Source: an uncultured Bacilli bacterium (GTDB lineage: Bacteria; Bacillota_I; Bacilli_A; RF39; UBA660). From it: a stretch of DNA of 64,000 bases. The stretch covers positions 195,133-259,132 of the forward strand of contig CAJUTK010000002.1 in assembly GCA_910589375.1 (NCBI GenBank), given 5' to 3'. Within the stretch, counting starts at the first letter, position 1, and each line of letters opens with the position of its first letter. Below the pieces are notes generated by a model, which was not told where the DNA came from, did not search any database, and saw only the letters and a list, made by a program, of their open reading frames with translations. Below, in pieces: positions 1-64,000 of the stretch. Both the position numbers and the translations under genes were made by a program.

Positions 1-606
1 ATGGATCATAAGGGTCATTTTTATCATTCTACAAATATACGAGAAAATGTTAATTTCTGTACAGAGCAGATGGATTTAAAACAGAGTAAACTATTGATGG
101 GATGTCAAATTATAGATGCGAGTGACTTTGAATTACGTTATGTTTTAAATGTTTATAATTATATATTAGGTGGAAGTCCTAACTCTAAATTATTTCAAAA
201 TGTTAGAGAAAAAAATTCTCTTTGTTATAGTATTTCTTCGTCTTCTCAACCATTAGTAAGTGTTTTAACGATTAGAGCAGGAATCAACGCTTGGGAATAT
301 GATAGGGCTTGTGCTCTTATTCTAGAACAATTAGAAGATATTAAAAATGGGAAATTTGAAGATGAGGATATTCAAAATGCTATAACAGCTTATAAGAGTA
401 GTTTAAAATCATTTGAGGATAATCCAGAAAGTATGATTTCTCTTTATGCAGGAATGGAATATTTAGATTCCGATACGATTGAGGAAAGAATTAAGAAAAT
501 AGAAAAGGTGGATAGAAAATCTGTTCAAGAATTTGCTGAAAAGATAAAATTAGATACTATCTTTTTCTTAGAAGGAAGTGAGAAATATGAAGAGACATCG
601 GCTTAA
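1..606 (+). CDS. M16-family peptidase-like protein, 5' end outside window; no zinc motif in the visible part, so probably the non-catalytic partner
   Basis: Open frame from window edge; it is immediately upstream of, and overlapping, a second M16 gene that carries HxxEH, the usual paired arrangement. Confidence 0.5.
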   Translation: MDHKGHFYHSTNIRENVNFCTEQMDLKQSKLLMGCQIIDASDFELRYVLNVYNYILGGSPNSKLFQNVREKNSLCYSISSSSQPLVSVLTIRAGINAWEYDRACALILEQLEDIKNGKFEDEDIQNAITAYKSSLKSFEDNPESMISLYAGMEYLDSDTIEERIKKIEKVDRKSVQEFAEKIKLDTIFFLEGSEKYEETSA

Positions 607-1852
607 ACATTTTGACTTAGATGTTTATCAAGAAACATTATCAAACGGATTACTCGTAAATGTTGTTCCGAAAAAAGGAAATAATATTTATGTAACATTC
701 ATAACAAAATATGGTAGTTTTGATAATGTATTTATTCCTTATGGAAAGAAAGATTTCTATGAAGCTCCAATGGGAGTAGCACACTTTTTAGAACATAAAG
801 TATTTGAACAGTCTGATGGAGAAGATCCTTTTGCTTTCTATACTAGGAATGGGGCAGATGCAAATGCTAGTACATCGTATATTCGAACTTGTTATTTATT
901 TTCTGGACCAGATTCTTTTCATGAAAATATAAATTATTTATTAGATTTTGTTCAATCACCATATTTTACAGAGGAGAATGTAGAAAAGGAGAAAGGAATT
1001 ATTGAACAAGAAATAAAAATGTACGATGATATGCCTTTTTGGAGATTATTTGAGGCCACTTTAAAAAATACGTTTCATAATCATCCTCTTCGATATCCTA
1101 TTGCAGGAACAGTAGAAACCATTTCTAAAATTACAAAGGAAGATTTATATACTTGTTATAATACATTTTATCATCCTTCTAATATGTTTTTAACAGTGGT
1201 TGGAAATGTAGATCCAGAAGAGGCGATGAAATCTATTCGTGATAATCAGTCTAAAAAGGATTATGAATCTAGAGATAAAATTATTTTAAAAGAGATAGAA
1301 GAACCTAATGAGGTTGTAAAAGAAAAAGAGATAATCCCTTTTGATGTAGAAATTCCTAAATTAGCTATTGCTTATAAAATTAATATAGGAAATTATGATA
1401 TAAATAAAGTAAAAGATTATCTTAGTATTTATTTTAATATAAAATTAGATTCTACCTCCTTATTACGTGAAAAACTAAAAAAAGAAAATGCCATAACAGG
1501 AGGATTTGGCATTGATGTAATTGATGCAGGCAATCATATTTTATGTGCAGTTAATACAGAGTCGAAGGATCCCGAATACGTAATTGAACAAGTAGATGCA
1601 GAAATCAAAACTAAAAAAATAACAGAGACTGAATTAAATAGAAAAAAGAAAACTATGAAGAGTGGTTGTATTTATCAAAGTGATAGCGTTTTTTCTATTG
1701 CATCTAATATTAATAATAATATTTTAAGATTAGGAGAAGTAATTTTTGATGAATATGAATGGGTTGATAGTCTTAACATTGAAGAGATGAAAGATATTTT
1801 AGCAAATATTTCTTTTGATGAGAAAAGTGTTGCTATTTTAAAGAAATCATAG
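587..1852 (+). CDS. M16 family zinc peptidase
   Basis: Inverted zinc motif HFLEH (HxxEH) near the N-terminus. ATG at 587 is preceded by AAGGAAG. Overlaps the upstream M16-like gene. Confidence 0.7.
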   Translation: MKRHRLKHFDLDVYQETLSNGLLVNVVPKKGNNIYVTFITKYGSFDNVFIPYGKKDFYEAPMGVAHFLEHKVFEQSDGEDPFAFYTRNGADANASTSYIRTCYLFSGPDSFHENINYLLDFVQSPYFTEENVEKEKGIIEQEIKMYDDMPFWRLFEATLKNTFHNHPLRYPIAGTVETISKITKEDLYTCYNTFYHPSNMFLTVVGNVDPEEAMKSIRDNQSKKDYESRDKIILKEIEEPNEVVKEKEIIPFDVEIPKLAIAYKINIGNYDINKVKDYLSIYFNIKLDSTSLLREKLKKENAITGGFGIDVIDAGNHILCAVNTESKDPEYVIEQVDAEIKTKKITETELNRKKKTMKSGCIYQSDSVFSIASNINNNILRLGEVIFDEYEWVDSLNIEEMKDILANISFDEKSVAILKKS

Positions 1853-1911
1853 GTATTGATTTATTTTTCTAATTATGATAAATTATTATGTAGTCGAAGG
1901 AGGTAATTGGG

Positions 1912-2118
1912 ATGCAAATATTATTAATTATTATATCCGTTCTCTTAATTGCCATAGTATTATTACAAAGTGGAAAAGCAGAGAGTGCTACTGATATTAT
2001 GAGTGGCAGCAACAGTGACTTATTTAGTAACCGTAAAGAACGTGGGGGAGAATTATTTATTACTCGTTTAACGTTTTGTTTGGGAGTTGCTTTCTTTATC
2101 ATTTGTATTATTATGTAA
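1912..2118 (+). CDS. secG: preprotein translocase subunit SecG
   Basis: 68 aa protein with two TM segments. Contains LLQSGKAE...LFSNRKERGGELFITRLT, which matches the conserved SecG core (LLQxGKG...RGL..L.R.T). GGAGG RBS upstream and a hairpin plus T-run terminator follow at 2119-2150. Confidence 0.7.
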   Translation: MQILLIIISVLLIAIVLLQSGKAESATDIMSGSNSDLFSNRKERGGELFITRLTFCLGVAFFIICIIM

Positions 2119-2197
2119 AACTAAGGAAAACTTAGTTTTTTTCTTTTTATCGTATAGAAAAATTAAAATCATGATATAATGAAATAGAGGTGGGGTT

Positions 2198-3472
2198 ATG
2201 AATCAAGTTTTGCCAGCTGATATTTTTGTTGTTGTAAATAAGACTGTTTTACAAGATGATAGAAAAATATTAGTAAGTTTATATGAACCACTCATAGGAG
2301 CTCTTGCTATCAATTTATATAATACGTTGTGGACTTATTTAGATCATCTAGAATTAATTTCAACAGAATATACGCATAATACACTTTTAAATACTATGAT
2401 GATTACAGTTCAAGAGATGATGGATGCTAGGTTAAAGTTAGAAGGAATAGGACTTTTAAAAACCTATGTGAAAAGAGGTAGTGTTAATAGTTTTATTTAT
2501 GAACTTTATTCTCCCATGAGTGCCAAAGAGTTTTTAAATAACCCTATATTAGGAACAGCGCTTTATAATGCACTAGGGCCAACAGAGTATGAAAGAAGAG
2601 TAGAATTCTTTAGAATACCATCAATTAATTTAAAAAACTATGAAGATGTTACAGCCAAATTTAGTGATATTTTTTCATGGACGAATTCTTCATTGAGAAA
2701 TATAGAAATCTACAATCTTAAAAATAAAGCAACGAGACCATTAGAAATTATTTCTAAAATTGATATTAATACGATATTAAGTTTAATACCAGAAGAAATG
2801 TTGAATCAAAGAAGTGTTACAAAAGAAGTTCGTTCCTTCCTAATAAAAATATCTTTTATATATAATTATGATAATGAAGCTATGGTAGAATTGATTAGAA
2901 ATTCTATTACAGATAAACATACAATTGATAAAGTAAAATTAAGAGAACTTGCAAGTAAATACTATCAGTTTGAGAATTTAGGAAAACTACCAAGTTTAAT
3001 TTATAAAAATCAGCCAGAATATTTGCGTTCTACAAAATCGGGAGTATCTAAAAAGATGCAACAGATTCATTTGTTTGAAACTACTAGCCCATATGATTTT
3101 ATTTGTAGTAAATATAAAACAGGAACTCCTACTAGTAGTGATTTAAATATTATTTCTTATTTATTAATAGATTTAGATTTAAAGCCAGGAGTTGTTAATG
3201 TTTTAATTGATTATGTATTAAAAATTAATAATAACAATCTTACAAAACGTTTTGTAGAAACTATTGCTGCACAGTGGAAAAAAAGTAATATAGAAACAGT
3301 AGAAGATGCAATGAATATTGCCGAGGAAGAGAATAAGAAAAGAAAATCTATTTCTAATAATAAAAGAGAGACAAAACAAGATAAAAAACCAGATTGGTTT
3401 CATCAAGATATAGAAGCAGACTTTGCCACAGCAGAAGAAATAGAAGAATTAGAAAAGATGTTAAAAGGATAG
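2198..3472 (+). CDS. dnaB: DnaB/DnaD-like replication initiation and membrane attachment protein (Bacillus-type DnaB)
   Basis: 424 aa, located immediately upstream of dnaI as in the B. subtilis dnaB-dnaI operon. Lysine-rich C-terminal tail. RBS GAGGTGGGG. Confidence 0.55.
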   Translation: MNQVLPADIFVVVNKTVLQDDRKILVSLYEPLIGALAINLYNTLWTYLDHLELISTEYTHNTLLNTMMITVQEMMDARLKLEGIGLLKTYVKRGSVNSFIYELYSPMSAKEFLNNPILGTALYNALGPTEYERRVEFFRIPSINLKNYEDVTAKFSDIFSWTNSSLRNIEIYNLKNKATRPLEIISKIDINTILSLIPEEMLNQRSVTKEVRSFLIKISFIYNYDNEAMVELIRNSITDKHTIDKVKLRELASKYYQFENLGKLPSLIYKNQPEYLRSTKSGVSKKMQQIHLFETTSPYDFICSKYKTGTPTSSDLNIISYLLIDLDLKPGVVNVLIDYVLKINNNNLTKRFVETIAAQWKKSNIETVEDAMNIAEEENKKRKSISNNKRETKQDKKPDWFHQDIEADFATAEEIEELEKMLKG

Positions 3473-3478
3473 TGATTT

Positions 3479-4381
3479 ATGGAAGCTTTAGAGAAAGTTT
3501 TAGAAAGAGAAGATTTTGAAAAAATTGATTTAGATAAAGAATATGAAGAAGCTTTAAAAAATCCAATTTTTAAAGAGATTGCAAAAAAGACAAAATTGTC
3601 TAAAAAAGATTTGAAAAATTATACTTCTCTATTAGAAGAAGCAACAGAAGAATATAGTCATTGTTTAGAGTGTAAAAATATATTAGAATGTAAAAATAGA
3701 ATTCGTGGTCATGTTTATTTTCCTGCCGTAAGGCAAGGTAATTTGATTTTTGAATATAAGAGTTGTCGTTATCAAGAAAAGCTAGATAAAAATACTAAGC
3801 ATTTAAAAAATGTTCAATTTTTTAATACGCCAAGTGCTTTAAAGGAAGCTACTATGGATAGTATTTATAAAAATGATAAAAGTAGATTTGAAGTCATTTT
3901 ATGGATAGGGGAATTCTTAAAAAATTATGTAGAAAAGAACAATCAAAAGGGTTTATATTTATCTGGTAATTTTGGTTGTGGAAAAACTTATTTAGTAGCT
4001 GCTTTATTTAATGAATTAGCTAAAAAAGGATATAAAAGCGCTATTTTGTTTTGGCCTGAATTTTTAAGACAAGCATTTTATGATGATTTTAAAGAAAAGT
4101 ATGAATATGTAAAAAAAGTGCCGTTACTTTTGATTGATGACATAGGCGCTGAAAATGTAACAGCATGGAATAGGGATGAAATTTTATGTCCTTTACTTCA
4201 ATATCGAATGGATGAAGGTTTAACTACTTTTTTTACTTCTAATTTAACTTTAAATGATTTAGAAGAACATTTAGCTAGTTCTAAAGCGGGAGTAGAGTCT
4301 ATTAAGGCTGGAAGAATCGTATCTAGGATAAAGCAATTGACAGAGCCCCTTTCTATGATTAGTAAAAATTTAAGAAAATAG
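3479..4381 (+). CDS. dnaI: primosomal helicase loader DnaI (IstB-like AAA+)
   Basis: N-terminal Cys cluster (CLECKNILECKNRIRGH). Walker A GNFGCGKTYL and Walker B LLLIDDIG. dnaB-dnaI synteny. Confidence 0.8.
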   Translation: MEALEKVLEREDFEKIDLDKEYEEALKNPIFKEIAKKTKLSKKDLKNYTSLLEEATEEYSHCLECKNILECKNRIRGHVYFPAVRQGNLIFEYKSCRYQEKLDKNTKHLKNVQFFNTPSALKEATMDSIYKNDKSRFEVILWIGEFLKNYVEKNNQKGLYLSGNFGCGKTYLVAALFNELAKKGYKSAILFWPEFLRQAFYDDFKEKYEYVKKVPLLLIDDIGAENVTAWNRDEILCPLLQYRMDEGLTTFFTSNLTLNDLEEHLASSKAGVESIKAGRIVSRIKQLTEPLSMISKNLRK

Positions 4382-4391
4382 GGGAAATGAC

Positions 4392-4634
4392 TTAACAAAA
4401 GAAAGACAGTATGTTATAATGAAGACATCAAAGGCAATGATTAGGACATGGTTATTAGTGATTTCTTGAAAGCGAATTAGGGATGGTGAAAGCCTAAGCA
4501 AGATAACAAATAATTACTACCTATGAGCAGAATTCGAAAGAATATTCCGGATTAATTCCGTTATCATTTAGAGTTAAAAGGTAGGATGGTACCGCGTATA
4601 GACGCTCCTTATATATTAGGAGTGTCTTTTTTTA
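4392..4634 (+). promoter_or_regulatory. promoter plus T-box leader (probably threonine-specific) with intrinsic terminator
   Basis: -35 TTAACA at 4392-4397 and -10 TATAAT at 4415-4420 with a 17 nt spacer. Conserved T-box sequence AGGATGGTACCGCG at 4583-4596. Terminator stem GACGCTCCT/AGGAGTGTC at 4601-4625 followed by T7. A possible ACU specifier lies in ...AATTACTACC... Confidence 0.6.
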
Positions 4635-4649
4635 TATATGGAGGTTTTT

Positions 4650-5618
4650 ATGGGTAAGAAAAAGAAGAATAGTTTAAGTAGTATTAAAAACATAGGAGCA
4701 TCTTCATTTTTAAAAAGATATTATGGTATTTCTCATGAAGATATTGATAATATGACCCATGAGAATATGAAAAGCTTTTTTCCACAGTTACAGCGAACTA
4801 GCTTTGAGTATGTACAGAAAAATCCAGAATTAGTTACAATAGGAAAAATTATAATGGTAGAAGATGTGAGGCATTATCAAATCCCATATTTAGCTCCAGA
4901 AACTGTTCCAAGTGAAAATCTTTTTCTAGGATGTGATGATAGAGAAAAAGTTATCAAAAAGATTGTTAATTTATTTCAAACAGCAATAGATCAAAATATT
5001 CCAGCTCTATTCATAATTGAATGTAGTAATCCTATTCAACCATTTGCCTTTCAACCTAAGGATATTATTCCTAATATGGTAGAAGGAGATTGCTTACTTC
5101 CTATGATGGAAGCCACTAATCAAGATAGTGGGCTTCTCATCAGAAAAGACTATTCTATAGTAGGGTATAGCATGCTAAATCATGGTGATAATTGTTATGA
5201 AACAGTAATATTGCCGCCTCTTCAAGGACAAGCAATTGGAATTTCTAAAAAGACAGATGCTATGGGGGTATTTTATGAAGAAGGTTTGCTGGGAATAACA
5301 ATAGATGGCACTTTGAAGGAAATTCCTAATAAAGATAGTTTACAAAAGGAATTACTTCTACTTTATCCAATTCCAGAGCCTAAGGAAAGGGAAAGAGAAG
5401 TCACCGTTATTGTAAATAGTCCAAGTAGTTATTCATTAAATGAGATGTCTGTTTATGAATTAACGCAATTAATGAAGGTATATCGTGATTCTAATCAGAT
5501 GGCTTACTATCATATCGTTAGAAGAGAATTAGTAAGAAGAACAAAAGATAGTAAGGAATTTAAAGTTACGAGAGAAAGAGAAAAAAATAAAAGATTTTTG
5601 TTAGAAGGAGAAGATTAA
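4650..5618 (+). CDS. hypothetical protein, first gene of the T-box-controlled thrS operon (possibly YtxC-like by position)
   Basis: ATG at 4650 preceded by GGAGG. Ends 1 nt before the thrS start. No motif recognised. In B. subtilis the ytxC gene sits upstream of thrS. Confidence 0.5.
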   Translation: MGKKKKNSLSSIKNIGASSFLKRYYGISHEDIDNMTHENMKSFFPQLQRTSFEYVQKNPELVTIGKIIMVEDVRHYQIPYLAPETVPSENLFLGCDDREKVIKKIVNLFQTAIDQNIPALFIIECSNPIQPFAFQPKDIIPNMVEGDCLLPMMEATNQDSGLLIRKDYSIVGYSMLNHGDNCYETVILPPLQGQAIGISKKTDAMGVFYEEGLLGITIDGTLKEIPNKDSLQKELLLLYPIPEPKEREREVTVIVNSPSSYSLNEMSVYELTQLMKVYRDSNQMAYYHIVRRELVRRTKDSKEFKVTREREKNKRFLLEGED

Positions 5619-5619
5619 A

Positions 5620-7374
5620 ATGATAAATATAAAAGAAGATGAAAAATTAAGTGTATTAAATCATAGTTGTGCCCATTTACTTGCACAAGCAGTAAAACAT
5701 TTATATCCACATGCTATGTTTTGGGTAGGACCTGTTATAGAGGAAGGTTTCTATTATGATATTGATTTAGGAGATAATGTTATTACAGAGGATGATTTAG
5801 CAACTATTGAAAAAGAAATGAAGAAAATTTCTAAAGATGGAAAGAGAATTGTTCGACATGAAATTAGTAAAGAAGAGGCTTTAGAACAGTTTAAGAATGA
5901 TCCATACAAGATAGATTTAATTAGTCGCATGGATGAGGCTGATACAGTAATTAGTTGTTATACACAAGGGGATTTTACAGATTTATGTAGAGGACCACAT
6001 GTAGAGACAGTAAAAGAATTAAAATATTTTAAGTTATTAAAATCTAGTGGTGCTTATTGGAAAGGTGACTCTAAGAATAAAATGCTTCAAAGAATTTATG
6101 GTATTTGTTTTTTTAATGAAGAAGATTTAAATAATCATTTACTTGCTTTAGAAGATGCTAAACAAAGAGATCATCGTAAGATAGGAAAAGATTTGGATAT
6201 TTTTATGTCCCATGATTTAGTAGGAAAAGGAATGCCTTTATGGTTACCAAATGGAGCAATTATTAGAAAACAACTTGAAAATTATATTTATGAGAAAGAA
6301 CAAAAAATGGGATACAAGCATGTATATACACCTTGTGTTGGAACAGTTGATTTATATAAAACATCAGGTCATTGGGATCACTATCAAGAAAACATGTTCC
6401 CATCTATGAAAGTAGATGAAGAAGAATTTGTTTTAAGACCAATGAATTGTCCTCATCATATGTTAATCTATGGTAATGAACTTCATTCTTATAGAGATTT
6501 GCCAATTCGTATTGGAGAATTTGCAGCTGACTTTAGATATGAAGCAAGTGGTGCTGTAAAAGGTCTTGAAAGAGTTAGATGTATGTGCCAAAATGATGCC
6601 CATTTATTTGTAAGACCAGATCAAATTGGAGAAGAATTTAAGAAGGTTGTTTCTTTGATTTTAGAAGTTTATAAGGATTTTGGATTAAAAGATTATAAGT
6701 TTAGATTATCGTTAAGAGATCCAGAGGATAAAGAAAAGTATTTTGATGATGATGAAATGTGGAATAGTGCTGAGGCGAAATTAAGAGAAGTATTAAATGA
6801 ACTTGGTGTAGAATATTTTGAAGCAGTAGGGGAAGCCGCTTTCTACGGACCAAAATTAGATGTAGAAGTAAAACCAGCAGTAGGACCTGAAGTAACATTA
6901 TCTACTTGCCAATTAGACTTTTTACTTCCAAGAAGGTTTGAACTTTCTTATATAGATAGAGATGGTTCTAAAAAAACACCAGTTGTACTTCATAGAGCAA
7001 TCTTTGGTACATTTGATAGATTTACAGCATTTATTTTAGAAGAGACAAAAGGAGTTTTACCTTTATGGTTATCTCCAGTACAAATGAATATTGTTCCTGT
7101 TAATAATGAGTATCATTTAGAGTATTCTAAGGAATTAGAAGAATTGCTTAGAAATGAAGGATTTCGTGTAGAAATGGATGCGCGTGAAGAGAAATTAAGC
7201 TATCGTATGAGAGAAAGTCAAACAAGAAAAATACCATTAACTCTTATCGTTGGAGATAAGGAAAGAGATGAAAAAACAATTAGTTATCGTCTTTTTGGAA
7301 CAACAGAAACAACAACGCTTTCTAGGGAAGAATTTGTTGCTTTTGTAAAAGATTTAATTGTCAATAAGAAATAG
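5620..7374 (+). CDS. thrS: threonyl-tRNA synthetase (short form lacking the N-terminal TGS extension)
   Basis: Class II aaRS motifs. Zinc site residues (CAHLLAQ..., HRDLPIR). FRYEASGAVKGLERVR motif 2 and C-terminal anticodon-binding domain. Terminator at 7376-7404. Confidence 0.93.
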   Translation: MINIKEDEKLSVLNHSCAHLLAQAVKHLYPHAMFWVGPVIEEGFYYDIDLGDNVITEDDLATIEKEMKKISKDGKRIVRHEISKEEALEQFKNDPYKIDLISRMDEADTVISCYTQGDFTDLCRGPHVETVKELKYFKLLKSSGAYWKGDSKNKMLQRIYGICFFNEEDLNNHLLALEDAKQRDHRKIGKDLDIFMSHDLVGKGMPLWLPNGAIIRKQLENYIYEKEQKMGYKHVYTPCVGTVDLYKTSGHWDHYQENMFPSMKVDEEEFVLRPMNCPHHMLIYGNELHSYRDLPIRIGEFAADFRYEASGAVKGLERVRCMCQNDAHLFVRPDQIGEEFKKVVSLILEVYKDFGLKDYKFRLSLRDPEDKEKYFDDDEMWNSAEAKLREVLNELGVEYFEAVGEAAFYGPKLDVEVKPAVGPEVTLSTCQLDFLLPRRFELSYIDRDGSKKTPVVLHRAIFGTFDRFTAFILEETKGVLPLWLSPVQMNIVPVNNEYHLEYSKELEELLRNEGFRVEMDAREEKLSYRMRESQTRKIPLTLIVGDKERDEKTISYRLFGTTETTTLSREEFVAFVKDLIVNKK

Positions 7375-7443
7375 ATACTAGGTATCTTTTTCTTTTGCAA
7401 TTTTAGATACTTTATTGTATAATGATAACGAGGATGTGAGATT

Positions 7444-8040
7444 ATGAGTAAAAAAGAACCAGTAAGTGTAGTTTCTTTAGCTATTTCTTTAGTTGCATTA
7501 GTAATAGGTATTCTTTTATGTTTTTATGGAGAGACAATTTATAAAATTATTGGTTATGGAGTAAGCGGAGTTTTAATATTAACAGGGGCTGTTAAATTAA
7601 TTGCTTATATTACTAGCAAAAATAATTATCCATTTAGTGATTGCATTAGTGCCATCCTATATATTGGTTTTGGAATTTTAATTTTTTGTTTCCCAACAGC
7701 TATTCCAACAACTATTAGTATTGTCCTTGGAATGCTTGTCCTATTTAGTGGAGTGAATCGTTTAATATTAGGTCTTGCTGTTCGTTCTATCGATGAGAAG
7801 GGCTCTAGATTATTCTTAGTGGTATCTGTTTTAATGATTTTACTTGGAATTGTTATTATTACTCAAAGTTTCTTAAATTTATTAGGATTATTTATTATTG
7901 TGTATGCTATCTCTGAGATTTTTGGATATATTTATTATACGACTCAAAATAAGGATTATTCAGAAGTTTTAAATAAGAAAGTACCACAAGAAATAAAGGA
8001 AAAAGAAGCAACAGAAGCTGTCATTGAAGAGGAAGAATAA
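7444..8040 (+). CDS. HdeD/DUF308-like membrane protein
   Basis: 198 aa with 6 TM helices showing repeated GxxxL/GxxxI patterns and an acidic C-tail. Hairpin terminator at 8041-8068. Confidence 0.5.
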   Translation: MSKKEPVSVVSLAISLVALVIGILLCFYGETIYKIIGYGVSGVLILTGAVKLIAYITSKNNYPFSDCISAILYIGFGILIFCFPTAIPTTISIVLGMLVLFSGVNRLILGLAVRSIDEKGSRLFLVVSVLMILLGIVIITQSFLNLLGLFIIVYAISEIFGYIYYTTQNKDYSEVLNKKVPQEIKEKEATEAVIEEEE

Positions 8041-8115
8041 ACTACTACTTTAGTAGTTTTTTTCTTGCTTTCCTTTTAGAAAATGTGCTATAGTAATAAA
8101 TATAGGAGCATGACT

Positions 8116-11100
8116 ATGGCAGAAAAATTAAAGAAAGTTAATTTTGAAAAGTTATTAAAGCAATGGGGAGCTAACTATGCTTACCTTCTTTCAAATGAAA
8201 TGAATGCAGAAATAATAGTTGAAATGAAGTCCTCACTGCCTGATATTTCAAAATATCCGTTATCGGAAGAGTGGGAAAAAGAAGCAAAGAAAATTACATT
8301 ACAGTTAATCAAGAATAAAATTTGTGAGAAAATATCTGAGAATATCGACTTTTTAGATATCTATTTTTCAAAAAAGTGGGTTAAGAATAAAACAGATGAT
8401 GAAAACTTAAAAGCTTTTGCAACTTTTTTACAGAAAATAGGTTATTCACTCAGTATTGATGAGTGTATTAGTCTATTTGAAAAATATCCAACTTTTTTAA
8501 ATATAGTCAAAACGATTGTTAATTGTAAAACGAAAAAAATTTTGTTAGATAAATTAGAGGATATTCCGGATTATCAACTACTTTCTTCTATTATAGGAGC
8601 TTATTTAACATATGCTAATATAGAAATAGACTTAGATGAGGATTTAGAGGATGAGTATAAAATAGATGGAAATGTTGATTTTTTCAAACTAGATCCGATA
8701 AAACAATATTTGTATGAAATAGGTCAGGTTCCTCTTTTAAGCATTGCTGAGGAAAAAGAACTGTTTACTTTATTAAAGTCAACTAATAGTGATAAAGTAA
8801 GACATAGAATTTCAGAGGCTAACCTTAGACTGGTAGTTAATATTGCGAAACGTTATGTAGGAAGAGGAATGCTCTTTCTAGATTTAATTCAAGAAGGAAA
8901 TTTAGGTCTCATGAAAGCGATTGATAAGTTTGAGGTAGAAAAAGGATATAAGTTTTCAACTTACGCGACTTGGTGGATTCGTCAGGCGATTACAAGAGCA
9001 ATTGCTGATCAAGCTCGTACAATTCGTATACCTGTTCATATGGTTGAACGAATTAACAAAGTAGTTCAAGCCGAAAGAAGACTTACAATGGAATTAGGGC
9101 GCGAGCCAAAATATGAGGAATTAGCTGAGGAAGTAGGTTTTACAGTATCTCAAATTCGGGATATTAAAGAAAATTATTTGGAACCAGTAAGTCTTCAAAC
9201 TTTAATTGGCGATGAAGATGATTCGGAACTAGAGGATTTTGTAGCAGCAGAAGGCGATGATTATGCAGTAGTTAGTAATAATGAGTTGCATGATAGACTG
9301 ATGGATGTATTAAGTAGAATTCCGGAAAGGGAAGCACAAGTTTTAATTCTTCGCTTTGGTGTAGAAGATGGTAGAACCAGAACCTTAGAAGAAGTTGGAA
9401 AAAAGTTTGGTGTTACTAGGGAAAGAATTAGGCAAATAGAAGCAAAAGCATTAAGAAGATTATTTAAAAGGAGAGATGCGAAAGCTTTAAAAGTGTTTAT
9501 AGGCTTAGAAGAAGAACCAGTAGTGCCTTTACCATTAGAAAATAATCATAAACCAGGAGCTGTTTCTAAAGGAAAGCCTAGATTAACAACTTCTCCAAGA
9601 TACGTGCCATCAAACATATCATCAAAACAGGCATTAGAACCAAAGCCTATACAGGAACCATTAGAGGCGGTAAAGAATTTATTCTATTATTTAAATAATT
9701 ATTCACCTAAATTAGTAGTAAAAGAACTTCGTACATTAGACCAATATTGTCAAGAAGTATTGGTAAAAATGTTTGGAAAAAACTTTGATATGAATTTGCA
9801 GGAAAGAGCAGATGAAAATGATGTTTATTTATTTCAAAAATTTATTCTTCCAGAGTTAAAGGAAAAGTTAATGATACCTTCTGTAAAAGCAGCTCAAAGA
9901 GATACAGTTGCTGCAACTCCAATAAAAAAAGAAGGAGAAGCACTAAAAAGTTTGGAAGGTAGAATCGTAACACCAGCAGAGATTTCTGCTGCCACTTCTT
10001 TAGAAATACATGAACGTGAAGAAGTAATAGATACAAATACTATACCAGAGGAAGAAGCAATTCCAAAATTAAAACCACAAGAACAAATAGGGGGAAAAGA
10101 GGAGGAAATTATGAAAGAACAAAATAATTCAGCAAAAGGAAAAAGAAGGGATTTAACAACACCATATACTTGTTTTGAAAAAGATTCTAAGGATTGGGTT
10201 GACTATGCATTATATACATTAAATCAAGAAGATCAAGAACTTTGCGCACTTCGTTGGGGAAGTGAAAAAAGACCATTTACGAAATCAGAGCAGAATAGAT
10301 TTATTCGTACTGTTTTAGGAAGAATGGAAAAAACATTAGAAAAATTACGCTCTGGTGAAATTACTATAGTAGGTTCTTACACAGTATCTGCACAAGGAGA
10401 TGAGAAGAAAGAAGAATCTCAACCTCCTATACCAGAACAAAGTGGAAATAAAGGGGAAGAACTTGCTCCTAAGAAGGAAAGAAGAAAGAGAAGAGATTTA
10501 ACAACTGTATATACATGTTTTAATGGAGAACCAAAGGAAACAGTTGACTTTGCGATTTCTCTTTTAACTCCAGAAGAAAAAGCTACATTAGATATACGTT
10601 GGGGAGAAAATAGTAGACCTTTCGCTTCTACTAGAGAGAAAAATAAATTTTTCCAAGTAGTATTACCAAAATTAGAAGGTTATGTAGCAGATATTAGAGA
10701 AGGAAGAATAACAGTTGATGAAAGATTCCCTGATGAAGTGATTTCTCCTAGCACAGCTCCTTTAGTAGGTAAGCAAGTAGCTGTAGATGATGTTGCTCTT
10801 TCTGGATCAACGCATCCTTATCAATATACCGAAGGTGATACTTTCAGTGCAATGCCAGTATTGTCAGAAGGGTTTACAAAAGAAGATTATGAAGCTTTAC
10901 GTGCTTATATTGCAAGGCCTGAATATCAAGATGCAGTAAAAACATTACCACTTGAGGATTGTGTTGTAGCAGCTCTTTCATTAACAATGGTAGGAAATAA
11001 AAAAGTATCATTTGGTGTTTTGGCAGAACTTCTTGGTATGGATGAAAAAGAAGTAGAACAAATTGCAAAAAGAGGTTTATTTGCATTAAAAGAAAAATTT

Positions 11101-11160
11101 GATAATAGTGTAGATAAAGCAGCAGAACCATATGTTAAAGAACTTGGGGGAATGCAATAA
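8116..11160 (+). CDS. sigA: primary-type sigma-70 factor (SigA-like core, residues about 200-470) with a long N-terminal region and a 550 aa C-terminal extension
   Basis: The region 2 to 4 sequence is near-identical to B. subtilis SigA: [30 protein letters not shown] and [36 protein letters not shown]. The extension contains two internal repeats, RRDLTT(P/V)YTCF...(L/I)RWG(S/E)...RPF. AGGAG RBS lies 7 nt before the ATG at 8116. Confidence 0.85.
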
Positions 11161-12053
11161 TGGGAAAGAAAAAGAAGGAAGAAAAAGTAGAAAGATTTCC
11201 TATTGATGCAGAAGTTGCTAATTTCGAGTCTAAGTATACTAAAATTATGCCTTTTATAGATGCTTCTTTAGTAAGAAGATTATATGAGTCATCTATTCCA
11301 AATGATATTAGGGAAAACGGTGTTAGTTGGAATATTACTGCTAATTTTACAGTAGAAAAGAAATTCTTTTTAGCGATTAAAGAATTAATTTTAGAAGGAG
11401 ATATTGATTTAGAGATTGCTATTATAGATCAGTTTATGTCTATCGGCCGAATGCTAATTAAAAAGTTAGGCTATACAGGAGATGATATTGATAATAAAGT
11501 AGAGACAGCAATTACTTTAGCAATTGAAAATTATCCAGGACAGGATGGTTTTAAAAGTACTTTATTAAAAGAATTGAAAGTTATTGTAAAAGGTAAAAAA
11601 GAAGAGTCTTTATCTCATATACCAACAACTTCAATAGAAACAGAGAAAAATGTTCCTTCCTTAGAAGGAATAGAATCAGAAAGCTTTGAAGTAAGAGAAC
11701 CTTTAGAGCAAGCAGAGCCTTCCAACCAGACATTGCAAACCCAAGAAATAGTACTTCCAGCTGATGGTAAGTTAAGAGTACCTACTTCTTTGGATCAATT
11801 ACTTTTCAATATTGATATATTAAGAGTTTCCCCATTAGAAGATCAAGACTATATTAAATTTTTAACGCTAAAATATGGATATTATGGTGAACAATTCTAT
11901 TCTTTAGGTGAAATTAGTGAAATTCTATCTTTACCAAAAGAAAAGGTAAGAGAATATTATTTACAATCTTTACAATTCGTGAAAGACTGGTTTGGATTAC
12001 AATTAGAACGTTATTATACTTATTTAAAAAAGAACACAAAAGAGAATGATTAA
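11160..12053 (+). CDS. hypothetical protein with a sigma region-4-like C-terminus, translationally coupled to the sigma gene
   Basis: Its ATG overlaps the sigA stop (TAATG). The C-terminal LKYGYYGEQFYSLGEISEILSLPKEKVREYYLQSLQF resembles the sigma-70 region 4 HTH. Confidence 0.55.
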   Translation: MGKKKKEEKVERFPIDAEVANFESKYTKIMPFIDASLVRRLYESSIPNDIRENGVSWNITANFTVEKKFFLAIKELILEGDIDLEIAIIDQFMSIGRMLIKKLGYTGDDIDNKVETAITLAIENYPGQDGFKSTLLKELKVIVKGKKEESLSHIPTTSIETEKNVPSLEGIESESFEVREPLEQAEPSNQTLQTQEIVLPADGKLRVPTSLDQLLFNIDILRVSPLEDQDYIKFLTLKYGYYGEQFYSLGEISEILSLPKEKVREYYLQSLQFVKDWFGLQLERYYTYLKKNTKEND

Positions 12054-12065
12054 TCATTCTCTTTT
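12038..12065. terminator. perfect 13 bp inverted repeat (AAAAGAGAATGAT-TA-ATCATTCTCTTTT), bidirectional terminator spanning both convergent stop codons
   Basis: Seen directly in the sequence. The + gene's TAA (12051-12053) and the - gene's TAA (12050-12052) both lie in the palindrome centre. Confidence 0.6.
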
Positions 12066-14029
12066 ATTGTAGGAATTAAATCTTCTAAATTTTCTTGTTT
12101 ATAAGTAGGCTCTGTTCCTTTTATGTAATAGAACATAGTAGCATTTTTATCTTTTTCTTTCGCTATATTACCAGAAATAGGGTTGACTAAGGTACCAACT
12201 ACGTTTTCAGGAATAGAATACCAGTTAACTTCTTTATCCTTTAAATAATTTTCGGCAATATCTCTCCACATATATCGCAAATCTTTTCCATTTTTTACTT
12301 CTGTAGGAGTACTATCATCATTTCCACTCCAAATTCCTATTACAATATTAGCGTTATACCCAAATATTAAGTGATCATTATCAGTAGTTCCTGTTTTAAT
12401 AGCGTACTTATGAGTTAAAGTAGAGGTAATATCATAGCAGGTAGGATAATTGTAATCAATAAAATGGTAGTTATAAGTACTTGTTAATGCCTCATTTAAT
12501 ATATAAGTAAGACTACTATTTAAAGTAGGTTCTTTAGTATTTTTATTTTCATATAGTATATTTCCTTCCATGTCTTCTACTTTAGCAATTAGTTTTCCTT
12601 CTACTCGATATCCTAAGTTAGCAAAAGTTGCATAGGCCTGCACCATTTCAAAAAGAGTGATTTCTCCACTTCCAAGAGCAAGAGAAGGGACTGCCTGCAA
12701 ATCAGATTTAATACCTAATCTATTTGCCATTTCTACTAACGTTTTCTCACCTAGAAATAAGTGTGTTTTAACAGCATAAATATTATCACTGTAGGCAAGG
12801 GCAGCAGCCATTGTAATAGCTTTTCCGCCATATTTATTATTATAATTAGAAGGACTATAAGTTTTATTTTCAGAGAAAACGAAGGTTGTTTTCTCACTTG
12901 TAAAAGTAGTAGATTCTGTAAATCCATTTTCAAGAGCAGCATAATATAGAAATGGTTTCATAGTAGAACCGACTTGTCTTTTAGCATTGATAGCACGATT
13001 ATACTGGCTCGTTGAGTAGTTTCTTCCTCCAGTAAGAGCAATTACATGACCATTTTCTGGATCCATCATAATAGCAGATAACTGTATATCATCATCTTTA
13101 ATATTATCATCCATAGCTTTTTCTAAAATTGTTTGAGCATTTAAATCTAAGTATGTATATACTTTAAGACCTCCTGTTTCTAAAAAGGTCTTTGGTATTT
13201 CTTTTAAACTCTTTAATTCAGTCATAACAGCATCTTGATAATACATCAATGTCTTTAATTCATTTTCTTCCATTGTTCCATAGTAAGTAAGGCTACAGTT
13301 AATAGCATCATCCTTTTCTTCTTCTGAAATCATACTCTCTCGTACCATACTAGAAAGAACTAACGCTTGTCTTTCTTTTGCTTTTTCTTCATTTACAAGA
13401 GGGGAGTAATGAGAAGGAGATTTTGGAATACCTACTAAAATAGACGCTTCTGCAAGTGTTAAATCCTTAGCATGTTTATGAAAATAGTATTTACTAGCAT
13501 TTTCAATTCCATAAATTCCTCCATAATTGATAGTATTTAGATAAGCTTCCAAAATTTCATCTTTAGAATATTGGGTTTCAAGCTGTATGGTAAGCCATGC
13601 TTCTTTTATTTTTCGCTCCCACGTTTTATCGAATGTTAAAAAGAGATTTTTAGATAATTGTTGACTGATAGTAGAGGCACCTTGTTTTTTAGAGCCACTT
13701 TTTAAATTGATATAAAGGGACTTAGCAATTCTTAAATAGTCAAAGCCGCTATGTTTATAAAAATTTTTATCTTCTATTGCAATAGTAGCATCAATTACAA
13801 AAGGAGAGATATCATCTAATGATACCCAAGTGTCACTTAATCCTTCAACTAAATCACCATTTATATCATAAAAATAGAACTCATTAGCATTTTCTATTAC
13901 TAATTTAGTTCCATACTTTGCATAAAAATAAAGACCAAAGTAAAAAATAAAACCGAGGCCAATTATAAAAAGACTGATTTTGCATAGTCTTTTCCACCAT
14001 TTTTTCTTTCGTTTCATACCATCACTCAA
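12050..14029 (-). CDS. class A penicillin-binding protein (PBP1A-type transglycosylase/transpeptidase)
   Basis: N-terminal TM anchor. GT51 motifs (IEDKNFYKHSGFD, RIAKS). Transpeptidase STMKPF (SxxK). 659 aa. Confidence 0.85.
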   Translation of the reverse strand: MSDGMKRKKKWWKRLCKISLFIIGLGFIFYFGLYFYAKYGTKLVIENANEFYFYDINGDLVEGLSDTWVSLDDISPFVIDATIAIEDKNFYKHSGFDYLRIAKSLYINLKSGSKKQGASTISQQLSKNLFLTFDKTWERKIKEAWLTIQLETQYSKDEILEAYLNTINYGGIYGIENASKYYFHKHAKDLTLAEASILVGIPKSPSHYSPLVNEEKAKERQALVLSSMVRESMISEEEKDDAINCSLTYYGTMEENELKTLMYYQDAVMTELKSLKEIPKTFLETGGLKVYTYLDLNAQTILEKAMDDNIKDDDIQLSAIMMDPENGHVIALTGGRNYSTSQYNRAINAKRQVGSTMKPFLYYAALENGFTESTTFTSEKTTFVFSENKTYSPSNYNNKYGGKAITMAAALAYSDNIYAVKTHLFLGEKTLVEMANRLGIKSDLQAVPSLALGSGEITLFEMVQAYATFANLGYRVEGKLIAKVEDMEGNILYENKNTKEPTLNSSLTYILNEALTSTYNYHFIDYNYPTCYDITSTLTHKYAIKTGTTDNDHLIFGYNANIVIGIWSGNDDSTPTEVKNGKDLRYMWRDIAENYLKDKEVNWYSIPENVVGTLVNPISGNIAKEKDKNATMFYYIKGTEPTYKQENLEDLIPTIKEND

Positions 14030-14105
14030 TTCTTTTTTTAGTATTTGAAGAAAATAGAAAAATATGAGTGCAATTTCTAATAAAGTATGCTATAATGTTT
14101 GAGAG

Positions 14106-14456
14106 TTGATTGATATGGCTAAGAAAACGATTAAAATCCTTTTAAAAACAAAGGAAAATGAAATTTTATCAACTTGCCAAGCATTGGTACAAAAAAGTTC
14201 TATACAATATATAGAAAATGATTGTAAAATGAATTTATATTTTACAAAAGATGTTGTTAAAATGTTAAGGAAAAATAAGGAATATGAAATTTTCTTTGAA
14301 TTTCAAAAAAAGAATGCTAGTGGATTTATTAAACTGGTAACAGGAGAACAAATAGCATTAGATATCTCTTTAAAAAAATTAGAAGTAACAGATACTAAAA
14401 TCTTTATTTCCTATCAATTAAATGAAGAAGAATATGAATATTCCATTAATTATTAG
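14106..14456 (+). CDS. small hypothetical protein upstream of argS (YwiB/DUF1934-like by position)
   Basis: 116 aa. B. subtilis has ywiB-argS in the same arrangement. No motif confirmed. Confidence 0.45.
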   Translation: MIDMAKKTIKILLKTKENEILSTCQALVQKSSIQYIENDCKMNLYFTKDVVKMLRKNKEYEIFFEFQKKNASGFIKLVTGEQIALDISLKKLEVTDTKIFISYQLNEEEYEYSINY

Positions 14457-14464
14457 GAGGTATT

Positions 14465-16168
14465 ATGGTAGTAAATGAATTAGAAAATATATTACTTGCA
14501 GTAGCAAAAAAGTTAGGATATTCAACAGAAAGTATGAGAGTTATCCTATCTAACCGACCTGATTTATGTGATTATCAATGTGATGAAGTTTTTAAATTAG
14601 CAAAATCTGCTCATAAAAATCCAATAGAGATTGGGGAATCTTTAGTGGAAGAAGTAAGAAAAATAGATAATTTTTCTGATTATTTTGATAGTGTTGAGTT
14701 TGTGAAACCTGGCTTTATTAATATGACCTTAAGTTCATCTTTTATTAATAGAATATTAAGTGCAATGTACTCTAATCCTAAATTTAATTTAGGAGAGCCA
14801 GAAAAAAAAGAGACTGTAGTTCTTGATTATGGTGGACCAAATGTTGCTAAACCTTTACATGTTGGTCACATGAGAACTGCTATAGTAGGAGAGTCTATTA
14901 AAAGAATTCTTAATTTTGCTGGGCATAAGACCATAGCAGATGTACATTTAGGTGATTATGGTCTTCAAATAGGACAAGTTATCTATGGAGTTCAGAAAGA
15001 AAGTATTGCCCTTGATAATTTAACAATAGGGGATTTAGATAGAATTTATCCAGCTATGAGTGCATTATGCAAAGAAGATGAAGAAGTAAAGAATAAGTGT
15101 GCAGAAATTACAAAAGAACTACAAGATGGTAATTTAGAATATAGAGAAATGTGGAAGAAGATTTGTGAAATTTCTTCTGAAGATATTTTGGGAATTTACA
15201 AATATTTAGATGTTTCTTTTGATTTATGGTATGGTGAAAGTGACGCTTATCCATATATTCCAAAAGTAGAGTCTATTATGAAAGAAAAAAATTTGCTACA
15301 AGAAAGTGAAGGAGCAATTATAGTAGATGTCTCTAAAGAAACAGACAAGAAAGAAGTTCCTCCTCTAGTATTTCAAAAAAGTAATGGTGCTTATTTATAC
15401 GCTACTACTGATTTAGCAACTATTCAAGAGAGGATGGAAGATTTTAACCCAGATAAGATTCTCTATATAACAGATAGTAGACAGAGTCTTCATTTTGAAC
15501 AAGTATTTAGAGCTGCAGATTTAGCGGGTATCGCTCCGTATTCTATTTTTGAACATTTAGGATATGGAACAGTTAATGGTAGTGATGGAAAACCATATAA
15601 AACAAGAAATGGAGATTCTCCAAAGCTTCAATATTTATTTGATCAAGCAAAAGAGGTATTGATTTCTAAAAAAGAAACAAATGCAGATATGCAAGATGAA
15701 GATGTAGATAAAATAGTAAATGCGATTTTAAAGTTTGCAGATTTACAAAATAATAGAGAAAGAGATTATATCTTCGATATTAGTAAATTCTCAGAAGTAG
15801 TTGGTAAAACTGGACCTTATATTTTATATACTTATCTTAGAATTGAAAAAATTATTCAAAATATTTCTATAGATAATCATAAAATATCAAACAATATATA
15901 TAATAATTATGACCGTGATTTACGTCTTAAATTGTTAGAGTTTCCGGTAGCATTTAAAAACGCTTTAGAATATCGTATGCCGAACTATTTGGCAGATTAT
16001 GTATATGATATCTGTGTACTTACAAATGCTTTCTATCAAAATAATCATATTAATGGATTAGAGGACGAGGAAAAGAAATTAGATTGGGTTTTCCTACTTA
16101 CTTTAACAAATCGTATGATTAAAGAAATGTTATCTTTGTTAGTAATAAATATACCTACAGTAATGTAG
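14465..16168 (+). CDS. argS: arginyl-tRNA synthetase
   Basis: Class I aaRS with HVGH (PLHVGHMRTAIVG) and a C-terminal DALR-type anticodon-binding domain. 567 aa. RBS AGGAGG. Confidence 0.9.
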   Translation: MVVNELENILLAVAKKLGYSTESMRVILSNRPDLCDYQCDEVFKLAKSAHKNPIEIGESLVEEVRKIDNFSDYFDSVEFVKPGFINMTLSSSFINRILSAMYSNPKFNLGEPEKKETVVLDYGGPNVAKPLHVGHMRTAIVGESIKRILNFAGHKTIADVHLGDYGLQIGQVIYGVQKESIALDNLTIGDLDRIYPAMSALCKEDEEVKNKCAEITKELQDGNLEYREMWKKICEISSEDILGIYKYLDVSFDLWYGESDAYPYIPKVESIMKEKNLLQESEGAIIVDVSKETDKKEVPPLVFQKSNGAYLYATTDLATIQERMEDFNPDKILYITDSRQSLHFEQVFRAADLAGIAPYSIFEHLGYGTVNGSDGKPYKTRNGDSPKLQYLFDQAKEVLISKKETNADMQDEDVDKIVNAILKFADLQNNRERDYIFDISKFSEVVGKTGPYILYTYLRIEKIIQNISIDNHKISNNIYNNYDRDLRLKLLEFPVAFKNALEYRMPNYLADYVYDICVLTNAFYQNNHINGLEDEEKKLDWVFLLTLTNRMIKEMLSLLVINIPTVM

Positions 16169-16185
16169 ATTGATGGAGGATGAAT

Positions 16186-16629
16186 ATGAGTTTAAAGAAA
16201 ATGACAAAGGAAGAATTGGAATTACTTTCTTATACAGATTTAACAGAAATGATTTTAGAGGAAAATAAGAAGGCTATGAATACACCCACTATTTTCCGAA
16301 CTATTTGTGATTTACTAGAACTAAGTGATAGTGATTATACAAATAAAATAGGAGATTTCTATACATCTCTTACAACTGATAAACGTTTTCTATTTTTAGA
16401 AGATAGTGCTGAATGGGATTTAAAAGATAGACATGTAATCGACATTGTTGTAACAGACGACGATGAAGAGGAAGAAATAGAACCAGAAGAAGAGGAAGAC
16501 ATTGAGCCTGAAGAAGATAATTTTGAAGAAGATATCGATGCGGTAAATGATGAAGATGATTTAGATGATGGTGATGATGATCTAGATGATTTAGTTGTTA
16601 TGAGCGAAGATGAATTAGAAGAAAATTAA
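16186..16629 (+). CDS. rpoE: RNA polymerase delta subunit
   Basis: The N-terminal domain aligns with B. subtilis RpoE (LTEMILEENKKAMNTPTIFRTICDLL ... DFYTSLTTDKRFLFLEDSAEW). It is followed by a very acidic D/E-rich tail. Confidence 0.8.
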   Translation: MSLKKMTKEELELLSYTDLTEMILEENKKAMNTPTIFRTICDLLELSDSDYTNKIGDFYTSLTTDKRFLFLEDSAEWDLKDRHVIDIVVTDDDEEEEIEPEEEEDIEPEEDNFEEDIDAVNDEDDLDDGDDDLDDLVVMSEDELEEN

Positions 16630-16750
16630 AAAATATTTATCTGGAAAGTGACTATGATTTTATAGTTGCTTTTTATTTGTAAAAGGTATTTCTCTTGTGT
16701 TTTAGGCATAAATATAGTATAATTTGAAAAGAAATGAAAGGAAGATTTTC

Positions 16751-17806
16751 ATGATTGAAAGGTTAAAAGCCATTGAAACAAGATATTTAGAATTGCAAGA
16801 AGAACTAATGAAACCAGAAGTATTTTCAGATATTAAAAAAGCAACAGAATTAACTAAAGAACAGGCATCTTTAAAAGAGGCTTATGAAGCCTATCAAGAA
16901 TATAAAAGCATTTTAACAAACCTAGAAGATGCGAAGAGTATGATGAAAGATCCTGAACTTGGAGAAATGGCAAAAGAAGAATATGAAACTTTAAGTGAGA
17001 GAAAGACAAAATTAGAAAGTGATTTTGAAATTATTCTTTTACCAAAAGATCCTAATGATGGAAAAGATGTTATTGTAGAAATTAGAGGCGCAGCAGGGGG
17101 AGATGAAGCGAATATCTTTGCTGGTGACTTATATAGAATGTATTCTTATTATGCAGAATCTCAAGGTTGGAAAGTAGAAGAGATAAATGCTGAGGAAGGA
17201 ACTGCTGGAGGATACTCACAAGTAGAATTTAGAGTTAAGGGAGATAATGTTTATTCTAAATTAAAATATGAATCAGGATCTCACCGTGTACAAAGAGTTC
17301 CAGAAACAGAATCCCAAGGAAGAATTCAAACTTCTACTGCTACTGTTCTTGTTATGCCAGAAGTAGAAGATGTTGATATTGAAATTAAAGATAATGATTT
17401 AAGAATTGATGTTTATTGTGCGAGTGGGCATGGTGGACAGGGAGTTAATACAACTCCATCTGCAGTACGTATTACACACTTACCAACCAATACAGTTGTT
17501 ACTTGTCAAAATCAAAGAAGTCAAATTCAAAATAAAGCAGAAGCTATGCAAGTATTAAAGGCTCGTCTTTATGAAGCAGAATTAGAACGCCAAGAAGCAG
17601 AAATTGGTAGTGAAAGAAGAAGTAAGATTGGTACAGGAGATCGATCAGAAAAAATCCGTACTTATAATTATCCACAAAATCGTGTAACAGACCATCGTAT
17701 AGGATTTTCTACTATGCAGTTACAAAGAGTAATGGATGGAGACTTAGAAGATATTATTGAAGCTTTAATCACAGAAGACCAAGCTAGAAAGTTAAGAGGG
17801 GAGTAA
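16751..17806 (+). CDS. prfA: peptide chain release factor 1
   Basis: RF1 N-terminus MIERLKAIETRY. GGQ motif (SGHGGQGVNTT). Followed by prmC. Confidence 0.9.
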   Translation: MIERLKAIETRYLELQEELMKPEVFSDIKKATELTKEQASLKEAYEAYQEYKSILTNLEDAKSMMKDPELGEMAKEEYETLSERKTKLESDFEIILLPKDPNDGKDVIVEIRGAAGGDEANIFAGDLYRMYSYYAESQGWKVEEINAEEGTAGGYSQVEFRVKGDNVYSKLKYESGSHRVQRVPETESQGRIQTSTATVLVMPEVEDVDIEIKDNDLRIDVYCASGHGGQGVNTTPSAVRITHLPTNTVVTCQNQRSQIQNKAEAMQVLKARLYEAELERQEAEIGSERRSKIGTGDRSEKIRTYNYPQNRVTDHRIGFSTMQLQRVMDGDLEDIIEALITEDQARKLRGE

Positions 17807-17822
17807 TCTCCTCCTATTTATT

Positions 17823-18566
17823 ATGAAGTATACAGAAGAAGAGTTAAAAGAATATAACAAAGAATATTTAAAAAAATATATTGATGAAGAAAAACTAGAG
17901 GATGGTCTTAAGAGATTGGAAAATGGAGAACCCGTTCAATATATCATTGGAAATGTAGATTTTTATGGATTTATTTTTGATGTGGATAGAAGAGTATTAA
18001 TTCCTAGGTTTGAAACAGAAGAATTAGTAGAAAAAACAATAAAATATATAAAGGACCATTTTGATGAAGATATATCTATCATAGATTTAGGAACAGGTAG
18101 TGGTTGTATTGCGATTACTCTAAAGAAGATATTACCAAATAGTACTGTAATGGCAGTAGATATTTCTAAAGATGCTTTAGAAGCTGCTAGTCATAATGCG
18201 TCTAAATTGGAAGCAGAAATAATATTTAAAAAGAATGATATGTTACACGATATAGAAGGTAAATTTGATGTCATTATTAGTAATCCTCCTTATATCGATT
18301 ATGAGGAAGAAATTATGGATGTTGTAAAAAATAATGAACCATCTATCGCTCTTTATGCAGATAATCATGGATTATGTTTTTATGAGGATATATTAAAAAA
18401 TTGTCCTAAAAATTTAAAAGATAAATTTTTAATAGCATTTGAAATTGGTCAAACACAAGGAGAGGAAATTAAAAAATTAGCGTATCAGTATTTAAAAAAT
18501 ATAGAAGTTAAAGTAGAAAAAGATATGAAAGGATTAGATAGATTTGTTTTTATAACAAATAGATAA
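17823..18566 (+). CDS. prmC: release factor glutamine N5-methyltransferase (HemK/PrmC)
   Basis: NPPY motif (ISNPPYI). SAM motif DLGTGSGCIAI. Located downstream of prfA. Confidence 0.8.
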   Translation: MKYTEEELKEYNKEYLKKYIDEEKLEDGLKRLENGEPVQYIIGNVDFYGFIFDVDRRVLIPRFETEELVEKTIKYIKDHFDEDISIIDLGTGSGCIAITLKKILPNSTVMAVDISKDALEAASHNASKLEAEIIFKKNDMLHDIEGKFDVIISNPPYIDYEEEIMDVVKNNEPSIALYADNHGLCFYEDILKNCPKNLKDKFLIAFEIGQTQGEEIKKLAYQYLKNIEVKVEKDMKGLDRFVFITNR

Positions 18567-18575
18567 GGTAATAGT

Positions 18576-19205
18576 ATGAAAGCAATTATTTTTGATTTAG
18601 ATGGAACCTTATGGGATGTTGTAGATACTGCTTTTGAAAGTGTAAATGTAGTAGCGAATAAATATTCATTGGATCCAATTAGTAGAGAAACAGTAGTAAA
18701 GGCTATGGGAAAAACAATGCCTGAATGTGCAGCTATTTATATGCCTACTATAGAAGAAGAAAAAAGACTTTCTATTATGCAAGAAATGTTAGAATACAAT
18801 GTAAAAAGATTATCTATGATAGGAGGTAAGTGCTATCCAAGATTAGAAGAAACTGTAAGAGAATTACAAAAGAAACATCTACTTGGAATTGTAAGCAACT
18901 GTGGATCTGGTTATATTGAATCATTTCTTTCAACTTCTGGTTTAGAACAATATTTTCCTTATTTTATTGCTGCTAGTAAAGAAAAAATTAGTAAGGGAAA
19001 TGCAATAAGAAAGATGATGGATAGTATGCAGGTAGATAAGGCAGTCTATGTAGGGGATACTAGTAAGGATTTAGAAGCTAGTAATGAAGCAGGCATTCCC
19101 TTTATTCATGCGAAGTATGGTTTTGAACCAGGTTTAGGAACACAATATGCTATTTCCAAGATAGAAGAATTACCTAAACTTTTAGAAGAAAAATACATAT
19201 TATAA
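18576..19205 (+). CDS. HAD-superfamily hydrolase
   Basis: DxDGT motif (IIFDLDGTLWD) and C-terminal GDTSKD motifs. Confidence 0.65.
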   Translation: MKAIIFDLDGTLWDVVDTAFESVNVVANKYSLDPISRETVVKAMGKTMPECAAIYMPTIEEEKRLSIMQEMLEYNVKRLSMIGGKCYPRLEETVRELQKKHLLGIVSNCGSGYIESFLSTSGLEQYFPYFIAASKEKISKGNAIRKMMDSMQVDKAVYVGDTSKDLEASNEAGIPFIHAKYGFEPGLGTQYAISKIEELPKLLEEKYIL

Positions 19206-19416
19206 ATGTATTTTTTTTATTTTGACATATAACGACAAAGCTGATGTTTTATTTGTGGTAAAATTATCGAAATAAGGGGAAACAAAATAGTTGAAGTAAT
19301 GGATAAAGAAAATGATGAGTGTAACTTATTGATAAATAAACTAAATAACATTATAAAATAGGGTTATAATCCCTTTTTTTGATACTTCATTTGTGTTATA
19401 ATTGATTCATTAGTAG

Positions 19417-20112
19417 GTGAATAGTATGGATGAATTTTTAAGAAAACAATTATCAAGTGAACAAAGAGAAAGATTGGCAAATGGAGAACCTATTCAAAAG
19501 GTACTAAAAGAAGTAGATTTTTATGGTTATCCTATGGAAATAAACTTAAATGTATTAACCCCTAGTTTGGAAACTGAGGAATTAGTTTCTAAAACTTTAG
19601 CGAATCTTTATGGGTTTGATAATCCCCGTATTGTAGATATTGGTACAGGTAGTGGCTGTATTGCAATTGCTATTTCTAAAGAGATTCCTTCTATTGTAGA
19701 GGCTGTTGATATCAATCCAAAAGCTTTAGATATTGCAAAAAGAAATGCTAAGAGGAATTCCTCTGATGTTAGATTCTTAGAGGGAGATATGTTAAAGCCT
19801 TTAAAAGGAAAATATGATTGTATTGTATCTAATCCACCTTATCTTTCTTATGATTTAGATTCTATTAGTGTAGTAAAATCTACTCCTGTTTTAGCTCTTT
19901 TCGCAGGTGCTGAAGGTTTGGCTAGTTATGAAACGATTTTATCTAATTGTAAAGAGCACTTAAACGATAAGTTTTTAATCGCACTAGAAATTGGCGAATA
20001 TCAAAGTAAGAGATTACTTGAAAAAGTAAAGAAATATTTGCCAAATTCACGTGCTTGGATAGAAAAAGATATGAATGGAAAAGAAAGATTTTTATTTATC
20101 AGGGAGAAGTAA
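19417..20112 (+). CDS. second HemK-family protein N5-glutamine methyltransferase paralog (PrmC/PrmB-like)
   Basis: NPPY (VSNPPYL). DIGTGSGCIAIAI. N-terminus paralogous to prmC (NGEPIQ...VDFYG). Confidence 0.6.
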   Translation: MNSMDEFLRKQLSSEQRERLANGEPIQKVLKEVDFYGYPMEINLNVLTPSLETEELVSKTLANLYGFDNPRIVDIGTGSGCIAIAISKEIPSIVEAVDINPKALDIAKRNAKRNSSDVRFLEGDMLKPLKGKYDCIVSNPPYLSYDLDSISVVKSTPVLALFAGAEGLASYETILSNCKEHLNDKFLIALEIGEYQSKRLLEKVKKYLPNSRAWIEKDMNGKERFLFIREK

Positions 20113-20113
20113 T

Positions 20114-20731
20114 ATGGATTTATGGATGTATGAAAAAGAACTTTATGAAAAAGGTATTACAGTAATTGGTGGGGTAGATGAAGTAGGAAGAGGTCCACTG
20201 ATTGGTCCCGTAGTAACAGCTTGTGTAGTGCTTCCTTCTAATTTTGTATTAGAAGGACTCACTGATTCTAAAAAACTATCAGAGAAAAAAAGAGAAAAGT
20301 TTTATGATTATATAGTAGAAAACTGTACTGCTTATGCAGTAGGAGAATGTAGCCCAGAAGAAATTGATGAGTATAATATTTATGAAGCTACCAAGATTGC
20401 TATGAAAAGGGCAATTGATAAGGTTAATAAACAAATAAAGTTAGAACATATTTTAATTGATGCAATGCCTCTTGAAATAGAGATACCTACTACCTCTATT
20501 ATTAAGGGTGATGCTAAAAGTATTAGTATTGCAGCAGCTAGTGTGGTTGCAAAAGTAACTCGTGATCGTATGATGATAGAGCTTGATGGAAAGTATCCAG
20601 AATATGGATTTGCTAGTCATAAAGGCTATCCTACCAAGAAACACGTAGAAGCAATTCAAAAGTATGGATTAATAGAGGGTTATCGTAAAAGTTATGGACC
20701 GGTAAAAGAAGTATTAGAAAAGGGTGTGTAA
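20114..20731 (+). CDS. rnhB: ribonuclease HII
   Basis: VIGGVDEVGRGPLIGPVV catalytic motif. About 205 aa. RBS GGGAGAAG. Confidence 0.85.
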   Translation: MDLWMYEKELYEKGITVIGGVDEVGRGPLIGPVVTACVVLPSNFVLEGLTDSKKLSEKKREKFYDYIVENCTAYAVGECSPEEIDEYNIYEATKIAMKRAIDKVNKQIKLEHILIDAMPLEIEIPTTSIIKGDAKSISIAAASVVAKVTRDRMMIELDGKYPEYGFASHKGYPTKKHVEAIQKYGLIEGYRKSYGPVKEVLEKGV

Positions 20732-20732
20732 T

Positions 20733-21656
20733 ATGAAAGTATTTTTAATATCCGATATTTCAGATATTGATGGATTAACTCCTGTTATTTTATCGAGATT
20801 AACATTTTCTGATTTTGACTACCATTTACTTCATGTGACTCAATTAGATGAGTATTTAAAAGAAAAGATAGAAGAAAACTTTTTTGATTCTTATGATAGA
20901 ATCTTTATTACAGATTTATGTATGAGTGAAGGAATGGCTAAGATGATTGACGAGTTACCCTTAAGAGAGAAGATACAAGTTCTAGATCATCATTACCGAA
21001 ATTTACCTCTTAATTCTTATCCTTTTATTAAAGTAGTAGATGAAAAAAATGGAATTCATGAATCTGGAACTAGTCTTTACTATGAATATTTATTAGAACA
21101 TCATCTAAATAATATTATTAAAAAGGATAACGTTTCTTACTTAGTATCGTTAGTTCGTTTAAATGATACTTGGGAATGGAAAAAGTTTGGGGTAGAAGAA
21201 GCTCGTTACTTACCAATTTTACTTAGTTATTATGGAATTGACTATTATATTGACAACTATGTTAAATTTTTAGCAGAAAATAAAGAATTCTATTTTACAG
21301 ATGCGGAAAAAATATTAATTGATGTAGAGCAAAAACGAATGAAAGATTATATTGAAGAACAAAAAGAAAGAGTAATTTTTAAAGAAATAAAAGGTTATAA
21401 AGTAGGGATTGTTTTTGCAGAACTTTATCGTAGTGACTTAGGAAATGCTTTAGCAGAATTCTATCAGGATAAAGTAGATTTTATTATTGTCATCAACATC
21501 AATAGAAGTATTAGTTATAGAGGAATAAAAGAGAATATTAGTGTAGCAGAATTTGCCAGTATGTATGGTGGCAATGGACATAAATTAGCTGCTGGTTCTC
21601 CATTACCTATCAATTTGCGAGAACAAATTGTCAATCTTATTTTTAGTGAAGAATAG
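20733..21656 (+). CDS. DHH/DHHA1 family phosphoesterase (NrnA-like nanoRNase/pAp phosphatase)
   Basis: DxD (DISDIDG). DHH (LDHHYRN). GGH-type motif (GGNGHKLAAGS) near the C-terminus. Confidence 0.6.
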   Translation: MKVFLISDISDIDGLTPVILSRLTFSDFDYHLLHVTQLDEYLKEKIEENFFDSYDRIFITDLCMSEGMAKMIDELPLREKIQVLDHHYRNLPLNSYPFIKVVDEKNGIHESGTSLYYEYLLEHHLNNIIKKDNVSYLVSLVRLNDTWEWKKFGVEEARYLPILLSYYGIDYYIDNYVKFLAENKEFYFTDAEKILIDVEQKRMKDYIEEQKERVIFKEIKGYKVGIVFAELYRSDLGNALAEFYQDKVDFIIVININRSISYRGIKENISVAEFASMYGGNGHKLAAGSPLPINLREQIVNLIFSEE

Positions 21657-21670
21657 AAAGCTGTGATAAT

Positions 21671-22195
21671 ATGGTTTTAGATATCGTAAAGGTTGGATAT
21701 TTGAGGACAAATTGTTATCTATTAAAAAAAGAGGGCAAGGTACTTGTTGTTGATCCAGGAGACGAATATTTAAAAATACAAAATAAAATAGGAGATAATG
21801 AAGAAATTATAGGTGTGATTATTACTCATAATCATCCAGATCATGTGGGTGCTTTAGAATATTTTGAAGGGGATATAATCTATGATTATTTTAATTTAGA
21901 AGAAGGAATTCATACAATAGGGCCTTTTACTTTCGAAATATTACATACACCTGGTCATAAGAGCGATTCTATTAGTATTTATTTTAAAGAGGATAAAATG
22001 ATGTTTACTGGAGATTTCTTATTTAGAAATACAATTGGTAGAACAGATTTTCCAACTGGTAGTATGCAAGATATGAAAGAGTCACTTAAAAAAGTAAAAG
22101 TATATGATAAGGATATTACGGTTTATCCTGGGCATGGTATGCCTACCAATTTGGGATATGAAATAGAGAATAATTCTTATTTTAATGAGGTTTAA
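21671..22195 (+). CDS. metallo-beta-lactamase fold hydrolase
   Basis: HxHxDH motif (THNHPDHVGA) and downstream His/Asp ligands (HTPGH, GD). Confidence 0.7.
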   Translation: MVLDIVKVGYLRTNCYLLKKEGKVLVVDPGDEYLKIQNKIGDNEEIIGVIITHNHPDHVGALEYFEGDIIYDYFNLEEGIHTIGPFTFEILHTPGHKSDSISIYFKEDKMMFTGDFLFRNTIGRTDFPTGSMQDMKESLKKVKVYDKDITVYPGHGMPTNLGYEIENNSYFNEV

Positions 22196-22196
22196 T

Positions 22197-23180
22197 ATGA
22201 AAGCATCTAATAGGATAAAAAATCTCATTCTTACAAAATCTCTTTTTAAAGTATCAGAGAAATCAGTACTTATGAATTGGAATAGTATTGGTGAATTAAG
22301 AATGAGGTGCAAGAGATATTCAGAGAGAAATTCTACTTTAGAGGAGATTCTTTTTGAATTGAATAAAAGGGGTGTTAAAACTTATGGAAGTTGTAAAGGA
22401 CATATGGGATCTAAGGGGTATATTGCCTTTATGGTTCCACCAGAACAAGAAGACTTTGTTAATCAACTATGTACAAGAGTATTGAGAAGTTGTCTTGCTA
22501 GTGTTGATATTCATGAGTGTAGATCAACATTTAAGGGAATTTCTGTTGGTATTTATTTTAATGCGATAGTTAGAAACGAAGTATTACCACTTCTATTAAA
22601 TTGTATAAAAAATCCTAACCATAATAAGAGTGGGTATATGCAAGAAATTTTTAAACTTTGCCATATTCAAGAAGAAATTCATGATGATCTTACTTATGGA
22701 GTTCATATGTATCCGAAAAAAGAGGGAATCTTGTTGTCTCCTAATAATAAGTTTCTCTGTTATTCTTTAGAAAGACGAATTTCTTTAGAACAGTTATTTC
22801 GAGTATGTATGCATATGGATAATTTTTCTGAAATAATAAAAGGAACACTTTTGGATGAAGAACGGATGAAAGATTTATTGCATGAGTTAAATAGAAAACT
22901 TTTAGGGGAGATAGAGAATTCTTCCGTAAAACCATTAGATTATTATGCAGGTTTTACAGAACAAGAAATTGTAGAATTGATGGGAGAAATCGGCTTTTAT
23001 CCAGGTTATCTACCAGATTTAATATCCCGTAATCAAGCAGGTAGTATTAGAGAAGAAGAGAAAAAACTTCTTAATAAGTTTCATACAGAACCTGGTCTTT
23101 ATGTATTAGCGTTAAAGTTAGAAGAATCCTTATCTGTAAAGAGGAAAAAATCTTTACAAGAAAAAAAATACATGCTATAA
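22197..23180 (+). CDS. hypothetical protein
   Basis: 328 aa ORF with a GAGG RBS. No recognised motif. Confidence 0.45.
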   Translation: MKASNRIKNLILTKSLFKVSEKSVLMNWNSIGELRMRCKRYSERNSTLEEILFELNKRGVKTYGSCKGHMGSKGYIAFMVPPEQEDFVNQLCTRVLRSCLASVDIHECRSTFKGISVGIYFNAIVRNEVLPLLLNCIKNPNHNKSGYMQEIFKLCHIQEEIHDDLTYGVHMYPKKEGILLSPNNKFLCYSLERRISLEQLFRVCMHMDNFSEIIKGTLLDEERMKDLLHELNRKLLGEIENSSVKPLDYYAGFTEQEIVELMGEIGFYPGYLPDLISRNQAGSIREEEKKLLNKFHTEPGLYVLALKLEESLSVKRKKSLQEKKYML

Positions 23181-23199
23181 TAAATTTGTTTTTGAAAAA

Positions 23200-23410
23200 A
23201 AGCGATGATGAAAGAGTAGTAATAAACGGGCGGATTAAAGAGAGTTCATGGGTGGTGTGAATGAACATGAAGTGTTTATGAATTCACTTTCTAGCATTAT
23301 AAAAGAAAATTTATAACGGTGACGCGTTATAGTCTTAGAGATTCAAATTATGAATAAATTAAGGTGGTACCACGGCTTTTCGTCCTTATCTGGTATCGCT
23401 TTTTTTATGG
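23200..23410 (+). promoter_or_regulatory. T-box leader (probably Phe-specific) with terminator
   Basis: Conserved T-box sequence AATTAAGGTGGTACCACGG at 23357-23375. GGUACCA/UGGUAUC terminator stem with T-run at 23364-23408. AGAGA (GA-motif) near 23238. Possible UUC specifier in GAATTCACTTTCTAGC. Confidence 0.65.
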
Positions 23411-23431
23411 AAAAGAGGAAATTAAAATTTT

Positions 23432-23803
23432 ATGACAATAATTGAAAATGTGGAGTTATTGAGGACAATTTTTACTAGTCCAAAAGTAGTTCCAAAACTT
23501 TCTAGATTAAAACTTTTTTCAATTACTAAGCATTATGGTATGAATCATCTTTATATTGGAAATAGAATTAACCATGCGGTTGATTTTCCAATAATGGATG
23601 AGGAAGAAAGTAAAGAGCCAAGTGGGAGAACACTTTTCTTTCATGACATAGGGGATTCCCATTACTATGATGTTTTAAATGATAATACAAGATGTGTTAG
23701 ACAGAAAAATGGATTTACTGTTGCTAATCATGTTTGTACAGATATTGAGAATTTGAGAGACTGCTTAAAGCCAAAAGTAAAAAAGATAGGAGGAAGAAAA
23801 TGA
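23432..23803 (+). CDS. hypothetical protein, first gene of the T-box-controlled pheST operon
   Basis: 123 aa. AAGAGGAAA RBS. Stop overlaps the pheS start (ATGA). Confidence 0.5.
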   Translation: MTIIENVELLRTIFTSPKVVPKLSRLKLFSITKHYGMNHLYIGNRINHAVDFPIMDEEESKEPSGRTLFFHDIGDSHYYDVLNDNTRCVRQKNGFTVANHVCTDIENLRDCLKPKVKKIGGRK

Positions 23804-24840
23804 AAGATTTAGAGAAAATGATAAAAGAATTAGAAGAAAAAATCCAAAATGTTAAGGATAATAATGAATTAAATGCTATTCGTGTAGAATATTTAGGAAA
23901 AAAGGGAAGTATTAGTTTGCTTTCTTCTAAGATTGCAGAACTTCCAGTAGAGGAGAAAAAGACATTTGGAGCAGAGCTTAATAAGGCAAAAAATCGTGCT
24001 ACTGAGTTAATTGATGCTAAGAAAAAAGAAATTGACGATAAAATTTTAAATGAGAAATTAGCAAGTGAGAATATTGATGTTACACTACCTGCAATGTCTA
24101 TTCCAGTAGGTGCCCCAAATATTCTAGAAAATATTATTGAAGAGGCAGAAGAAGTATTCATGTCTATGGGATATGATGTAGTAGATGGACCAGAAATAGA
24201 AGAAGATCGTTATAACTTTGAATTATTAAATATTCCAAAGGGGCATCCAGCTCGTGATGCTCAAGATACTTTCTATATAGAGGATGAAACAATCTTACTT
24301 AGAAGTCAAACTTCTCCAGTACAAGCTAGAACAATGTTAGCAGCTGGCGGTGATAAACCAATTCGTATGATTTGTCCAGGTAAAACTTATAGAAGAGATG
24401 CAGATGATGCGACTCATTCTCATCAGTTCATGCAAATAGAAGGATTATTAGTGGATAAGAATATCAGTTTATCTGATTTAAAAGGAACATTTGATGTAAT
24501 TGCTAAAAAATTATTTGGAGAAAACTGCGAAACTCGGTTTCGTCCAAGTTATTATCAATTCACAGAGCCTTCTGTAGAAACTGATATTAGTTGCTTTGTA
24601 TGCAAAGGAAAAGGTTGCTCATTATGTAAAAATACAGGTTGGATTACGGTAAGTGGAGCAGGAATGGTACATCCAAATGTGCTTAAAAATTGTGGATATG
24701 ATCCAGAAGTATGGTCTGGTTTTGCATTTGGTTTTGGTGCTGAGAGGTTGGCTATGTTAAAGTATGGTATCAATGATATTCGTACATTTTATCAAACAGA
24801 TTTAAGGGAATCTAAGACTTTTGATAGAAGGGATGTGTAA
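23800..24840 (+). CDS. pheS: phenylalanyl-tRNA synthetase alpha subunit
   Basis: Class II motifs (FRPSYYQFTEPS, GFAFGFGAERLAML). 346 aa. Confidence 0.95.
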   Translation: MKDLEKMIKELEEKIQNVKDNNELNAIRVEYLGKKGSISLLSSKIAELPVEEKKTFGAELNKAKNRATELIDAKKKEIDDKILNEKLASENIDVTLPAMSIPVGAPNILENIIEEAEEVFMSMGYDVVDGPEIEEDRYNFELLNIPKGHPARDAQDTFYIEDETILLRSQTSPVQARTMLAAGGDKPIRMICPGKTYRRDADDATHSHQFMQIEGLLVDKNISLSDLKGTFDVIAKKLFGENCETRFRPSYYQFTEPSVETDISCFVCKGKGCSLCKNTGWITVSGAGMVHPNVLKNCGYDPEVWSGFAFGFGAERLAMLKYGINDIRTFYQTDLRESKTFDRRDV

Positions 24841-24842
24841 GG

Positions 24843-27218
24843 ATGATTAGTTTAAATTGGGTAAAAGACTATGTAGATATAGAAAATGAAGATTTACATG
24901 AACTTGCTGTTAAAGTTACGAAAGCAGGAGTTAATGTAGAACAAGTTGTTTCTAAACATATTGATAACTTAGTAATTGGTTATGTAAAAACATGTATAAT
25001 GCATCCTGATAGTGATCATTTGCACATTTGCCAAGTAGATGTTGGTTCTACTACTACGCAAATTGTCTGTGGAGCCCCTAATGTAAGAGAAGGAATTAAA
25101 GTAATAGTTGCTCTTCCAGGTTGTGTGTTACCAGGTAATTTTGAAATTAAAGCAGGAAAAATTAGAGGACAAGAATCAAATGGTATGATTTGTGCTTTAT
25201 TTGAATTAGGGGTAGAAGAGAAGACAGAAGAAAACTATAATAAAGGAATTGAAGAAGTTCATTCTGATTTAAATCCAGGTGAGGATGCTAATATTTATTT
25301 AGGAACAGATGATACATTATACGAATTAGATGTTCATAAACATCGTAATAATGACTGTTATTATCATATTGGTTTTGCTTATGAAATTGCTTGTATTTTA
25401 AATAAACCAGTAAGGTTGCCAGAAGCTACTTATAAAGAAATAAAGGAAAATGTAAAAGATAATATTACTCTTTCTGTAGATACAGATAAATGTCCTTATT
25501 ATACAGCTAAGATGGTTCGTGATGTAGTGATTAAAGAATCTCCAGAATTTATCAAGAAAAGATTAATTTCTGCTGGTATGAGACCAATTAACAATGTTGT
25601 TGATATTTCAAACTATGTAATGCTTGAATATGGACAACCTCTTCATTTCTTTGATAAGAATAAATTAGGAGATAAAATTTTAGTAAGAGATGCAAAAGAA
25701 AATGAAGAAATCATTACACTTGATGGACAAAAAAGAATTTTAAAAAGTAGTGATACCGTTATTACCGATGGTAAGAAACCAGTATGTATCGCAGGTGTCA
25801 TGGGTGGAGAAAATACTGATGTTGATGAGTCTACAAAAGATATTTTAATTGAAAGTGCTATTTTTGATGCTGTAAGTATTCGTTATACAGCTTCTAGATT
25901 GAATCTAAAAAGTGAAGCTTCTATTCGTTATGGAAAAGGATTAAACTATGAATATACTGACGCTGCTATTAATCGCGCTTGCTATCTCCTTGAAAAATAT
26001 GCAGATGCAAAAGTATTAAGTGGTACTGTAAAACATGATAAAGTAGATAAGAAAGAAAAAGTAGTAACGTTTAAGACTTCAGCTATTAATACATTACTTG
26101 GAATTACACTTACAGACGAAGATGTTAAAACAGAATTAAAAAGATTAGACTTTCCATTTGAAAACAAGAAGGATACATTTACAGTAACGATTCCAAGAAG
26201 AAGACTCGATATTGATCCTAATATCAATGATATCGCGGAAGAAATTGGTAGATTATATGGATACCATAATTTAGTATCTACATTACCTAGTGTTCCAACA
26301 AGGCGTGGTGTCTATGTAGGGGATGTATTAATTCGTAAACAAATTTCTAAACGTTTAAGAATGCTTGGTTTAAATGAAACAAAAAATTATACATTAGTAA
26401 GCCCAGAAATGGCTTCTAAATTTAGATATGATGAAGAAGAGGCAGTAGTATTACCAAATCCAATGAGTGTAGATAAATCTGTTGTTAGAACTAGTTTACT
26501 ACCATCTTTAATCAATGTTTATGAGTATAATAAAGCAAGAAGAGTGGAGGATATCTTCCTTTATGAAATTGCAAAAAATTATGAGAAAGATTACAAAGAA
26601 GAAAGTAAAGTTGCTATTTTAATGGAAGGAAATTATCTTCTTAATAATTGGCAAGGCTTAAAAGTAAAATGTGACTTTTATACGATTAAAGGAATTATAG
26701 AAAATTTATTAGATTATTTAGGATTTAAAAATCGTTATACATTTGAAAAAGCTACTTTACCAGAAATGCATCCAGGAATGAGTGCTATTATTAAACTAGA
26801 TAGAGAAATGGTTGGTATTATAGGACGAGTTCATCCAAACTATAAGAAAGATGAAATCTATGTAGCAGAACTTTCTATGACAAAATTGTATGAGAAGCAA
26901 GTAAAACCAATTAAATTTAAAGAGGCTTCAAAATATCCAGAAATTAAAAAGGATTTAGCATTCGCTGTTAAAAAGGATTTAGAAGCAGAGGAACTAATTA
27001 ACCAAATTAGAAAATCTGGCGGAAGACTTCTTACAGAGATTTCTATTTTTGACCTTTATGTTGGAGAAAATGTTGGAAGCGATGAGAAATCTATAGCATT
27101 CGCACTTACTTTCTCAGATCCTACTAGAACGCTTAGTGATGAGGAAGTAACTGAAGTTTTCGATAAGATTATTAGAGAAGTGGAGAATAAGTTTGATGCA
27201 AAATTGAGGAATAAGTAA
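24843..27218 (+). CDS. pheT: phenylalanyl-tRNA synthetase beta subunit
   Basis: 791 aa. tRNA-binding N-domain, B3/B4, B5 and FDX C-terminal domain architecture. Immediately follows pheS. Confidence 0.95.
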   Translation: MISLNWVKDYVDIENEDLHELAVKVTKAGVNVEQVVSKHIDNLVIGYVKTCIMHPDSDHLHICQVDVGSTTTQIVCGAPNVREGIKVIVALPGCVLPGNFEIKAGKIRGQESNGMICALFELGVEEKTEENYNKGIEEVHSDLNPGEDANIYLGTDDTLYELDVHKHRNNDCYYHIGFAYEIACILNKPVRLPEATYKEIKENVKDNITLSVDTDKCPYYTAKMVRDVVIKESPEFIKKRLISAGMRPINNVVDISNYVMLEYGQPLHFFDKNKLGDKILVRDAKENEEIITLDGQKRILKSSDTVITDGKKPVCIAGVMGGENTDVDESTKDILIESAIFDAVSIRYTASRLNLKSEASIRYGKGLNYEYTDAAINRACYLLEKYADAKVLSGTVKHDKVDKKEKVVTFKTSAINTLLGITLTDEDVKTELKRLDFPFENKKDTFTVTIPRRRLDIDPNINDIAEEIGRLYGYHNLVSTLPSVPTRRGVYVGDVLIRKQISKRLRMLGLNETKNYTLVSPEMASKFRYDEEEAVVLPNPMSVDKSVVRTSLLPSLINVYEYNKARRVEDIFLYEIAKNYEKDYKEESKVAILMEGNYLLNNWQGLKVKCDFYTIKGIIENLLDYLGFKNRYTFEKATLPEMHPGMSAIIKLDREMVGIIGRVHPNYKKDEIYVAELSMTKLYEKQVKPIKFKEASKYPEIKKDLAFAVKKDLEAEELINQIRKSGGRLLTEISIFDLYVGENVGSDEKSIAFALTFSDPTRTLSDEEVTEVFDKIIREVENKFDAKLRNK

Positions 27219-27283
27219 TTATTCCTTTTTTATTGAAAAAATGGTCTCTTTTTGATATACTTATTTATATACTAGGAGGAATT

Positions 27284-27721
27284 ATGAAAAAGAATGGTTT
27301 TACATTAGTAGAATTATTAGCTGTTATTGTTATTTTGGCACTTCTTGCAATCGTTTCTACTCCAATTGTTATGAACATTTTAGAAAATTCTAAGAAAAGT
27401 TCATTTGCAAGCAGTATTAATGGTATTAAAAAAGCAATAGAGAATGATTTTGGGGTAAGAGACTTTGATGCTGGTAATCGTTATGAATATGTTAATGGTG
27501 TTTTATATTTTATTGATAAGGATGGAGAAAAAACAGTAGTGCCTATGTCTGGTGGCATTTCTACTGGAAATGGAATTGGTAGTGTAGATTCTAATGGAAA
27601 TGTTATTATTAGAATTTATACAAACTCTTATTGTGGAACAACAGGTGTTGCTGATAAAGTCGGTGTGACAGTTTCTAAGTGTGAGAGTGTAGAAAGTTGC
27701 AAAGCAACTTGTGGAATATAG
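27284..27721 (+). CDS. type IV pilin-like / competence pseudopilin-like protein (class III signal peptide)
   Basis: KKNGFTLVELLAVIVILALLAIV prepilin N-terminus (G^FTLVE cleavage/methylation motif). Four C-terminal Cys. GGAGGA RBS. Confidence 0.7.
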   Translation: MKKNGFTLVELLAVIVILALLAIVSTPIVMNILENSKKSSFASSINGIKKAIENDFGVRDFDAGNRYEYVNGVLYFIDKDGEKTVVPMSGGISTGNGIGSVDSNGNVIIRIYTNSYCGTTGVADKVGVTVSKCESVESCKATCGI

Positions 27722-27776
27722 TAAGATAAATGAGGACACAATCCTTTTTTCTTTGATATAAATAGAGGAGGAGTAT

Positions 27777-28859
27777 ATGGGAAATGATATTATATCAGCT
27801 TTTTTAGAGAGAAAAAGAAAAACTACTATTCGCTCTTCTTTATTATTTGTAAAGTATTTAGTAGATGATAAAGCAAAATTGAATAAGACAATTGAAAAGA
27901 TAGTATCTATTTATTATCGCGATTTTTATTTACAAAAAGAAGTAGATTTTCAAGAATTAGAAAATTATTTTTCTATAGAAAACAAAGATGAAATTATAAA
28001 AGCTAGTTTGTTGTCTGCTATTCATTTTTATAAGGAAAGCGGAATAGAAAATAAAATACAGTCAGATATTCGTACGATTGTATTAATTTCTAATGCTCTT
28101 TTTCTATCACTTGTTTTAGGTAAAGCAATTGATAGAAACTATGAAAAAGATTCTACTACTTGGTTAGAGAGTTTTTTGCAAAAATACCAAGGAAAAATGA
28201 GAATGATTGCATCTGATAAAGTATTGGAATTTGAAAAAGAATTATCTAATTTTGTGAAAAAAGAAGAAGTATTATATCGTAAGTTTTTTAAATTGCTAGA
28301 AGATAGTCAGTATAGTGTGGAGTTAGAACCTCTTCTAGACTATGGTAACGGGTACTTAGTAAAAGGAAATTATGAAATTAAGATGTTATCTCGTTATTCT
28401 ATAAAAGAAGTAGAACAAGTTTTTCAGAGGAAAGAATTTTATTTAGAACAATTTCTAATTACGTTAGAGGAACTTTCTATTCATTTTTTGAAACAATTAT
28501 TAGCTGGTAAAGAGCTTCCTAAATATTTTATTTCCATCCCAGTTTCTATTATAGAAAAAGAAAAATATCGTGTTTTATTAGAAACAATTACTGCTAATAT
28601 GTTATTTAGAAAGTCTATTGTACTTGTCTTTCAATATAAAGAATTCACCCATCAGATAAAGAATATTAAAGCTTTGGTACAAAAAGGTTTCTTTATGGGG
28701 GTTAAAGATGTCCGAGAAATAGAGATGAAACCTAATAGTTTTGATTATGTGGATTATGTGTTTACTTCTCCTAAGTTTTTAGAAACCCATAGTAAAAATT
28801 ATTCACTATGGGAAGATAAAGATATACGTTTTATTCTTTGGGAGGGGGATTTGTCATGA
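27777..28859 (+). CDS. hypothetical protein
   Basis: 360 aa. Strong RBS GAGGAGGAG. No confident domain assignment. Confidence 0.5.
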   Translation: MGNDIISAFLERKRKTTIRSSLLFVKYLVDDKAKLNKTIEKIVSIYYRDFYLQKEVDFQELENYFSIENKDEIIKASLLSAIHFYKESGIENKIQSDIRTIVLISNALFLSLVLGKAIDRNYEKDSTTWLESFLQKYQGKMRMIASDKVLEFEKELSNFVKKEEVLYRKFFKLLEDSQYSVELEPLLDYGNGYLVKGNYEIKMLSRYSIKEVEQVFQRKEFYLEQFLITLEELSIHFLKQLLAGKELPKYFISIPVSIIEKEKYRVLLETITANMLFRKSIVLVFQYKEFTHQIKNIKALVQKGFFMGVKDVREIEMKPNSFDYVDYVFTSPKFLETHSKNYSLWEDKDIRFILWEGDLS

Positions 28860-29806
28860 ACAAGGAATGGTTAGATTGTTTAATGAAAATGCCTATTCTT
28901 GATTATGAAGAATTTAAGGAAAAAAGTAGTTTAGAAACAACGATGAATGTTTCTTCTAAATTTGAAACAGTAGATTATTCGTGGCTCAATGTAGTGGAAA
29001 AATATCTTCCGTTTTTAAAAAATACAATAGATTTTTCAACACCTCTTTTAGTTGATTTAGAGGAATCTAAAAAAAATTATGAAAATCGTTTTCTATATAC
29101 ACTTTTTAAGCGATTAGAAGAGTTTTTAAAGAAACAATATGAGAGCATATTAAATCAAGAAAATTCATCTGATAGTAGTAGTTTAAGAGTAAGTGGAAAA
29201 ACTTCTTTAAATAGCGAAGAAGTAATGTTAGATTTTAATTTGACAGTAACAAAAAAAGAATTAGACAAAAAGAAAAATACAACGTTGCAAGCGAAACAAA
29301 GATTAGAACAAATTTTTGACTTTTTAGAACCATTAAAAAATGGAAAGTTTATGAATATGCTAGAAGGAATTACTGTAGTTCGTTCTCCTATTAGAAGAAC
29401 AGGCCTTTTGGTTACTCATGAAAACTACAAAAAATTATTAGAACTCTTTGAATTTTTGGATAGCTATGCAATGCTTGAAAAAGCTTTGAATGTGAAAGAG
29501 AAAAAGAAAAATTATGATTTTTTTACAATCCCTTATTTTATGAGTTATCAATTATTTTCAGAGTCGAATTCTTTTGCGCCTAAAGACGAGGAATTTTTAA
29601 AGAAATATTTAGAGGGAATCGTAAGACAATTTGTGGAAGAAAGTACTGTTGATGAAAAATCTTTTAAAAAAATGCTAAATAAGCTTTTTGAAGAAGAATA
29701 TGCAAAGAAAAAAACGAGAGAAAAAAATATTCAACAGATTTTTATGAAGAGCTTTGATACACATCAAAAGCAAGTAAAGGATGCTATCCGTTCCTTAAAG
29801 GGGTAG
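28856..29806 (+). CDS. hypothetical protein, translationally coupled (ATGA) to the upstream gene
   Basis: GGAGGGGG RBS. 316 aa. Lysine/glutamate-rich. Confidence 0.5.
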   Translation: MNKEWLDCLMKMPILDYEEFKEKSSLETTMNVSSKFETVDYSWLNVVEKYLPFLKNTIDFSTPLLVDLEESKKNYENRFLYTLFKRLEEFLKKQYESILNQENSSDSSSLRVSGKTSLNSEEVMLDFNLTVTKKELDKKKNTTLQAKQRLEQIFDFLEPLKNGKFMNMLEGITVVRSPIRRTGLLVTHENYKKLLELFEFLDSYAMLEKALNVKEKKKNYDFFTIPYFMSYQLFSESNSFAPKDEEFLKKYLEGIVRQFVEESTVDEKSFKKMLNKLFEEEYAKKKTREKNIQQIFMKSFDTHQKQVKDAIRSLKG

Positions 29807-29816
29807 TGTTCTTTTT

Positions 29817-32018
29817 TTGTTGACAGGTATTATTGTTGATGTTAAAATGGCGTTAGGTGATACTGTGATAGCTGAAGTATTAGTAGAAGTAAAAGCAAAA
29901 CAAATTGATCAGACATTTACTTATCGTATTCCTCCACTTTTAGAAGAGAAAGTAATAGTAGGAAAACGTGTTTTAGTGCCATTTGGTCCTAGAATGGTTG
30001 AAGGATTTGTTTTAAAAACAGAAAAAAAAGAAGTGGATTTTTCGTTAAAGGATATTATTTCGGTAATAGATGAAGAAGCTATCTTAAACCCTGAATTGTT
30101 AGAACTGGGTAAGTATATTAGTAAGAAAACGATGTGCAATTTAATATCTGCTTATCAAACAATGTTACCAACTGCTTTAAAAGCAAAACATGGTAAGACA
30201 GTTTCTAAAAAAGAAGTGTGCTATCTTTCCTTAGTTCAAATGGATTATATTCCACAGAATAAAAAGCAGAAAGAATTAATGGACATTTTAAGTAATGGTG
30301 AAGTAGAAAAATCAGAGTTAAAAGATTATACATCTGCTATTCAAACTTTACTTAAAAAGAATATTATCAAGGAAGAAAAAAAGGAAAAGTATCGATTAGA
30401 ATACCATTTAAAAGAGGTATCTAAAAGGCCAAATTTAACGGAAGAACAAAAGAAAGTACTGGACGCAGTCTATTGTAAGTTAAATACTTTTGCACCTTTT
30501 TTATTACATGGAGTAACTGGTAGTGGAAAAACAGAAGTCTATATGAATTTAATAGAAAAAGTATTAGAGGATGGAAAGCAAGCTATTGTTCTAGTACCAG
30601 AGATTAGTTTGACTCCACAGCTAGTTCAAACCTTTCAAAGACGATTTGGGGATGCAATTGCTATTCTCCACTCTAGATTGAGTGCTGGAGAAAAATATGA
30701 TGAATGGAGAAAAATTGTAAGGGAAGAAGTATCTATTGCGATAGGTGCCAGAAGCGCTATATTTGCTCCTTTTAAAAATCTGGGAATGATTATAGTAGAC
30801 GAAGAGCATACTGCTACTTATAAACAAGAGAATAATCCTAAATATCATGCTATTGATGTAGCGCTTAAACGATCTAAATATCATAATTGCCCAATTGTAT
30901 TAGGGAGTGCAACTCCCTCATTAGAAAGCTATACAAGAGCTAAATTGGGTGTTTATCAATTACTTACTATGAAAAATAGAGTTTATCAAGCTATGCCAGA
31001 AGTGCAATTAGTAGATATGCGAGAAAGTTTAAAAAGAGGGTATCGTATATTTTCTAAGGAATTAAAGGATGCTTTAGAAATTTGTTTTGAAAAGGGAGAA
31101 CAGGCTATTTTACTTCTAAATAGAAGGGGATATTCAACTACTGTTGCTTGTCATGAATGCGGCTATAAAGTAATTTGTCCTAACTGTGAAATACCGCTAA
31201 CTTATCATAAAAAAAGTAATACTATGAAATGCCATTATTGTAATTTTACTACTTATAAACCACAAATATGCCCAGAATGCGGAAGCAAACAAATTGATCA
31301 GTTTGGAATGGGTACAGAAAAATTAGAGGAGGAGTTTAAGTCATTATTTCCAAATATTCCTACTATACGAATGGATATTGATACAACTACAAAAAAGGGA
31401 AGTCATGATAAAATGATTCAAGCTTTTGCTTCTAAAAAGTATCAAGTTTTGATTGGAACGCAGATGATTGCAAAAGGTCTAGATTTTGAAGATGTAACAT
31501 TAGTGGGGGTAATTAATGGAGATGCTAGTTTAAATATTCCTGATTTTAGGAGTGCTGAGAAAACTTATTCTTTACTTAGTCAAGTATCAGGAAGGGCTGG
31601 TAGAGCTCGTAAAAATGGGCTTGTTATTATTCAAGGGTTTAACTTAAATCATTATAGTATCGAGTGTGCCAAGACTCATAATTATGAAAAATTTTATGAA
31701 GAGGAAATGAAAGTAAGAAAAATGCTAGATTATCCACCGTATCAAAATTTAGCACTCATCAAAATTATTAGTAAAGATTACGAATTAGCTTCTCAAGAAA
31801 GTGAAAAGGTGTGTCATTATTTATCAAGCCATCTACTTAAGAGTGTAGCTATTTTAGGACCCACTGTGGCGCCTTTACCAAAGTATAATAGTTCTTATTA
31901 TTTTCAAATTTTGCTAAAATATAAAAATTCACAAGACGTTAGAAAAGAATTGGAATTTTTGATAGAAAAATATAAGAAAACAACAAAAATTTCAGTTGAT
32001 GTCGATTTATCAGTGTAA
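29817..32018 (+). CDS. priA: primosomal protein N' (PriA helicase)
   Basis: Walker A GVTGSGKTEVY. DEEH box (IIVDEEH). Cys4-Cys4 zinc-binding insert (CHECGYKVICPNC...CHYCNF...CPECGS). Probable TTG start. Confidence 0.88.
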   Translation: MLTGIIVDVKMALGDTVIAEVLVEVKAKQIDQTFTYRIPPLLEEKVIVGKRVLVPFGPRMVEGFVLKTEKKEVDFSLKDIISVIDEEAILNPELLELGKYISKKTMCNLISAYQTMLPTALKAKHGKTVSKKEVCYLSLVQMDYIPQNKKQKELMDILSNGEVEKSELKDYTSAIQTLLKKNIIKEEKKEKYRLEYHLKEVSKRPNLTEEQKKVLDAVYCKLNTFAPFLLHGVTGSGKTEVYMNLIEKVLEDGKQAIVLVPEISLTPQLVQTFQRRFGDAIAILHSRLSAGEKYDEWRKIVREEVSIAIGARSAIFAPFKNLGMIIVDEEHTATYKQENNPKYHAIDVALKRSKYHNCPIVLGSATPSLESYTRAKLGVYQLLTMKNRVYQAMPEVQLVDMRESLKRGYRIFSKELKDALEICFEKGEQAILLLNRRGYSTTVACHECGYKVICPNCEIPLTYHKKSNTMKCHYCNFTTYKPQICPECGSKQIDQFGMGTEKLEEEFKSLFPNIPTIRMDIDTTTKKGSHDKMIQAFASKKYQVLIGTQMIAKGLDFEDVTLVGVINGDASLNIPDFRSAEKTYSLLSQVSGRAGRARKNGLVIIQGFNLNHYSIECAKTHNYEKFYEEEMKVRKMLDYPPYQNLALIKIISKDYELASQESEKVCHYLSSHLLKSVAILGPTVAPLPKYNSSYYFQILLKYKNSQDVRKELEFLIEKYKKTTKISVDVDLSV

Positions 32019-32099
32019 AAATGCTAAAAAAACTATTTTTTTGAAAAATATTATGATATAATGTAGGAGATATAACATAAAAGATAAAGAGGTTTTAAT

Positions 32100-32510
32100 A
32101 TGAATTTAAATGAAAGATTGGTAGTGCCACGTGAAAAGCCAAGAGTATTAGACTTCCAAGAAGAAATAGAAACTCTTGAGCCAGTGGCAGAAAAAAGTGC
32201 TGATATGGAATTAGATTTATTACGTAGAGAACGTAAAAAATATGAAATTGAAAAAAGCCTCGCTTATGATAGACTCAATCTAGAAAAAGAAATATTAAAG
32301 CAAGATAGAGAGCATTTTAATCGTATGCGTAGACAGTATGAGAAACAGCGAAGATTAGATGAGGAGACTTTCCAAGAGGCAAAATTAGAATTTGAGAAGT
32401 ACAAGGAATTAGAAAAACAAAGAATGCAGTTAGAAACGAGAGAAATTTTAAATAACTGTTTGAACTTTAAAGAATTTTTAGATGACTATCGTACTAATTC
32501 CGATAAATGA
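32100..32510 (+). CDS. coiled-coil hypothetical protein
   Basis: 136 aa, E/K/R-rich heptads. C-terminal motif shared with the next gene. Confidence 0.5.
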   Translation: MNLNERLVVPREKPRVLDFQEEIETLEPVAEKSADMELDLLRRERKKYEIEKSLAYDRLNLEKEILKQDREHFNRMRRQYEKQRRLDEETFQEAKLEFEKYKELEKQRMQLETREILNNCLNFKEFLDDYRTNSDK

Positions 32511-32518
32511 GGTGAATT

Positions 32519-33571
32519 ATGGATACAAGAACAACAGAGACTGATGAAATTTTAAACGAACTAACAAGTATTGAATTTGATGATGATGACGCTTTAACTT
32601 TATTAGATGATGAGGAAGCTTCTCCTTCTTCTAAAAGTTTAATAGAAGACGCTGACTTAGCTTCTTTCTATTCTGATAGTGTAGAAACTTTAAGAGAAAA
32701 AACACCAAAAGAGGAAGTACATGTAGAAAAGGTAGAAGCAAAACCAGTTGTTAAAAAGGAAGAACCTAAGGTAGAAGCAAAACCAGTACCACCATCTATA
32801 GATAAGTATCAAGGAACTATGGAAAGTAGGGCTAGTTTAGATGCATACTTAAGTGGGGCGCTAGATAGTAAAAAGGATGAAGTAAAGGTGGAGAAGGTAG
32901 TAACTCCTCCTACTAAAAGTGTAGAGGCACCAAAAGAAGAGACTAAAGTAGAGCCTATTGAACCACCAAAATTAGTGCCATCTACTATTGCTAGTAAAAA
33001 AGAAGAACAAGTAAATATTGATAGTTTAAATCAATTGTTTGAGAAAGTTTCAAGTAATGTTCGTGGAGCTTCTGATATTGTTAATAAGAATGCTGAGATT
33101 AAGAAAAAAATTGATGAAAAGTTCCAAGAGTTAAAAAGGTTACAAGAGGAACATGAACAAAATAAGAAAAGTGATTATGCTGAAATCAATGCTTATAAAG
33201 ATGAAGTATATGCTAAATTAAAAGAAAAAAAATCAGAAGTAGAAGAGCAAATGGCTATTTTAAGTCAATCTCAGGCTGCATTTGAGAAGGAAAAGAAAGA
33301 CTTTGAAAAAGATAAAGAAGCAGCTTTAGCAATGATTTCAAAAAGAGAACAAGATTTGGACAAGTCTTATCATGAAAGGTTACAAGGAATATCTCAAATT
33401 GAGGAAGGCTTAGTTAAAAGAAAAGAACAGTTGGATGTTGAAAGAGCAAATATTCAACAAGAGAGAATCCAATGTGATAAAGAGAAGAAAGAATTGGCAG
33501 ACAACTTATTGAAGTTTAATCAACTAGTAGATGATTTTACGAGAGGTGTAGACCGTTTTAGTGAAAATTAA
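32519..33571 (+). CDS. coiled-coil hypothetical protein with an acidic N-terminus and a K/E/P/V repeat linker
   Basis: 350 aa. Its C-terminal coiled coil is paralogous to the 32100 product (...FNQLVDDFTRGVDRFSEN versus ...FKEFLDDYRTNSDK). Terminator at 33576-33600. Confidence 0.5.
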   Translation: MDTRTTETDEILNELTSIEFDDDDALTLLDDEEASPSSKSLIEDADLASFYSDSVETLREKTPKEEVHVEKVEAKPVVKKEEPKVEAKPVPPSIDKYQGTMESRASLDAYLSGALDSKKDEVKVEKVVTPPTKSVEAPKEETKVEPIEPPKLVPSTIASKKEEQVNIDSLNQLFEKVSSNVRGASDIVNKNAEIKKKIDEKFQELKRLQEEHEQNKKSDYAEINAYKDEVYAKLKEKKSEVEEQMAILSQSQAAFEKEKKDFEKDKEAALAMISKREQDLDKSYHERLQGISQIEEGLVKRKEQLDVERANIQQERIQCDKEKKELADNLLKFNQLVDDFTRGVDRFSEN

Positions 33572-33642
33572 AGTATCGTTTAACGATGCTTTTTTCTTGC
33601 TTTTTGTTTGTTATTTTAGTTATAATAGGACTAGGTGGTAGT

Positions 33643-34791
33643 ATGGCAATTTTAGGAATCGCAACTGGAAAGTGTAATGATGAAATTGTAAAAATATTAG
33701 ATGGCGAAGTTTGGAAAATTGATAAATATACAATGGCCTTTGCAGACTCTTATGAATTACGTGCATTTAATGCAGCTTCTTTTGCAAAATTCCAATCTCT
33801 TTATCCGTATGCGAAAAATGGCAGTGTCAGACTTTTTTTAAATGGAACAGATAAGGAATGGTTTGTATTTTATAAAAAGCATAGACATGCTTTTGAGAAA
33901 ATTATACTTGACCATGAATTTATAGAGTATTATGCAGAAATGGGAAGTAAATATTTTTCTAGAAAAGATGTAGATATCATTGATCATTATCCACATCGAA
34001 TTTCTGTATATATGAAACAATTTTGTCAAGCTCTGATAGATAAAGATTTAAAACAAACTGGACAACCAAATGGCGGAGCGTTATACTATGGTTTTATGAG
34101 AGATATTCTCTATAAGTATTTAAACTACAGTAGACAAAATAAAAATGCAAAAACGATTGATCAATTGAGTGCTGAATATTTTAGTGAGCAAATATCTATT
34201 CAAATTGCTTGTTTAAATACTCCTCCTTCTAATGATACCCCCGTTATGGATAGGGGAAAGGAACTTGATCCTGACTATGAAATGTTTTATAGTATGGATA
34301 CTTTAGAAACGAGATATGATAAGTTAAAAGGATTTCTTGGTAATCCTAATTTTGATAGATATTATGGTGATATTTTCAAAGATAGCTATTTGTTTATACT
34401 TGGAAATAAAGCCGAAGATTATTGGCAGCAGGAAGTCTATCAAAAGTGGTATGAGTATGGAACAAATGGTTTTGATGGGACTGTTATTTGTCCCGCAATT
34501 TTTAAGAATTCTGGATATGTAGATAGATTTGATGCAGCTAGTATTGTATTCTTCTGTGTCTTTGATACCAATCCAGAAGTGGAAAGAATGATTTCTTTAG
34601 CTCTCTTAAATCAGTCAGAAGTAATAATTCACTTATATGATTCTACTTTATATCCTAAATATATAAAAAAATATCCAAAAGCTACTATTGTATTACAAGG
34701 AGTTCAAGAGGAAGATAGTTTACTAGATGCAACAGATGATTTCATGATATCTTGTTATAATAGAGTAAAAGAAAAAAGGTATCAAAAATGA
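33643..34791 (+). CDS. hypothetical protein
   Basis: ATG at 33643 with AGGTGG RBS and an upstream TATAAT. The alternative ATG at 33586 lies inside the preceding terminator hairpin. W/Y-rich. Confidence 0.5.
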   Translation: MAILGIATGKCNDEIVKILDGEVWKIDKYTMAFADSYELRAFNAASFAKFQSLYPYAKNGSVRLFLNGTDKEWFVFYKKHRHAFEKIILDHEFIEYYAEMGSKYFSRKDVDIIDHYPHRISVYMKQFCQALIDKDLKQTGQPNGGALYYGFMRDILYKYLNYSRQNKNAKTIDQLSAEYFSEQISIQIACLNTPPSNDTPVMDRGKELDPDYEMFYSMDTLETRYDKLKGFLGNPNFDRYYGDIFKDSYLFILGNKAEDYWQQEVYQKWYEYGTNGFDGTVICPAIFKNSGYVDRFDAASIVFFCVFDTNPEVERMISLALLNQSEVIIHLYDSTLYPKYIKKYPKATIVLQGVQEEDSLLDATDDFMISCYNRVKEKRYQK

Positions 34792-35669
34792 AAGAGATTA
34801 TAATAGATTTTTTAGAAGTATTAGAGTTTGAAAAGAAATATTCTAATTATACCATCTTAAACTATCGTAATGATTTGGAAGATTTTCTAATTTTTATAGA
34901 GTCTAAAAAAGTTCCTATAAAAAAAATAGATTATGGAACTATTCGGTCATATCTAAACGTATTATACGATAAAAAATATTCTAATAAGACAATAGCACGA
35001 CATATTAGTACACTTAGAAGCTTTTTTAAATATTTAAAAAAGAAAAATATAATAGATATGAATCCTATGACATTAGTTTCTAATCCTAAGTTGGAAAAGA
35101 AACTTCCTAAGGTTATTTCGTATAGCGATTTAGAAGCTATTTTAAATGCATTAGATGATGGAACTGTTTTAGGAAATAGAAATACTCTTATTCTAGAGTT
35201 ATTATACGCAACGGGTATACGTGTTTCTGAATTAGTAAATATACAACTTAAAGATATTGATTTCAAAAAAAGAGAAATTAGAATTTTAGGAAAAGGAAAT
35301 AAAGAAAGAATTGTTTTATATGGTAGTAGGTGTGAAAAATTATTAGATATTTATAAGAGTGATAGTTTTCCTGAATTGAATAAAAAGTTATTAGATTATT
35401 TACTTTTAGGAGTAAGAGGAAACAAGATTAATGAACGACAAGTTCGTACAATTGTAGATGAGGCCGTTACAGTAGCAGGGACAAAATTGCATATTTCTCC
35501 CCATGTTTTAAGACATACTTTTGCAACTCATATGTTAAATGGGGGAGCAGATTTAAGAAGTGTTCAGCAATTACTTGGGCATGAGTCTTTAAGTACTACA
35601 ACAATTTATACTCATGTTTCTAATGAGCGGCTTAGAAATGTTTATTTGCATACTCATCCACGTGCTTAG
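34788..35669 (+). CDS. xerD: tyrosine recombinase XerC/XerD family
   Basis: C-terminal catalytic region HVLRHTFATHMLNGGADLRSVQQLLGHESLSTTTIYTHV (R..HxxR..Y). About 293 aa. Confidence 0.8.
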   Translation: MKEIIIDFLEVLEFEKKYSNYTILNYRNDLEDFLIFIESKKVPIKKIDYGTIRSYLNVLYDKKYSNKTIARHISTLRSFFKYLKKKNIIDMNPMTLVSNPKLEKKLPKVISYSDLEAILNALDDGTVLGNRNTLILELLYATGIRVSELVNIQLKDIDFKKREIRILGKGNKERIVLYGSRCEKLLDIYKSDSFPELNKKLLDYLLLGVRGNKINERQVRTIVDEAVTVAGTKLHISPHVLRHTFATHMLNGGADLRSVQQLLGHESLSTTTIYTHVSNERLRNVYLHTHPRA

Positions 35670-35679
35670 GGGGAATTAT

Positions 35680-36195
35680 ATGTATAGCGATGATATCAAA
35701 GATTTGAAAAGACAAAAAAGGGAGGCTAATCAAAATATTCTTTTTTCCTTTATTCGAATTTATATTAGTCTTAGGACTGGTTTTCCTGGATTAATAAAGG
35801 AAAGAGATGATTTAGTAAATATGGTAAGTAGATATTTTGAATCAGATAGAAACGAATCAGACGTTTTACGCTTGATAAATAAGTGTTATGGTAATAGAGA
35901 TGATCATGAAGGAGTAGATGAATTATTGGAAGAATTTGATGATATGTTTGAACAGTTATATGATCATTGTGAGAAAACATTTCTAGATTATGAAGACTTT
36001 CTAGAAGATTATGGTGATTTCCTAGATTTATTATTCCGTAGAATTCAAAATGGCGGAACAGATGATACAGAAAGTTATAGGCGATACAAATTGGTACATA
36101 GACCAATAGATTTTCCAACATTCGATCAGCAATATAAAAAGAAAATGTTAGAGAAAGTTGCTCATTTACCAGAACCAGTTGAGGTGGATTTTTAA
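35680..36195 (+). CDS. acidic hypothetical protein
   Basis: ATG at 35680 after AGGGGGA. 171 aa. Ends at the tdk start. Confidence 0.45.
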   Translation: MYSDDIKDLKRQKREANQNILFSFIRIYISLRTGFPGLIKERDDLVNMVSRYFESDRNESDVLRLINKCYGNRDDHEGVDELLEEFDDMFEQLYDHCEKTFLDYEDFLEDYGDFLDLLFRRIQNGGTDDTESYRRYKLVHRPIDFPTFDQQYKKKMLEKVAHLPEPVEVDF

Positions 36196-36776
36196 TGGCA
36201 AAGTTTTATTTTCGTTATGGTGCAATGGACTGTGGAAAAACAACAGCACTTTTACAAGTAGCTCATAATTATGAAGAAAAGGGAATGAGAGTAATTATTG
36301 TGAAGCCATCTATTGATACTAAGGGAGGAAAATGTATTGTCTCTAGATTAGGAATTAAAAGAAAAGTAGATGTTTGGTTAAGACCTAAAGATCATGTTAG
36401 AAATTTAATTGATTTAAAAAACACAGATTGTATTTTAGTAGATGAAGCACAGTTTTTAAAACCGGATCAAGTACAAGACTTTTGGTTGATTGCAAAACTT
36501 TATAATATTCCTGTTATCTGTTATGGACTTAGGACAACCTTCCAAACAAAGTTGTTTGAGGGGAGTAAACCAATTATGGAATTAGCTGATGAATTAGAGG
36601 AATTAATTACTATCTGTAAGTGTGGTTCAAGAGCTAAATTTCAAGCTAGAAAAGTGAACGGTAACTATGTAACAGAAGGCGGAGAAGTAGCGATTGATGG
36701 AGAAAACTCTGTTACTTATGAATCTTTATGTGGAAAGTGTTACATTGAGGAAGTTTTGGGAATCCATGAACTTTAA
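36195..36776 (+). CDS. tdk: thymidine kinase
   Basis: P-loop YGAMDCGKTT. C-terminal zinc ribbon (CKCGSRA...CGKCY). 193 aa. Confidence 0.9.
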   Translation: MAKFYFRYGAMDCGKTTALLQVAHNYEEKGMRVIIVKPSIDTKGGKCIVSRLGIKRKVDVWLRPKDHVRNLIDLKNTDCILVDEAQFLKPDQVQDFWLIAKLYNIPVICYGLRTTFQTKLFEGSKPIMELADELEELITICKCGSRAKFQARKVNGNYVTEGGEVAIDGENSVTYESLCGKCYIEEVLGIHEL

Positions 36777-36873
36777 AATAAAAGTGTCAAAAAGAGGAAA
36801 AAAGTGGAAATTTTCTCTTTTTTTCTTGCTTGGATTACGCCTTAATGTTATAATAGACGGTGTTAGGAGGAAT

Positions 36874-39507
36874 ATGATGACAAAATATGTTTATTTGTTT
36901 ACCGAAGGTAATGCTGATATGAGAAACCTTCTTGGTGGTAAAGGTGCTAACTTAGCAGAAATGACAAATATTGGTCTACCAGTACCACAAGGTTTTACTA
37001 TCACAACTGAAGCATGTACTCAATATTATGAAGATGGTAGAGAAATTAATGATGAAATCCAATCTCAAATTAATGAGTATATCGGTAAGATGGAAAGTAT
37101 TACTGGAAAGAAGTTTGGAGATAAAGAAAATCCATTACTTGTTTCTGTAAGATCAGGAGCAAGAGCTTCTATGCCAGGTATGATGGATACTATTCTTAAT
37201 TTAGGTCTAAATGAAGAAGTAGTAAACGTTCTAGCTGAAAAATCAGGAAATGCTAGATGGGCTTGGGATTGCTACAGAAGATTTATTCAAATGTATTCTG
37301 ACGTAGTAATGGAAGTTGGAAAAAAATATTTTGAAGAGTTAATCGACAAAATGAAAGAAGCTAAAGGAGTTACACAAGACGTTGAACTTAACGCTGATGA
37401 CTTAAAAGAATTAGCAAACCAATTTAAGGCTGAATATAAAGAAAAAATTGGTGAAGACTTCCCAAGTGATCCAAAAGAACAATTAATGGGAGCTATCAAA
37501 GCTGTATTCCGTTCTTGGGATAATCCACGTGCTAATATCTATAGAAGAGATAACGACATTCCTTATTCTTGGGGAACTGCTGTTAACGTTCAATCTATGG
37601 CATTTGGTAACATGGGTGATGACTGTGGTACTGGTGTTGCATTTACTCGTGACCCAGCAACAGGAGCAAAAGGTTTATTTGGTGAATTCTTAACAAATGC
37701 ACAAGGAGAAGACGTAGTTGCAGGTGTTCGTACACCAATGCATATTACTGAAATGGAAACAAAATTCCCAGAAGCATTTAAAGAATTTAAGACTGTTTGT
37801 GAAACGTTAGAATCTCACTATAGAGATATGCAAGATATGGAATTTACTGTTGAACATGGTAAACTTTATATGTTACAAACAAGAAATGGTAAAAGAACAG
37901 CTCAAGCTGCTTTAAAAATTGCTTGTGATTTAGTAGATGAGGGAATGCGTACTGAAGAAGAAGCAGTACTTATGATTGATCCAAGAAACTTAGATACATT
38001 ATTACACCCTCAATTTGATGCTGCTGCATTAAAAGCTGCTAAACCAATCGGAAAAGGATTAGGAGCTAGTCCTGGTGCTGCTTGCGGTAAAGTTGTATTT
38101 ACTGCTGAAGAAGCTGAAAAACAAGGATTAGGTGGAGCAGGAGAAAAAGTTATTTTAGTTAGACTTGAAACTTCACCAGAAGATATCGGTGGTATGAAAG
38201 CTGCTCAAGGTATCTTAACAGTTCGTGGTGGAATGACATCACATGCTGCCGTAGTTGCTCGTGGTATGGGTTCTTGCTGTGTATCTGGATGTGGAGAAAT
38301 TGCCATGAACGAAGCTAAGAAAGAATTTACTTTAGCTGGAAAAACATATCATGAAGGAGATGTAATCTCTATTGATGGTACTACTGGTAATATCTATGAT
38401 GGAGCTATTCCTACTGTAGATGCTTCTATCGCTGGAGAATTTGGACGTGTTATGGCATGGGCTGACAAATATAGAAAATTAGGCGTTAGAACAAATGCTG
38501 ATAACCCAACAGATACTAAAAAAGCTATTGAATTAGGTGCTGAAGGTATTGGTCTTTGCCGTACAGAGCACATGTTCTTTGAAGAGGAAAGAATTCCTGC
38601 TATTAGAAAGATGATTTTAGCAGATACTGTAGAAGAAAGAGAAAAAGCATTAGATGCATTAATTCCATTCCAAAAAGGTGACTTTAAGGCAATGTATAAG
38701 GAATTAAAAGGTCTACCAATGACAGTTCGTTACTTAGACCCACCTCTACATGAATTCTTACCAAAAGAAGAAAAAGATATTGAAGCTTTAGCTAGTGAAA
38801 TGGGAGTTACTGTTGAACAACTAAAGCAAAAATGTGATGATTTACATGAGTTTAACCCAATGATGGGACATAGAGGTTGTCGTTTAGCAGTTACTTATCC
38901 AGAAATTGCTAAGATGCAAACAAGAGCGCTTATGGAAGCTGCTATTGAAGTAAAAGCAGAAGAAGGATACGATATCGTTCCTGAAATCATGATTCCATTA
39001 GTTGGAGAAGTAAAAGAACTTAAATATGTTAAAGATGTAGTAGTTGCTACTGCTGAAGAAGTTAAGAAAGAAAAGAATTCTGATATGGAATACCATATTG
39101 GTACTATGATTGAAATTCCAAGAGCTGCTTTAACAGCTGATGAAATTGCTAAAGAAGCTGAATTCTTCTCATTTGGAACAAATGACTTAACTCAAATGAC
39201 ATTTGGTTTCTCAAGAGATGATGCTGGTAAGTTCTTAAAATCTTACTATGAAACTAAGATTTATGAGCAAGATCCATTCGCAAGAATCGATCAAACTGGT
39301 GTAGGTTCTTTAGTTAAACTTGCAGTTGAAAAAGGTAAATCTACAAGACCAAATATTAAGCTTGGTATTTGTGGAGAGCATGGTGGAGATCCATCAAGTG
39401 TTGAATTCTGTCATAATATAGGATTAACATATGTTTCTTGTTCACCATTTAGAGTACCAATTGCACGTTTAGCTGCTGCTCAAGCTGCTATTAAAGAAAA
39501 TATGTAG
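36874..39507 (+). CDS. ppdK: pyruvate, phosphate dikinase
   Basis: N-terminus MMTKYVYLFTEGNADMRNLLGGKGANLAEM. Phospho-His motif GGMTSHAAVVARG. PEP-utilising C-terminal TIM barrel. AGGAGG RBS. Bidirectional hairpin terminator at 39508-39540. Confidence 0.95.
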   Translation: MMTKYVYLFTEGNADMRNLLGGKGANLAEMTNIGLPVPQGFTITTEACTQYYEDGREINDEIQSQINEYIGKMESITGKKFGDKENPLLVSVRSGARASMPGMMDTILNLGLNEEVVNVLAEKSGNARWAWDCYRRFIQMYSDVVMEVGKKYFEELIDKMKEAKGVTQDVELNADDLKELANQFKAEYKEKIGEDFPSDPKEQLMGAIKAVFRSWDNPRANIYRRDNDIPYSWGTAVNVQSMAFGNMGDDCGTGVAFTRDPATGAKGLFGEFLTNAQGEDVVAGVRTPMHITEMETKFPEAFKEFKTVCETLESHYRDMQDMEFTVEHGKLYMLQTRNGKRTAQAALKIACDLVDEGMRTEEEAVLMIDPRNLDTLLHPQFDAAALKAAKPIGKGLGASPGAACGKVVFTAEEAEKQGLGGAGEKVILVRLETSPEDIGGMKAAQGILTVRGGMTSHAAVVARGMGSCCVSGCGEIAMNEAKKEFTLAGKTYHEGDVISIDGTTGNIYDGAIPTVDASIAGEFGRVMAWADKYRKLGVRTNADNPTDTKKAIELGAEGIGLCRTEHMFFEEERIPAIRKMILADTVEEREKALDALIPFQKGDFKAMYKELKGLPMTVRYLDPPLHEFLPKEEKDIEALASEMGVTVEQLKQKCDDLHEFNPMMGHRGCRLAVTYPEIAKMQTRALMEAAIEVKAEEGYDIVPEIMIPLVGEVKELKYVKDVVVATAEEVKKEKNSDMEYHIGTMIEIPRAALTADEIAKEAEFFSFGTNDLTQMTFGFSRDDAGKFLKSYYETKIYEQDPFARIDQTGVGSLVKLAVEKGKSTRPNIKLGICGEHGGDPSSVEFCHNIGLTYVSCSPFRVPIARLAAAQAAIKENM

Positions 39508-39535
39508 TAAAAAGAATGGTTAAACCATTCTTTTT

Positions 39536-39946
39536 TTATTTGTCTGATAAAGAAATAAATTTTCTTTTTAAATATAATCCTTTTTGAAATTGGTAACTTT
39601 CATCCATTTGGGGAATAGCATCATAGATTTCATTTAGACGGTGGGCATCACTTCCTATCGTAACTTTATTACCTCCACATTCTTTATATAGTTCCAATTT
39701 GCTTTTAGAAGGAAAGGAATCGAGGTGTGACCTTCTAACAGCAGAAGAATTAATTTCTAAAGCAATATCTTTTTTTACAAGAACTGTAAAAATTTCTTTT
39801 AGAATATCCTCTGTAATAGGGGAATCATCCAGTTTTCTTCTTAAATAATCTAAATGGCCAAGGGAATCAAAACCACCTTGAGTTACCATTTGAAGAATTC
39901 TTTTATAGTATTTTAATAGTTCTATTTTACTGGAATCTTTAGGCAT
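39536..39946 (-). pseudogene. 5'-truncated PHP-family phosphoesterase (C-terminal half only: GHLDYL, GSDAH motifs)
   Basis: Only the C-terminal PHP motifs are present and the N-terminal HxH metal-binding motifs are absent. Its reading frame ends 3 bp from the divergent LysR start. Confidence 0.5.
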
Positions 39947-39949
39947 GAT

Positions 39950-40798
39950 ATGATTACTACCAAAAATATAACCAAAGCTAGTGAAAACTTAAATGTTTCT
40001 CAACCAGCTTTAACAAAGGCTTTGAAACAATTAGAGAGTGATTTGAATACAAAATTATTTAATCGTAGTAAAAAGGGTGTTTCTTTGACAGAGGCAGGAG
40101 AGATTTTATATGAATTTACTTCCGCTACTTTTCAAAGCTTCGGTAATACGTTAAATGTTATAGAACAAGAAAATGAAAAGGGAGGACATCTTTATATAGG
40201 CGCTACGACAACTAACTTTTTAGAACCTATTTTGCCAATATTACAAAAATTTAAAGAATTGTATCCTAATGTAAAAATTGAAATTGTATTAGAGGAAATA
40301 GAGGTATTAGAAAAGTATAGTAGATTAGGAAAATTAGATATATTGATAAAAAATAGTTATGAGGAATTAAAAAACTTTCAAAATATTGTATCTTTTGATA
40401 TTCAAGACTGTTTTATTGCTTCTAAAAAGGAATATGCAGAATTAGAAAATAAAACCGTTACTTTAGAAGAATTATTAAACCATTATCCGTTTGTTTTGTT
40501 GAGCAATATTACTCATGGTAGGAAAAATTTTGATGCTTATTTAAGAAGTAAAAATATTACTTTTAAACCTACTTATGAATTTAATAGTTATAGTTTATGC
40601 CGAGAATTAATAAGAAATGGTTTTGGTATTGGTATAGGAAATCCTATTCACTATCAAGGAAAAGAATTTATTATATTGAAAACAGATTTTTCTTTACCGA
40701 AAAGAGTTTTCAATATTGGTTTTATAAGGACGAGTAAAAATGCATGCTTAAATGATTTTATTCTTTTATTAGAAAATAATTTGATTATTAAAGATTGA
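39950..40798 (+). CDS. LysR-family transcriptional regulator, apparently lacking the first 12-15 residues of the HTH (possible pseudogene)
   Basis: Starts ...ITKASENLNVSQPALTKALKQLE, which is the LysR recognition helix, but the conserved preceding L..L..F..V...GS helix is absent. The substrate-binding domain is present. Confidence 0.55.
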   Translation: MITTKNITKASENLNVSQPALTKALKQLESDLNTKLFNRSKKGVSLTEAGEILYEFTSATFQSFGNTLNVIEQENEKGGHLYIGATTTNFLEPILPILQKFKELYPNVKIEIVLEEIEVLEKYSRLGKLDILIKNSYEELKNFQNIVSFDIQDCFIASKKEYAELENKTVTLEELLNHYPFVLLSNITHGRKNFDAYLRSKNITFKPTYEFNSYSLCRELIRNGFGIGIGNPIHYQGKEFIILKTDFSLPKRVFNIGFIRTSKNACLNDFILLLENNLIIKD

Positions 40799-40816
40799 CA
40801 AAAAAAGAATGAAAAA

Positions 40817-41452
40817 TCATTCTTTGGGATAATGAGAAAGTCTCTGTAACATTTTTATACTATTTTTTTCTACACTTTTCTTTTTCTCCAAGTTTGATGA
40901 AGTATTTTCATTTGCTTTTAAAACCTCTAGAATGCCTTGTAAGAAATCTGGTTCTACTAAAAGAGGAGAACCTTGCTTCCATAATTGTCTACAGAATTCA
41001 ATAAATATTGGATTATTATGAAAATGATTACTCTCTTGTAAAAGGATGCCTTGTAAGAAATTACTATTAGAAGCTGCTACACACGATAGTTTTTCCTCTT
41101 CTCTTTTTCTTTTCATTTCAAGTAAAGAATCTAAATATCTTACTTTTTTAAAGATTTGTTGCCATTGATAATGTCTTTGATAAAAAGAAAGATAGTCTCC
41201 ACAAGCTTGTAATGTCATTACCTTTTCAGTACTCCATTTAATTCCTAGATAGTCAAATACAGCAGTAGCATTTCTAGAAGTAACAGAACTGTATACTTTT
41301 TCATCTATTAAAGAATAGATACCTTTATATAGATTGCCTGTTGCATAGATGGGATTTAAGATTCTCATTTCACTCGAAAAAGTTTCTATTTGTTCTAATT
41401 TTGGACCTAATATATTAGAATCAGTAGTAAGCAAAATGTCATATAAAATCAT
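40817..41452 (-). CDS. hypothetical protein
   Basis: 211 aa. Internal repeat (N/D)FLQGIL twice. No recognised motif. Confidence 0.45.
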   Translation of the reverse strand: MILYDILLTTDSNILGPKLEQIETFSSEMRILNPIYATGNLYKGIYSLIDEKVYSSVTSRNATAVFDYLGIKWSTEKVMTLQACGDYLSFYQRHYQWQQIFKKVRYLDSLLEMKRKREEEKLSCVAASNSNFLQGILLQESNHFHNNPIFIEFCRQLWKQGSPLLVEPDFLQGILEVLKANENTSSNLEKKKSVEKNSIKMLQRLSHYPKE

Positions 41453-41640
41453 TAAATTTATTTGGTGCTGGGAATTTTCGCTAAATTTTGTAAGTTCCAG
41501 AAAATCACCTCTTTAATTTTTTCTATTATAACAAAAAAATAATGATTTGTAATAGAGACGTTTGGCATATTTTTGACATTTCAAATGCTTAAATCATTGC
41601 AATTATTTCTTATTTTATATATAATAGAATTGGTGATAAT

Positions 41641-42537
41641 ATGAAGGTATTATGTATTGGACATGCAGCTTATGATATTACAACACCAGTAGATACATTT
41701 CCAAAAGAAAATACAAAGACTCGTGTTCCAGAAAGAATAGAATGTGGTGGTGGTCCTGCAGGAAATGCTGCCTATCTTCTAGGAAAATGGGGTGTTAGTA
41801 CTTATTTTGCTGGTGTAGTAGGAGATGATCTATATGGACATCGTATCATTGAAGAGTATCAAAGAGTAGGTGTAAATACAGACTATTTACAAGTTAGTAA
41901 AGATGAGGTAACAGCTTCTAGCTTTATTGTTGCGAACCGTGAAAATGGTAGTAGAACAATACTTACTTATCGTCCAAGTGAAATGAAAATGACAGATGTA
42001 GATATTGAAATTGAGCCAGATATCATTTTAATTGATGGGCAAGAACCAGAATTTTCTAAGAAAATGATTGAAAAGTATCCTAATGCAGTAAGTATTATAG
42101 ATGCAGGAAGAACAAAAAGAGCTATTAGAGAATTGTGTAGAATGGTAAATTATGTAGTTTGTTCTAAAGATTTTGCAGAAGGAATTAGTGGCATCAAAAT
42201 TTATGAGAATGAAAGTCTTGAACATGCTATTTTAAAGTTAGAAAATGAATTTCATACGAATATTATTGTAACATTAGAAGCAACAGGATGTGCTTATCGT
42301 AATGATGAAGGTAAAATAGAAATTGTCCCTTCTATTAAAGTTAGGGCCATTGATTCAACTGGGGCAGGAGATATTTTCCATGGAGCCTTTACTTATGGAA
42401 TCGCTCAGAACTGGCCTATGGAGAAAATACTTCGTTTTTCAAATTTAACAGGAGCTATGTCGGTTACACGTGTTGGTGGTAGAAATTCTATATTTGAATT
42501 AGACGATATGATTGAAATTTATAATGAAGTTAAGTGA
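41641..42537 (+). CDS. PfkB-family carbohydrate kinase (ribokinase-like)
   Basis: GG motif (ECGGGPAGNAA). C-terminal DSTGAGDIFHGAF anion-hole motif. Confidence 0.75.
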   Translation: MKVLCIGHAAYDITTPVDTFPKENTKTRVPERIECGGGPAGNAAYLLGKWGVSTYFAGVVGDDLYGHRIIEEYQRVGVNTDYLQVSKDEVTASSFIVANRENGSRTILTYRPSEMKMTDVDIEIEPDIILIDGQEPEFSKKMIEKYPNAVSIIDAGRTKRAIRELCRMVNYVVCSKDFAEGISGIKIYENESLEHAILKLENEFHTNIIVTLEATGCAYRNDEGKIEIVPSIKVRAIDSTGAGDIFHGAFTYGIAQNWPMEKILRFSNLTGAMSVTRVGGRNSIFELDDMIEIYNEVK

Positions 42538-42793
42538 GATTATTTTTATTGATCAATTTCCATCTTTAGATCTTCATGGTTTTGATAGAGATTATGCTAG
42601 AATTAAGATAAATGAGTTCATTCAGGATAATTTTGTTATGAAAAATGAGTTTATAGTGATTGTTCATGGGGTTGGGAGTGGCATTTTAAAGCAAGAAACT
42701 TTAGACACCTTAAAAAAGAATAAAAAAGTGGAAGAATACCAACTCTTTAAAGGAAATATAGGGTGTACTATTGCAAAAATAAAGAAAAAATAA
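42524..42793 (+). CDS. Smr-domain protein
   Basis: LDLHGFDRDYARIKINEF...IVIVHGVGSGILK matches the Smr (small MutS-related) domain. The start is ambiguous (TTG at 42512 or ATG at 42524). Confidence 0.55.
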   Translation: MKLSEIIFIDQFPSLDLHGFDRDYARIKINEFIQDNFVMKNEFIVIVHGVGSGILKQETLDTLKKNKKVEEYQLFKGNIGCTIAKIKKK

Positions 42794-42872
42794 AAAAATA
42801 AATATAAAAAGTTGACAATATGTAAAAAAAGTGGTAGGATATGAGCCATCTCGTTGAAAAGGGGGAAATTAT

Positions 42873-44573
42873 ATGTACGAAGAAAGAAGAGAAAGTTTTT
42901 CAGTTAGAGATTTAATTTTACAAGTATTATTTATTGTACTATTTGTCTTTATCCTAATTTTAATATTCCCAACTAAGGGATATATGAAAAAGTATATTGA
43001 TAAGAATGGTAAGGACACAGGTACTAATACTACAGTTGTCGAATCAAACTTTGATGTAGACCAATTAGCAGCATTATACAATCAAATTTTTGCTAATAAT
43101 GTTGTAGCTATGAAAGAAGCAGCTATTGGATATTACACTACAGATAGATTACCTGCTAAAGTAGGTGAATCTGATAAGATGACTTTACAACAAATGTATG
43201 ATAAGCATTTAGTGTTAAAGTTAACAGATAAAAATGGAAATGCATGTGATGTAACAAAATCTTATGTATCTGTAACAAAATATGAAAATGAATACCAAAT
43301 GAAGGTAAACTTAAGTTGTGGTGGAGAAGAAGATTATATCATCGTATACTTAGGATGCTATGATTATTGTGATGCAACAGGTGTTTGTGAAAAACAAACT
43401 CCAACAAAACCAACTACACCATCTAAACCAAGTAAACCAACAACAAATACAACAGTAAATAAAGTTACAAATATTACAAATAATTATTATTATGAAAATT
43501 GTGATTGTGAAAAACCAAAATATTACTGTTCAATTGTAAATGGTAAATATTATGATGCAAGTGGAAATGAAGTTAACAAAGAAGCTTATGAAAAAGCTTG
43601 TAATGAAGAAAAAAGATATTATTGTTCAATTGTAAATGGTAAATATTATGACGATAAAGGTCAAGTAGTAAGCAAAGCTGAATATGATAAAGCTTGTTCA
43701 CAACCAACTAAAAAATACATTTGTGAATATAAGAAAGTAACAAATGGTGAGTGGGGACCATATGGACCTTGGTCAGAATGGACTACTACTAAACTTACTG
43801 AAAATAATAATACACAAGTAGATACAAAAACAGAACAAGTTGTAACTGGTTATACTACTAAGAAAGTACAAACAGGTACAAAAACAGAAACTTATATATC
43901 AAACTATACAACTTCTAAGTATGTATCAGGATACACAACAGAAAAATATGTATCAGGTCATACTACAGAAAAATATATTTCAGGATATACAACGCAAAAA
44001 GTACAAACAGGTACTAAAAAAGTACAAATAGGAACTACAACAAAGACAACTACTAAAAAAGTTGCTGCAGGTACTAAAACCACTTATGTATCTTCTGGTT
44101 CAGGAACAACAATTCCAAATAATACAAGTGAATATACTTATGTAAAAACTGGTTCAACTCAATCTCAAAGTTGTTCAAGTTGTGCTACTGTAACTGTATA
44201 TACATGGGATGTATATAAACTTACAACAGTTTATAAAACAGAACAAGTAACAGAAACAGTACCAGTATATTCTGTACAACCAGTATATGAAACAAAACAA
44301 GTTCCAGTATACTCAACTAGACAAGTTCCAGTATACTCAACTAGACAAGTTCCAGTATACTCAACTAAGAAAACTCCAGTATATGCTACTAGACAAGTTC
44401 CAGTATACGATGAAGTAAAAACACCAGTTTATGGAACTCAAACTTACTACCGTTCAAGAACAAGAACTTATAGTGGAGGAAGTACAGATACAAAATGGAG
44501 TACATGTGATCCAGTTGATACTTCTTTAACAAGTCAAGGATATTATCAAACTGGTAATGTAAAGGAAGCATAA
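42873..44573 (+). CDS. membrane-anchored surface protein with Cys-rich module, proline/threonine linker and three families of tandem repeats
   Basis: N-terminal signal-anchor. Two YYCSIVNGKYYD...KAC repeats. Four YTT(E/Q)KY(V/I)SG repeats. At least six (R/K)QVPVYST repeats, three of them perfect 24 bp DNA copies. Promoter TTGACA-17-TAGGAT at 42812. Terminator at 44576-44600. Confidence 0.7.
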   Translation: MYEERRESFSVRDLILQVLFIVLFVFILILIFPTKGYMKKYIDKNGKDTGTNTTVVESNFDVDQLAALYNQIFANNVVAMKEAAIGYYTTDRLPAKVGESDKMTLQQMYDKHLVLKLTDKNGNACDVTKSYVSVTKYENEYQMKVNLSCGGEEDYIIVYLGCYDYCDATGVCEKQTPTKPTTPSKPSKPTTNTTVNKVTNITNNYYYENCDCEKPKYYCSIVNGKYYDASGNEVNKEAYEKACNEEKRYYCSIVNGKYYDDKGQVVSKAEYDKACSQPTKKYICEYKKVTNGEWGPYGPWSEWTTTKLTENNNTQVDTKTEQVVTGYTTKKVQTGTKTETYISNYTTSKYVSGYTTEKYVSGHTTEKYISGYTTQKVQTGTKKVQIGTTTKTTTKKVAAGTKTTYVSSGSGTTIPNNTSEYTYVKTGSTQSQSCSSCATVTVYTWDVYKLTTVYKTEQVTETVPVYSVQPVYETKQVPVYSTRQVPVYSTRQVPVYSTKKTPVYATRQVPVYDEVKTPVYGTQTYYRSRTRTYSGGSTDTKWSTCDPVDTSLTSQGYYQTGNVKEA

Positions 44574-44676
44574 AGGAAGCGTTGAAAAACGCTTTTTTTG
44601 TTTGACATCAAAAATCTTATATGTTATCATAAATTTAGAATAAGGATAGTATAATTATAATAGGAAGGGGTGCACT

Positions 44677-45096
44677 GTGAAAGGGACATATCTATTTGAC
44701 TATGTAAATGAAAATGAATTTAAAAAATTAGAACGTTCTTTAAAAAAGTATAACATGCTTGCTTATAAGAAGTTATATTTTGAGTATTACCCAGCCTTAA
44801 AAGAGGGAAATTTCCTAGGAAAACTGATTGCTACTAACAAAACAAATGGTACTAAGACATATGAGTTAAAGCTTCCTACAGATGCCCTATTTTCAAAGGT
44901 GCATGGCGATATTAAACTATATTATCTAGTTTACGAGAATGAAAAAATTGTAATGTTGGACAAGTTTGAGCCAATGGATATCTTAAGTGAAGGTCATGCA
45001 AGTGAATTAGTAACTTACAAGGGAGTTATGGTTTCAAAACAACATTCTGATAAAGATATGTTTAAGATTAACTTATTAAATATGTTAGATAAATAA
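44677..45096 (+). CDS. hypothetical protein (GTG start)
   Basis: 139 aa. GGAAGGGG RBS. Followed by the bidirectional terminator AAACCAGTttaatACTGGTTT at 45098-45125. Confidence 0.45.
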   Translation: MKGTYLFDYVNENEFKKLERSLKKYNMLAYKKLYFEYYPALKEGNFLGKLIATNKTNGTKTYELKLPTDALFSKVHGDIKLYYLVYENEKIVMLDKFEPMDILSEGHASELVTYKGVMVSKQHSDKDMFKINLLNMLDK

Positions 45097-45120
45097 AAAC
45101 CAGTTTAATACTGGTTTTTT

Positions 45121-45819
45121 TTATGAATTTAAAATCCAATCAACAATTGCACTTTTTATTTGATAGTATTCTTCTTCTTCAAATTGCATATTAGCAATAC
45201 AATATTTTTTATTTGCAATATGGGAACAAAAGATGCATTCATGTAAGTTGAAGCAGTCCTGAATAAATAGGGAATTGCTTACTTTATTAGAACATATTAC
45301 ATGATAACTGTTACTACAATCTTTTGAATCATCTACTTTGATGCAGAAAAGGGATGAAGAGCTTCTCTGAGATGCTAGTAGAAACTCACTATTACCACAA
45401 GAGTCACAGTAAATAAGATTTTTAGAATCACTACAATCTGTTGATTGATAGATGTTTTCACAGCGATAGATAGTGTCACTTTTCACTACATTAATAGAGT
45501 CATAAACTCTTTCTGTTGTAGTTAGATTTACTTGATTCCATATATCAATAATTTCTTGAAGGTTAGATACATTTTGTTTAGGAAGCATCCAACCTATATC
45601 TGTATCTCTTTTTTCCATATTTTCTAAAGTAATAAACTTTCCACTACTAATAGCATCTGCCCAAGTAATTTCATTAGTAGTAGAATCATTTACTTTTTTA
45701 GGTAGTTTTACATCAAATGCAAATTTTTCTAAGATTGTATCTAATGAGTATTGGTTTTGCTTTTCAAAAATATTTTGAAATATTTTATTAACGATAGTGA
45801 TAGCTACAGCATCATTCAT
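45121..45819 (-). CDS. cysteine-repeat protein (about 20 Cys in 5 degenerate repeats), second gene of the HerA-like operon
   Basis: AGGAGGA RBS. 8 nt overlap with the upstream ATPase gene. C-terminal half has repeating C-x(3-8)-DC-S-x-S/N modules. No known family recognised. Confidence 0.55.
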   Translation of the reverse strand: MNDAVAITIVNKIFQNIFEKQNQYSLDTILEKFAFDVKLPKKVNDSTTNEITWADAISSGKFITLENMEKRDTDIGWMLPKQNVSNLQEIIDIWNQVNLTTTERVYDSINVVKSDTIYRCENIYQSTDCSDSKNLIYCDSCGNSEFLLASQRSSSSLFCIKVDDSKDCSNSYHVICSNKVSNSLFIQDCFNLHECIFCSHIANKKYCIANMQFEEEEYYQIKSAIVDWILNS

Positions 45820-47665
45820 TTTTTATTCCTCCTCTTTGTGATGAATGTGTAATTAAAATATCTTTTAAATTGGTTGTGTTTCCAATAGAAAATTCTATTT
45901 TCTTGTTATCTTTTTGGGATGAAGAAATAGGGGAATCTATTGTTTTTTCTTTTAATCTTGGAATACTTTCAAAGTTCATAGTTTGTGCTTTAAAGGCGGG
46001 GAGTAATATTCCATTAGCATTTATTCTAATAATACATTCTCGGTTATTTAATTCTGTTAACATTTTCGTCTTCGCTTCTACTGTATCTTCTAAAGGAACT
46101 TTCATAGGTAGGTGATTTACTAATAGCGCCGCATCCGTTCTAGAAACGCGAAATAAATAATAGTTTATAGTATTAGCAAATATAGAATCTTTTAAATTAT
46201 CTGATACTTGGTTAAAATATTGACTAGCTAAAATAAGAGATAAATTATATTTTCTTGCTTCAGATAGAAAACGTGATAAAATAGGATTTTCAACAACAGC
46301 AACTTCATCGACAATAAAGATAATATGCTCAGAAAATGAATAAGATTGAACAAGTGTAAGCAACTTCTGCATAATTAATCCTGAAATAGTTTTTACACTT
46401 TTATCTCCAAGCTTTGTTTTATCTAAAGAGAAAATGGTTAGAAAGTTATCTTGAATAGTCTCTTGTAAGGAAAAATCATTATTTTCTTGATTAAAGACAG
46501 GAATCATTTCCATTTCATCAATGAAAGAAATAATAGGGGAGATTGCCTCACCATAGGACTTTGTTTTTAAGTCATTAAAGTCAGATAAGAAAAAGTCTAT
46601 TACACTACTTGGTAAAAGTTTTTCTTGCTGCTTTAAAAGAAAAGTCCTGTATTCTGTATCTAGTAAGACCTTTCTTAGTGTATGAAACGTAAAATTATTA
46701 CTAGATAATAGTAAATGGATAGAGTGCCTTAATACCCTCTCTAGTTTAGAATTATATTGATCAGCTATTAAAGACTTAAATAATTCTAGTAATAATTCAG
46801 TAGAGGATATTGTATCATTTTGATTATTATGAAATAGGTTAATACTATTAAAATTATTTTTAAAGTCGATTACTTTACCAATACCTCCAATATCATTTTC
46901 TAAAGCAGCATGTGGGTCTATAATTACTACTTTGTATTGATTTCTAAACTGTATATTTTTATAGATATTGTGAATAAATAAACTAATAAATTTAGACTTT
47001 CCAGCTCCACTAGCACCCAAAATCAAAGAGTGTTTATGAAATTCGTAGTTATTTAGTTTTAAATAAAAATCTCCTTGTAGATAGGGAAATGTATTTACCT
47101 TTACAAGCGAAGATGTCGTTTCACTTTGTAATAAGTGTAGAATTTTTTGTATATCTAAATATTTAGGTACACTTTTATAGAAAAAACGTGCGTTTTTATC
47201 AAGATTTAAAGTTAAGATGGATGTAGGATTAGAAAATAGATTTCTATGTCTATAAACAACACTCTCTTTTTCTAAGTAAAAATAGACTTTAGAGCGGATT
47301 TTAGTGTTACTTAATTTACAAAATTCAATTTCAATATATTTTAGTTTTTTTCTTTTTTTTATTTCAAAGTATTCTACTATATCAATCAGTTTATTTTCTA
47401 TAATAAAAGTAGGTAAAGAATAGATTGGATTTTCTATTTTTATTTCTTCAGTTTGTTTTAAAATAAAATCAGATAAATTATGTATGGTAGAGGGGAGTGT
47501 GTATTTTGTTTTTACATAGTAGCGAATTTCATTATTATTAATTGCAATTGTTAATTTCCATTTTTTAAATATCCCTTGATAATTGGAAATACTTCTTATA
47601 AATTCTAGCCATTTCTCTCCCTCTATGTTACAACTGGCTAAGAAAATTTCTGACGTTAACCCCAT
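45812..47665 (-). CDS. HerA/FtsK-superfamily (DUF87/VirB4-like) P-loop ATPase
   Basis: Walker A LILGASGAGKSKF followed by VVIIDPHAALE (typical of HerA/DUF87). Walker B IIFIVDEVAVV. C-terminal EARKYNLSLILASQ matching E(A/G)RK(Y/F)G..L.LATQ. ATG at 47665 with GAGGTGA RBS; the TTG at 47731 lies in the terminator hairpin. Confidence 0.7.
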   Translation of the reverse strand: MGLTSEIFLASCNIEGEKWLEFIRSISNYQGIFKKWKLTIAINNNEIRYYVKTKYTLPSTIHNLSDFILKQTEEIKIENPIYSLPTFIIENKLIDIVEYFEIKKRKKLKYIEIEFCKLSNTKIRSKVYFYLEKESVVYRHRNLFSNPTSILTLNLDKNARFFYKSVPKYLDIQKILHLLQSETTSSLVKVNTFPYLQGDFYLKLNNYEFHKHSLILGASGAGKSKFISLFIHNIYKNIQFRNQYKVVIIDPHAALENDIGGIGKVIDFKNNFNSINLFHNNQNDTISSTELLLELFKSLIADQYNSKLERVLRHSIHLLLSSNNFTFHTLRKVLLDTEYRTFLLKQQEKLLPSSVIDFFLSDFNDLKTKSYGEAISPIISFIDEMEMIPVFNQENNDFSLQETIQDNFLTIFSLDKTKLGDKSVKTISGLIMQKLLTLVQSYSFSEHIIFIVDEVAVVENPILSRFLSEARKYNLSLILASQYFNQVSDNLKDSIFANTINYYLFRVSRTDAALLVNHLPMKVPLEDTVEAKTKMLTELNNRECIIRINANGILLPAFKAQTMNFESIPRLKEKTIDSPISSSQKDNKKIEFSIGNTTNLKDILITHSSQRGGIKNE

Positions 47666-47711
47666 AAAACCGTCACCTCGATATGTACTATAGCAGAAAA
47701 ACAATAAAAAA

Positions 47712-47744
47712 AACTGACTTTTTATATTCAAAAAAAGTCAGTTA
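47712..47744 (-). terminator. hairpin AACTGACTTTTT-N7-AAAAAGTCAGTT with T-run (minus-strand sense) following the AraC-family gene
   Basis: Perfect 12 bp stem seen in the sequence. Separates the regulator from the ATPase operon. Confidence 0.5.
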
Positions 47745-48539
47745 TTCAATAGCTACTAAAAAATCGGTTATTTCATCATGATAGTATTCTAGTTCTGGTA
47801 TTGCTTTTAAGTTATATTTACAGCTTGGTAAAAATTCTAGATAAAACTTTTGAGAAATATCATGAATGTCTTCTGCTTCTTGGCTAGGAATTCTAAAAGA
47901 AAGCCATTTGCTAGCAGGAATAATAATTTTTTCAAAATCAGGTATGTATTTATCATATAAAATAAAATAATAATTGCATTGAAGATGTTCTTCTTCCTCA
48001 TAAGAAATCATAGCATAGGGAATATCACCGTAAGAATCTTTATATTGTTTTTCCATTTCTATAAAAAACTTAGGGGCATCTTCTTGAATATGATCGTTAT
48101 CAGTAGCTACACCTTTTCCATATACTATCATTTCTTCACGTTCTACAATCTGATATTCCATATCTTTTATAGAAGTATCAATTTCATTTAAAACAATTCT
48201 AGGAAAGTTCTTAAGAATAGTTGTATTTGTTATTTTACTAGGATTGATGCCATGAAAAGAAGAGAAAGCTCTAGAGAAGGCTGTAGCACTCTCATATTGG
48301 TATTTAAGCGCTACATCAATGATTTTTTCATTATTAGTAATAAAATCATATCCAGCACATGATAAACGTCTTTTTCTAATATAATCTGATAAAGTAATAG
48401 TTGTAAGCAGTGAAAATATTCTTTGCATAGTATAAGAGTTTACTCCCATTATACGAGCTAAAACATTATAATCTATTTTCTCTTCTAAATGATTATCAAT
48501 ATATTCTGTAATTTCGTTTATTTTTTGATAGATATTCAT
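47742..48539 (-). CDS. AraC-family transcriptional regulator with C-terminal GyrI-like effector-binding domain
   Basis: N-terminal AraC HTH (IDYNVLARIMGVNSYTMQRIFSLL...ESATAFSRAFSSFHGINPSK). C-terminal about 150 aa resembles GyrI-like small-molecule binding domains. Confidence 0.7.
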   Translation of the reverse strand: MNIYQKINEITEYIDNHLEEKIDYNVLARIMGVNSYTMQRIFSLLTTITLSDYIRKRRLSCAGYDFITNNEKIIDVALKYQYESATAFSRAFSSFHGINPSKITNTTILKNFPRIVLNEIDTSIKDMEYQIVEREEMIVYGKGVATDNDHIQEDAPKFFIEMEKQYKDSYGDIPYAMISYEEEEHLQCNYYFILYDKYIPDFEKIIIPASKWLSFRIPSQEAEDIHDISQKFYLEFLPSCKYNLKAIPELEYYHDEITDFLVAIE

Positions 48540-48614
48540 ATTATCACCAATATTATTATACCATAAAATAGTTAGAGTGTTCTTTTTATAAGAAAAACTA
48601 GCAAGACTTGCTAG

Positions 48615-49034
48615 TTATTTTTCTTTTGCTAGAGTAGTATACTCAGCTAACATAGCTAATTCTTCGTCTGCTTTTTTTTGAAAGTAACTAGCTAATTCTT
48701 TTAAATATTTTTTTCCGAAACGAGTGGTTAAGAAAATTCTTAATTCTTGATCTAGTACTGTAGGTGGATATTCCCCACATAAACCGGCATTATGCGTGCT
48801 AAGACAAAAGTCATTAACTCTATAAGTATCTAAAATATGTATCCCATCTCCACTACTGATGAGGGCATATCTATCACCATTTAAGTCTTTTCGATCCCTC
48901 TCTTTTGAAACTTTTACCCAAGTTGCAGCTCTAGGTGGTTGCATTTCGCTTTTTTTTCGATAATGCTGTGTACTGAAATTAATTAGGGCAACCCATTCCT
49001 CATCTGTTAATTCGTTAATAAACTTGAAATCCAT
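48615..49034 (-). CDS. hypothetical protein
   Basis: 139 aa ORF. No motif recognised. Confidence 0.4.
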   Translation of the reverse strand: MDFKFINELTDEEWVALINFSTQHYRKKSEMQPPRAATWVKVSKERDRKDLNGDRYALISSGDGIHILDTYRVNDFCLSTHNAGLCGEYPPTVLDQELRIFLTTRFGKKYLKELASYFQKKADEELAMLAEYTTLAKEK

Positions 49035-49127
49035 AGTAATTTCCTTTCTAAAATTGTCCCTTATTATAGCAAATAGTTATGAAAATAGCAATTTCATGTT
49101 ATAATAAAAGAGAATGAGGTTATAGTT

Positions 49128-49694
49128 ATGAATGTCAAAGAATTAATAGAAAAATATGTTTCATACAATGAGCAGGAGAAAAAAGATCAAGAATTAATAC
49201 TAAAATGCTTAGATACTTTTGAGGATGTATTGAGTAGAGAAAATGAAATTGTCCATTTTACTTGTTCTGGTTTTGTACTTAATAAAAAGAGAGATAAAGT
49301 GTTAATGGTATATCATAATATTTATAATTCCTGGTCATGGGTAGGCGGTCATGCGGATGGAGAAGGTGACTTTTTAAGTGTTGCGATAAGGGAAGTAAAA
49401 GAAGAAACGGGCGTTCAAAATGTTCATGCTATTAGTCCTGACATAATAGCTTTAGATGTTTTGCCTGTTATTAGTCATATTAAGAGAGGAAGTTTTGTAT
49501 CTTCTCATATTCATATCTCAGTAGCCTATTTATTAGAAGTAGATGAGGAAGAAATACTTCATATTAAGGTTGATGAGAATAGTAATGTAGGGTGGTTATC
49601 ACTAGATACTTACCTTGATTCTGTAAAAGAAGAACATATGAAGCCAATTTATCAAAAGATAGTTGAGAAAGCAAAGAAAAAAGGATATTTATAA
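49128..49694 (+). CDS. Nudix hydrolase
   Basis: Nudix box GGHADGEGDFLSVAIREVKEETGV (GX5EX7REUXEEXGU). Confidence 0.75.
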   Translation: MNVKELIEKYVSYNEQEKKDQELILKCLDTFEDVLSRENEIVHFTCSGFVLNKKRDKVLMVYHNIYNSWSWVGGHADGEGDFLSVAIREVKEETGVQNVHAISPDIIALDVLPVISHIKRGSFVSSHIHISVAYLLEVDEEEILHIKVDENSNVGWLSLDTYLDSVKEEHMKPIYQKIVEKAKKKGYL

Positions 49695-49706
49695 ATATCC
49701 TTTTTA

Positions 49707-50669
49707 TTATTGTATAATGGTATCTAGTTTTTTTACAATTTGTTTTGCTTTCTCATCTTCAATAGGAGAAGAAATCGTAATTTCATCAGAATCGTCACCC
49801 TCATATACTGGATTAGGCGATATTTTTCTCATTCTTACATTACCTTTTTCTAAGTCAATTTCTAATCCACCTTTACTTGGATGAAAAGCCAAATCTGTTA
49901 GCCAAGCATAGCCATTCGATATTAATTCATAGTTAGAGCGAGCGAGAAAATTGCTGGAAGTTCCAATTTTTAGATTTTTATCTAGATGATATAGGCTTGC
50001 AATTCTAGTAGAAAGTACTTTATATAATTCTAATAAATCTGATTTAATAGATTTTAGCTGAATAATTTCTGCTAAGTCAAGATCTATTAAGTATTGACTT
50101 ATATCTGTACATTGTTTTGGCCATTTACCATATTCCATTTGCTTTTGGATATGTGCTTGCCAAATAGCTTCTATCATCTTAGCAGCAATATTTTTTCCAA
50201 TCTGTAAATCTGTTTTCTCAATTTCAATCTCTGGAATTGTTCTTTTTGGTAGGGAAGATACATATTCTGCAATAATATCTCTAATTTTTTTAGTTGTTCC
50301 TTTTCCATGTTGTCCTAGCCCATAATCCATATAATATGTATTTAATCTACTATAATCTCCATCATTCAGTAAATAATTTGCTTTTATCAAATAATCGGAA
50401 TCTTTAGGACTATATTCCATTGTCATATGAGGAGTGATACCTTTTTGTGGTGTGTTCCAATCCTCCTTATTTTTTCTTTCGAAAAATCTGCGGAATAATC
50501 TTTCATTTTCATGAATAGAATCTTCAACTTTCATATGTTCTTCAAAAAAGTATAAAAAAGAAACAAATTCTGATGTTAAAAAACTAGGCTCGTAACCATT
50601 TTTTACTTTATATATCATATATTCTACAATTAAATCATCGACTGTTAATTTAAGTTCTAAATTTATCAT
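49707..50669 (-). CDS. hypothetical protein
   Basis: 320 aa ORF ending next to the tRNA terminator. No motif recognised. Confidence 0.4.
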   Translation of the reverse strand: MINLELKLTVDDLIVEYMIYKVKNGYEPSFLTSEFVSFLYFFEEHMKVEDSIHENERLFRRFFERKNKEDWNTPQKGITPHMTMEYSPKDSDYLIKANYLLNDGDYSRLNTYYMDYGLGQHGKGTTKKIRDIIAEYVSSLPKRTIPEIEIEKTDLQIGKNIAAKMIEAIWQAHIQKQMEYGKWPKQCTDISQYLIDLDLAEIIQLKSIKSDLLELYKVLSTRIASLYHLDKNLKIGTSSNFLARSNYELISNGYAWLTDLAFHPSKGGLEIDLEKGNVRMRKISPNPVYEGDDSDEITISSPIEDEKAKQIVKKLDTIIQ

Positions 50670-50763
50670 AAATCCTCCTTATAAGTTGTTATTATAACAT
50701 AAAAGAGCTTATTTTTATATAGAAAAGAAAAAAACCAATCTTTTGATTGGTTTTACATTCTCA

Positions 50764-50848
50764 TGGTGCGAGTGAAGGGACTTGAACCCCCATGCCTTGC
50801 GGCGCTAGATCCTAAGTCTAGTGCGTCTGCCAATTTCGCCACACTCGC
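50764..50848 (-). tRNA. tRNA-Leu (anticodon TAG)
   Basis: Reverse complement folds as GCGAGTG acceptor, anticodon loop CTTAGGA, long variable arm, GGTTCAAGTCC T-loop and encoded CCA. 85 nt. Confidence 0.85.
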
Positions 50849-50854
50849 AGAAAA

Positions 50855-50931
50855 TGGTGGATCTTGTAGGACTCGAACCTACGACCGCCCGGTTATGAGC
50901 CGGATGCTCTAACCAACTGAGCTAAAGATCC
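50855..50931 (-). tRNA. tRNA with CAT anticodon (elongator Met or lysidine-modified Ile2; not the initiator)
   Basis: Reverse complement GGATCTTTAGCTCAGTTGGTTAGAGCATCCGGCTCATAACCGGGCGGTCGTAGGTTCGAGTCCTACAAGATCCACCA. The 1:72 pair is G:C, so it is not an initiator. D-loop resembles Ile/Ala-type tRNAs. Confidence 0.8.
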
Positions 50932-51154
50932 AATAACTTGAATACTCATATAATATACCATAATTAAAACTTGAATGCAATAGTATAATTTGAAATTTTG
51001 GGAAATTTATTTTCCAAAAAAGAACTTGGCAAAAACCATTCACTATGATATAATTTATATTGTATGAAATAAGTGAAAAAATAGCCTTAAAAGATTTGAC
51101 AAAATGTCAAAAAGGTGTTAGTATATACGCTAACTTTGGAAGAGGGGGAAGAAT

Positions 51155-52864
51155 ATGAAAATCCATTTTATTGAAAAATTAAAAAACAGAAAGTTTAAAC
51201 TTCAAAAAGCAACTAGAAAAATTTCACTTGCTTTAGCATCTATCACACTTGTTGGTGCTTTAACTGGTTGTGGAGCTAAACAAAATACAGAAGTTCCAGT
51301 TACTAATGATAATATAAATCCAACTTATAATTCAACTTTAGATCAAGGCGCTCAAGCAGAAGAAAGTCAAGAAGGAGTTGCTACTCCAAATGCTGAGGAA
51401 AGCTTAGAAGCTCAAATTGCTGCATTACAACAAAGACTTGATGAATTAGAAAATGCAAATCCATATAGTGCTGTTGCCGCAAATGATACTTATACACAAG
51501 ATAAGTGGGATGAATTTGTTACAGAGGCTAAAAAAGTATTAGCTGGAAAAATCAATAATGAAAATCAAGAAGGAATTGAAGCTGCATTATTATTATTCAA
51601 TATTGATTATTTAGATGATAATGCAAAACAAGTTTTACTTACTCATTATGAACAAGGTCAAGATGTAGAAGCTGAATTAAATAAATTATATGCAGTATTA
51701 TCACAAGTTCGTGAATACAATACGGAAATTGATTCTGCAGATAATTATTTATCTTATGCAGATGTTATGTTAGATGAACAAGATAAAGCTATTATTTCTG
51801 TTTTAGACGGATATGCTAAAGAAGTAATTACTTTAAGAAGTGACTTAACTGAAGCAAATGTAAATAGAATTAAAGAAATTTTTGATATCATATATAAGTT
51901 CTCAAATGGTACAGGTACTATTAAAGTAACTATTAATGGAGCAGAACAAGATATCGCTCAAATTCATTTATCACATGGTGGAATCTTTGCTGCAGAGAAT
52001 ATTGCACAAGATATTTCTGTATTAAGTAGAAATATTGTTTCACAAGAAGATAGAGAAAAATTAGATAGTGAATTACGTTCTAAAGATACATTAGCAAAAA
52101 CTCAAGAAAAAATTAATATTTATACAGCAATGGCTTCTGTAAATGCTAAAGGTGTAAATGCCGAAGCTCAAGAAAAAGTTGTTAATCAATATAATTATCA
52201 ATTAGGTGTTATTGCAAAAGAATTAGAAGTAATGGGAGTGACAGCAGAAGAAGCTCAAGCTTTATTTACTGTTACTAATATAGATTATTTTATGGATAGT
52301 ACAAATAGTCAACATGCTTTTGATGTGATTTATGAAAATGGTTTTGATATTAATGCTGCTTTTACTAACGCAGAAGAGGCAGTTAGAAAAATTCAAGCTT
52401 ATGATGATACACAAGAGCAAGTATATGATATGGCACGTTTGGTAATTGCTAGCGAAGCAGATGCTATTTCATTAAGAGCATTTACTCAAACAGCACATGG
52501 TGTTACTTCATCTGATGCAACAGTTGTTGCTAATGCTGCACATATTGTAAAAGGTTATACACAATTCTCAAGTGAAGCAACAGTTGATTACCAAACAAAG
52601 GATGCTAATGGTGATGTTGTTAATCATTCTATTGATAAAAATGGTTTAGGAAAAGGTGCATACCAAGTTGTTAACTGGTATACTTACTATTCTGTTTCTA
52701 ATCATAAGAGTGCATATGGTACTATTGCAGATTCTTTAATTCAATTAGTAGATGGATCTCAAGTAGGACTTAATCCATATGAGCAAATAGTATTAGAGGT
52801 AGAAGATTACTGCGCAGAAAATAATATTGTAGTATATAACTATGAAGTAGGAAATACAAAATAA
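51155..52864 (+). CDS. lipoprotein (secreted, alpha-helical, Ala/Glu/Gln-rich)
   Basis: Signal peptide with lipobox LTGC (LVGALTGCGAK). 569 aa. Terminator AATGCCttttGGCATT with T-run at 52866-52892. Confidence 0.65.
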   Translation: MKIHFIEKLKNRKFKLQKATRKISLALASITLVGALTGCGAKQNTEVPVTNDNINPTYNSTLDQGAQAEESQEGVATPNAEESLEAQIAALQQRLDELENANPYSAVAANDTYTQDKWDEFVTEAKKVLAGKINNENQEGIEAALLLFNIDYLDDNAKQVLLTHYEQGQDVEAELNKLYAVLSQVREYNTEIDSADNYLSYADVMLDEQDKAIISVLDGYAKEVITLRSDLTEANVNRIKEIFDIIYKFSNGTGTIKVTINGAEQDIAQIHLSHGGIFAAENIAQDISVLSRNIVSQEDREKLDSELRSKDTLAKTQEKINIYTAMASVNAKGVNAEAQEKVVNQYNYQLGVIAKELEVMGVTAEEAQALFTVTNIDYFMDSTNSQHAFDVIYENGFDINAAFTNAEEAVRKIQAYDDTQEQVYDMARLVIASEADAISLRAFTQTAHGVTSSDATVVANAAHIVKGYTQFSSEATVDYQTKDANGDVVNHSIDKNGLGKGAYQVVNWYTYYSVSNHKSAYGTIADSLIQLVDGSQVGLNPYEQIVLEVEDYCAENNIVVYNYEVGNTK

Positions 52865-52939
52865 AAAATGCCTTTTGGCATTTTTTTTGTGGAAAGGCTT
52901 ATAATATGATATAATGATACTACGAAGGAAGTGATATTT

Positions 52940-54328
52940 GTGAGAATTTATAATACACTCACACATCGTGTGGAAGAGTTTATACCACATAATCCAAATG
53001 AAGTAACAATGTATACATGTGGACCTACAGTATACCATTTTGCACATATTGGAAATCTTAGGACATATATATTTGAGGATATCTTTGAAAAGTCTTTAAA
53101 ATATTTAGGATATCCTGTTAAACGATGTATGAATATCACTGATGTTGGGCATTTATCTAGCGATTCAGATACAGGCGAAGATAAGATGCTAAAGGGAGCT
53201 AAGAGAGAGAATAAATCTGTTTTAGAGATTGCAGATTTTTATACGCAAGCTTTTCGCTCTGATTTTGAAAAGTTAAATAACCGTTGGCCAGATATTGTAT
53301 CTCCAGCGACGCAAAATATAGAAGAATATATTAAGATTATTACAAAACTTTTAGATAATGATTTAGCGTATATTGCCGGTGGAAATGTTTATTTTGATAC
53401 CTCTAAACTAGAAGATTACTATGTACTTACCAATCACAAAGAAGATGAGATGGTAGTAGGTGTTCGTGAAGGTGTTGAAGAAGACCAAAATAAAAGAAAT
53501 CAAGCAGATTTTGTGTTATGGTTTACCAAATCCAAGTTTGATGATCAAGAATTGAAATGGGAAAGCCCTTGGGGATATGGATATCCAGGATGGCATATTG
53601 AATGTTCTGGAATTAGTATGAAATATTTAGGAGAATACTTAGATATTCACTGTGGTGGAGTAGATAATATTTTTCCACATCATACTAATGAAATTGCTCA
53701 ATCAGAGGGATATTTAGGGCATAAATGGTGTAACTATTGGGTACACGGAGAACACTTAAATGATCAATCTGGTAAGATGAGTAAAAGTAAAGGAGAATTT
53801 TTAACAGTTTCTTTACTAGAACAGAAAAATTATGATCCAATAAGTTATCGCTTTATGTGTTTAAATAGTCATTACAGAAAACAATTAGTATTTAGTTATG
53901 ATGCTTTAGATAATGCAGCACAAGCTTATCAAAAACTTTTAAATAAAGTTCGTTCTTTAGGAAATGAAGAAAATGGGGAAGGCACTGAATCTTACCAAGA
54001 AAAATTTAAGCAAGCTTTATCTGATGATTTAAATACCTCTTTAGCGATTACTGTTCTTTATGATGTTTTAAAGTCAGATTTAACAAATTCACAAAAAAGA
54101 TTCTTAGTAAGTTCTTTTGATAGTGTTCTTTCCCTAAACTTATTATCAGCAAAAGAAGAAAAAGTAGATAGTTCTTTAGAAGAATATATTCAAGAGAAAA
54201 TAGAGCAGAGAAATCAAGCCAAAAAAGAGCGCGATTACGAAACTGCTGATAAAATTCGTGAAGAATTGTTATCGAGAGGAATTATTATTAAAGATACTAG
54301 AGAAGGTACCGTTTACGAGGTGAAGTAA
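52940..54328 (+). CDS. cysS: cysteinyl-tRNA synthetase
   Basis: HIGN (FAHIGNLRTY). KMSKS. Zinc ligands. Probable GTG start at 52940 with AAGGAAG RBS. Confidence 0.9.
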   Translation: MRIYNTLTHRVEEFIPHNPNEVTMYTCGPTVYHFAHIGNLRTYIFEDIFEKSLKYLGYPVKRCMNITDVGHLSSDSDTGEDKMLKGAKRENKSVLEIADFYTQAFRSDFEKLNNRWPDIVSPATQNIEEYIKIITKLLDNDLAYIAGGNVYFDTSKLEDYYVLTNHKEDEMVVGVREGVEEDQNKRNQADFVLWFTKSKFDDQELKWESPWGYGYPGWHIECSGISMKYLGEYLDIHCGGVDNIFPHHTNEIAQSEGYLGHKWCNYWVHGEHLNDQSGKMSKSKGEFLTVSLLEQKNYDPISYRFMCLNSHYRKQLVFSYDALDNAAQAYQKLLNKVRSLGNEENGEGTESYQEKFKQALSDDLNTSLAITVLYDVLKSDLTNSQKRFLVSSFDSVLSLNLLSAKEEKVDSSLEEYIQEKIEQRNQAKKERDYETADKIREELLSRGIIIKDTREGTVYEVK

Positions 54329-54329
54329 T

Positions 54330-55022
54330 ATGATTTATGGATTGGAAACAATAGTGACATTTTTCTTAGCTATTGTAAGTTTCTTTGTCGTATTAGCTTC
54401 ACAGATGTATTTAACTAGTACTTATAAAAATTCTAAAAATAAGAAAAATAGTAAGAATTTAACGGGATGTGAGGTAGCACGTCAGATATTAGATAGTAAT
54501 AATCTTGAAGATATCTATGTAGTAGAAGTAGCAGGCGAATTATCAGATCATTATGATCCTTCTAGAAAAGTAGTGAGGTTATCTAAAGAGGTTTTTCATG
54601 GAGATTCTATTGCTTCTCTTTCCATAGCTGCTCATGAGTGTGGACATGCCTTACAAGACAAAGATGATTACACACTTATGAGAATTCGTTCTACTTTAGT
54701 TCCGTTTGTAAATTTTGTAACATATTTAGGATACTTTGGTTTAATAGTTTCACTATTTGCTGGAGTAATTGGATATTTAAAATTGTCAATAGGGATATTG
54801 ATAGTAGTTCTTTTGTTTCAATTGCTTACTCTACCAATAGAATTCGATGCTTCTAGGCGTGCTTTAAAGGAAATAGAAAAATTATCTTTAGTAGAGAAAA
54901 AAGAAAAAGAGATGACAGTTACCATGTTAAGAGCAGCCGCTATGACTTATGTTGCCTCTTTAATTTCTTTAGTAATTGATTTATTGAGATTGGTTTTAAT
55001 GTTACAAGATAGAGAGAGATAA
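54330..55022 (+). CDS. membrane zinc metallopeptidase (YugP-like, HExxH)
   Basis: N-terminal TM helix. HECGHALQD motif. C-terminal TM helices. 230 aa. Confidence 0.6.
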   Translation: MIYGLETIVTFFLAIVSFFVVLASQMYLTSTYKNSKNKKNSKNLTGCEVARQILDSNNLEDIYVVEVAGELSDHYDPSRKVVRLSKEVFHGDSIASLSIAAHECGHALQDKDDYTLMRIRSTLVPFVNFVTYLGYFGLIVSLFAGVIGYLKLSIGILIVVLLFQLLTLPIEFDASRRALKEIEKLSLVEKKEKEMTVTMLRAAAMTYVASLISLVIDLLRLVLMLQDRER

Positions 55023-55070
55023 TTTCTCTTTTTTTCTTTAAAAGTATGATATAATGAAAGTGGTGATACT

Positions 55071-55943
55071 ATGGATGGCATCTTTTTTATAGATAAACCT
55101 AAAGGGATAACTAGTAGGGATGTAGTAAATACTATTATTCGAAAAACAGAAACTAGAAAAGTAGGACACACTGGTACACTAGATCCTATTGCCACAGGAG
55201 TACTGATTGTATGTGTAGGGAAAGCAACCAAACTAGTAGATATTTTAACGTCAGAAGATAAAGAATATGAGGCGGAAATATGTCTAGGAGTAGAAACGGA
55301 TACTTTAGATGAAGAAGGCACTATTTTAAAGGAAGAATTAGTAGAAAAAGGAGAGAATGAAATAGATTCTGTTTTAGCTTCTATGATTGGTGAATATGAT
55401 CAAGAAGTTCCTAAGTATTCTGCTGTTAAAGTAGGTGGCAAAAAGCTTTATGAATATGCTCGTCAAAATCAAGAAGTAGCATTACCTTCTAGATGGGTAT
55501 CTATTTTTTCATTAGAAAGAATTTCTACTATTAGAAGGGAAAATGGTAGATTATATTTTTCTATCCGAGTAAAAGTTAGCAAAGGAACCTATATTAGAAG
55601 CTTAATAAGAGATATTGCTTATAAATTAAATACAGTAGGTATTATGATAAACTTAAGAAGAATAAAGCAGGGAAAATTTTCTATTGATATGTGTAAGAAA
55701 TTAGATGACATTCATTTATCAGATTTGCATTCTTTTGCGTCTGTTCTTTCTGGTATTTATCAGGTTGTAGTGGATGATGTGTTGAAAAAAGACGTATTAA
55801 ATGGTAAAATATTAGATAATATATATAATCAAGAAAAAATAGTATTTAAAGATAAAGATGGCTATTTATTAGCAATTTATCACAGATATGAAAAGGATGA
55901 AACAAAAATAAAACCATATATTATGATAGGAGGAATAAAATGA
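55071..55943 (+). CDS. truB: tRNA pseudouridine(55) synthase
   Basis: KPKGITSRDVV...VGHTGTLDPIATGVL catalytic Asp motif. 290 aa. Confidence 0.9.
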   Translation: MDGIFFIDKPKGITSRDVVNTIIRKTETRKVGHTGTLDPIATGVLIVCVGKATKLVDILTSEDKEYEAEICLGVETDTLDEEGTILKEELVEKGENEIDSVLASMIGEYDQEVPKYSAVKVGGKKLYEYARQNQEVALPSRWVSIFSLERISTIRRENGRLYFSIRVKVSKGTYIRSLIRDIAYKLNTVGIMINLRRIKQGKFSIDMCKKLDDIHLSDLHSFASVLSGIYQVVVDDVLKKDVLNGKILDNIYNQEKIVFKDKDGYLLAIYHRYEKDETKIKPYIMIGGIK

Positions 55944-56827
55944 CATTAGTAATTATGGCAGCAGGTATGGGAAGTCGCTTTGGAGGCTTAAAACAAATTG
56001 AACCAGTAGGACCAAATGGGGAGTTTATTATAGATTATTCTATCTATGATGCAATTCGTGCAGGGTTCAACAAAGTAGTTTTTATTATTAAAGAAGAAAA
56101 CTATGAATTATTTAGGAGTACAATAGGCTCTAGAATAGAAGGAAAAATCGAGGTAGAATACGTTTTTCAAAATAATGATAATGTAAGGGAAGGTGTTATT
56201 CCACCTACGAGAGTAAAACCTTTAGGAACAGGACATGCTATTTTATGTTGTAAAAATGTAGTAAAAGAACCATTTTTAGTTATTAATGCAGATGATTTTT
56301 ATGGATATGAATCTTATGTAGTTGCTAGTTCTTATTTAAAGGGAAACCATAAAGAAACAGAATATGCGTTAATTGGATATAGAGTCGCTAATACTTTAAC
56401 GGAACATGGTTCTGTTAAACGAGGAGTTTGCGAAGTAGATGGTAAGTATTTAACTAAGCTAGTTGAATCAAGCGTAGAGGAAAAAGATGGAAAGATGATT
56501 GCAAGTCCATTAGATGGAAGTGAGGCTTTTGTTGTTCCAGAGGATAGTACAGTATCTATGAATATGTTTTTATTCTATCCGAATTTATTTACAATACTAG
56601 AAAGAGAATTTGAAAAATTTTTGACAAATACAAAGGACTTAGAAACAGGAGAGTTTTTAATCCCTGAGGTTGTTTTTGAGGAGATTAAGAAAAAAGAGGT
56701 TACTTGTGAAGTATTAGATACAAGTGCTGTATGGAAGGGAATTACGTATCCTTCCGATTTAGATGAATTAAAGAGTTATATAAAAGGGTTGATAGATAAA
56801 GGAGAATATCCAAATAATCTATATTAG
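55940..56827 (+). CDS. sugar-phosphate nucleotidyltransferase-like protein
   Basis: N-terminal (M)AAGMGSRFGGLKQ nucleotide-binding loop (GxGxR). ATGA overlap with truB. Confidence 0.5.
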   Translation: MTLVIMAAGMGSRFGGLKQIEPVGPNGEFIIDYSIYDAIRAGFNKVVFIIKEENYELFRSTIGSRIEGKIEVEYVFQNNDNVREGVIPPTRVKPLGTGHAILCCKNVVKEPFLVINADDFYGYESYVVASSYLKGNHKETEYALIGYRVANTLTEHGSVKRGVCEVDGKYLTKLVESSVEEKDGKMIASPLDGSEAFVVPEDSTVSMNMFLFYPNLFTILEREFEKFLTNTKDLETGEFLIPEVVFEEIKKKEVTCEVLDTSAVWKGITYPSDLDELKSYIKGLIDKGEYPNNLY

Positions 56828-56835
56828 GTGATATT

Positions 56836-58536
56836 ATGTTTGCAAATTTAGAATTGTTTTTACAAGAAAAAGAGGTATATAGGCAAAAGGTAGAAGAGAT
56901 AAAGGCTTCTGCTCAAAATCCAGAAGAGTTATCAAAACTATTAATAGAGGCAGAGGAACATTTCAAAGGAGAAGTACGTAAGTATCTTACTTCAGCTATT
57001 ACTGTAATTAATACGAATTTTGGTTGCCAATATTCAATTTATAAAGTAGGAAAAGACTTTGATGTTAATTTTCAAGTGGTAGAGACAAATGTTAGAAAAA
57101 CAAGATCTGAAGTAATCGCAGAAATGGAAGAATTTAAAAAACAAGCTGTTGGTATGGATTTAACTAATGAGCAAATTACGAAAATTAATTTGGCTATGGA
57201 AGTATTACTTACTTATAGTGATGATGCGACAGATAAAGTAGATGAGAATAAAGAAGCTTTTTTAAAGGAAGCTCAAGTAAAAGCCACTAGTATTATTGAA
57301 GCTCCAACAAGAGAAAATAATGCTTTTGAACCGGCTCCTAGTCAAGAGCCAAATTTTAATCCATATGCTAATCAGCCAATAGAAGTAGATAATGGCTTTA
57401 AAAATCCAGAATATGAGAAAAAGACTTTAGTTGATCCATTTGCAAGTATTTATGGAGGAGCGAATGTTTCTCCTAATGAAATACCAGAAGCTACTCCTGA
57501 TTTCGGTGTTCCTAATCCTCCAACTAATATGAATATGAATAATTCTTTAGGAGATGCTATGTCTATCTTTGGGCCAGGAATTACAACTAGTACTTCTAAT
57601 CAAAGTAATACTATGAGTAATCCACAACAGAATGTATCTCAAATTCCTGTAAACAATAATTATAATAATGGGTTAAATCCAATGAGTAATAATGTTAATG
57701 CTAATGTTATGCCTACTAATGCAGTGAATGCTCCCAATAATTTTAACAATGTTACTCCAACTGGGGCGATAGCAAACGCAGCACCAGAGAAAACTAATGA
57801 AACTGAAGATTCTTTAGTATTAGTAGATGAGTTAAATGTTCCAAAGGAAAGTGCTTGCATTGTATCAAAGCTATTAAAAGGTATTCTTCGATTACCAATT
57901 ACGACTTTACTTTTCTTAGGAATAATTTTGCTAATATTCTGGGGAATGAACAAGGCTAATTGGATGGGAGAGATAGAAGAACTATTAGGGGATTATTTGA
58001 TTTATGCAGAATTAGCATTATCTCTTTTCATTGCTTTAATAGCATCCTCAACAGTAATAGATTCAATTGCTTCTAAGACAAAGTATATTAGTAAACATGC
58101 CATGGCTTCTCTTACTATTTTTTCTGGAGTTACCTATGGACTTACTTTATTGATGCCATATTTAATGGAAAATGTTTTAGTAGATAAGCTAGATGCAGAT
58201 ATTATTTTTGAAGTAGCTATTTACTTTGCTTATTATTTAGCTTTATCCTTCTTTGTTGGAACGTTTATGTGGTTGTTGTCTTTTATGCGCACTAAGAAAG
58301 AATATTTAAAGAAAAGACTCAATATTTTTGAAATTCTTGGAGCTTTAGCAAATATTTATACGCTAATTATTCCAGCTGTCATAGTAGGATGCTCTTGGTG
58401 CCAAGTAACCGTTGTTGGAGAAAAAGTAGCTTTTTTATACGATTATGAAAATTTTCAATGGATTGTTATGATTGCAAGTTTTGTATTAGGTCTTATTATG
58501 ATTTTATTTAGTAAATTGGAAGAGAAAAAGTTATAG
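56836..58536 (+). CDS. membrane protein with soluble N-domain, N/Q/P-rich low-complexity linker and C-terminal multi-TM domain
   Basis: 566 aa. Linker NNNYNNGLNPMSNNVNANV. At least 5 predicted TM helices C-terminally. Confidence 0.5.
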   Translation: MFANLELFLQEKEVYRQKVEEIKASAQNPEELSKLLIEAEEHFKGEVRKYLTSAITVINTNFGCQYSIYKVGKDFDVNFQVVETNVRKTRSEVIAEMEEFKKQAVGMDLTNEQITKINLAMEVLLTYSDDATDKVDENKEAFLKEAQVKATSIIEAPTRENNAFEPAPSQEPNFNPYANQPIEVDNGFKNPEYEKKTLVDPFASIYGGANVSPNEIPEATPDFGVPNPPTNMNMNNSLGDAMSIFGPGITTSTSNQSNTMSNPQQNVSQIPVNNNYNNGLNPMSNNVNANVMPTNAVNAPNNFNNVTPTGAIANAAPEKTNETEDSLVLVDELNVPKESACIVSKLLKGILRLPITTLLFLGIILLIFWGMNKANWMGEIEELLGDYLIYAELALSLFIALIASSTVIDSIASKTKYISKHAMASLTIFSGVTYGLTLLMPYLMENVLVDKLDADIIFEVAIYFAYYLALSFFVGTFMWLLSFMRTKKEYLKKRLNIFEILGALANIYTLIIPAVIVGCSWCQVTVVGEKVAFLYDYENFQWIVMIASFVLGLIMILFSKLEEKKL

Positions 58537-58545
58537 GGGGATTGT

Positions 58546-59832
58546 ATGATTGTTGTTATTACCAATAAATTAAAAGAGATTATTGATAGTAGTAGACTTA
58601 AAGAAGCAAATTGTAAGTATGCAGTTGGCTTTTATACAGTAAATGATTGTATACAATCATTATCTTCTTTAGATATAGATTATTTAGTTATAGATATTAC
58701 TGCTTTTAAGGATGCTTTTGAAATTAGTTCTTGGAAAAGAGTGAAAGATTTTATTGATCCTTCTAAAACTGTTATTTTGTTAGAAGAGGCAAAATCTTAT
58801 TCTAATGTTGGTTTTCTATCTATGCTAATTACAATGGGTTTCTACAATTTTACTAAAACAGGTGAAGGAATAATAAGGCTAATGGAAAGGCCTAATTCTT
58901 ATCAAGAGGTGGCAAAGTATCAAAAGATGGCAATGAATTTAGAAGATAGAAAAGAAGAAGAGGAAGAGCGCTTTAATGATTATCAAAGGAAACTAGGAGA
59001 AAACCAAGATATGATGCGAGATTACCTAGAAAGATATCAAAAAGGTGAAGTTTCTTTTAAAAGAAAAAACGATGTTTTTAAGTATCAATTAAAAGTAGGT
59101 TTATTAGCACTCCCAATTTTGACTATTGCTAGTGTATTTTTCATTTATCTATTTCAAATTTTTATTTCTAATATGGTTCCATTAGAAGATAGCGTCGGAG
59201 AATATCTATATACAGAACTAGCCCATACTGGTTTTACTCCATTAACAATTATAGGAATTTTAATTATTACGGTTTTCTTTTCTATTTACTATACTTTCTT
59301 GAATGCAAAAATTAAAAGAATGCAGATGACAAGATCAAAGTTTATTATTATTCCATTTGCTATTTTCTGTGTACTTGTATTTGGAGAATATTATTTAGTT
59401 GGTGTTTTAGAAAAATTCTATGAGTTTATAAAGATTATTCCAATAGATGATAAGATGTATCTTTGCCAGGATTTATACTGGCTAAGTAGGTATGTAGCAA
59501 CAGCAGCAATATTCTTATTCTATATTAGTACTTTCATTGATAATTCAAGAACTTTAAAGTTTGAAAAGGATTTAGGTCAGAAATTAACTTGGTTAGAAAA
59601 ATTATGGGTAATTGATATGATTTTATTGCTAATGATTCCTCTTGCTTGTCAGTTATCTTTAGCACTTCCAGAAAGTAGTTCATTATCTAGCTTTTTTAGT
59701 AGTATTTCTGATAAGTCTTTGATAATGATGGTAATTGCTGGTATTGAATTTATTTTAACAATATTAATTTTATTGCAACCTAAGTTTGTAAAAGAAAAAG
59801 AATATACAATATTAAAAGAAGAAGATTTATAG
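58546..59832 (+). CDS. membrane protein (cytoplasmic N-domain about 190 aa plus multi-TM C-domain)
   Basis: GGGGGG RBS. 428 aa. Confidence 0.5.
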   Translation: MIVVITNKLKEIIDSSRLKEANCKYAVGFYTVNDCIQSLSSLDIDYLVIDITAFKDAFEISSWKRVKDFIDPSKTVILLEEAKSYSNVGFLSMLITMGFYNFTKTGEGIIRLMERPNSYQEVAKYQKMAMNLEDRKEEEEERFNDYQRKLGENQDMMRDYLERYQKGEVSFKRKNDVFKYQLKVGLLALPILTIASVFFIYLFQIFISNMVPLEDSVGEYLYTELAHTGFTPLTIIGILIITVFFSIYYTFLNAKIKRMQMTRSKFIIIPFAIFCVLVFGEYYLVGVLEKFYEFIKIIPIDDKMYLCQDLYWLSRYVATAAIFLFYISTFIDNSRTLKFEKDLGQKLTWLEKLWVIDMILLLMIPLACQLSLALPESSSLSSFFSSISDKSLIMMVIAGIEFILTILILLQPKFVKEKEYTILKEEDL

Positions 59833-59843
59833 ATCTTCTTCTT

Positions 59844-60461
59844 TTATATTTTACGATATAAACCAATTGCTTTTCCTAATACAAAAACATTTTCTAATAT
59901 AATTGGACTCATTGTATCATTTTCTGGCTGTAAACGAAAATGATTATTTTCTTTATAAAACGTTTTTAAAGTTACTTCATTTTCTTCTGTCATTGCTACA
60001 ACAATTTCACCATTTCTAGCTGTATTTTTTCTTTCTACAATAATAATATCTCCATCATGAATTCCTGCATTAATCATACTTTCACCGTTAACTTTTAAAG
60101 TGAAAACTTCTTTATCTTTAGGAATAAGATAGGCAGGTAAAGTAAAGTACTCATCAGGGTTTTGAATTGCCTCAATAGGGCTTCCTGCTGTAATTTTTCC
60201 TAATAATGGGACATCAACAACGCTCTCGTTTTTAGGAATAAACTCATTATCTACCATTAATTCAATGGTTCTATTTTTATTAGAGCCTTTTTTGATGTAA
60301 CCTTTATCAGCTAGACCATCTAAGTGAGCTTGCACAGTAGCAGGAGAAGAGACATTTAATGCAGTAGCAATTTCTCTAACTGTAGGTGGATATCCATGTG
60401 ATACAATATACTCTTTTACAAACTGTAAAGTATCTTCCTGTCTTTTTGTTAATTTATCCAT
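59844..60461 (-). CDS. lexA: LexA repressor
   Basis: N-terminal wHTH (LTKRQEDTLQFVKEYIVSHGYPPTVREIA). S24 peptidase domain with Ala-Gly cleavage site and Ser/Lys dyad (GESM, K). Confidence 0.9.
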   Translation of the reverse strand: MDKLTKRQEDTLQFVKEYIVSHGYPPTVREIATALNVSSPATVQAHLDGLADKGYIKKGSNKNRTIELMVDNEFIPKNESVVDVPLLGKITAGSPIEAIQNPDEYFTLPAYLIPKDKEVFTLKVNGESMINAGIHDGDIIIVERKNTARNGEIVVAMTEENEVTLKTFYKENNHFRLQPENDTMSPIILENVFVLGKAIGLYRKI

Positions 60462-60544
60462 ATTTCCTCCTTATATACTATAACAATTTTATCATAGTAA
60501 AATGTAAATGTCAAACAGATGTTTGCTTAAATGCTCAAAAAGCG

Positions 60545-60573
60545 TTGACACGAATATTTGTTCGTGATAGAAT
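60545..60573 (+). promoter_or_regulatory. sigma-A-type promoter (TTGACA-17-TAGAAT) with embedded LexA/Cheo box CGAATATTTGTTCG (60551-60564)
   Basis: 12 of 14 positions match the Bacillus consensus CGAACATATGTTCG. A second weaker palindrome AAACAGATGTTT at 60512-60525 overlaps the lexA -35. Confidence 0.7.
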
Positions 60574-60597
60574 GAATACAGTTGAAGGAGTGATAGT

Positions 60598-60753
60598 ATG
60601 GAATTAGTGAGAGATTTTGTAAAGGAGAACTTAATAATGTTAGTGTTTGGAATCATTTTATTTGGAATTGTTTTCTTAGGAAGTTTGGAAAATATAAAAT
60701 TAGAGAATAATAGGATAATAAAAGAGTTTTCAATAGAGGAAACTCTTTATTAA
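60598..60753 (+). CDS. small single-TM protein divergent from lexA, candidate SOS-induced cell-division inhibitor (YneA/SosA-like by position)
   Basis: 51 aa: MELVRDFVKENLIMLVFGIILFGIVFLGSLENIKLENNRIIKEFSIEETLY. GAAGGAG RBS 8 nt upstream. LexA box in its promoter. Below the 60 aa cutoff of the ORF track. Confidence 0.55.
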   Translation: MELVRDFVKENLIMLVFGIILFGIVFLGSLENIKLENNRIIKEFSIEETLY

Positions 60754-60799
60754 TGAAAAATAGTTTGATATAATGTTTTATAGAATAGGGGATGTTAAA

Positions 60800-62785
60800 A
60801 TGAATGATTTTGAAATTATATCTAATATTAAAGGATTAGGAATTGATATGATTCATAATGCAAAGTCAGGGCACCCTGGTATTGTTCTAGGAGCTGCTCC
60901 TATTTTATATACATTATATAAAAACCATATGAATATTAATACTAGTGATAGTAATTGGGTGAATAGGGATCGATTTGTTATGTCTGCAGGACATGGTTCT
61001 GCACTATTGTATGCTACTTTATTTATGACAGGATATGCTCTTACAATTGATGATTTAAAATCATTTAGACAAATTGGATCTAAAACACCTGGGCATCCAG
61101 AAAAGGGAGTAACACCAGGAGTGGATTGTTCAACTGGGCCATTAGGACAAGGCTTTGCTAATGCTGTAGGAATGGCTTTAGGAGAGAAAATCTTAAAGGA
61201 GAGATATCGTCTTAATCCTGCTAAAAGTTTAGTGGACTATAAAGTATATGCTTTAGTAGGGGATGGAGATCTTATGGAAGGCATTTCTTACGAGGCTGCC
61301 TCTTTAGCTGGAAATTTAAAACTAAATAATTTAATTGTATTATATGATTCAAATGGAATTAGTTTAGATGGTCCTACTTCTAAAACATTTACTGAAAATG
61401 TAAGAGCACGTTTTGAAGCTTTGGGATGGAATACCATTTTTGTAAAAGAGGGAGATAAGGTATCTGAAATTGATAAAGCAATAGAAAAAGCAAAGAGGTC
61501 TAGTGCACCAACTTTAATAGAAGTAAAAACTGTAATTGGTAAGGATTCTTTACTAGAGGGTAAATGCAGTATTCATGGTAAAGATTTAGAGGAAGACGAT
61601 ATTAGTCAGTTGAAATCTAAATTAGGCCTTCCTACTATAGAGACATTTTATGTAAATACAGAAGCATGTTCTAAATTTAGGGGATTTATTGCTAATCGTG
61701 TCAATAAGAAGTATATGGAATGGTCTAATACCTATCAGGAATATGTATCAAAAATAGGAGATGGAAATAAAACAGAAGCAAATTATTTATTTCAAAATGT
61801 ATTTAATTATAATCTTTTTGATTTAAAATTTGATTTTAAAGTTCATACTAAGCAAGCTCTTAGAGATACTAATATGATATTTATGCAAGCATTGGGGAAA
61901 AATATTAAAACCTTTGTAGGTGGTAGTGCAGATTTGGGCAGTACTACTAAAACTTATGTTTCAGAGTTTGCGGATATTACTTCTGAAAATTTTTTAGGAA
62001 ACAATATTTGGTTTGGAGTACGTGAGCATGCTATGGGAGCTATTTTAAACGGTTTAGCTTTAGTAAATTTAAAACCTTTTGGTTCTACTTTCTTAAGCTT
62101 TTCTGACTATTTAAAGCCAGCTATGAGAATGTCTGCTTTAATGAATTTACCAGTTACTTATATTTATACACATGATTCTATTTCAGTAGGACCGGATGGA
62201 CCTACACATCAGCCAATTGAGCACTTAGCGATGTTACGTTCTATTCCAGGAATGAAGGTCTATAGACCTGCAGATGCAAAAGAATTACTTGGTTGTTGGC
62301 AGAGAATATTAAATTCTAATTTTAATCCTAGTTCTTTGGTACTAGCTAGAAATGAAGTTGAGGTAATGGAAGAATCTAAGGCGGAAGACGCTATGAATGG
62401 TGGTTATGTTCTTCGCCAAGAAACTTCACCACTAAAATTAATTTTAGTAGCGACAGGTAGTGAAGTTCATGTTGCTAAAAATTTAGCACTAGAGTTTTCT
62501 AGAATGGGAGAGAATGGAATTCGGGTTGTAAGTCTTCCCTGTATAGAGAATTTCTTAGAGACAGAAAAGCAGTATCAAGAAAATGTTCTTCCTTCTAATG
62601 TTTTAAAAATAGCAATAGAAGCGGGTTCTCCATTTGGCTGGCACAGAATTATTTCAAATCCTAAGTATGTAATTGGTTTGGAGAGTTTTGGAATGAGTGG
62701 AAGTAAAGATCAAGTTTTGGATGCTATGAATTTTAGTTATGAAAAAATTAAACAGAGAGTTTTAGGACTATTGCGTGAGCTTTAG
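60800..62785 (+). CDS. tkt: transketolase
   Basis: TPP-binding GHPG...GDGDLMEG and a transketolase C-terminal domain. Same position relative to lexA as in B. subtilis (lexA...tkt...yneF). Confidence 0.9.
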   Translation: MNDFEIISNIKGLGIDMIHNAKSGHPGIVLGAAPILYTLYKNHMNINTSDSNWVNRDRFVMSAGHGSALLYATLFMTGYALTIDDLKSFRQIGSKTPGHPEKGVTPGVDCSTGPLGQGFANAVGMALGEKILKERYRLNPAKSLVDYKVYALVGDGDLMEGISYEAASLAGNLKLNNLIVLYDSNGISLDGPTSKTFTENVRARFEALGWNTIFVKEGDKVSEIDKAIEKAKRSSAPTLIEVKTVIGKDSLLEGKCSIHGKDLEEDDISQLKSKLGLPTIETFYVNTEACSKFRGFIANRVNKKYMEWSNTYQEYVSKIGDGNKTEANYLFQNVFNYNLFDLKFDFKVHTKQALRDTNMIFMQALGKNIKTFVGGSADLGSTTKTYVSEFADITSENFLGNNIWFGVREHAMGAILNGLALVNLKPFGSTFLSFSDYLKPAMRMSALMNLPVTYIYTHDSISVGPDGPTHQPIEHLAMLRSIPGMKVYRPADAKELLGCWQRILNSNFNPSSLVLARNEVEVMEESKAEDAMNGGYVLRQETSPLKLILVATGSEVHVAKNLALEFSRMGENGIRVVSLPCIENFLETEKQYQENVLPSNVLKIAIEAGSPFGWHRIISNPKYVIGLESFGMSGSKDQVLDAMNFSYEKIKQRVLGLLREL

Positions 62786-62875
62786 TTCTTTTTTTTATTT
62801 TTGGGAATAGAATAAAATAGGTCTTGTATTTTTAGCCATTATTTAGTAAAATAAACCTTATGAAGGGATGATATA

Positions 62876-63094
62876 ATGAGTCTTTTAGTTAGATTAGGAT
62901 ATGTCTTAATAGGTCTTGTTATAGGCGCTATTATTGGATTTTTTCTAGCACGTAAATATATGCAAAAATATATGAAAAAAAATCCACCAATTAATGAACA
63001 GATGATTCGTACTATGATGATGCAAATGGGAAGAACTCCAAGTCAAAAACAAGTAAATCAAATGATGAAATCAATGGCTAAGTATATGGACTAG
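62876..63094 (+). CDS. yneF: UPF0154/YneF-like small membrane protein
   Basis: 72 aa. Single TM ([19 protein letters not shown]). Met/Gln-rich tail. Synteny with tkt. Confidence 0.65.
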
Positions 63095-63125
63095 CCATTT
63101 TTTTTGGCTGAAAGGAGTGTTTGCT

Positions 63126-64000
63126 TGAACCTTTTAGAAATAGGAAAGTACCTTCAGGCAGAATTAATACATATAAAATTAAATGAAAGTTTTCAAAACA
63201 TAAAAATGGATAGTAGGGAAATAGAACCTGGCGATTTATTTTTAGCTTATGGGAAAGGCATTGATTACGTAGACGAAGCTTTCGATAAAGGAGCAGCAGC
63301 AGTTATTAGTGATAAATTTATTTCCAAGGATATTCCTACTATACTTGTTCAAGATGTATTGGAAGCTTTAGCTTCTTTAGCGCAGCTAAAACGTAGAGAA
63401 TTTAAAGGTCATGTAATAGCGATTACAGGTAGTAATGGGAAAACAACTACTAAAGAGCTATTAAAATTCTTATTATCATTTGATTCTTCTGTACTAGCAA
63501 ATTTTGAGAGTGAAAATAATCATATTGGGGTTCCTAAGACATTACTAAATTTAAATGATAGTTATGATTATGTCATATTAGAAATGGGAATGAATCATGC
63601 AGGAGAAATTAAATATCTATCAGAAATAGCGAGCCCAGATATTGGTATTATTACCAATATAGGTTCTTCTCACATAGGATTATTGGGAAGTAGAAAAAGT
63701 ATTTTTAAAGCAAAGATGGAGTTAGTAGAAGCTACACCTACTATTAAACTATTTGTAAATGCAACCGATAGATATTTAAAAAGAATAGAAGCTAATCAAG
63801 TTGGCCTAGACTATCCTTCAGTTTCTTCTGTTCCAGCTATAGATGTTAGTTTAGCTTGTAAAGTGTGTGAGTATTTAGGATATGAACGAGAGGAATTGGA
63901 AAGAAGATTAAGTTCTTTTCCAGGAGTAAAGTCTAGAATGCAGAAGATTTTATTAAAAGACGACAAATTGTTAATAGATGATGCTTATAATGCTTCTTAT
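63126..64000 (+). CDS. murF: UDP-MurNAc-tripeptide--D-Ala-D-Ala ligase (MurF), 3' end outside window
   Basis: TTG start after AAAGGAG. Mur ligase P-loop ITGSNGKTTTKE. NNHIGVP. ...LIDDAYNAS at the window edge. Confidence 0.8.

Follow-up and report, generated by a model that had tools for sequence, protein, structure and literature searches.

Few bacterial proteins are as conserved or as well studied as the primary sigma factors; their C-terminus normally lies a few residues past region 4.2, and in Bacilli the gene typically belongs to a dnaG-sigA arrangement. Regulatory C-terminal extensions are described for several group-4 sigmas (ECF41, ECF42, the CorE-type proteins, and OrbS), the known ones being SnoaL-like, TPR or Cys-rich sensor domains (PMC3426412, PMC9023288, PMC8103513). 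The sigma-like domain of PhyR, which takes part in the general stress response of alphaproteobacteria, is a known case of sigma factor mimicry (PMC4551977, PMC4598750). Two further proteins enter the comparison: MG284/MPN403 of Mycoplasma (NCBIfam NF045770), for which no function was found in the literature; and MzaA, which is the sigma factor of MZA, an anti-phage system (NF041931, PDLC02203).

The locus that we compare with these systems comes from an uncultured gut-type, low-GC lineage of Bacilli (30% GC genome) and lies on a stretch of 64,000 nucleotides, hereafter the window. Both reading frames claimed in the earlier note are present on the plus strand, one running from 8083 or 8116 to 11160 and the other from 11160 to 12053. 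Their features, and those of their surroundings, are as follows:

8065..8108, + strand: candidate promoter of the sigma operon itself, together with its ribosome-binding site, read directly from the sequence
8116..11160, + strand: sigma gene, 1014 aa plus stop
8116..8685, + strand: N-terminal domain (residues 1-190), acidic (pI 4.8), occupying the place of region 1.1
8686..9510, + strand: group-1 sigma core (residues 191-465), from Pfam, NCBIfam and PDB matches
8692-8763, 8815-9021, 9046-9252 and 9307-9462, + strand: core regions 1.2, 2, 3 and 4, respectively (Pfam)
9664..9873, + strand: module A (residues 517-586), a divergent B-type module, apparently sigma-4-derived, conserved without gaps
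10100..10113, + strand: candidate internal translation start (AGGAGG at 10100-10105, 5-nt spacer, ATG at 10111-10113, Met666)
10141..10365, + strand: module B1 (residues 676-750), with the basic arm KGKRRDL directly before it
10480..10719, + strand: module B2 (residues 789-868), a predicted helical bundle; an invariant basic arm, [10 protein letters not shown], comes before it
10837..11157, + strand: module C (residues 908-1014), terminal, with a predicted complete sigma-4-like fold (4.1 plus HTH)
11158..11162, + strand: TAATG, overlap of the sigma stop with the partner start
11160..12053, + strand: partner gene, 297 aa, a putative pseudo-sigma
11199-11594, + strand: partner N-domain (residues ~14-145), sigma-2-like without region 2.3
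partner residues 146-196, + strand: disordered linker between its N- and C-domains
11751-12050, + strand: partner C-domain (residues 198-297), sigma-4-like of the C type
12036..12067, no strand assigned: 14-bp hairpin and T-runs where the partner and PBP genes converge

In its core the long sigma has the layout of B. subtilis SigA/RpoD (7ckq_F). Regions 1.2, 2, 3 and 4 follow in order within residues 193-449 (Pfam E-values of 4.5e-7, 1.6e-23, 5e-21 and 2.4e-16, respectively); 7ckq_F is the best PDB match of the core (E = 7.7e-96), with an alignment that reaches SigA residue 370 of 371; and the -10 and -35 recognition segments in 2.4 and 4.2 ([32 protein letters not shown]; [25 protein letters not shown]) match those of B. 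subtilis SigA residue for residue. The NCBIfam RpoD model PRK09210 scores 384.7 bits, below its equivalog cutoff of 572, and is matched at model positions 98-369 only. By these comparisons the core (regions 1.2-4) is of the group-1 (SigA/RpoD) type, and the description of residues ~200-470 as near-canonical SigA in the earlier note proves apt, the complete core spanning residues 191-465. The differences from SigA lie at both ends of the protein and in its gene context. Its N-terminus is an unlike acidic domain of 190 aa with no recognisable region 1.1: Sigma70_r1_1 (PF03979) finds no match at E <= 1 in the window sigma and is also missing from the precomputed Pfam lists for P0001-P0009, and the domain itself is without any Pfam match. 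It is conserved among the relatives (majority-residue fraction 0.74) and hhalign detects no relationship to any of the tail modules. At the other end the ORF does run some 550 residues beyond the end of SigA, as had been claimed, as an in-frame tail in which Pfam finds nothing past residue 470; a co-translated pseudo-sigma partner follows. The gene also lies outside the dnaG-sigA arrangement.

An ORF of this length might be an artefact, be it an assembly chimera or a frameshift that fused sigA to a downstream gene, and the earlier note had raised that possibility itself. No direct support for it was found, although the unrelated database sigmas P0010 and P0015 do resemble chimeric duplications. 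Against it, an identical protein of 1014 aa is listed in 36 blocks of the sequence collection and is encoded on at least 24 contigs, which come from independent samples (NCBI MAGs, ENA, JGI, and Logan runs); nine cluster representatives (52-99% identity) span 93-100% of the sigma length, with the ORF in frame throughout; and full-length homologs down to 52% identity, the tail conserved in them, always occupy the same syntenic slot. The modules of the tail show dN/dS of 0-0.33 and no indels, the linkers 0.4-1.3 and 24-41% gaps, and we take the modules to be under purifying selection; tails also occur on 47 other group-1-like cores. Because the ORF is conserved in this way, the artefact reading is refuted, its remaining probability being practically nil.

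The conserved slot reads dnaI-x-thrS-DUF308-sigma-partner-PBP-x-argS-x-prfA. In all relatives thrS-DUF308 lies upstream and partner-PBP downstream, and the sigma-partner pair is kept there even where the partner is merely 37-50% identical; the locus is a genuine, vertically inherited two-gene operon. No dnaG and no other sigma-70-family ORF occur within the 64-kb window. The candidate promoter consists of TTGCTT (8065-8070) and an extended -10 element TGcTATAGT (8086-8094), with an AGGAG Shine-Dalgarno sequence at 8104-8108; it is situated 3' of an AT-rich hairpin and T-run, itself located after the stop of the DUF308 gene, and is absent from the output of the consensus promoter scan. We place the true start of the sigma gene at ATG 8116, since AGGAG lies 7 nt upstream, all homologs begin with MAEK, and the alternative ATG at 8083 falls inside the extended -10. 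The partner gene overlaps the sigma stop, as earlier reported, through TAATG, which probably provides translational coupling; overlapping sigma and partner frames were also found in L013-L015, L018, and L019. The hairpin at 12036..12067 is likely a bidirectional terminator that closes the operon.

The tail starts where SigA ends and carries four folded modules (A, B1, B2, and C) on disordered, fast-evolving linkers. Two internal repeats of ~85 aa had been claimed, and both are real: B1 and B2 share 43% identity over 77 aa (BLASTP, E = 7e-23), and their family sub-alignments match at an hhalign probability of 99.9% (E = 5e-32). The third related segment, suspected upstream, is a true homolog of the repeats at residues ~517-586, with deep profiles of A and B matching at 99.5% (E = 1e-22) and A matching region 4 at 82%. 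Accordingly named, A, B1 and B2 are on profile evidence one module type, here called B. Likeness of the repeats to sigma region 4 had been noted from their LRWG-E--RPF-----F pattern, and such likeness (LRWG against LRFG) might be coincidental, the repeats belonging to an unrelated helical family. In favour of that reading, the window's own tail, module C included, has no match in Pfam, NCBIfam, PHROGs or PADLOC, and shallow nine-sequence profiles of B match region 4 weakly (hhalign E = 0.002-0.018). Deep profiles, built from 307 B and 107 C copies harvested from HMMER matches, however match region 4 at 95.8% for B (E = 8e-9, 51 columns) and at 97.8% for C (E = 1e-12, 57 columns). Pfam's own region-4 models pass threshold on arrays that contain B modules only (P0147, Sigma70_r4, E = 7e-33; P0161, Sigma70_r4_2, E = 1e-27), these matches covering model positions ~1-37 only; the NCBIfam sigma70-ECF superfamily model passes as well (78-88 bits against a cutoff of 42.9). 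The r4 HMM matches module C of one relative at 4.5e-7, and stand-alone B+C proteins match Sigma70_r4 weakly. A PDB sequence search with tail and partner profiles gave spurious weak matches only (a TopBP1 BRCT domain, E = 0.055; RNA polymerase I subunit rpa14, E = 0.2, which arises via the low-complexity linkers).

Structure prediction points the same way. The top 50 Foldseek PDB matches of the tail and partner models are all sigma factors; since each model comprises two domains, whole-model E-values stay weak (0.004-0.8), and isolated sigma-4 domains superpose on the models at TM 0.69-0.74. For module C the matches are 1ku3 (TM 0.74, rmsd 2.5 A) and 4g6d_A (TM 0.69), at probabilities of 0.99-1.00; a BFVD fold search returned insignificant matches only, to sigma and Sigma70_r4 proteins. 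We conclude from profiles and models that the B and C types both descend from sigma domain 4, the relation of B being carried by profile-profile comparison and by the relatives, and consider an unrelated repeat family very improbable. The two types appear to have degenerated differently. In the AF2 model of B2 (pLDDT 86-95) one short and three longer helices (model residues 13-16, 22-30, 34-44 and 54-76) form a fold without helix-turn-helix, the single 23-residue helix at 54-76 replacing H3-turn-H4; B is thus predicted to keep the region-4.1 helices and to have swapped the HTH for one long helix. In module C (modelled helices 150-157, 161-170, 181-188 and 192-224) there is an additional helix at the N-terminus, the C-terminal helix is long and the 'recognition' helix is acidic. 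The module's consensus reads IEE.EV.EITKK in place of TRERIRQIE, and its HTH has a pI of 8.1 against 11.8 for a true region-4 HTH; C would thus keep the whole sigma-4 fold with the -35-reading arginines replaced by acidic residues. Since B lacks the helix-turn-helix and the 'recognition' helix of C is acidic, neither looks like a -35 reader. The modules also differ in charge: pI 5.3 for A, 4.6 for C and ~9 for B1 and B2, on acidic linkers. Module C (908-1014), the most complete sigma-4 copy, and the modules' loss of features needed to read -35 DNA were both left out of the earlier reading.

The partner looks like a pseudo-sigma, as judged from profiles and models. Its C-domain ends, as proposed earlier, in a region-4-like HTH (hhalign against region 4, 95%, E = 4e-8; against module C, 96.9%). 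Its N-domain matches region 2 at 57% (E = 1e-4) over 2.1-2.2, with a deletion of 6 residues at FSTYAT, and the partner lacks the FSTYATWW segment; likeness of this domain to sigma-2, with the core-binding 2.1-2.2 part kept, is moderately supported. The partner has no Pfam match; its AF2 model is confident within the domains, the best Foldseek E-value being 4e-3. The sigma-2-like N-domain had gone unmentioned in the earlier note.

Set beside the ECF sigmas with extensions, the long sigma shares a group-conserved C-terminal extension, thought there to act in cis on sigma activity, and its tail family likewise includes short sigma-2/sigma-4 cores with B/C tails. It differs in that the extension consists of copies of sigma domain 4 in variable tandem number on a group-1-type core, and it departs from the group-4 architecture in having r1.2 and r3. 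With PhyR the locus has in common degenerate sigma-2/sigma-4-like domains without promoter recognition, used in PhyR for protein-protein interaction, and the pseudo-sigma partner and module C would fit a PhyR-like logic of mimicry. Receiver domain and NepR/EcfG context are, however, lacking at the window locus, and the phylum differs; Pfam PhyR_sigma-like has no match in the window sigma or partner, its sole match being sub-threshold and to P0195, a relative with a short core, within the true region 4. The MG284/MPN403 model matches the B-array of P0161 (34.5 bits, E = 1e-8), which suggests that B-like modules exist in Mollicutes; that score lies below the cutoff of 37.3 bits, and the window's own tail has no match. 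MzaA is similarly a long sigma-70-family protein with a group-1-like core, which is C-terminal: its extra sequence is N-terminal, the window core scores 312 bits against a cutoff of 800 in a match that covers the shared sigma core only, and no Mza genes lie nearby. Literature searches returned no description of a sigma with a tail of sigma-4 modules.

A profile of the tail detects 387 cluster representatives at E <= 1e-3. Among the best 150 of these, the core is group-1-like in 47, short in 32 and absent in 65, and a C-type module is terminal in 129; the number of B modules per protein ranges from 1 to 12. The sources searched supply no name for any member, and no curated model recognises the tail. 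With a stand-alone B+C protein tblastn found nothing in phage genomes, and in plasmids a single marginal match to the sigma-4 part of a Deinococcus sigma. The tail evidently belongs to a large, modular, unnamed protein family and is not a one-off. This family was another feature passed over earlier. The short tailed sigmas were at one point read as SigH orthologs (P0296 lies upstream of secE-nusG); the reading was rejected because other members occur in unrelated contexts and their best NCBIfam matches are SigK/SigE-like. New domain families could be set up for B (sigma-4 without HTH) and for C (sigma-4 whose recognition helix is acidic), and many metagenomic proteins would at once be better annotated.

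As a whole, an operon of a sigma with a sigma-4-derived tail and a pseudo-sigma, in which the tail has a regulatory or docking role, is the explanation that we hold to be rather probable. The mechanism itself can be proposed only tentatively: the tail would be a flexible, multivalent regulatory or docking appendage whose modules are not extra promoter readers, being instead protein-docking copies of sigma-4. It would bind something that normally recognises a sigma-4-like surface, most plausibly the pseudo-sigma partner translated with it, the beta-flap of RNA polymerase, or a regulator that binds sigma-4. Such contacts would adjust how available or how active the sigma is, or would tether partners to the holoenzyme, a logic analogous to that of sigma mimicry by PhyR and of the regulatory extensions at the C-terminus of certain ECF sigmas. 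Here a SigA-type core bears a selected, modular tail of degenerate domain 4 copies, plus a pseudo-sigma; should the tail regulate the holoenzyme or tether it, housekeeping transcription in reduced-genome gut Bacilli would be under a new layer of control, and domain-4 mimicry would have a natural example. The tailed sigma system points to a mode of bacterial transcription control not described so far.

The long sigma could be a specialised primary-like (group-2-like) paralog, with a canonical sigA of ~370 aa beside dnaG at another place in the genome, in which case tail and partner would serve to regulate an accessory regulon. The lack of a Sigma70_r1_1 match in the tailed sigmas, the distance from dnaG, the sub-cutoff RpoD equivalog score, and the occurrence of the same tail on short alternative sigmas in varied contexts all speak for a paralog. 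We nevertheless consider it somewhat unlikely, given recognition segments identical to SigA, a housekeeping neighbourhood strictly conserved in all relatives, no second sigma-70-family ORF in the window, the 47 independent group-1-like cores with tails (among the best 150 of 387), and the longest contigs with the sigma gene, which at 0.5-0.7 Mb suggest small genomes. The docking proposal also has to face the basic character of B1 and B2 (pI ~9) and their invariant K/R-rich arms, which would fit nucleic-acid binding equally well. On a DNA-tethering reading the arms (KERRKRRDL before B2, KGKRRDL before B1) and the B bundles would bind AT-rich DNA upstream of promoters, functionally like alpha-CTD/UP-element contacts, and raise the affinity for promoters in a genome of 30% GC that has few activators. 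In agreement with this, the deep B consensus has basic positions conserved at both of its ends, and a copy number that varies (1-12) would be apt for multivalent contact with DNA; but B has no HTH in its AF2 model, A, C and the 'recognition' helix of C are acidic, as are the linkers, and the pseudo-sigma partner would be left without a role. This makes tethering to DNA unlikely in our view.

A sigma-derived circuit is less likely still. It would comprise the full-length sigma, a free B1-B2-C protein started at Met666 and the pseudo-sigma, three products competing for sigma-4/sigma-2 docking sites, whether on RNA polymerase or on one another. If true, the housekeeping sigma itself would be the target of a partner switch by sigma mimicry, and hundreds of uncultured lineages of Bacilli would use the same modular system (1-12 B modules plus C). 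The internal start is hypothetical. Its AGGAGG is the only one in the sigma gene, the chance of such an SD-ATG arrangement being ~9% per lineage; the ATG of Met666, 12 codons ahead of B1, is invariant; and the same AGGAGG-ATG arrangement occurs in P0002 and P0008, while P0009 has AAGGAG, 9 nt, and ATG.

The long sigma gene and its downstream partner occupy two overlapping ORFs in a window of about 30% GC:

8083-11160, + strand, first ORF, 1025 codons
11160-12053, + strand, second, overlapping ORF, 297 codons

On sequence grounds we place the true start of the sigma gene at the ATG at 8116, because of an AGGAG Shine-Dalgarno sequence 7 nt upstream and the MAEK N-terminus found in every homolog; the alternative ATG at 8083 lies inside TGcTATAGT, likely an extended -10 promoter. 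Directly after the stop of the DUF308 gene, and just upstream of this promoter-like element, an AT-rich hairpin (ACTACTAC...GTAGT) with a T-run (window 8041-8064) suggests independent transcription of the sigma-partner operon. Within residues 193-449 of the resulting protein Pfam recognizes Sigma70 regions 1.2, 2, 3 and 4; residues 1-190 and 470-1014 give no match. The best NCBIfam model, PRK09210 (the Firmicutes RpoD equivalog), scores 384.7 bits, below its cutoff of 572, since the match is limited to model positions 98-369. The closest solved structure is B. subtilis SigA (7ckq_F, E = 7.7e-96), aligned over SigA residues 99-370 of 371 with identical region 2.4 and 4.2 recognition segments, which bears out the near-canonical SigA core claimed in an earlier note on this DNA. 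As the alignment reaches residue 370, the long sigma extends about 550 residues past the end of SigA, in frame, as had also been claimed. The N-terminal 190 aa (window 8116-8685) form an acidic domain in place of region 1.1; it is conserved among tailed group-1-like sigmas (by eye, the cluster representatives P0036 and P0116 have a similar N-terminus) and shows no relation to the profiles of regions 2 and 4 or of the tail modules B and C.

It is next to impossible that the long ORF is an artefact: 24 or more contigs (36 index blocks; NCBI MAGs, ENA, JGI and Logan assemblies) carry the 1014-aa sequence in identical form, and nine further cluster representatives of 52-99% identity span 93-100% of its length. 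The tail holds four modules, A (517-586), B1 (676-750), B2 (789-868) and C (908-1014), of which A, B1 and B2 are of one type. In the homolog alignment these are gap-free with a majority-residue fraction of 0.77-0.80, about equal to that of the N-terminal domain, and the linkers reach 0.33-0.44 with 24-41% gaps. Judged from codon substitutions, purifying selection acts on the modules: dN/dS is 0-0.21 in modules and 0.4-0.75 in linkers against an 88%-identical homolog, and 0.26-0.33 and about 1, respectively, against a 57%-identical one.

The tail modules are homologous to sigma region 4. B1 and B2, the two internal repeats of the earlier note, are 43% identical (BLASTP E = 7e-23; hhalign 99.9%). 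With deep profiles built from 307 B, 107 C and 57 region-4 copies harvested from tail-profile matches, B matches region 4 over 51 columns (95.8%, E = 8e-9) and C does so over 57 columns comprising 4.1 and the entire HTH (97.8%, E = 1e-12); module A matches B (99.5%, E = 1e-22). Both the region-4 likeness proposed for the repeats and the related third segment upstream were thereby recovered. Pfam agrees independently, giving above-threshold matches on B-only proteins that lack a sigma core (P0147, Sigma70_r4, E = 7e-33; P0161, Sigma70_r4_2, E = 1e-27), each repeat covering merely the first ~20-37 positions of the model. From an alignment of 20 sequences, AlphaFold models B2+C with confidence in both domains. 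In this model, B (pLDDT 86-95) consists of a short helix, a pair of helices corresponding to region 4.1, and a single 23-residue helix in the expected place of the helix-turn-helix, while C (pLDDT 72-91) has one extra helix followed by four in sigma-4 order, the last extended. All of the top 50 Foldseek PDB matches are sigma factors; for the model as a whole, E-values are no better than 0.09, a weakness owing to the disordered linker between the domains, and isolated sigma-4 domains superpose on it (1ku3, TM 0.74, rmsd 2.5 A; 4g6d_A, TM 0.69). That the repeats are unrelated to sigma-4 is accordingly most improbable.

The partner gene starts within the sigma stop codon (TAATG), an overlap already seen in the earlier note. 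Only 22 homologs of the partner could be detected, and Pfam recognizes no domain in any of them. Deep profiles match the last 100 residues of the partner to region 4 (95%, E = 4e-8), in keeping with the region-4-like end claimed for it, and also to module C (96.9%, E = 1e-10). The N-domain aligns with sigma 2.1-2.2 (57%, E = 1e-4), with a deletion exactly at region 2.3 (FSTYATWW). In the AlphaFold model a disordered linker connects two helical domains; its top 50 PDB matches are sigma factors only, aligned from end to end (best E = 4e-3, probability 0.90). From these domain matches and the model we read the partner as a pseudo-sigma, which plausibly docks like a sigma while lacking the determinants of -10 melting and recognition. 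In all seven genomes checked in which either gene could be located, the two are adjacent with overlapping frames and sit in the same slot (dnaI-x-thrS-DUF308-sigma-partner-PBP(-)-x-argS-x-prfA); the arrangement persists at partner identities as low as 37-50% and with sigma lengths of 845 to 1041 aa. No dnaG occurs in the 64-kb window. At one related locus (L018 504-2259, GCA_011262095.1) the thrS upstream is called as two ORFs of 164 and 425 aa, which suggests a frameshift or sequencing error.

The modules have lost DNA-reading features and do not resemble promoter readers. The B model has no HTH; in C, the region 4.2 consensus is replaced by IEE.EV.EITKK.LL.YKE, and in the window protein the pI of its HTH is 8.1, versus 11.8 for the genuine region-4 HTH (whole C, 4.6). 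Beyond the architecture, conserved partner and family size demonstrated here, we tentatively propose that the tail is a set of flexible, multivalent sigma-4 mimics that would dock onto a partner and so regulate the sigma or tether it; the pseudo-sigma, the beta-flap and a regulator that binds sigma-4 are candidates for this partner. It is somewhat doubtful that the long sigma is a specialised paralog and not the housekeeping sigma, a question that bears on its role and not on this mechanism. There is room for a nucleic-acid-binding role of B1 and B2, since both have a basic pI of ~9 and follow invariant arms rich in K and R (KGKRRDL before B1, KERRKRRDL before B2). That such arms act with the B bundles to tether the sigma to AT-rich DNA upstream seems rather unlikely.

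The tail may also be made separately. AGGAGG occurs just once in the 3-kb sigma gene, and a spacer of 5 nt separates it from the in-frame ATG of Met666 at nt 10111 (window 10100-10113 for hexamer to ATG). This ATG is invariant and precedes B1 by 12 codons; a start there may yield a free 349-aa B1-B2-C protein; if real, this product would resemble the stand-alone B(n)-C proteins of other genomes. The same AGGAGG-5 nt-ATG is found in P0002 (L001) and in the 57%-identical P0008 (L018), where the flanking residues differ; P0009 (L019) has AAGGAG-9 nt-ATG instead. With the Glu-rich peptide and the codon usage of the gene taken into account, the arrangement would arise by chance alone at about 9% per lineage, and it is inconsistent in more distant relatives, so that the internal start is suggestive only.

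A HMMER search of 1.84 billion cluster representatives with the tail profile returned 387 proteins at E <= 1e-3, of which 135 have E <= 1e-10; in many the match is split into up to 15 separate stretches. Mapping of module HMMs on the best 150 of the 387 reveals a modular family: 47 have a group-1-like core (r2-r3-r4), 32 a short r2(-r4) core and 65 none; most carry 1-12 B copies, a few none, and 129 end in a C-type module. Among species-representative genomes the tail occurs in only one, an uncultured Bacilli bacterium. In phage genomes nothing corresponds to the stand-alone B+C proteins, and in plasmids there is a single marginal match, limited to the sigma-4 part. None of the sources searched names any member, and we found no literature description of a tail derived from sigma-4 on a group-1-type sigma, the nearest being ECF sigmas with C-terminal extensions and PhyR sigma mimicry. 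The long sigma is thus a sigma-70-family protein whose modular tail, derived from sigma-4, was previously undescribed; it has a pseudo-sigma partner and belongs to a large unannotated family.

Several relatives vary this architecture. P0036 (1035 aa) and P0116 (1171 aa) are long sigmas whose tails carry nearly canonical extra region-4 copies (REYRVLELRFGLKDG...; two in P0036, one clear in P0116; r4 versus tail E = 1e-7) besides B-like modules and a long coiled C-terminus, and may be evolutionary intermediates between true r4 and the B/C modules. In P0239 (1057 aa) six A-type modules precede the sigma core and a second r4 copy follows the first, so modules are not confined to C-terminal tails. 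Short sigmas of ~460 aa that carry a tail (sigma-2/sigma-4 + B + C) lie in a common small cassette (L011 7817-11221; L016 5817-9217) with an overlapping 63-aa ORF, a GNAT acetyltransferase and a 393-aa protein without assigned function; it adjoins secE-nusG in one genome and a WXG100/EssC (type VII secretion) cluster in another. Residues 923-947 of P0161 approach NCBIfam NF045770 ('MG284/MPN403 family protein' C-domain; 34.5 bits versus a cutoff of 37.3), a hint of B-like modules in uncharacterised Mycoplasma proteins; no literature was found on the MG284/MPN403 family. The database sigmas P0010 and P0015, with the entire r1.2-r4 core duplicated internally, are probably assembly chimeras outside the tailed family.

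Elsewhere in the 64-kb window sigma-2, sigma-4, B and C modules are absent from all other ORFs, among them four large ones without recorded Pfam match: 42873-44573 (566 aa), 51155-52864 (569 aa), 56836-58536 (566 aa) and 58546-59832 (428 aa). By their length, the three of near-equal size might be paralogs. A T-box leader (23196-23390, 114.5 bits) lies upstream of a 123-aa ORF and pheS-pheT.

Follow-up and report, generated by a model that had tools for sequence, protein, structure and literature searches.

The window, a 64-kb stretch of a contig from an uncultured Bacilli bacterium whose own numbering is used for all positions, carries three consecutive genes on the minus strand. An AraC-type regulator of 265 aa (47742..48539) is followed by a 617-aa P-loop ATPase of the FtsK/HerA/VirD4 superfamily (45812..47665) and by an acidic protein of 232 aa, here called the partner (45121..45819). 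The ATPase was given an ATG start rather than the upstream TTG of the mechanical ORF list, because its homologues are 616 to 620 aa long. The ATPase and partner genes overlap by 8 nt (ATGAATGA), with start and stop codons overlapping, and the ribosome binding site of the partner, GAGGAGG (45828..45834), lies within the end of the ATPase gene, 8 nt before the partner start. The two genes are a translationally coupled operon, as a sequence-only reading of the window had proposed, and the open reading frames, ATPase motifs, overlap, ribosome binding sites, and both hairpins described in that reading were all located.

The remaining signals also lie on the minus strand. An inverted repeat followed by a T-run, (A)ACTGAC-N18-GTCAGT(T) (47712..47743), begins within the regulator stop codon; downstream of it stand a putative extended −10 box of the operon (TGCTATAGT, 47687..47695) and the ATPase ribosome binding site GAGGTGA (47673..47679), which is conserved 7 to 9 nt before the start codon. 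The operon ends at an intrinsic terminator (45095..45119) with a 10-bp stem and a T-rich tail (5 T in 8 nt). Terminator-like sites, each a hairpin with a T-run, number 6 in the region versus 1.2 expected. The tRNA genes reported earlier were found, both on the minus strand, and encode tRNA-Leu (50764-50848) and tRNA-Met (50855-50931).

Placement of the ATPase in the FtsK/HerA superfamily, also part of the earlier reading, held. The protein scored 35 bits against Pfam DUF87 (cut-off, 23.2) and 26.9 bits against TrwB_AAD_bind (cut-off, 20.5), matched TraG-D_C weakly, and contains the motifs GASGAGKS, IIDPH, IVDE, and EARKYNLSLILASQ. Catalytic residues are among those invariant in 56 homologues (G217, G220, G222, K223, S224, D250-H252, D453, E454, R471, K472, and Q482). 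It is not a strict HerA: the score for NCBIfam NF040819 fell short of its cut-off (16.2 bits versus 970), and matches to HerA among PDB sequences were marginal (E, 0.055 to 0.95) and confined to the surroundings of Walker A, where this region and the following IIDPH align to the solved chains 8wiv and 8ziq. The N-terminal domain of about 200 aa is basic and family specific, and the whole protein has a pI of 8.95; residues 1 to 200 had no Pfam match, no HAS-barrel was detected there, and AlphaFold2 modeled the domain as a mixed alpha/beta fold (pLDDT about 75 to 88).

In the same model, a helical insertion (helices 282-384) separates Walker A from Walker B, and a P-loop domain with an all-alpha insertion is a trait of type IV coupling proteins such as VirD4 and TrwB. 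The best structural matches, though weak, were likewise type IV coupling proteins (DotL, Cag-beta, and TrwB). Unlike VirD4, TrwB, DotL, and Cag-beta, however, the ATPase has no N-terminal membrane anchor. Its highest 19-residue Kyte-Doolittle mean was 1.32, bearing out the claim that it lacks transmembrane segments, and both a signal peptide and a transmembrane segment are absent from the ATPase and the partner alike. It also departs from coupling proteins in having no close plasmid relative and in lacking nearby genes for type IV secretion or a relaxase; none occurred across about 60 loci, and no conjugation genes were seen around the locus in the window, again as claimed. The ATPase domain matched PADLOC mad8 (9.5e-16), while the neighboring genes are not mad genes and the locus is thus not a MADS system. 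PADLOC HerA defense models matched weakly, as did PHROG families for both ATPase and partner, among them phrog_5156 for the ATPase (1e-19).

The partner had no match in Pfam, NCBIfam, or PADLOC, consistent with the earlier statement that it is not Sir2, DUF4297, or NurA, and no PDB sequence match. Domain-model searches gave no sign of a nuclease, Sir2, TIR, or protease domain, and source annotations for its relatives read "hypothetical protein" in every name seen. The family comprises about 1,400 clusters at 50% identity, and protein length is almost unchanged across about 1,600 clusters. An AlphaFold2 model (pLDDT, 85) consists of an N-terminal alpha/beta domain (residues 1 to 100), a generic beta-solenoid (about 100 to 188), a Cys/His-rich cap (188 to 218; DC-x5-C-x2-CSH-x6-CIANMQFEEEEY), and a C-terminal helix (215 to 231); a Foldseek comparison of this model with BFVD viral structures returned nothing under an E value of 2.8. 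Bacterial and archaeal versions alike are most conserved in the cap.

About 20 cysteines and a zinc-ribbon-repeat effector had been proposed for this protein. The count is 11, and the conserved cysteines are limited to C189, C195, C198, and C207, plus C168 at 94%; the others are replaced by S, V, or W in Saccharibacteria. Repeated conserved CxxC...CxxC knuckles were not found, with 4 to 5 of the 11 cysteines conserved, and a zinc-ribbon ladder was rejected because the repeats were modeled as a beta-solenoid and most cysteines are not conserved. A single metal site in the cap is possible. The modeled solenoid carries ladders of small, polar, or Cys residues, as in other beta-solenoid proteins, and its predicted repetitive form recalls left-handed beta-helix acyltransferases, curli CsgA, insect and plant antifreeze proteins, pentapeptide-repeat DNA mimics, and bactofilins. 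Like the DNA-mimicking pentapeptide-repeat proteins, the partner is acidic overall, and it carries the acidic motif FEEEEY.

Co-occurrence of the two genes, implied by calling them a pair, was borne out: they were found together in 49 to 50 of 51 loci and always either overlap or lie in close juxtaposition, with a junction of −56 to +8 nt in 50 of 50. Sequence distances of the two proteins correlate across Bacilli and Patescibacteria loci (r = 0.90), and the order regulator-ATPase-partner is kept in 31 Bacilli loci with unrelated flanks. Flanking genes and chromosomal position vary between genera. For example, some copies adjoin polA and rpoD/dnaG, another is beside rpsG-rpsL-rpoC-rpoB, and one adjoins an nSTAND/AAA gene and a Mbeg1-like gene. 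Loci without the AraC gene had no conserved third gene upstream, and no conserved membrane or channel gene adjoined the pair in 50 bacterial loci.

Within the species, all 8 distinct places with a neighboring 139-aa gene carry the same three genes, which therefore hold a fixed position in the species as sampled and do not vary in presence there. An accessory, tRNA-linked stretch, as first envisaged, does not fit this result. The tRNA genes were also rejected as an integration site of the three-gene unit. The ATPase gene is split in 2 of 8 strains and so may be dispensable, an observation that assembly errors could also explain. Judged by sequence identity, conservation of the partner is about equal to that of CysRS: between the window and loci L001 and L003, identities were 0.91 and 0.84 for the partner and 0.87 and 0.87 for CysRS.

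The regulator had been recognized earlier, but as a mere neighbor. It passed Pfam cut-offs for HTH_18 (1.1e-13), Cass2 (9.7e-8), and GyrI-like (9.1e-6), and its two AraC-type helix-turn-helix motifs followed by a C-terminal GyrI-like/Cass2 ligand-binding domain reproduce the architecture of Rob. The nearest solved relatives of its DNA-binding half are SoxS, RamA, MarA, and Rob. In 31 loci, the gene immediately precedes that of the ATPase in the same orientation, and its distances track those of the ATPase and partner (r = 0.81 to 0.85); from these sequence comparisons, the regulator belongs to the unit in Bacilli as its third gene, conserved and co-evolving with the other two.

Between regulator and ATPase, CTGAC-N18-GTCAG is the sole match in the 64-kb window (0.13 expected). 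Its sequence is kept in 20 Bacilli loci, in most of which just 5 to 6 bp can pair. The inverted repeat in the window folds as a 12-bp hairpin and, with the T-run, therefore likely terminates the regulator gene; the repeat is a candidate operator as well, placed at the −35 position of the putative ATPase promoter. A TGnTATAnT box stands at a fixed 12 to 13 nt after the T-run in the 20 loci, no recognizable −35 hexamer was found in the promoter of the operon, and the intergenic element matched no RNA family in Rfam. A candidate site that overlaps the −35 position would resemble a class II marbox, although the marbox is an asymmetric 20-bp element and the site here is a palindrome with 18-nt spacing. 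The target also differs from those of MarA, SoxS, and Rob, being an ATPase-solenoid operon and not an efflux pump or redox gene.

The pair is also present in Saccharibacteria, Dojkabacteria, and Micrarchaeota. A full-length ATPase homologue in Saccharibacteria is 41% identical, and one Saccharibacteria copy lies within the ribosomal spc operon, between S8 and L6. The pair reaches into archaea, with a full-length ATPase homologue in Micrarchaeota (26% over 540 aa; E, 1e-46). Duplicated and fused forms of the partner occur there, and it has expanded to tandem arrays: one ATPase is followed by 2 to 9 partner paralogues, often overlapping, in Micrarchaeota and at locus L143, the large arrays holding 7 to 9. 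Arrays in Micrarchaeota span tens of kilobases in genomes of roughly 1 Mb, whereas bacteria keep the partner as a single copy. Among 80 archaeal loci, regulator genes were of the HTH_10 type in 16 and of the AsnC type in 13, and AbiEi/AbiEii adjoin several arrays.

Searches of mobile-element collections were largely empty. Both proteins gave nothing against INPHARED phages (tblastn; 50,697 phage records), and the partner had no match in PLSDB (72,556 plasmids), where the ATPase gave distant, P-loop-only matches to type IV coupling-like proteins at 21 to 27% identity. Bacterial and archaeal partner profiles detected no relative in 2.9 million IMG/VR contigs; the metagenome scan used archaeal alignment A4, a subset of the 64-sequence alignment A3, which was too diverse. 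Relaxase, VirB4, integrase, capsid, and terminase genes were absent from the conserved neighborhood. No description of the ATPase-partner pair was found in literature searches; in a Saccharibacteria Tn-seq paper, the one related entry was a type IV coupling protein of 921 aa that matched DUF87, and the pair is not identifiable in those data (PMC10633639).

We tentatively favor, at close to an even chance, a three-gene chemically inducible unit whose core is an ancient co-evolving two-protein machine. The best interpretation of that core is a cytoplasmic ATPase of the FtsK/HerA superfamily that is inducible and has a solenoid protein as its subunit; for its role in the cell, a conserved function of small-genome organisms in stress response or maintenance is more likely than one devoted to phage defense. 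The regulator would bind a small molecule through its GyrI-like domain and, once liganded, activate the operon in the manner of MarA, SoxS, and Rob at class II promoters. By analogy with its relatives, the ATPase would assemble as a ring on which the partner docks, probably as a dimer, through the C-terminal cap and helix, the most conserved part of the partner; dimeric docking would explain the fused tandem duplicates or paired versions in archaea. The partner may select or mimic the substrate, with the ring translocating or remodeling a polymer, most likely DNA in view of the superfamily and of the basic N-terminal domain, and the conserved Cys and His of the partner may hold a metal.

This reading is favored because co-occurrence, junction, gene order, and correlated distances all agree with it, because the partner is conserved about as well as CysRS and the three genes sit at the same site in 8 of 8 places, and because several surroundings are housekeeping ones (spc, rpsG-rpsL-rpoC-rpoB, polA, and rpoD/dnaG). 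The SoxS/RamA/MarA/Rob-like regulator, the conserved operator-like element and −10 box, and the regulator genes in many archaeal clusters also favor it, as do the lack of phage, plasmid, and IMG/VR relatives, the lack of an effector domain in the partner, and the conserved C-terminal cap in bacteria and archaea. Against it, the ring, the docking mode, and the DNA substrate rest on superfamily analogy; flanks differ between genera, and the insertion in a ribosomal operon also looks like a mobile cassette; a simple DNA-maintenance factor would not be expected to form arrays of 7 to 9 paralogues; and the ATPase gene is split in 2 of 8 strains and the palindrome in the window could serve as a terminator alone.

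An alternative is that the pair is an anti-phage or anti-mobile-element system, as the sequence-only reading had suggested, in which a HerA-like ring scaffolds a new solenoid effector or sensor, non-enzymatic or cryptically enzymatic. The two-gene layout of an ATPase and a small partner is analogous to HerA-Sir2 (Nezha) and HerA-DUF4297, which, like HerA-NurA, join a superfamily ATPase to a smaller, presumably co-working protein of the same operon, and the mad8, HerA, and PHROG matches, flanks that vary between genera, and nSTAND/AAA, Mbeg1-like, or AbiEi/AbiEii neighbors point the same way; paralogue expansion could mean diversifying recognition. However, the partner here is a predicted beta-solenoid without a PADLOC match or a nuclease, Sir2, DUF4297, or other effector domain, and the unit bears a dedicated Rob-like, xenobiotic-type activator predicted to sense a ligand. 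Conservation of the pair is much stronger than usual for defense pairs, the partner evolving about as slowly as CysRS at almost constant length. The genes are fixed at one site in the species, other copies sit in ribosomal and RNA polymerase operon settings, and the pair is missing from the phage, plasmid, and viral-contig collections in which defense genes often travel, so we regard a defense role as unlikely.

A machine for assembly or export, in which solenoids are cargo or building blocks (such as stacked fiber or scaffold subunits) that the ATPase loads, extrudes, or remodels, appears rather improbable. Here the ATPase would recognize the C-terminal cap and FEEEEY of the partner, much as type IV coupling proteins and EssC/EccC read C-terminal signals, which suits the one-ATPase arrays of 2 to 9 paralogues, the conserved partner C terminus, and the DotL, Cag-beta, and TrwB matches. 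The known hosts are small, host-dependent cells in need of contact structures. Yet neither protein has a signal peptide or transmembrane segment, the 50 bacterial loci lack a conserved membrane or channel neighbor, and bacteria have one partner copy. Least credible, and very improbable, is that the pair derives from a conjugative or viral element, as its remnant or its cargo, with a coupling or packaging ATPase and an element-specific accessory partner. The TrwB_AAD_bind, TraG-D_C, and distant plasmid matches are compatible with such an origin, and archaeal HerA-like ATPases are often virus associated (PMC4158269), but genes for a relaxase, VirB4, an integrase, a capsid, or a terminase are missing from the conserved neighborhood, the partner is in none of the phage, plasmid, and IMG/VR records searched, the transmembrane anchor of VirD4/TrwB is missing, and the ATPase and partner distances track each other in a vertical-like way.

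A possible though doubtful wider view is that the pair is a new cellular machine common to very-small-genome Patescibacteria, Micrarchaeota (DPANN), and reduced gut Bacilli, and neither a defense cassette nor a mobile-element remnant; if true, its function would be tied to lifestyle, for example, building contacts or scaffolds or handling foreign or damaged DNA. The partner family is undescribed in Pfam, NCBIfam, and PDB and its members always accompany ATPases of a single FtsK/HerA clade. In the groups where it occurs, Saccharibacteria and other Patescibacteria, Micrarchaeota, and uncultured small-genome gut Bacilli, very few conserved genes of unknown function offer any starting point for study, and the Bacilli version, with its Rob-like sensor, candidate operator, and clonable two-gene operon, offers an experimental entry. 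Solving its function would reveal either a new HerA-based defense architecture or a new conserved machine in host-dependent microbes.

The AraC/GyrI regulator (265 aa, 47742-48539), the FtsK/HerA-superfamily ATPase (617 aa, 45812-47665), and its 232-aa partner (45121-45819) are encoded by three consecutive genes on the minus strand of the window. Pfam resolves the regulator into a pair of AraC-type HTH motifs followed by a GyrI-like/Cass2 domain, and all three proteins lack transmembrane segments. The ATPase entry in the ORF list begins at a TTG upstream of the ATG at 47665, and this ATG was taken as the start because homologues are 616 to 620 aa long. The ATPase gene has the ribosome-binding site GAGGTGA and overlaps the partner gene by 8 nt (ATGAATGA), while the partner ATG is preceded at 8 nt by the ribosome-binding site GAGGAGG. 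Terminator-like hairpins with T-runs lie on the minus strand at 47743-47712 and 45119-45095, in a region where 6 such sites were observed versus 1.2 expected. Genes for tRNA-Leu and tRNA-Met occupy 50764-50931; an Rfam match to "Plastid-ycf2 5UTR" at 50857-50931 (plus strand), antisense to tRNA-Met, scored 42.9 bits, below the gathering score of 65.7, and is almost certainly spurious.

The sequence-only reading had proposed a coupled ATPase-partner pair, and co-occurrence across genomes bore this out. Scanning one genome per GTDB species for the partner found 51 loci, with an ATPase gene immediately 5' on the same strand in 49 to 50 of them and a junction of −56 to +8 nt without exception. In 31 Bacilli loci an AraC/GyrI gene is also directly upstream, giving the order regulator, ATPase, partner, and in a few further loci it is one gene more distant; genes flanking the unit vary from locus to locus. 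Pairwise identities of ATPase and partner are correlated (r = 0.90, 47 loci), as are those of the regulator with the ATPase (r = 0.81) and with the partner (r = 0.85), and mean pairwise identity is 0.69 for the partner, 0.58 for the regulator, and 0.54 for the ATPase. In Bacilli the unit numbers three genes, of which two, the ATPase and partner genes, recur everywhere.

All ATPase motifs named from the sequence alone are there, and they are invariant across 56 homologues. The protein clears the Pfam cut-offs for DUF87 (35 bits against 23.2) and TrwB_AAD_bind (26.9 bits against 20.5), falls below the thresholds for TraG-D_C and FtsK_SpoIIIE, and scores far under the cut-offs of the NCBIfam HerA and EccCb models. 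In PADLOC the top match was mad8 (9.5e-16), followed by weak HerA models, and a PHROG of unknown function matched at 1e-19. A profile of the 56 sequences gave marginal HerA matches in the PDB, around Walker A only. The NCBIfam score and the marginal PDB matches led us to reject the ATPase as a HerA in the strict sense; it was also rejected as a membrane-anchored coupling protein for want of a membrane segment. We place it in the FtsK/HerA/VirD4 superfamily as a soluble protein in its own separate clade. It is a basic protein (pI 8.95, and 9.35 for the N-terminal 200 residues).

The partner is acidic (pI 4.7, net charge about −11). It had no match in Pfam, NCBIfam, or PADLOC and a weak PHROG match (9.5e-5), and a 100-sequence profile found nothing among PDB sequences. 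An AlphaFold2 model built on the 100-sequence alignment (pLDDT 85.3, pTM 0.78) has four parts: residues 1-100 form a confidently predicted alpha/beta domain (pLDDT above 90), residues from about 100 to 210 a beta-solenoid (pLDDT 64-85) that ends in a Cys/His-rich cap, and residues 215-231 a C-terminal helix. The sequence-only reading of about 20 cysteines in zinc-ribbon repeats did not hold. The count is 11 (positions 120, 129, 138, 141, 159, 168, 176, 189, 195, 198, and 207), and between Bacilli and Saccharibacteria C189, C195, C198, H200, and C207, plus C168, are conserved while the remaining cysteines become S, V, or W. Because the model predicts a solenoid and most cysteines are replaced elsewhere, the repeats are read as solenoid rungs and the zinc-ribbon reading is rejected. 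Conservation peaks at residues 188-218 (DC-x5-C-x2-CSH-x6-CIANMQFEEEEY), and the cap may contain a single putative metal site.

The 60 to 80 nt between the regulator stop and the ATPase start can be aligned over 20 loci whose proteins are only 50 to 60% identical. The consensus reads aCTGACAAAAyTGrT..aAAAAGTCAGTTTTTT, followed by 12 to 13 nt, TGnTATAnT, GAGGTGA, and the start codon. Its CTGAC-N18-GTCAG inverted repeat has one match in the 64-kb window versus 0.13 expected, and matched no Rfam family. The arms pair over 12 bp in the window and its closest relatives and over just 5 to 6 bp in most loci, so what is conserved is sequence rather than a hairpin. The DNA-binding half of the regulator is nearest to SoxS, RamA, MarA, and Rob, and the protein shares the domain layout of Rob. 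In class II promoters of the MarA/SoxS/Rob family, the activator site overlaps the −35 box. The repeat could play a double role, as terminator of the regulator gene and as a candidate activator site over an absent −35 box, an arrangement that would match these class II promoters. In another Bacilli genome (L052, 13814-16391), the three-gene unit lies 4 kb from a second AraC/Cass2 paralogue, which adjoins an ABC exporter, the usual kind of target for such regulators, and could serve for comparison when regulator specificity is considered. Just upstream of the regulator in the window, a 139-aa ORF (48615-49034, minus strand; phrog_34465, unknown function, E 1e-6) has its own bidirectional hairpin at 48596-48616 and is conserved solely in close relatives.

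Against L001 and L003, the two relatives closest to the window, its partner protein is 0.91 and 0.84 identical, respectively, versus 0.87 and 0.87 for CysRS, 0.83 and 0.72 for the ATPase, and 0.80 and 0.78 for the regulator. The neighbouring 139-aa protein was traced to 22 contigs, which represent 8 distinct places, and the three genes are at the same site in all 8. The ATPase gene is split in 2 of the 8 syntenic strains (L145 8136-9945 and L149 5651-7517; pieces of 422+190 aa and 522+115 aa), representing either real inactivation in some strains or assembly error. Identity to L001 and L003 shifts sharply at about 45100, at the boundary between the partner gene and a 139-aa ORF (44677-45096). 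To the left, the 139-aa ORF is 0.99 and an 805-aa protein 1.00/0.98 identical, and identity is 0.55 to 0.91 for the unit and for genes farther right, a shift that suggests a recombination boundary. Also in this region, a 566-aa protein (42873-44573, plus strand) carries a hydrophobic anchor at its N-terminus, duplicated segments that contain Cys (YYCSIVNGKYYD), and the repeats VPVYSTRQ and TTEKYVSGY in a C-terminal run; it had no match in Pfam, NCBIfam, or PHROG and is conserved in the closest relatives only.

Beyond Bacilli, Saccharibacteria encode a partner 44 to 55% identical to that of the window and an ATPase 41% identical over its full length. In Candidatus Microsaccharimonas (GCA_049661065.1, L054 7289-10699), rpsH (S8) and rplF (L6) of the ribosomal spc operon are separated by a same-strand insertion made up of an upstream 188-aa ORF followed by the pair, a 696-aa ATPase and a 232-aa partner; a second locus, L055, repeats this arrangement. 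This insertion is an unusual break in a near-universal ribosomal gene order. In several other Saccharibacteria the pair adjoins polA, with rpoD and dnaG nearby, and on a 1.22-Mb bacterial contig it adjoins rpsG-rpsL-rpoC-rpoB. Searched against 1.84 billion representatives, the partner profile matched 1371 clusters at E<=1e-3, of which 392 reached E<=1e-10. Members with a single domain come from Candidatus Dojkabacteria and other Patescibacteria, among others; many clusters are proteins of about 525 aa with the domain twice in tandem, two of them annotated Candidatus Micrarchaeota. In a metagenome-assembled genome (GCA_021817125.1, L143 3602-10535), a 581-aa DUF87 ATPase precedes seven paralogues of about 242 aa that are encoded back to back; an HTH gene and a TnpB-like gene lie upstream.

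A Micrarchaeota locus (L056) encodes a 559-aa ATPase, a 525-aa double partner, and single-domain paralogues of 258 and 254 aa, in that order; this ATPase and that of the window share 26% identity across 540 residues, a stretch that takes in the N-terminal domain (E 1e-46). Metagenomes yielded 254 relatives, from which 80 loci were retained. These loci show tandem arrays of up to 7 to 9 partner paralogues; 20 of the 80 have one ATPase, 16 encode an HTH_10 regulator, and 13 an AsnC-type regulator. Single contigs of 372 to 629 kb carry several arrays alongside HTH_10 and AsnC-type regulators, for example, Ga0265297_10000030 (L101, L126, L131) and Ga0210057_1000030 (L098, L124), and array contigs are assigned to archaea because an NMD3 gene is found there. 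In the Micrarchaeota-like loci L084, L098, L103, L081, and L087, array paralogues are fused doubles of about 525 aa or pairs of about 255 aa. AbiEi/AbiEii toxin-antitoxin pairs occur inside or beside arrays at L082 (3728-5080), L067, L090, L105, and L121.

An origin of the pair in mobile elements is very improbable. No relative of either protein was found in 50,697 phage records, and none of the partner in 72,556 plasmids and IMG/VR; plasmids gave distant P-loop matches of the ATPase to coupling-like proteins, nothing nearer. Consistent with the earlier observation that conjugation genes are lacking nearby, the conserved neighbourhood has no relaxase or VirB4, nor integrase or capsid genes. 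A defence system is unlikely, although the mad8-like ATPase domain, variable chromosomal position, defence-like neighbour genes, and paralogue expansion all point that way. Quite unlikely is a role of the solenoid paralogues in assembly or export, for which operon-encoded arrays and a conserved signal-like C-terminal region speak, but which lacks any membrane component.

We tentatively favour a cytoplasmic machine that is inducible and fulfils a conserved role in the cell, a better fit than a typical defence cassette. This preference follows from the tight coupling and co-evolution of the ATPase and partner genes, the strong constraint on the partner, the ligand-type regulator and conserved cis element in Bacilli together with the HTH regulators encoded by many archaeal clusters, the location among core genes in several lineages, presence across domains in small genomes, and absence from the mobile-element collections searched. 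In such a machine, superfamily and conservation patterns suggest that the ATPase would form a ring that acts on DNA and that dimeric partners may dock onto the ring via cap and helix.

The ATPase superfamily is already known, and systems that pair a HerA-like ATPase with a small partner are likewise familiar. A literature search found no publication on the pair, which was not identifiable in a Saccharibacteria Tn-seq data set. The partner family, its fixed link to this clade of ATPases, and its distribution along with the Rob-like control appear to be undescribed. It is possible, if doubtful, that the pair constitutes a separate cellular machine typical of host-dependent prokaryotes with small genomes.

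Follow-up and report, generated by a model that had tools for sequence, protein, structure and literature searches.

The gene beside lexA encodes a single-pass division inhibitor in Bacillus, Listeria, Staphylococcus, Mycobacterium, and Corynebacterium (PMC6851548). These Gram-positive SOS inhibitors of division each have one membrane helix and a C-terminus outside the cell, with little homology among them (PMC6851548). In this study, we asked whether a 51-codon open reading frame (ORF) that lies divergent from lexA in a 64,000-nucleotide stretch of DNA from an uncultured Bacilli bacterium (the window) is a gene, whether it is controlled by LexA, and what its product may do. The ORF is almost certainly a real membrane protein gene linked to a LexA box. 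We propose, with a probability of about 0.6, that it encodes a LexA-repressed, small single-pass membrane protein that acts as an SOS cell-division inhibitor. This function is suggested by the position and architecture of the gene, in analogy to the known inhibitors.

Promoters, operators, and start of the small gene

The lexA gene is located at 59844..60461 on the minus strand and encodes an SOS repressor of 205 aa (Pfam LexA_DNA_bind, 2e-22; Peptidase_S24, 4e-35). The protein has the Ala-Gly cleavage site in ITAGSP (residues 92-93), the serine in GESM, and the lysine in TLKTF. The predicted lexA promoter (60486..60514, minus strand; scan score 11/12) consists of a -35 element, TTGACA (60514..60509), a 17-nt spacer, and a TG-extended -10 element, TAAAAT, ending at 60486. 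LexA box 1, CAAACAGATGTTTG (GTTTGACA on the lexA strand), lies at 60512..60525 and overlaps this -35 element, presumably for autoregulation of lexA. In nearly all of the 80 related loci described below, a CAAAC-N4-GTTYG box lies at a distance of 41-59 nt from the start of lexA. On the other side of lexA, two plus-strand ORFs with long hydrophobic stretches and no Pfam match (56836..58536, 566 aa; 58546..59832, 428 aa) converge on the gene at a long, AT-rich, bidirectional terminator-like hairpin (59813-59846).

The start codons of lexA and the small ORF are 136 nt apart, and two divergent promoters fill that spacer. The predicted promoter of the small gene (60545..60573, plus strand; 11/12) has the -35 element TTGACA at 60545-60550, a 17-nt spacer, and the -10 element TAGAAT at 60568-60573, preceded by TG at 60565-60566. 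LexA box 2, the Cheo-type operator CGAATATTTGTTCG, lies at 60551..60564, where it abuts the -35 element and occupies the whole promoter spacer. The operator within a TTGACA-17-TAGAAT promoter, on which an earlier sequence-only reading of this DNA was built, is therefore present. It differs at one position from the Bacillota LexA consensus CGAACN4GTTCG and is the sole match with at most one mismatch in the 64 kb window. When up to two mismatches were allowed, the only other matches in the window were at 38716 and 50874, which is the level expected by chance. The composite TTGACA+CGAAN5GTTCG occurred once in the window, compared to an expectation of 0.02. Repression by occlusion classically relies on an operator placed between the -35 and -10 elements. 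Since box 2 fills the promoter spacer, bound LexA should shut out RNA polymerase. LexA control of the small gene is thus well supported as a prediction from this layout.

The small ORF (60598..60753, plus strand) is preceded by a Shine-Dalgarno sequence, GAAGGAG, at 60584..60590, 7 nt before the ATG at 60598. It encodes the 51-aa protein MELVRDFVKENLIMLVFGIILFGIVFLGSLENIKLENNRIIKEFSIEETLY, with an N-terminal segment (residues 1-11), one membrane helix (about 12-30), and a tail (31-51). The ribosome-binding site and the single hydrophobic helix were both part of the sequence-only reading and were recovered here. The predicted 5' leader of the mRNA is only about 18-25 nt long, and its Shine-Dalgarno sequence is strong and accessible. 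The starts of the orthologous ORFs have Shine-Dalgarno cores of 4-6 nt, located 5-12 nt upstream. We also considered Met14 as an alternative start (ATG at 60637, preceded by AAGGAG). This start was rejected; the internal Shine-Dalgarno-like sequence is lost in the related locus L001. Moreover, codons 1-12 of the window and L001 differ by four synonymous and no non-synonymous changes, which indicates that translation starts at 60598 and not at Met14. The gene had been described as unannotated. This holds in that it is unnamed in the public protein collection, but an identical 51-aa product has already been called there as a gene. Some relatives of the protein have been deposited as well, and every named family member is called a 'hypothetical protein'.

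Conservation of the small gene beside lexA

A search with LexA as the probe gave 80 related loci, all from uncultured gut Bacilli, of which 79 were usable. Relatives that carry a name (Candidatus Coprosoma, Coprovivens, and Faecenecus) are members of the GTDB order RF39, with the families CAG-822, CAG-1000, and CAG-611 (PMC8035907). An ORF was counted when it started with ATG, had at least 40 codons for amino acids, and lay divergent from lexA at 101-340 nt upstream. By this definition, the ORF was present in 66 of the 79 usable lexA loci, compared to 2.2 ± 1.4 in shuffled sequence, and the same definition applied to the reverse strand gave one ORF. A membrane helix was predicted in 64 of the 66 ORFs (0.4 expected). 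The ORF, its ribosome-binding site, the promoter, and the LexA box were conserved jointly in 68 of 81 lexA loci, with the window counted. The register of the module, TTGACA followed by CGAACAATTGTTCG (the 14-nt box consensus) and then by TGnTAnnAT, was identical in 62 of these 68 ORF-bearing loci, and a sense promoter scoring at least 10/12 was found upstream of the ORF in 65 of the 68 related loci. The second LexA box is missing in loci without the ORF.

Several loci differ in their arrangement. The distance between box 1 and box 2 is bimodal across the ORF-bearing loci: it measures 28-29 bp in 45 of them and 38-39 bp in another 12, the window included. The two modes differ by one helical turn, a possible sign of a constraint on the phasing of the two operators or of the divergent promoters. 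In L038 (2021-2866, minus strand), L047 (799-1644, minus strand), and L067, an ORF of 266-281 aa with no known family replaces the small gene divergent from lexA, and the second LexA box is absent. In L023 and L028, the SOS promoter is followed by an extra ORF of 62-75 aa (MEYYTINDIQILTGY...), with no Pfam match, and then by the small ORF; the extra ORF, on the divergent strand about 100-330 nt upstream of lexA, makes this a two-gene unit.

The pattern of substitutions was examined in 25 ortholog pairs. The dN/dS ratio was 0.09-0.68 in the 24 pairs for which it could be computed, and the differences at the three codon positions were distributed as 306:188:513. By region, dN/dS was 0.17 in the N-terminal segment, 0.19 in the membrane helix, and 0.40 in the tail. 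The protein nevertheless changes rapidly compared to its neighbor: between the window and L001, LexA is 97% identical while the small protein is only about 57% identical, and its tail is fast-evolving. A hidden Markov model (HMM) built without the proteins of the window, L001, and L002 ranked those three first among 306 small ORFs, although weakly (E = 2e-4, 15 bits). Because this HMM link between the window sub-clade and the remaining family is weak, the argument is carried by positional orthology. The sequence-only reading had named conservation of the operator without the ORF as evidence against its proposal. In the related genomes, the ORF itself was conserved and under purifying selection. 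These results provide good support for the view that the ORF is a real, protein-coding gene, as judged from its pattern of sequence change.

The small gene also kept its position when the search was started from the protein. Reverse look-ups of three family members (P0007, P0023, and P0014) all led to genes divergent from lexA. Divergent adjacency, a feature of the Gram-positive lexA-adjacent inhibitors, was thus found in the window, in 66 related loci, and in three reverse look-ups. The LexA operator in the promoter, another feature of this class, was found at the level of the DNA sequence. In contrast to lexA, the gene downstream of the small ORF varies and may be polA, tkt-sirA-UPF0154 (yneF), a glycosyltransferase gene, or others. 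As the small gene stays by lexA while the downstream gene changes, the unit is tied to lexA and not to tkt. About 0.9-1.1 kb of inserted DNA moves the small ORF away from lexA in L031 and L080, where the ORF retains its own promoter with TTGACA and the LexA box. The insertion in L031 contains a 274-aa ORF (2023-2847, minus strand) without a Pfam match. Taken by their arrangement, the promoter, the operator, and the small gene appear to form one unit linked to lexA.

In the window, the small gene is followed by tkt (transketolase; 60800..62785, plus strand; Pfam Transketolase_N, 5e-113) and, downstream of tkt, by the UPF0154 gene yneF (62876..63094). Homologues of the transketolase start with MND..., and the true start of tkt is at 60800 rather than at the start of the longer ORF at 60773. 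A candidate extended -10 element for tkt, TGATATAAT, lies at 60766..60774 (plus strand) in the 46-nt gap between the two genes (60754-60799), and a TGnTAnnAT element occurs in this gap in most loci with tkt downstream. No intrinsic terminator was found between the small gene and tkt in the window. A terminator-like hairpin follows the small ORF in only 14 of the 68 loci, and the window has none. With no terminator before it and an extended -10 element of its own, tkt may be transcribed both by read-through during the SOS response and from its own promoter. We regard tkt as a conserved downstream neighbor in part of the clade, which gives context but lies outside the module.

In about 20 loci, polA follows the small ORF by 14-63 nt. 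These loci belong to one RF39 sub-clade, in which polA (5'-3' exonuclease and DNA_pol_A) comes directly after the small ORF and the gap mostly has no -10-like element or terminator (L044, L046, L048, L050-L052, L056-L060, L062, L064, L069, L070, and L073; L081-L083, 3226-5838). The short gap without these elements suggests a LexA-controlled operon of the small ORF and polA.

Architecture and relatives of the small protein

Members of the small protein family are 34-58 aa long (median 47), with an N-terminus of about 8 residues, a membrane helix of 20, and a tail of 20. The N-terminal segment is net positive in 61 of 68 members, and the content of Lys and Arg per residue is 0.35 in this segment and 0.13 in the tail. 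The tails of the family are polar, and their mean charge is slightly negative. By the positive-inside rule, an N-in/C-out topology is predicted across the family. The prediction is weak for the window protein itself: its N-terminal segment has a net charge of -1, so that its topology rests on the family trend. The single helix of the window protein is clear: a stretch of 17 residues has a hydropathy of 2.98, and the AlphaFold2 model is one long helix, confident at residues 11-30 (pLDDT 90-93) and of low confidence in the tail. Within sub-clades, the tail carries conserved motifs such as R-I/V-E-x-L-D/E (e.g., R-I-E-R-L-D) immediately beyond the membrane and F-R-N-T-N-x-S-V-S toward the C-terminus.

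Searches of domain and structure collections assigned no family. A Pfam scan of the window protein gave no match, LysM included, at E up to 0.1, and the precomputed annotation of 33 homologues contained no Pfam domain. An NCBIfam scan of 55 members with E up to 10 gave scattered chance matches and no YneA model. Profile searches of the family against PHROGs and PADLOC gave nothing meaningful, and a profile search of the PDB returned only generic single-pass helices, such as KCNE1 and ErbB4. Rfam matches in 60300-61000 were sub-threshold and at the level of chance. The sequence-only reading had expected orthology of position if not of sequence, and this was borne out, as the gene is divergent from lexA and its product matches neither YneA nor any other family model.

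A search with the single sequence found only four close relatives. With a profile, 93 clusters were recovered from 1.84 billion representatives at E <= 0.001. At 50% identity, the family comprises at least 93 clusters, and as far as seen it is confined to uncultured Bacilli of the RF39 type. Except for one spurious protein of 638 aa, the matches are 45-78 aa long, and none of the 93 representative clusters has the length of a LysM protein. The longer matches that were inspected (62-78 aa) are N-terminally over-extended calls of the same small protein family and not SosA. In P0093, P0103, P0104, and P0107, prefixes such as 'LTQTSVRYK' are the translated DNA of the -35 element and the LexA box. 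The gene calls run through the operator, which inflates the apparent lengths to 62-78 aa.

Candidate functions of the small protein

As the gene belongs to no described sequence family, we compared its product with known SOS proteins. In Bacillus subtilis and Listeria, YneA shares the neighborhood in which lexA is divergent from the inhibitor gene and tkt, sirA/yneE, and yneF follow. It also shares the control by a Cheo box, the single N-in helix, and the extracytoplasmic C-terminus, the topology being predicted in the RF39 protein. However, the RF39 protein has no LysM domain, its tail is too short for one, and no NCBIfam model matched it. The absence of LysM and of a model match indicates that the small protein is not a member of the YneA family. 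SosA of Staphylococcus aureus has 77 aa and no LysM domain, and its staphylococcal homologues are 25-60% identical (PMC6851548). Compared by this description, SosA resembles the RF39 protein in its divergence from lexA, its N-terminal single helix, its short C-terminal part without LysM, and its fast evolution, as well as in the control by LexA and the extracellular C-terminus that are predicted for the RF39 protein, whereas the RF39 family is shorter (median 47 aa, with a tail of about 20).

SidA of Caulobacter crescentus, also compared by its description, is a minimal membrane-anchored SOS-induced inhibitor, as the RF39 protein would be. It comes from the unrelated lineage of the Alphaproteobacteria, which has a different LexA motif. 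SidA is not known to be lexA-adjacent and is even shorter. Its example indicates that a protein of about 51 aa can suffice. SidA acts on late division proteins rather than on FtsZ (PMC6851548). The best reading of these comparisons is that the RF39 proteins form a new sequence family inside the known class of YneA, SosA, DivS, and ChiZ, with SosA compared by its published description.

We weighed this reading against three others. It is very improbable that the ORF yields no functional protein, whether it arose by chance in AT-rich intergenic DNA or serves only as a leader for the regulation of tkt. Its very small size, the lack of a database family, and the lack of a terminator before tkt in the window would suit such an origin. 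However, a chance ORF would be expected in 2.2 loci and not in 66 of 79. The dN/dS values lie well under 1, third-position changes are in excess, and codons 1-12 of the window and L001 differ only synonymously, as in a translated protein. The tkt gene has an extended -10 element of its own, and a role as a leader peptide or upstream ORF for tkt was rejected because the ORF stays beside lexA in loci that lack tkt. A toxin of the TisB/DinQ type, SOS-induced and membrane-active, which would depolarize the membrane after damage and lead to dormancy instead of targeting the divisome, is unlikely, although it would share much with the RF39 protein. The TisB/IstR-1-type toxins of E. coli are likewise small hydrophobic peptides with a single helix under a LexA box, and no sequence family assignment speaks against such a toxin. 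Messenger RNAs of the tisB type, however, have long, structured leaders, in contrast to the short leader with its open, strong Shine-Dalgarno sequence found here. An antisense promoter within or after the ORF was found in 9 of 68 loci, compared to 12.2 ± 3.0 by chance in shuffled sequence. A type I toxin with an antisense RNA was rejected since no conserved antisense promoter was found in the 68 loci and there was no Rfam match. The tail of the RF39 protein is also under purifying selection (dN/dS 0.40) and keeps its sub-clade motifs; a selected extracytoplasmic tail with conserved motifs argues for a specific partner. Finally, the gene is fixed beside lexA, and this strict location is a hallmark of the division-inhibitor class (PMC6851548).

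A LexA-regulated membrane protein with another SOS role, for instance as a modulator of a transporter, protease, or wall hydrolase or as an anchor or regulator of a repair factor, is a doubtful but more serious alternative. Division inhibition is assigned to the RF39 protein by analogy, which leaves room for such a role. The protein has no LysM or other recognizable effector domain, the small gene is apparently co-transcribed with polA in one sub-clade (about 20 loci), and a terminator-like hairpin after the ORF is uncommon (14/68). Against this, the downstream gene varies while the small gene keeps to lexA, so that no single partner gene is implied. In addition, every characterized lexA-divergent, single-pass Gram-positive protein named in PMC6851548 is a division inhibitor.

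For an SOS division inhibitor, the following mechanism can be proposed. LexA binding, topology, and induction by damage are predicted from the architecture of the locus, while division inhibition, the target, and the turnover are suggested by analogy. In the resting state, a LexA dimer on CGAATATTTGTTCG between -35 and -10 would block RNA polymerase, and LexA on box 1 would cover the -35 element of lexA's own promoter. After DNA damage, RecA-stimulated self-cleavage of LexA would free the promoter of the small gene. The short-leader mRNA with its strong ribosome-binding site would then give the 51-aa protein, which would insert in the membrane with its N-terminus inside and a tail of roughly 20 residues outside. 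By analogy with YneA, SosA, and SidA, septal peptidoglycan synthesis would be transiently blocked. Most likely, the membrane helix would dock on the FtsW/PBP septal synthase, with the short tail interfering on the outer side. Renewed repression by LexA and removal of the protein by an extracytoplasmic protease would then lift the block.

YneA docks on TM7 of FtsW via its membrane helix, and other SOS inhibitors have been predicted to target FtsW as well (PMC13396833). The membrane helix of YneA alone localizes but does not inhibit, and the LysM domain is required (PMC13396833). As YneA needs LysM to inhibit, the 20-residue tail of the RF39 protein would have to act differently. RF39 has been predicted to have a thin peptidoglycan wall (PMC10868615), and a class A PBP is encoded in the window at 12050..14029. 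The PBP and the predicted thin wall together make a division target plausible. The window also encodes a sigma-70 homologue (8083..11160, plus strand) with regions 1.2-4 at residues 204-460; neither its 565-residue C-terminal extension nor its N-terminal part of roughly 200 residues had a significant Pfam match.

Among the top-ranked papers on RF39 combined with SOS or LexA, a literature search listed nothing relevant. A function predicted from position beside lexA will not surprise a specialist. The value of the present finding lies in the order-wide conservation in an uncultured gut lineage, in the very regular operator-promoter module, and in the minimal size of the protein. The regular promoter, TTGACA-LexA box-TGnTAnnAT, provides a clean operator model for predicting the SOS regulon of RF39. 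The proposal would also give a name-worthy function to tiny 'hypothetical' proteins of RF39, a common uncultured lineage of the human and animal gut, and would extend the rule that the gene divergent from lexA is an SOS division brake to genome-reduced relatives of mycoplasmas. There is about an even chance that these proteins are an unnamed family of minimal SOS checkpoint proteins across RF39, which block septal wall synthesis with a helix and a 20-residue tail. If this is true, thin-walled, genome-reduced gut Bacilli would possess a natural minimal inhibitor of an FtsW-type synthase, and an inhibitor of 47 aa that lacks LysM would offer a compact natural probe of the ways in which SEDS-type septal synthases can be shut off.
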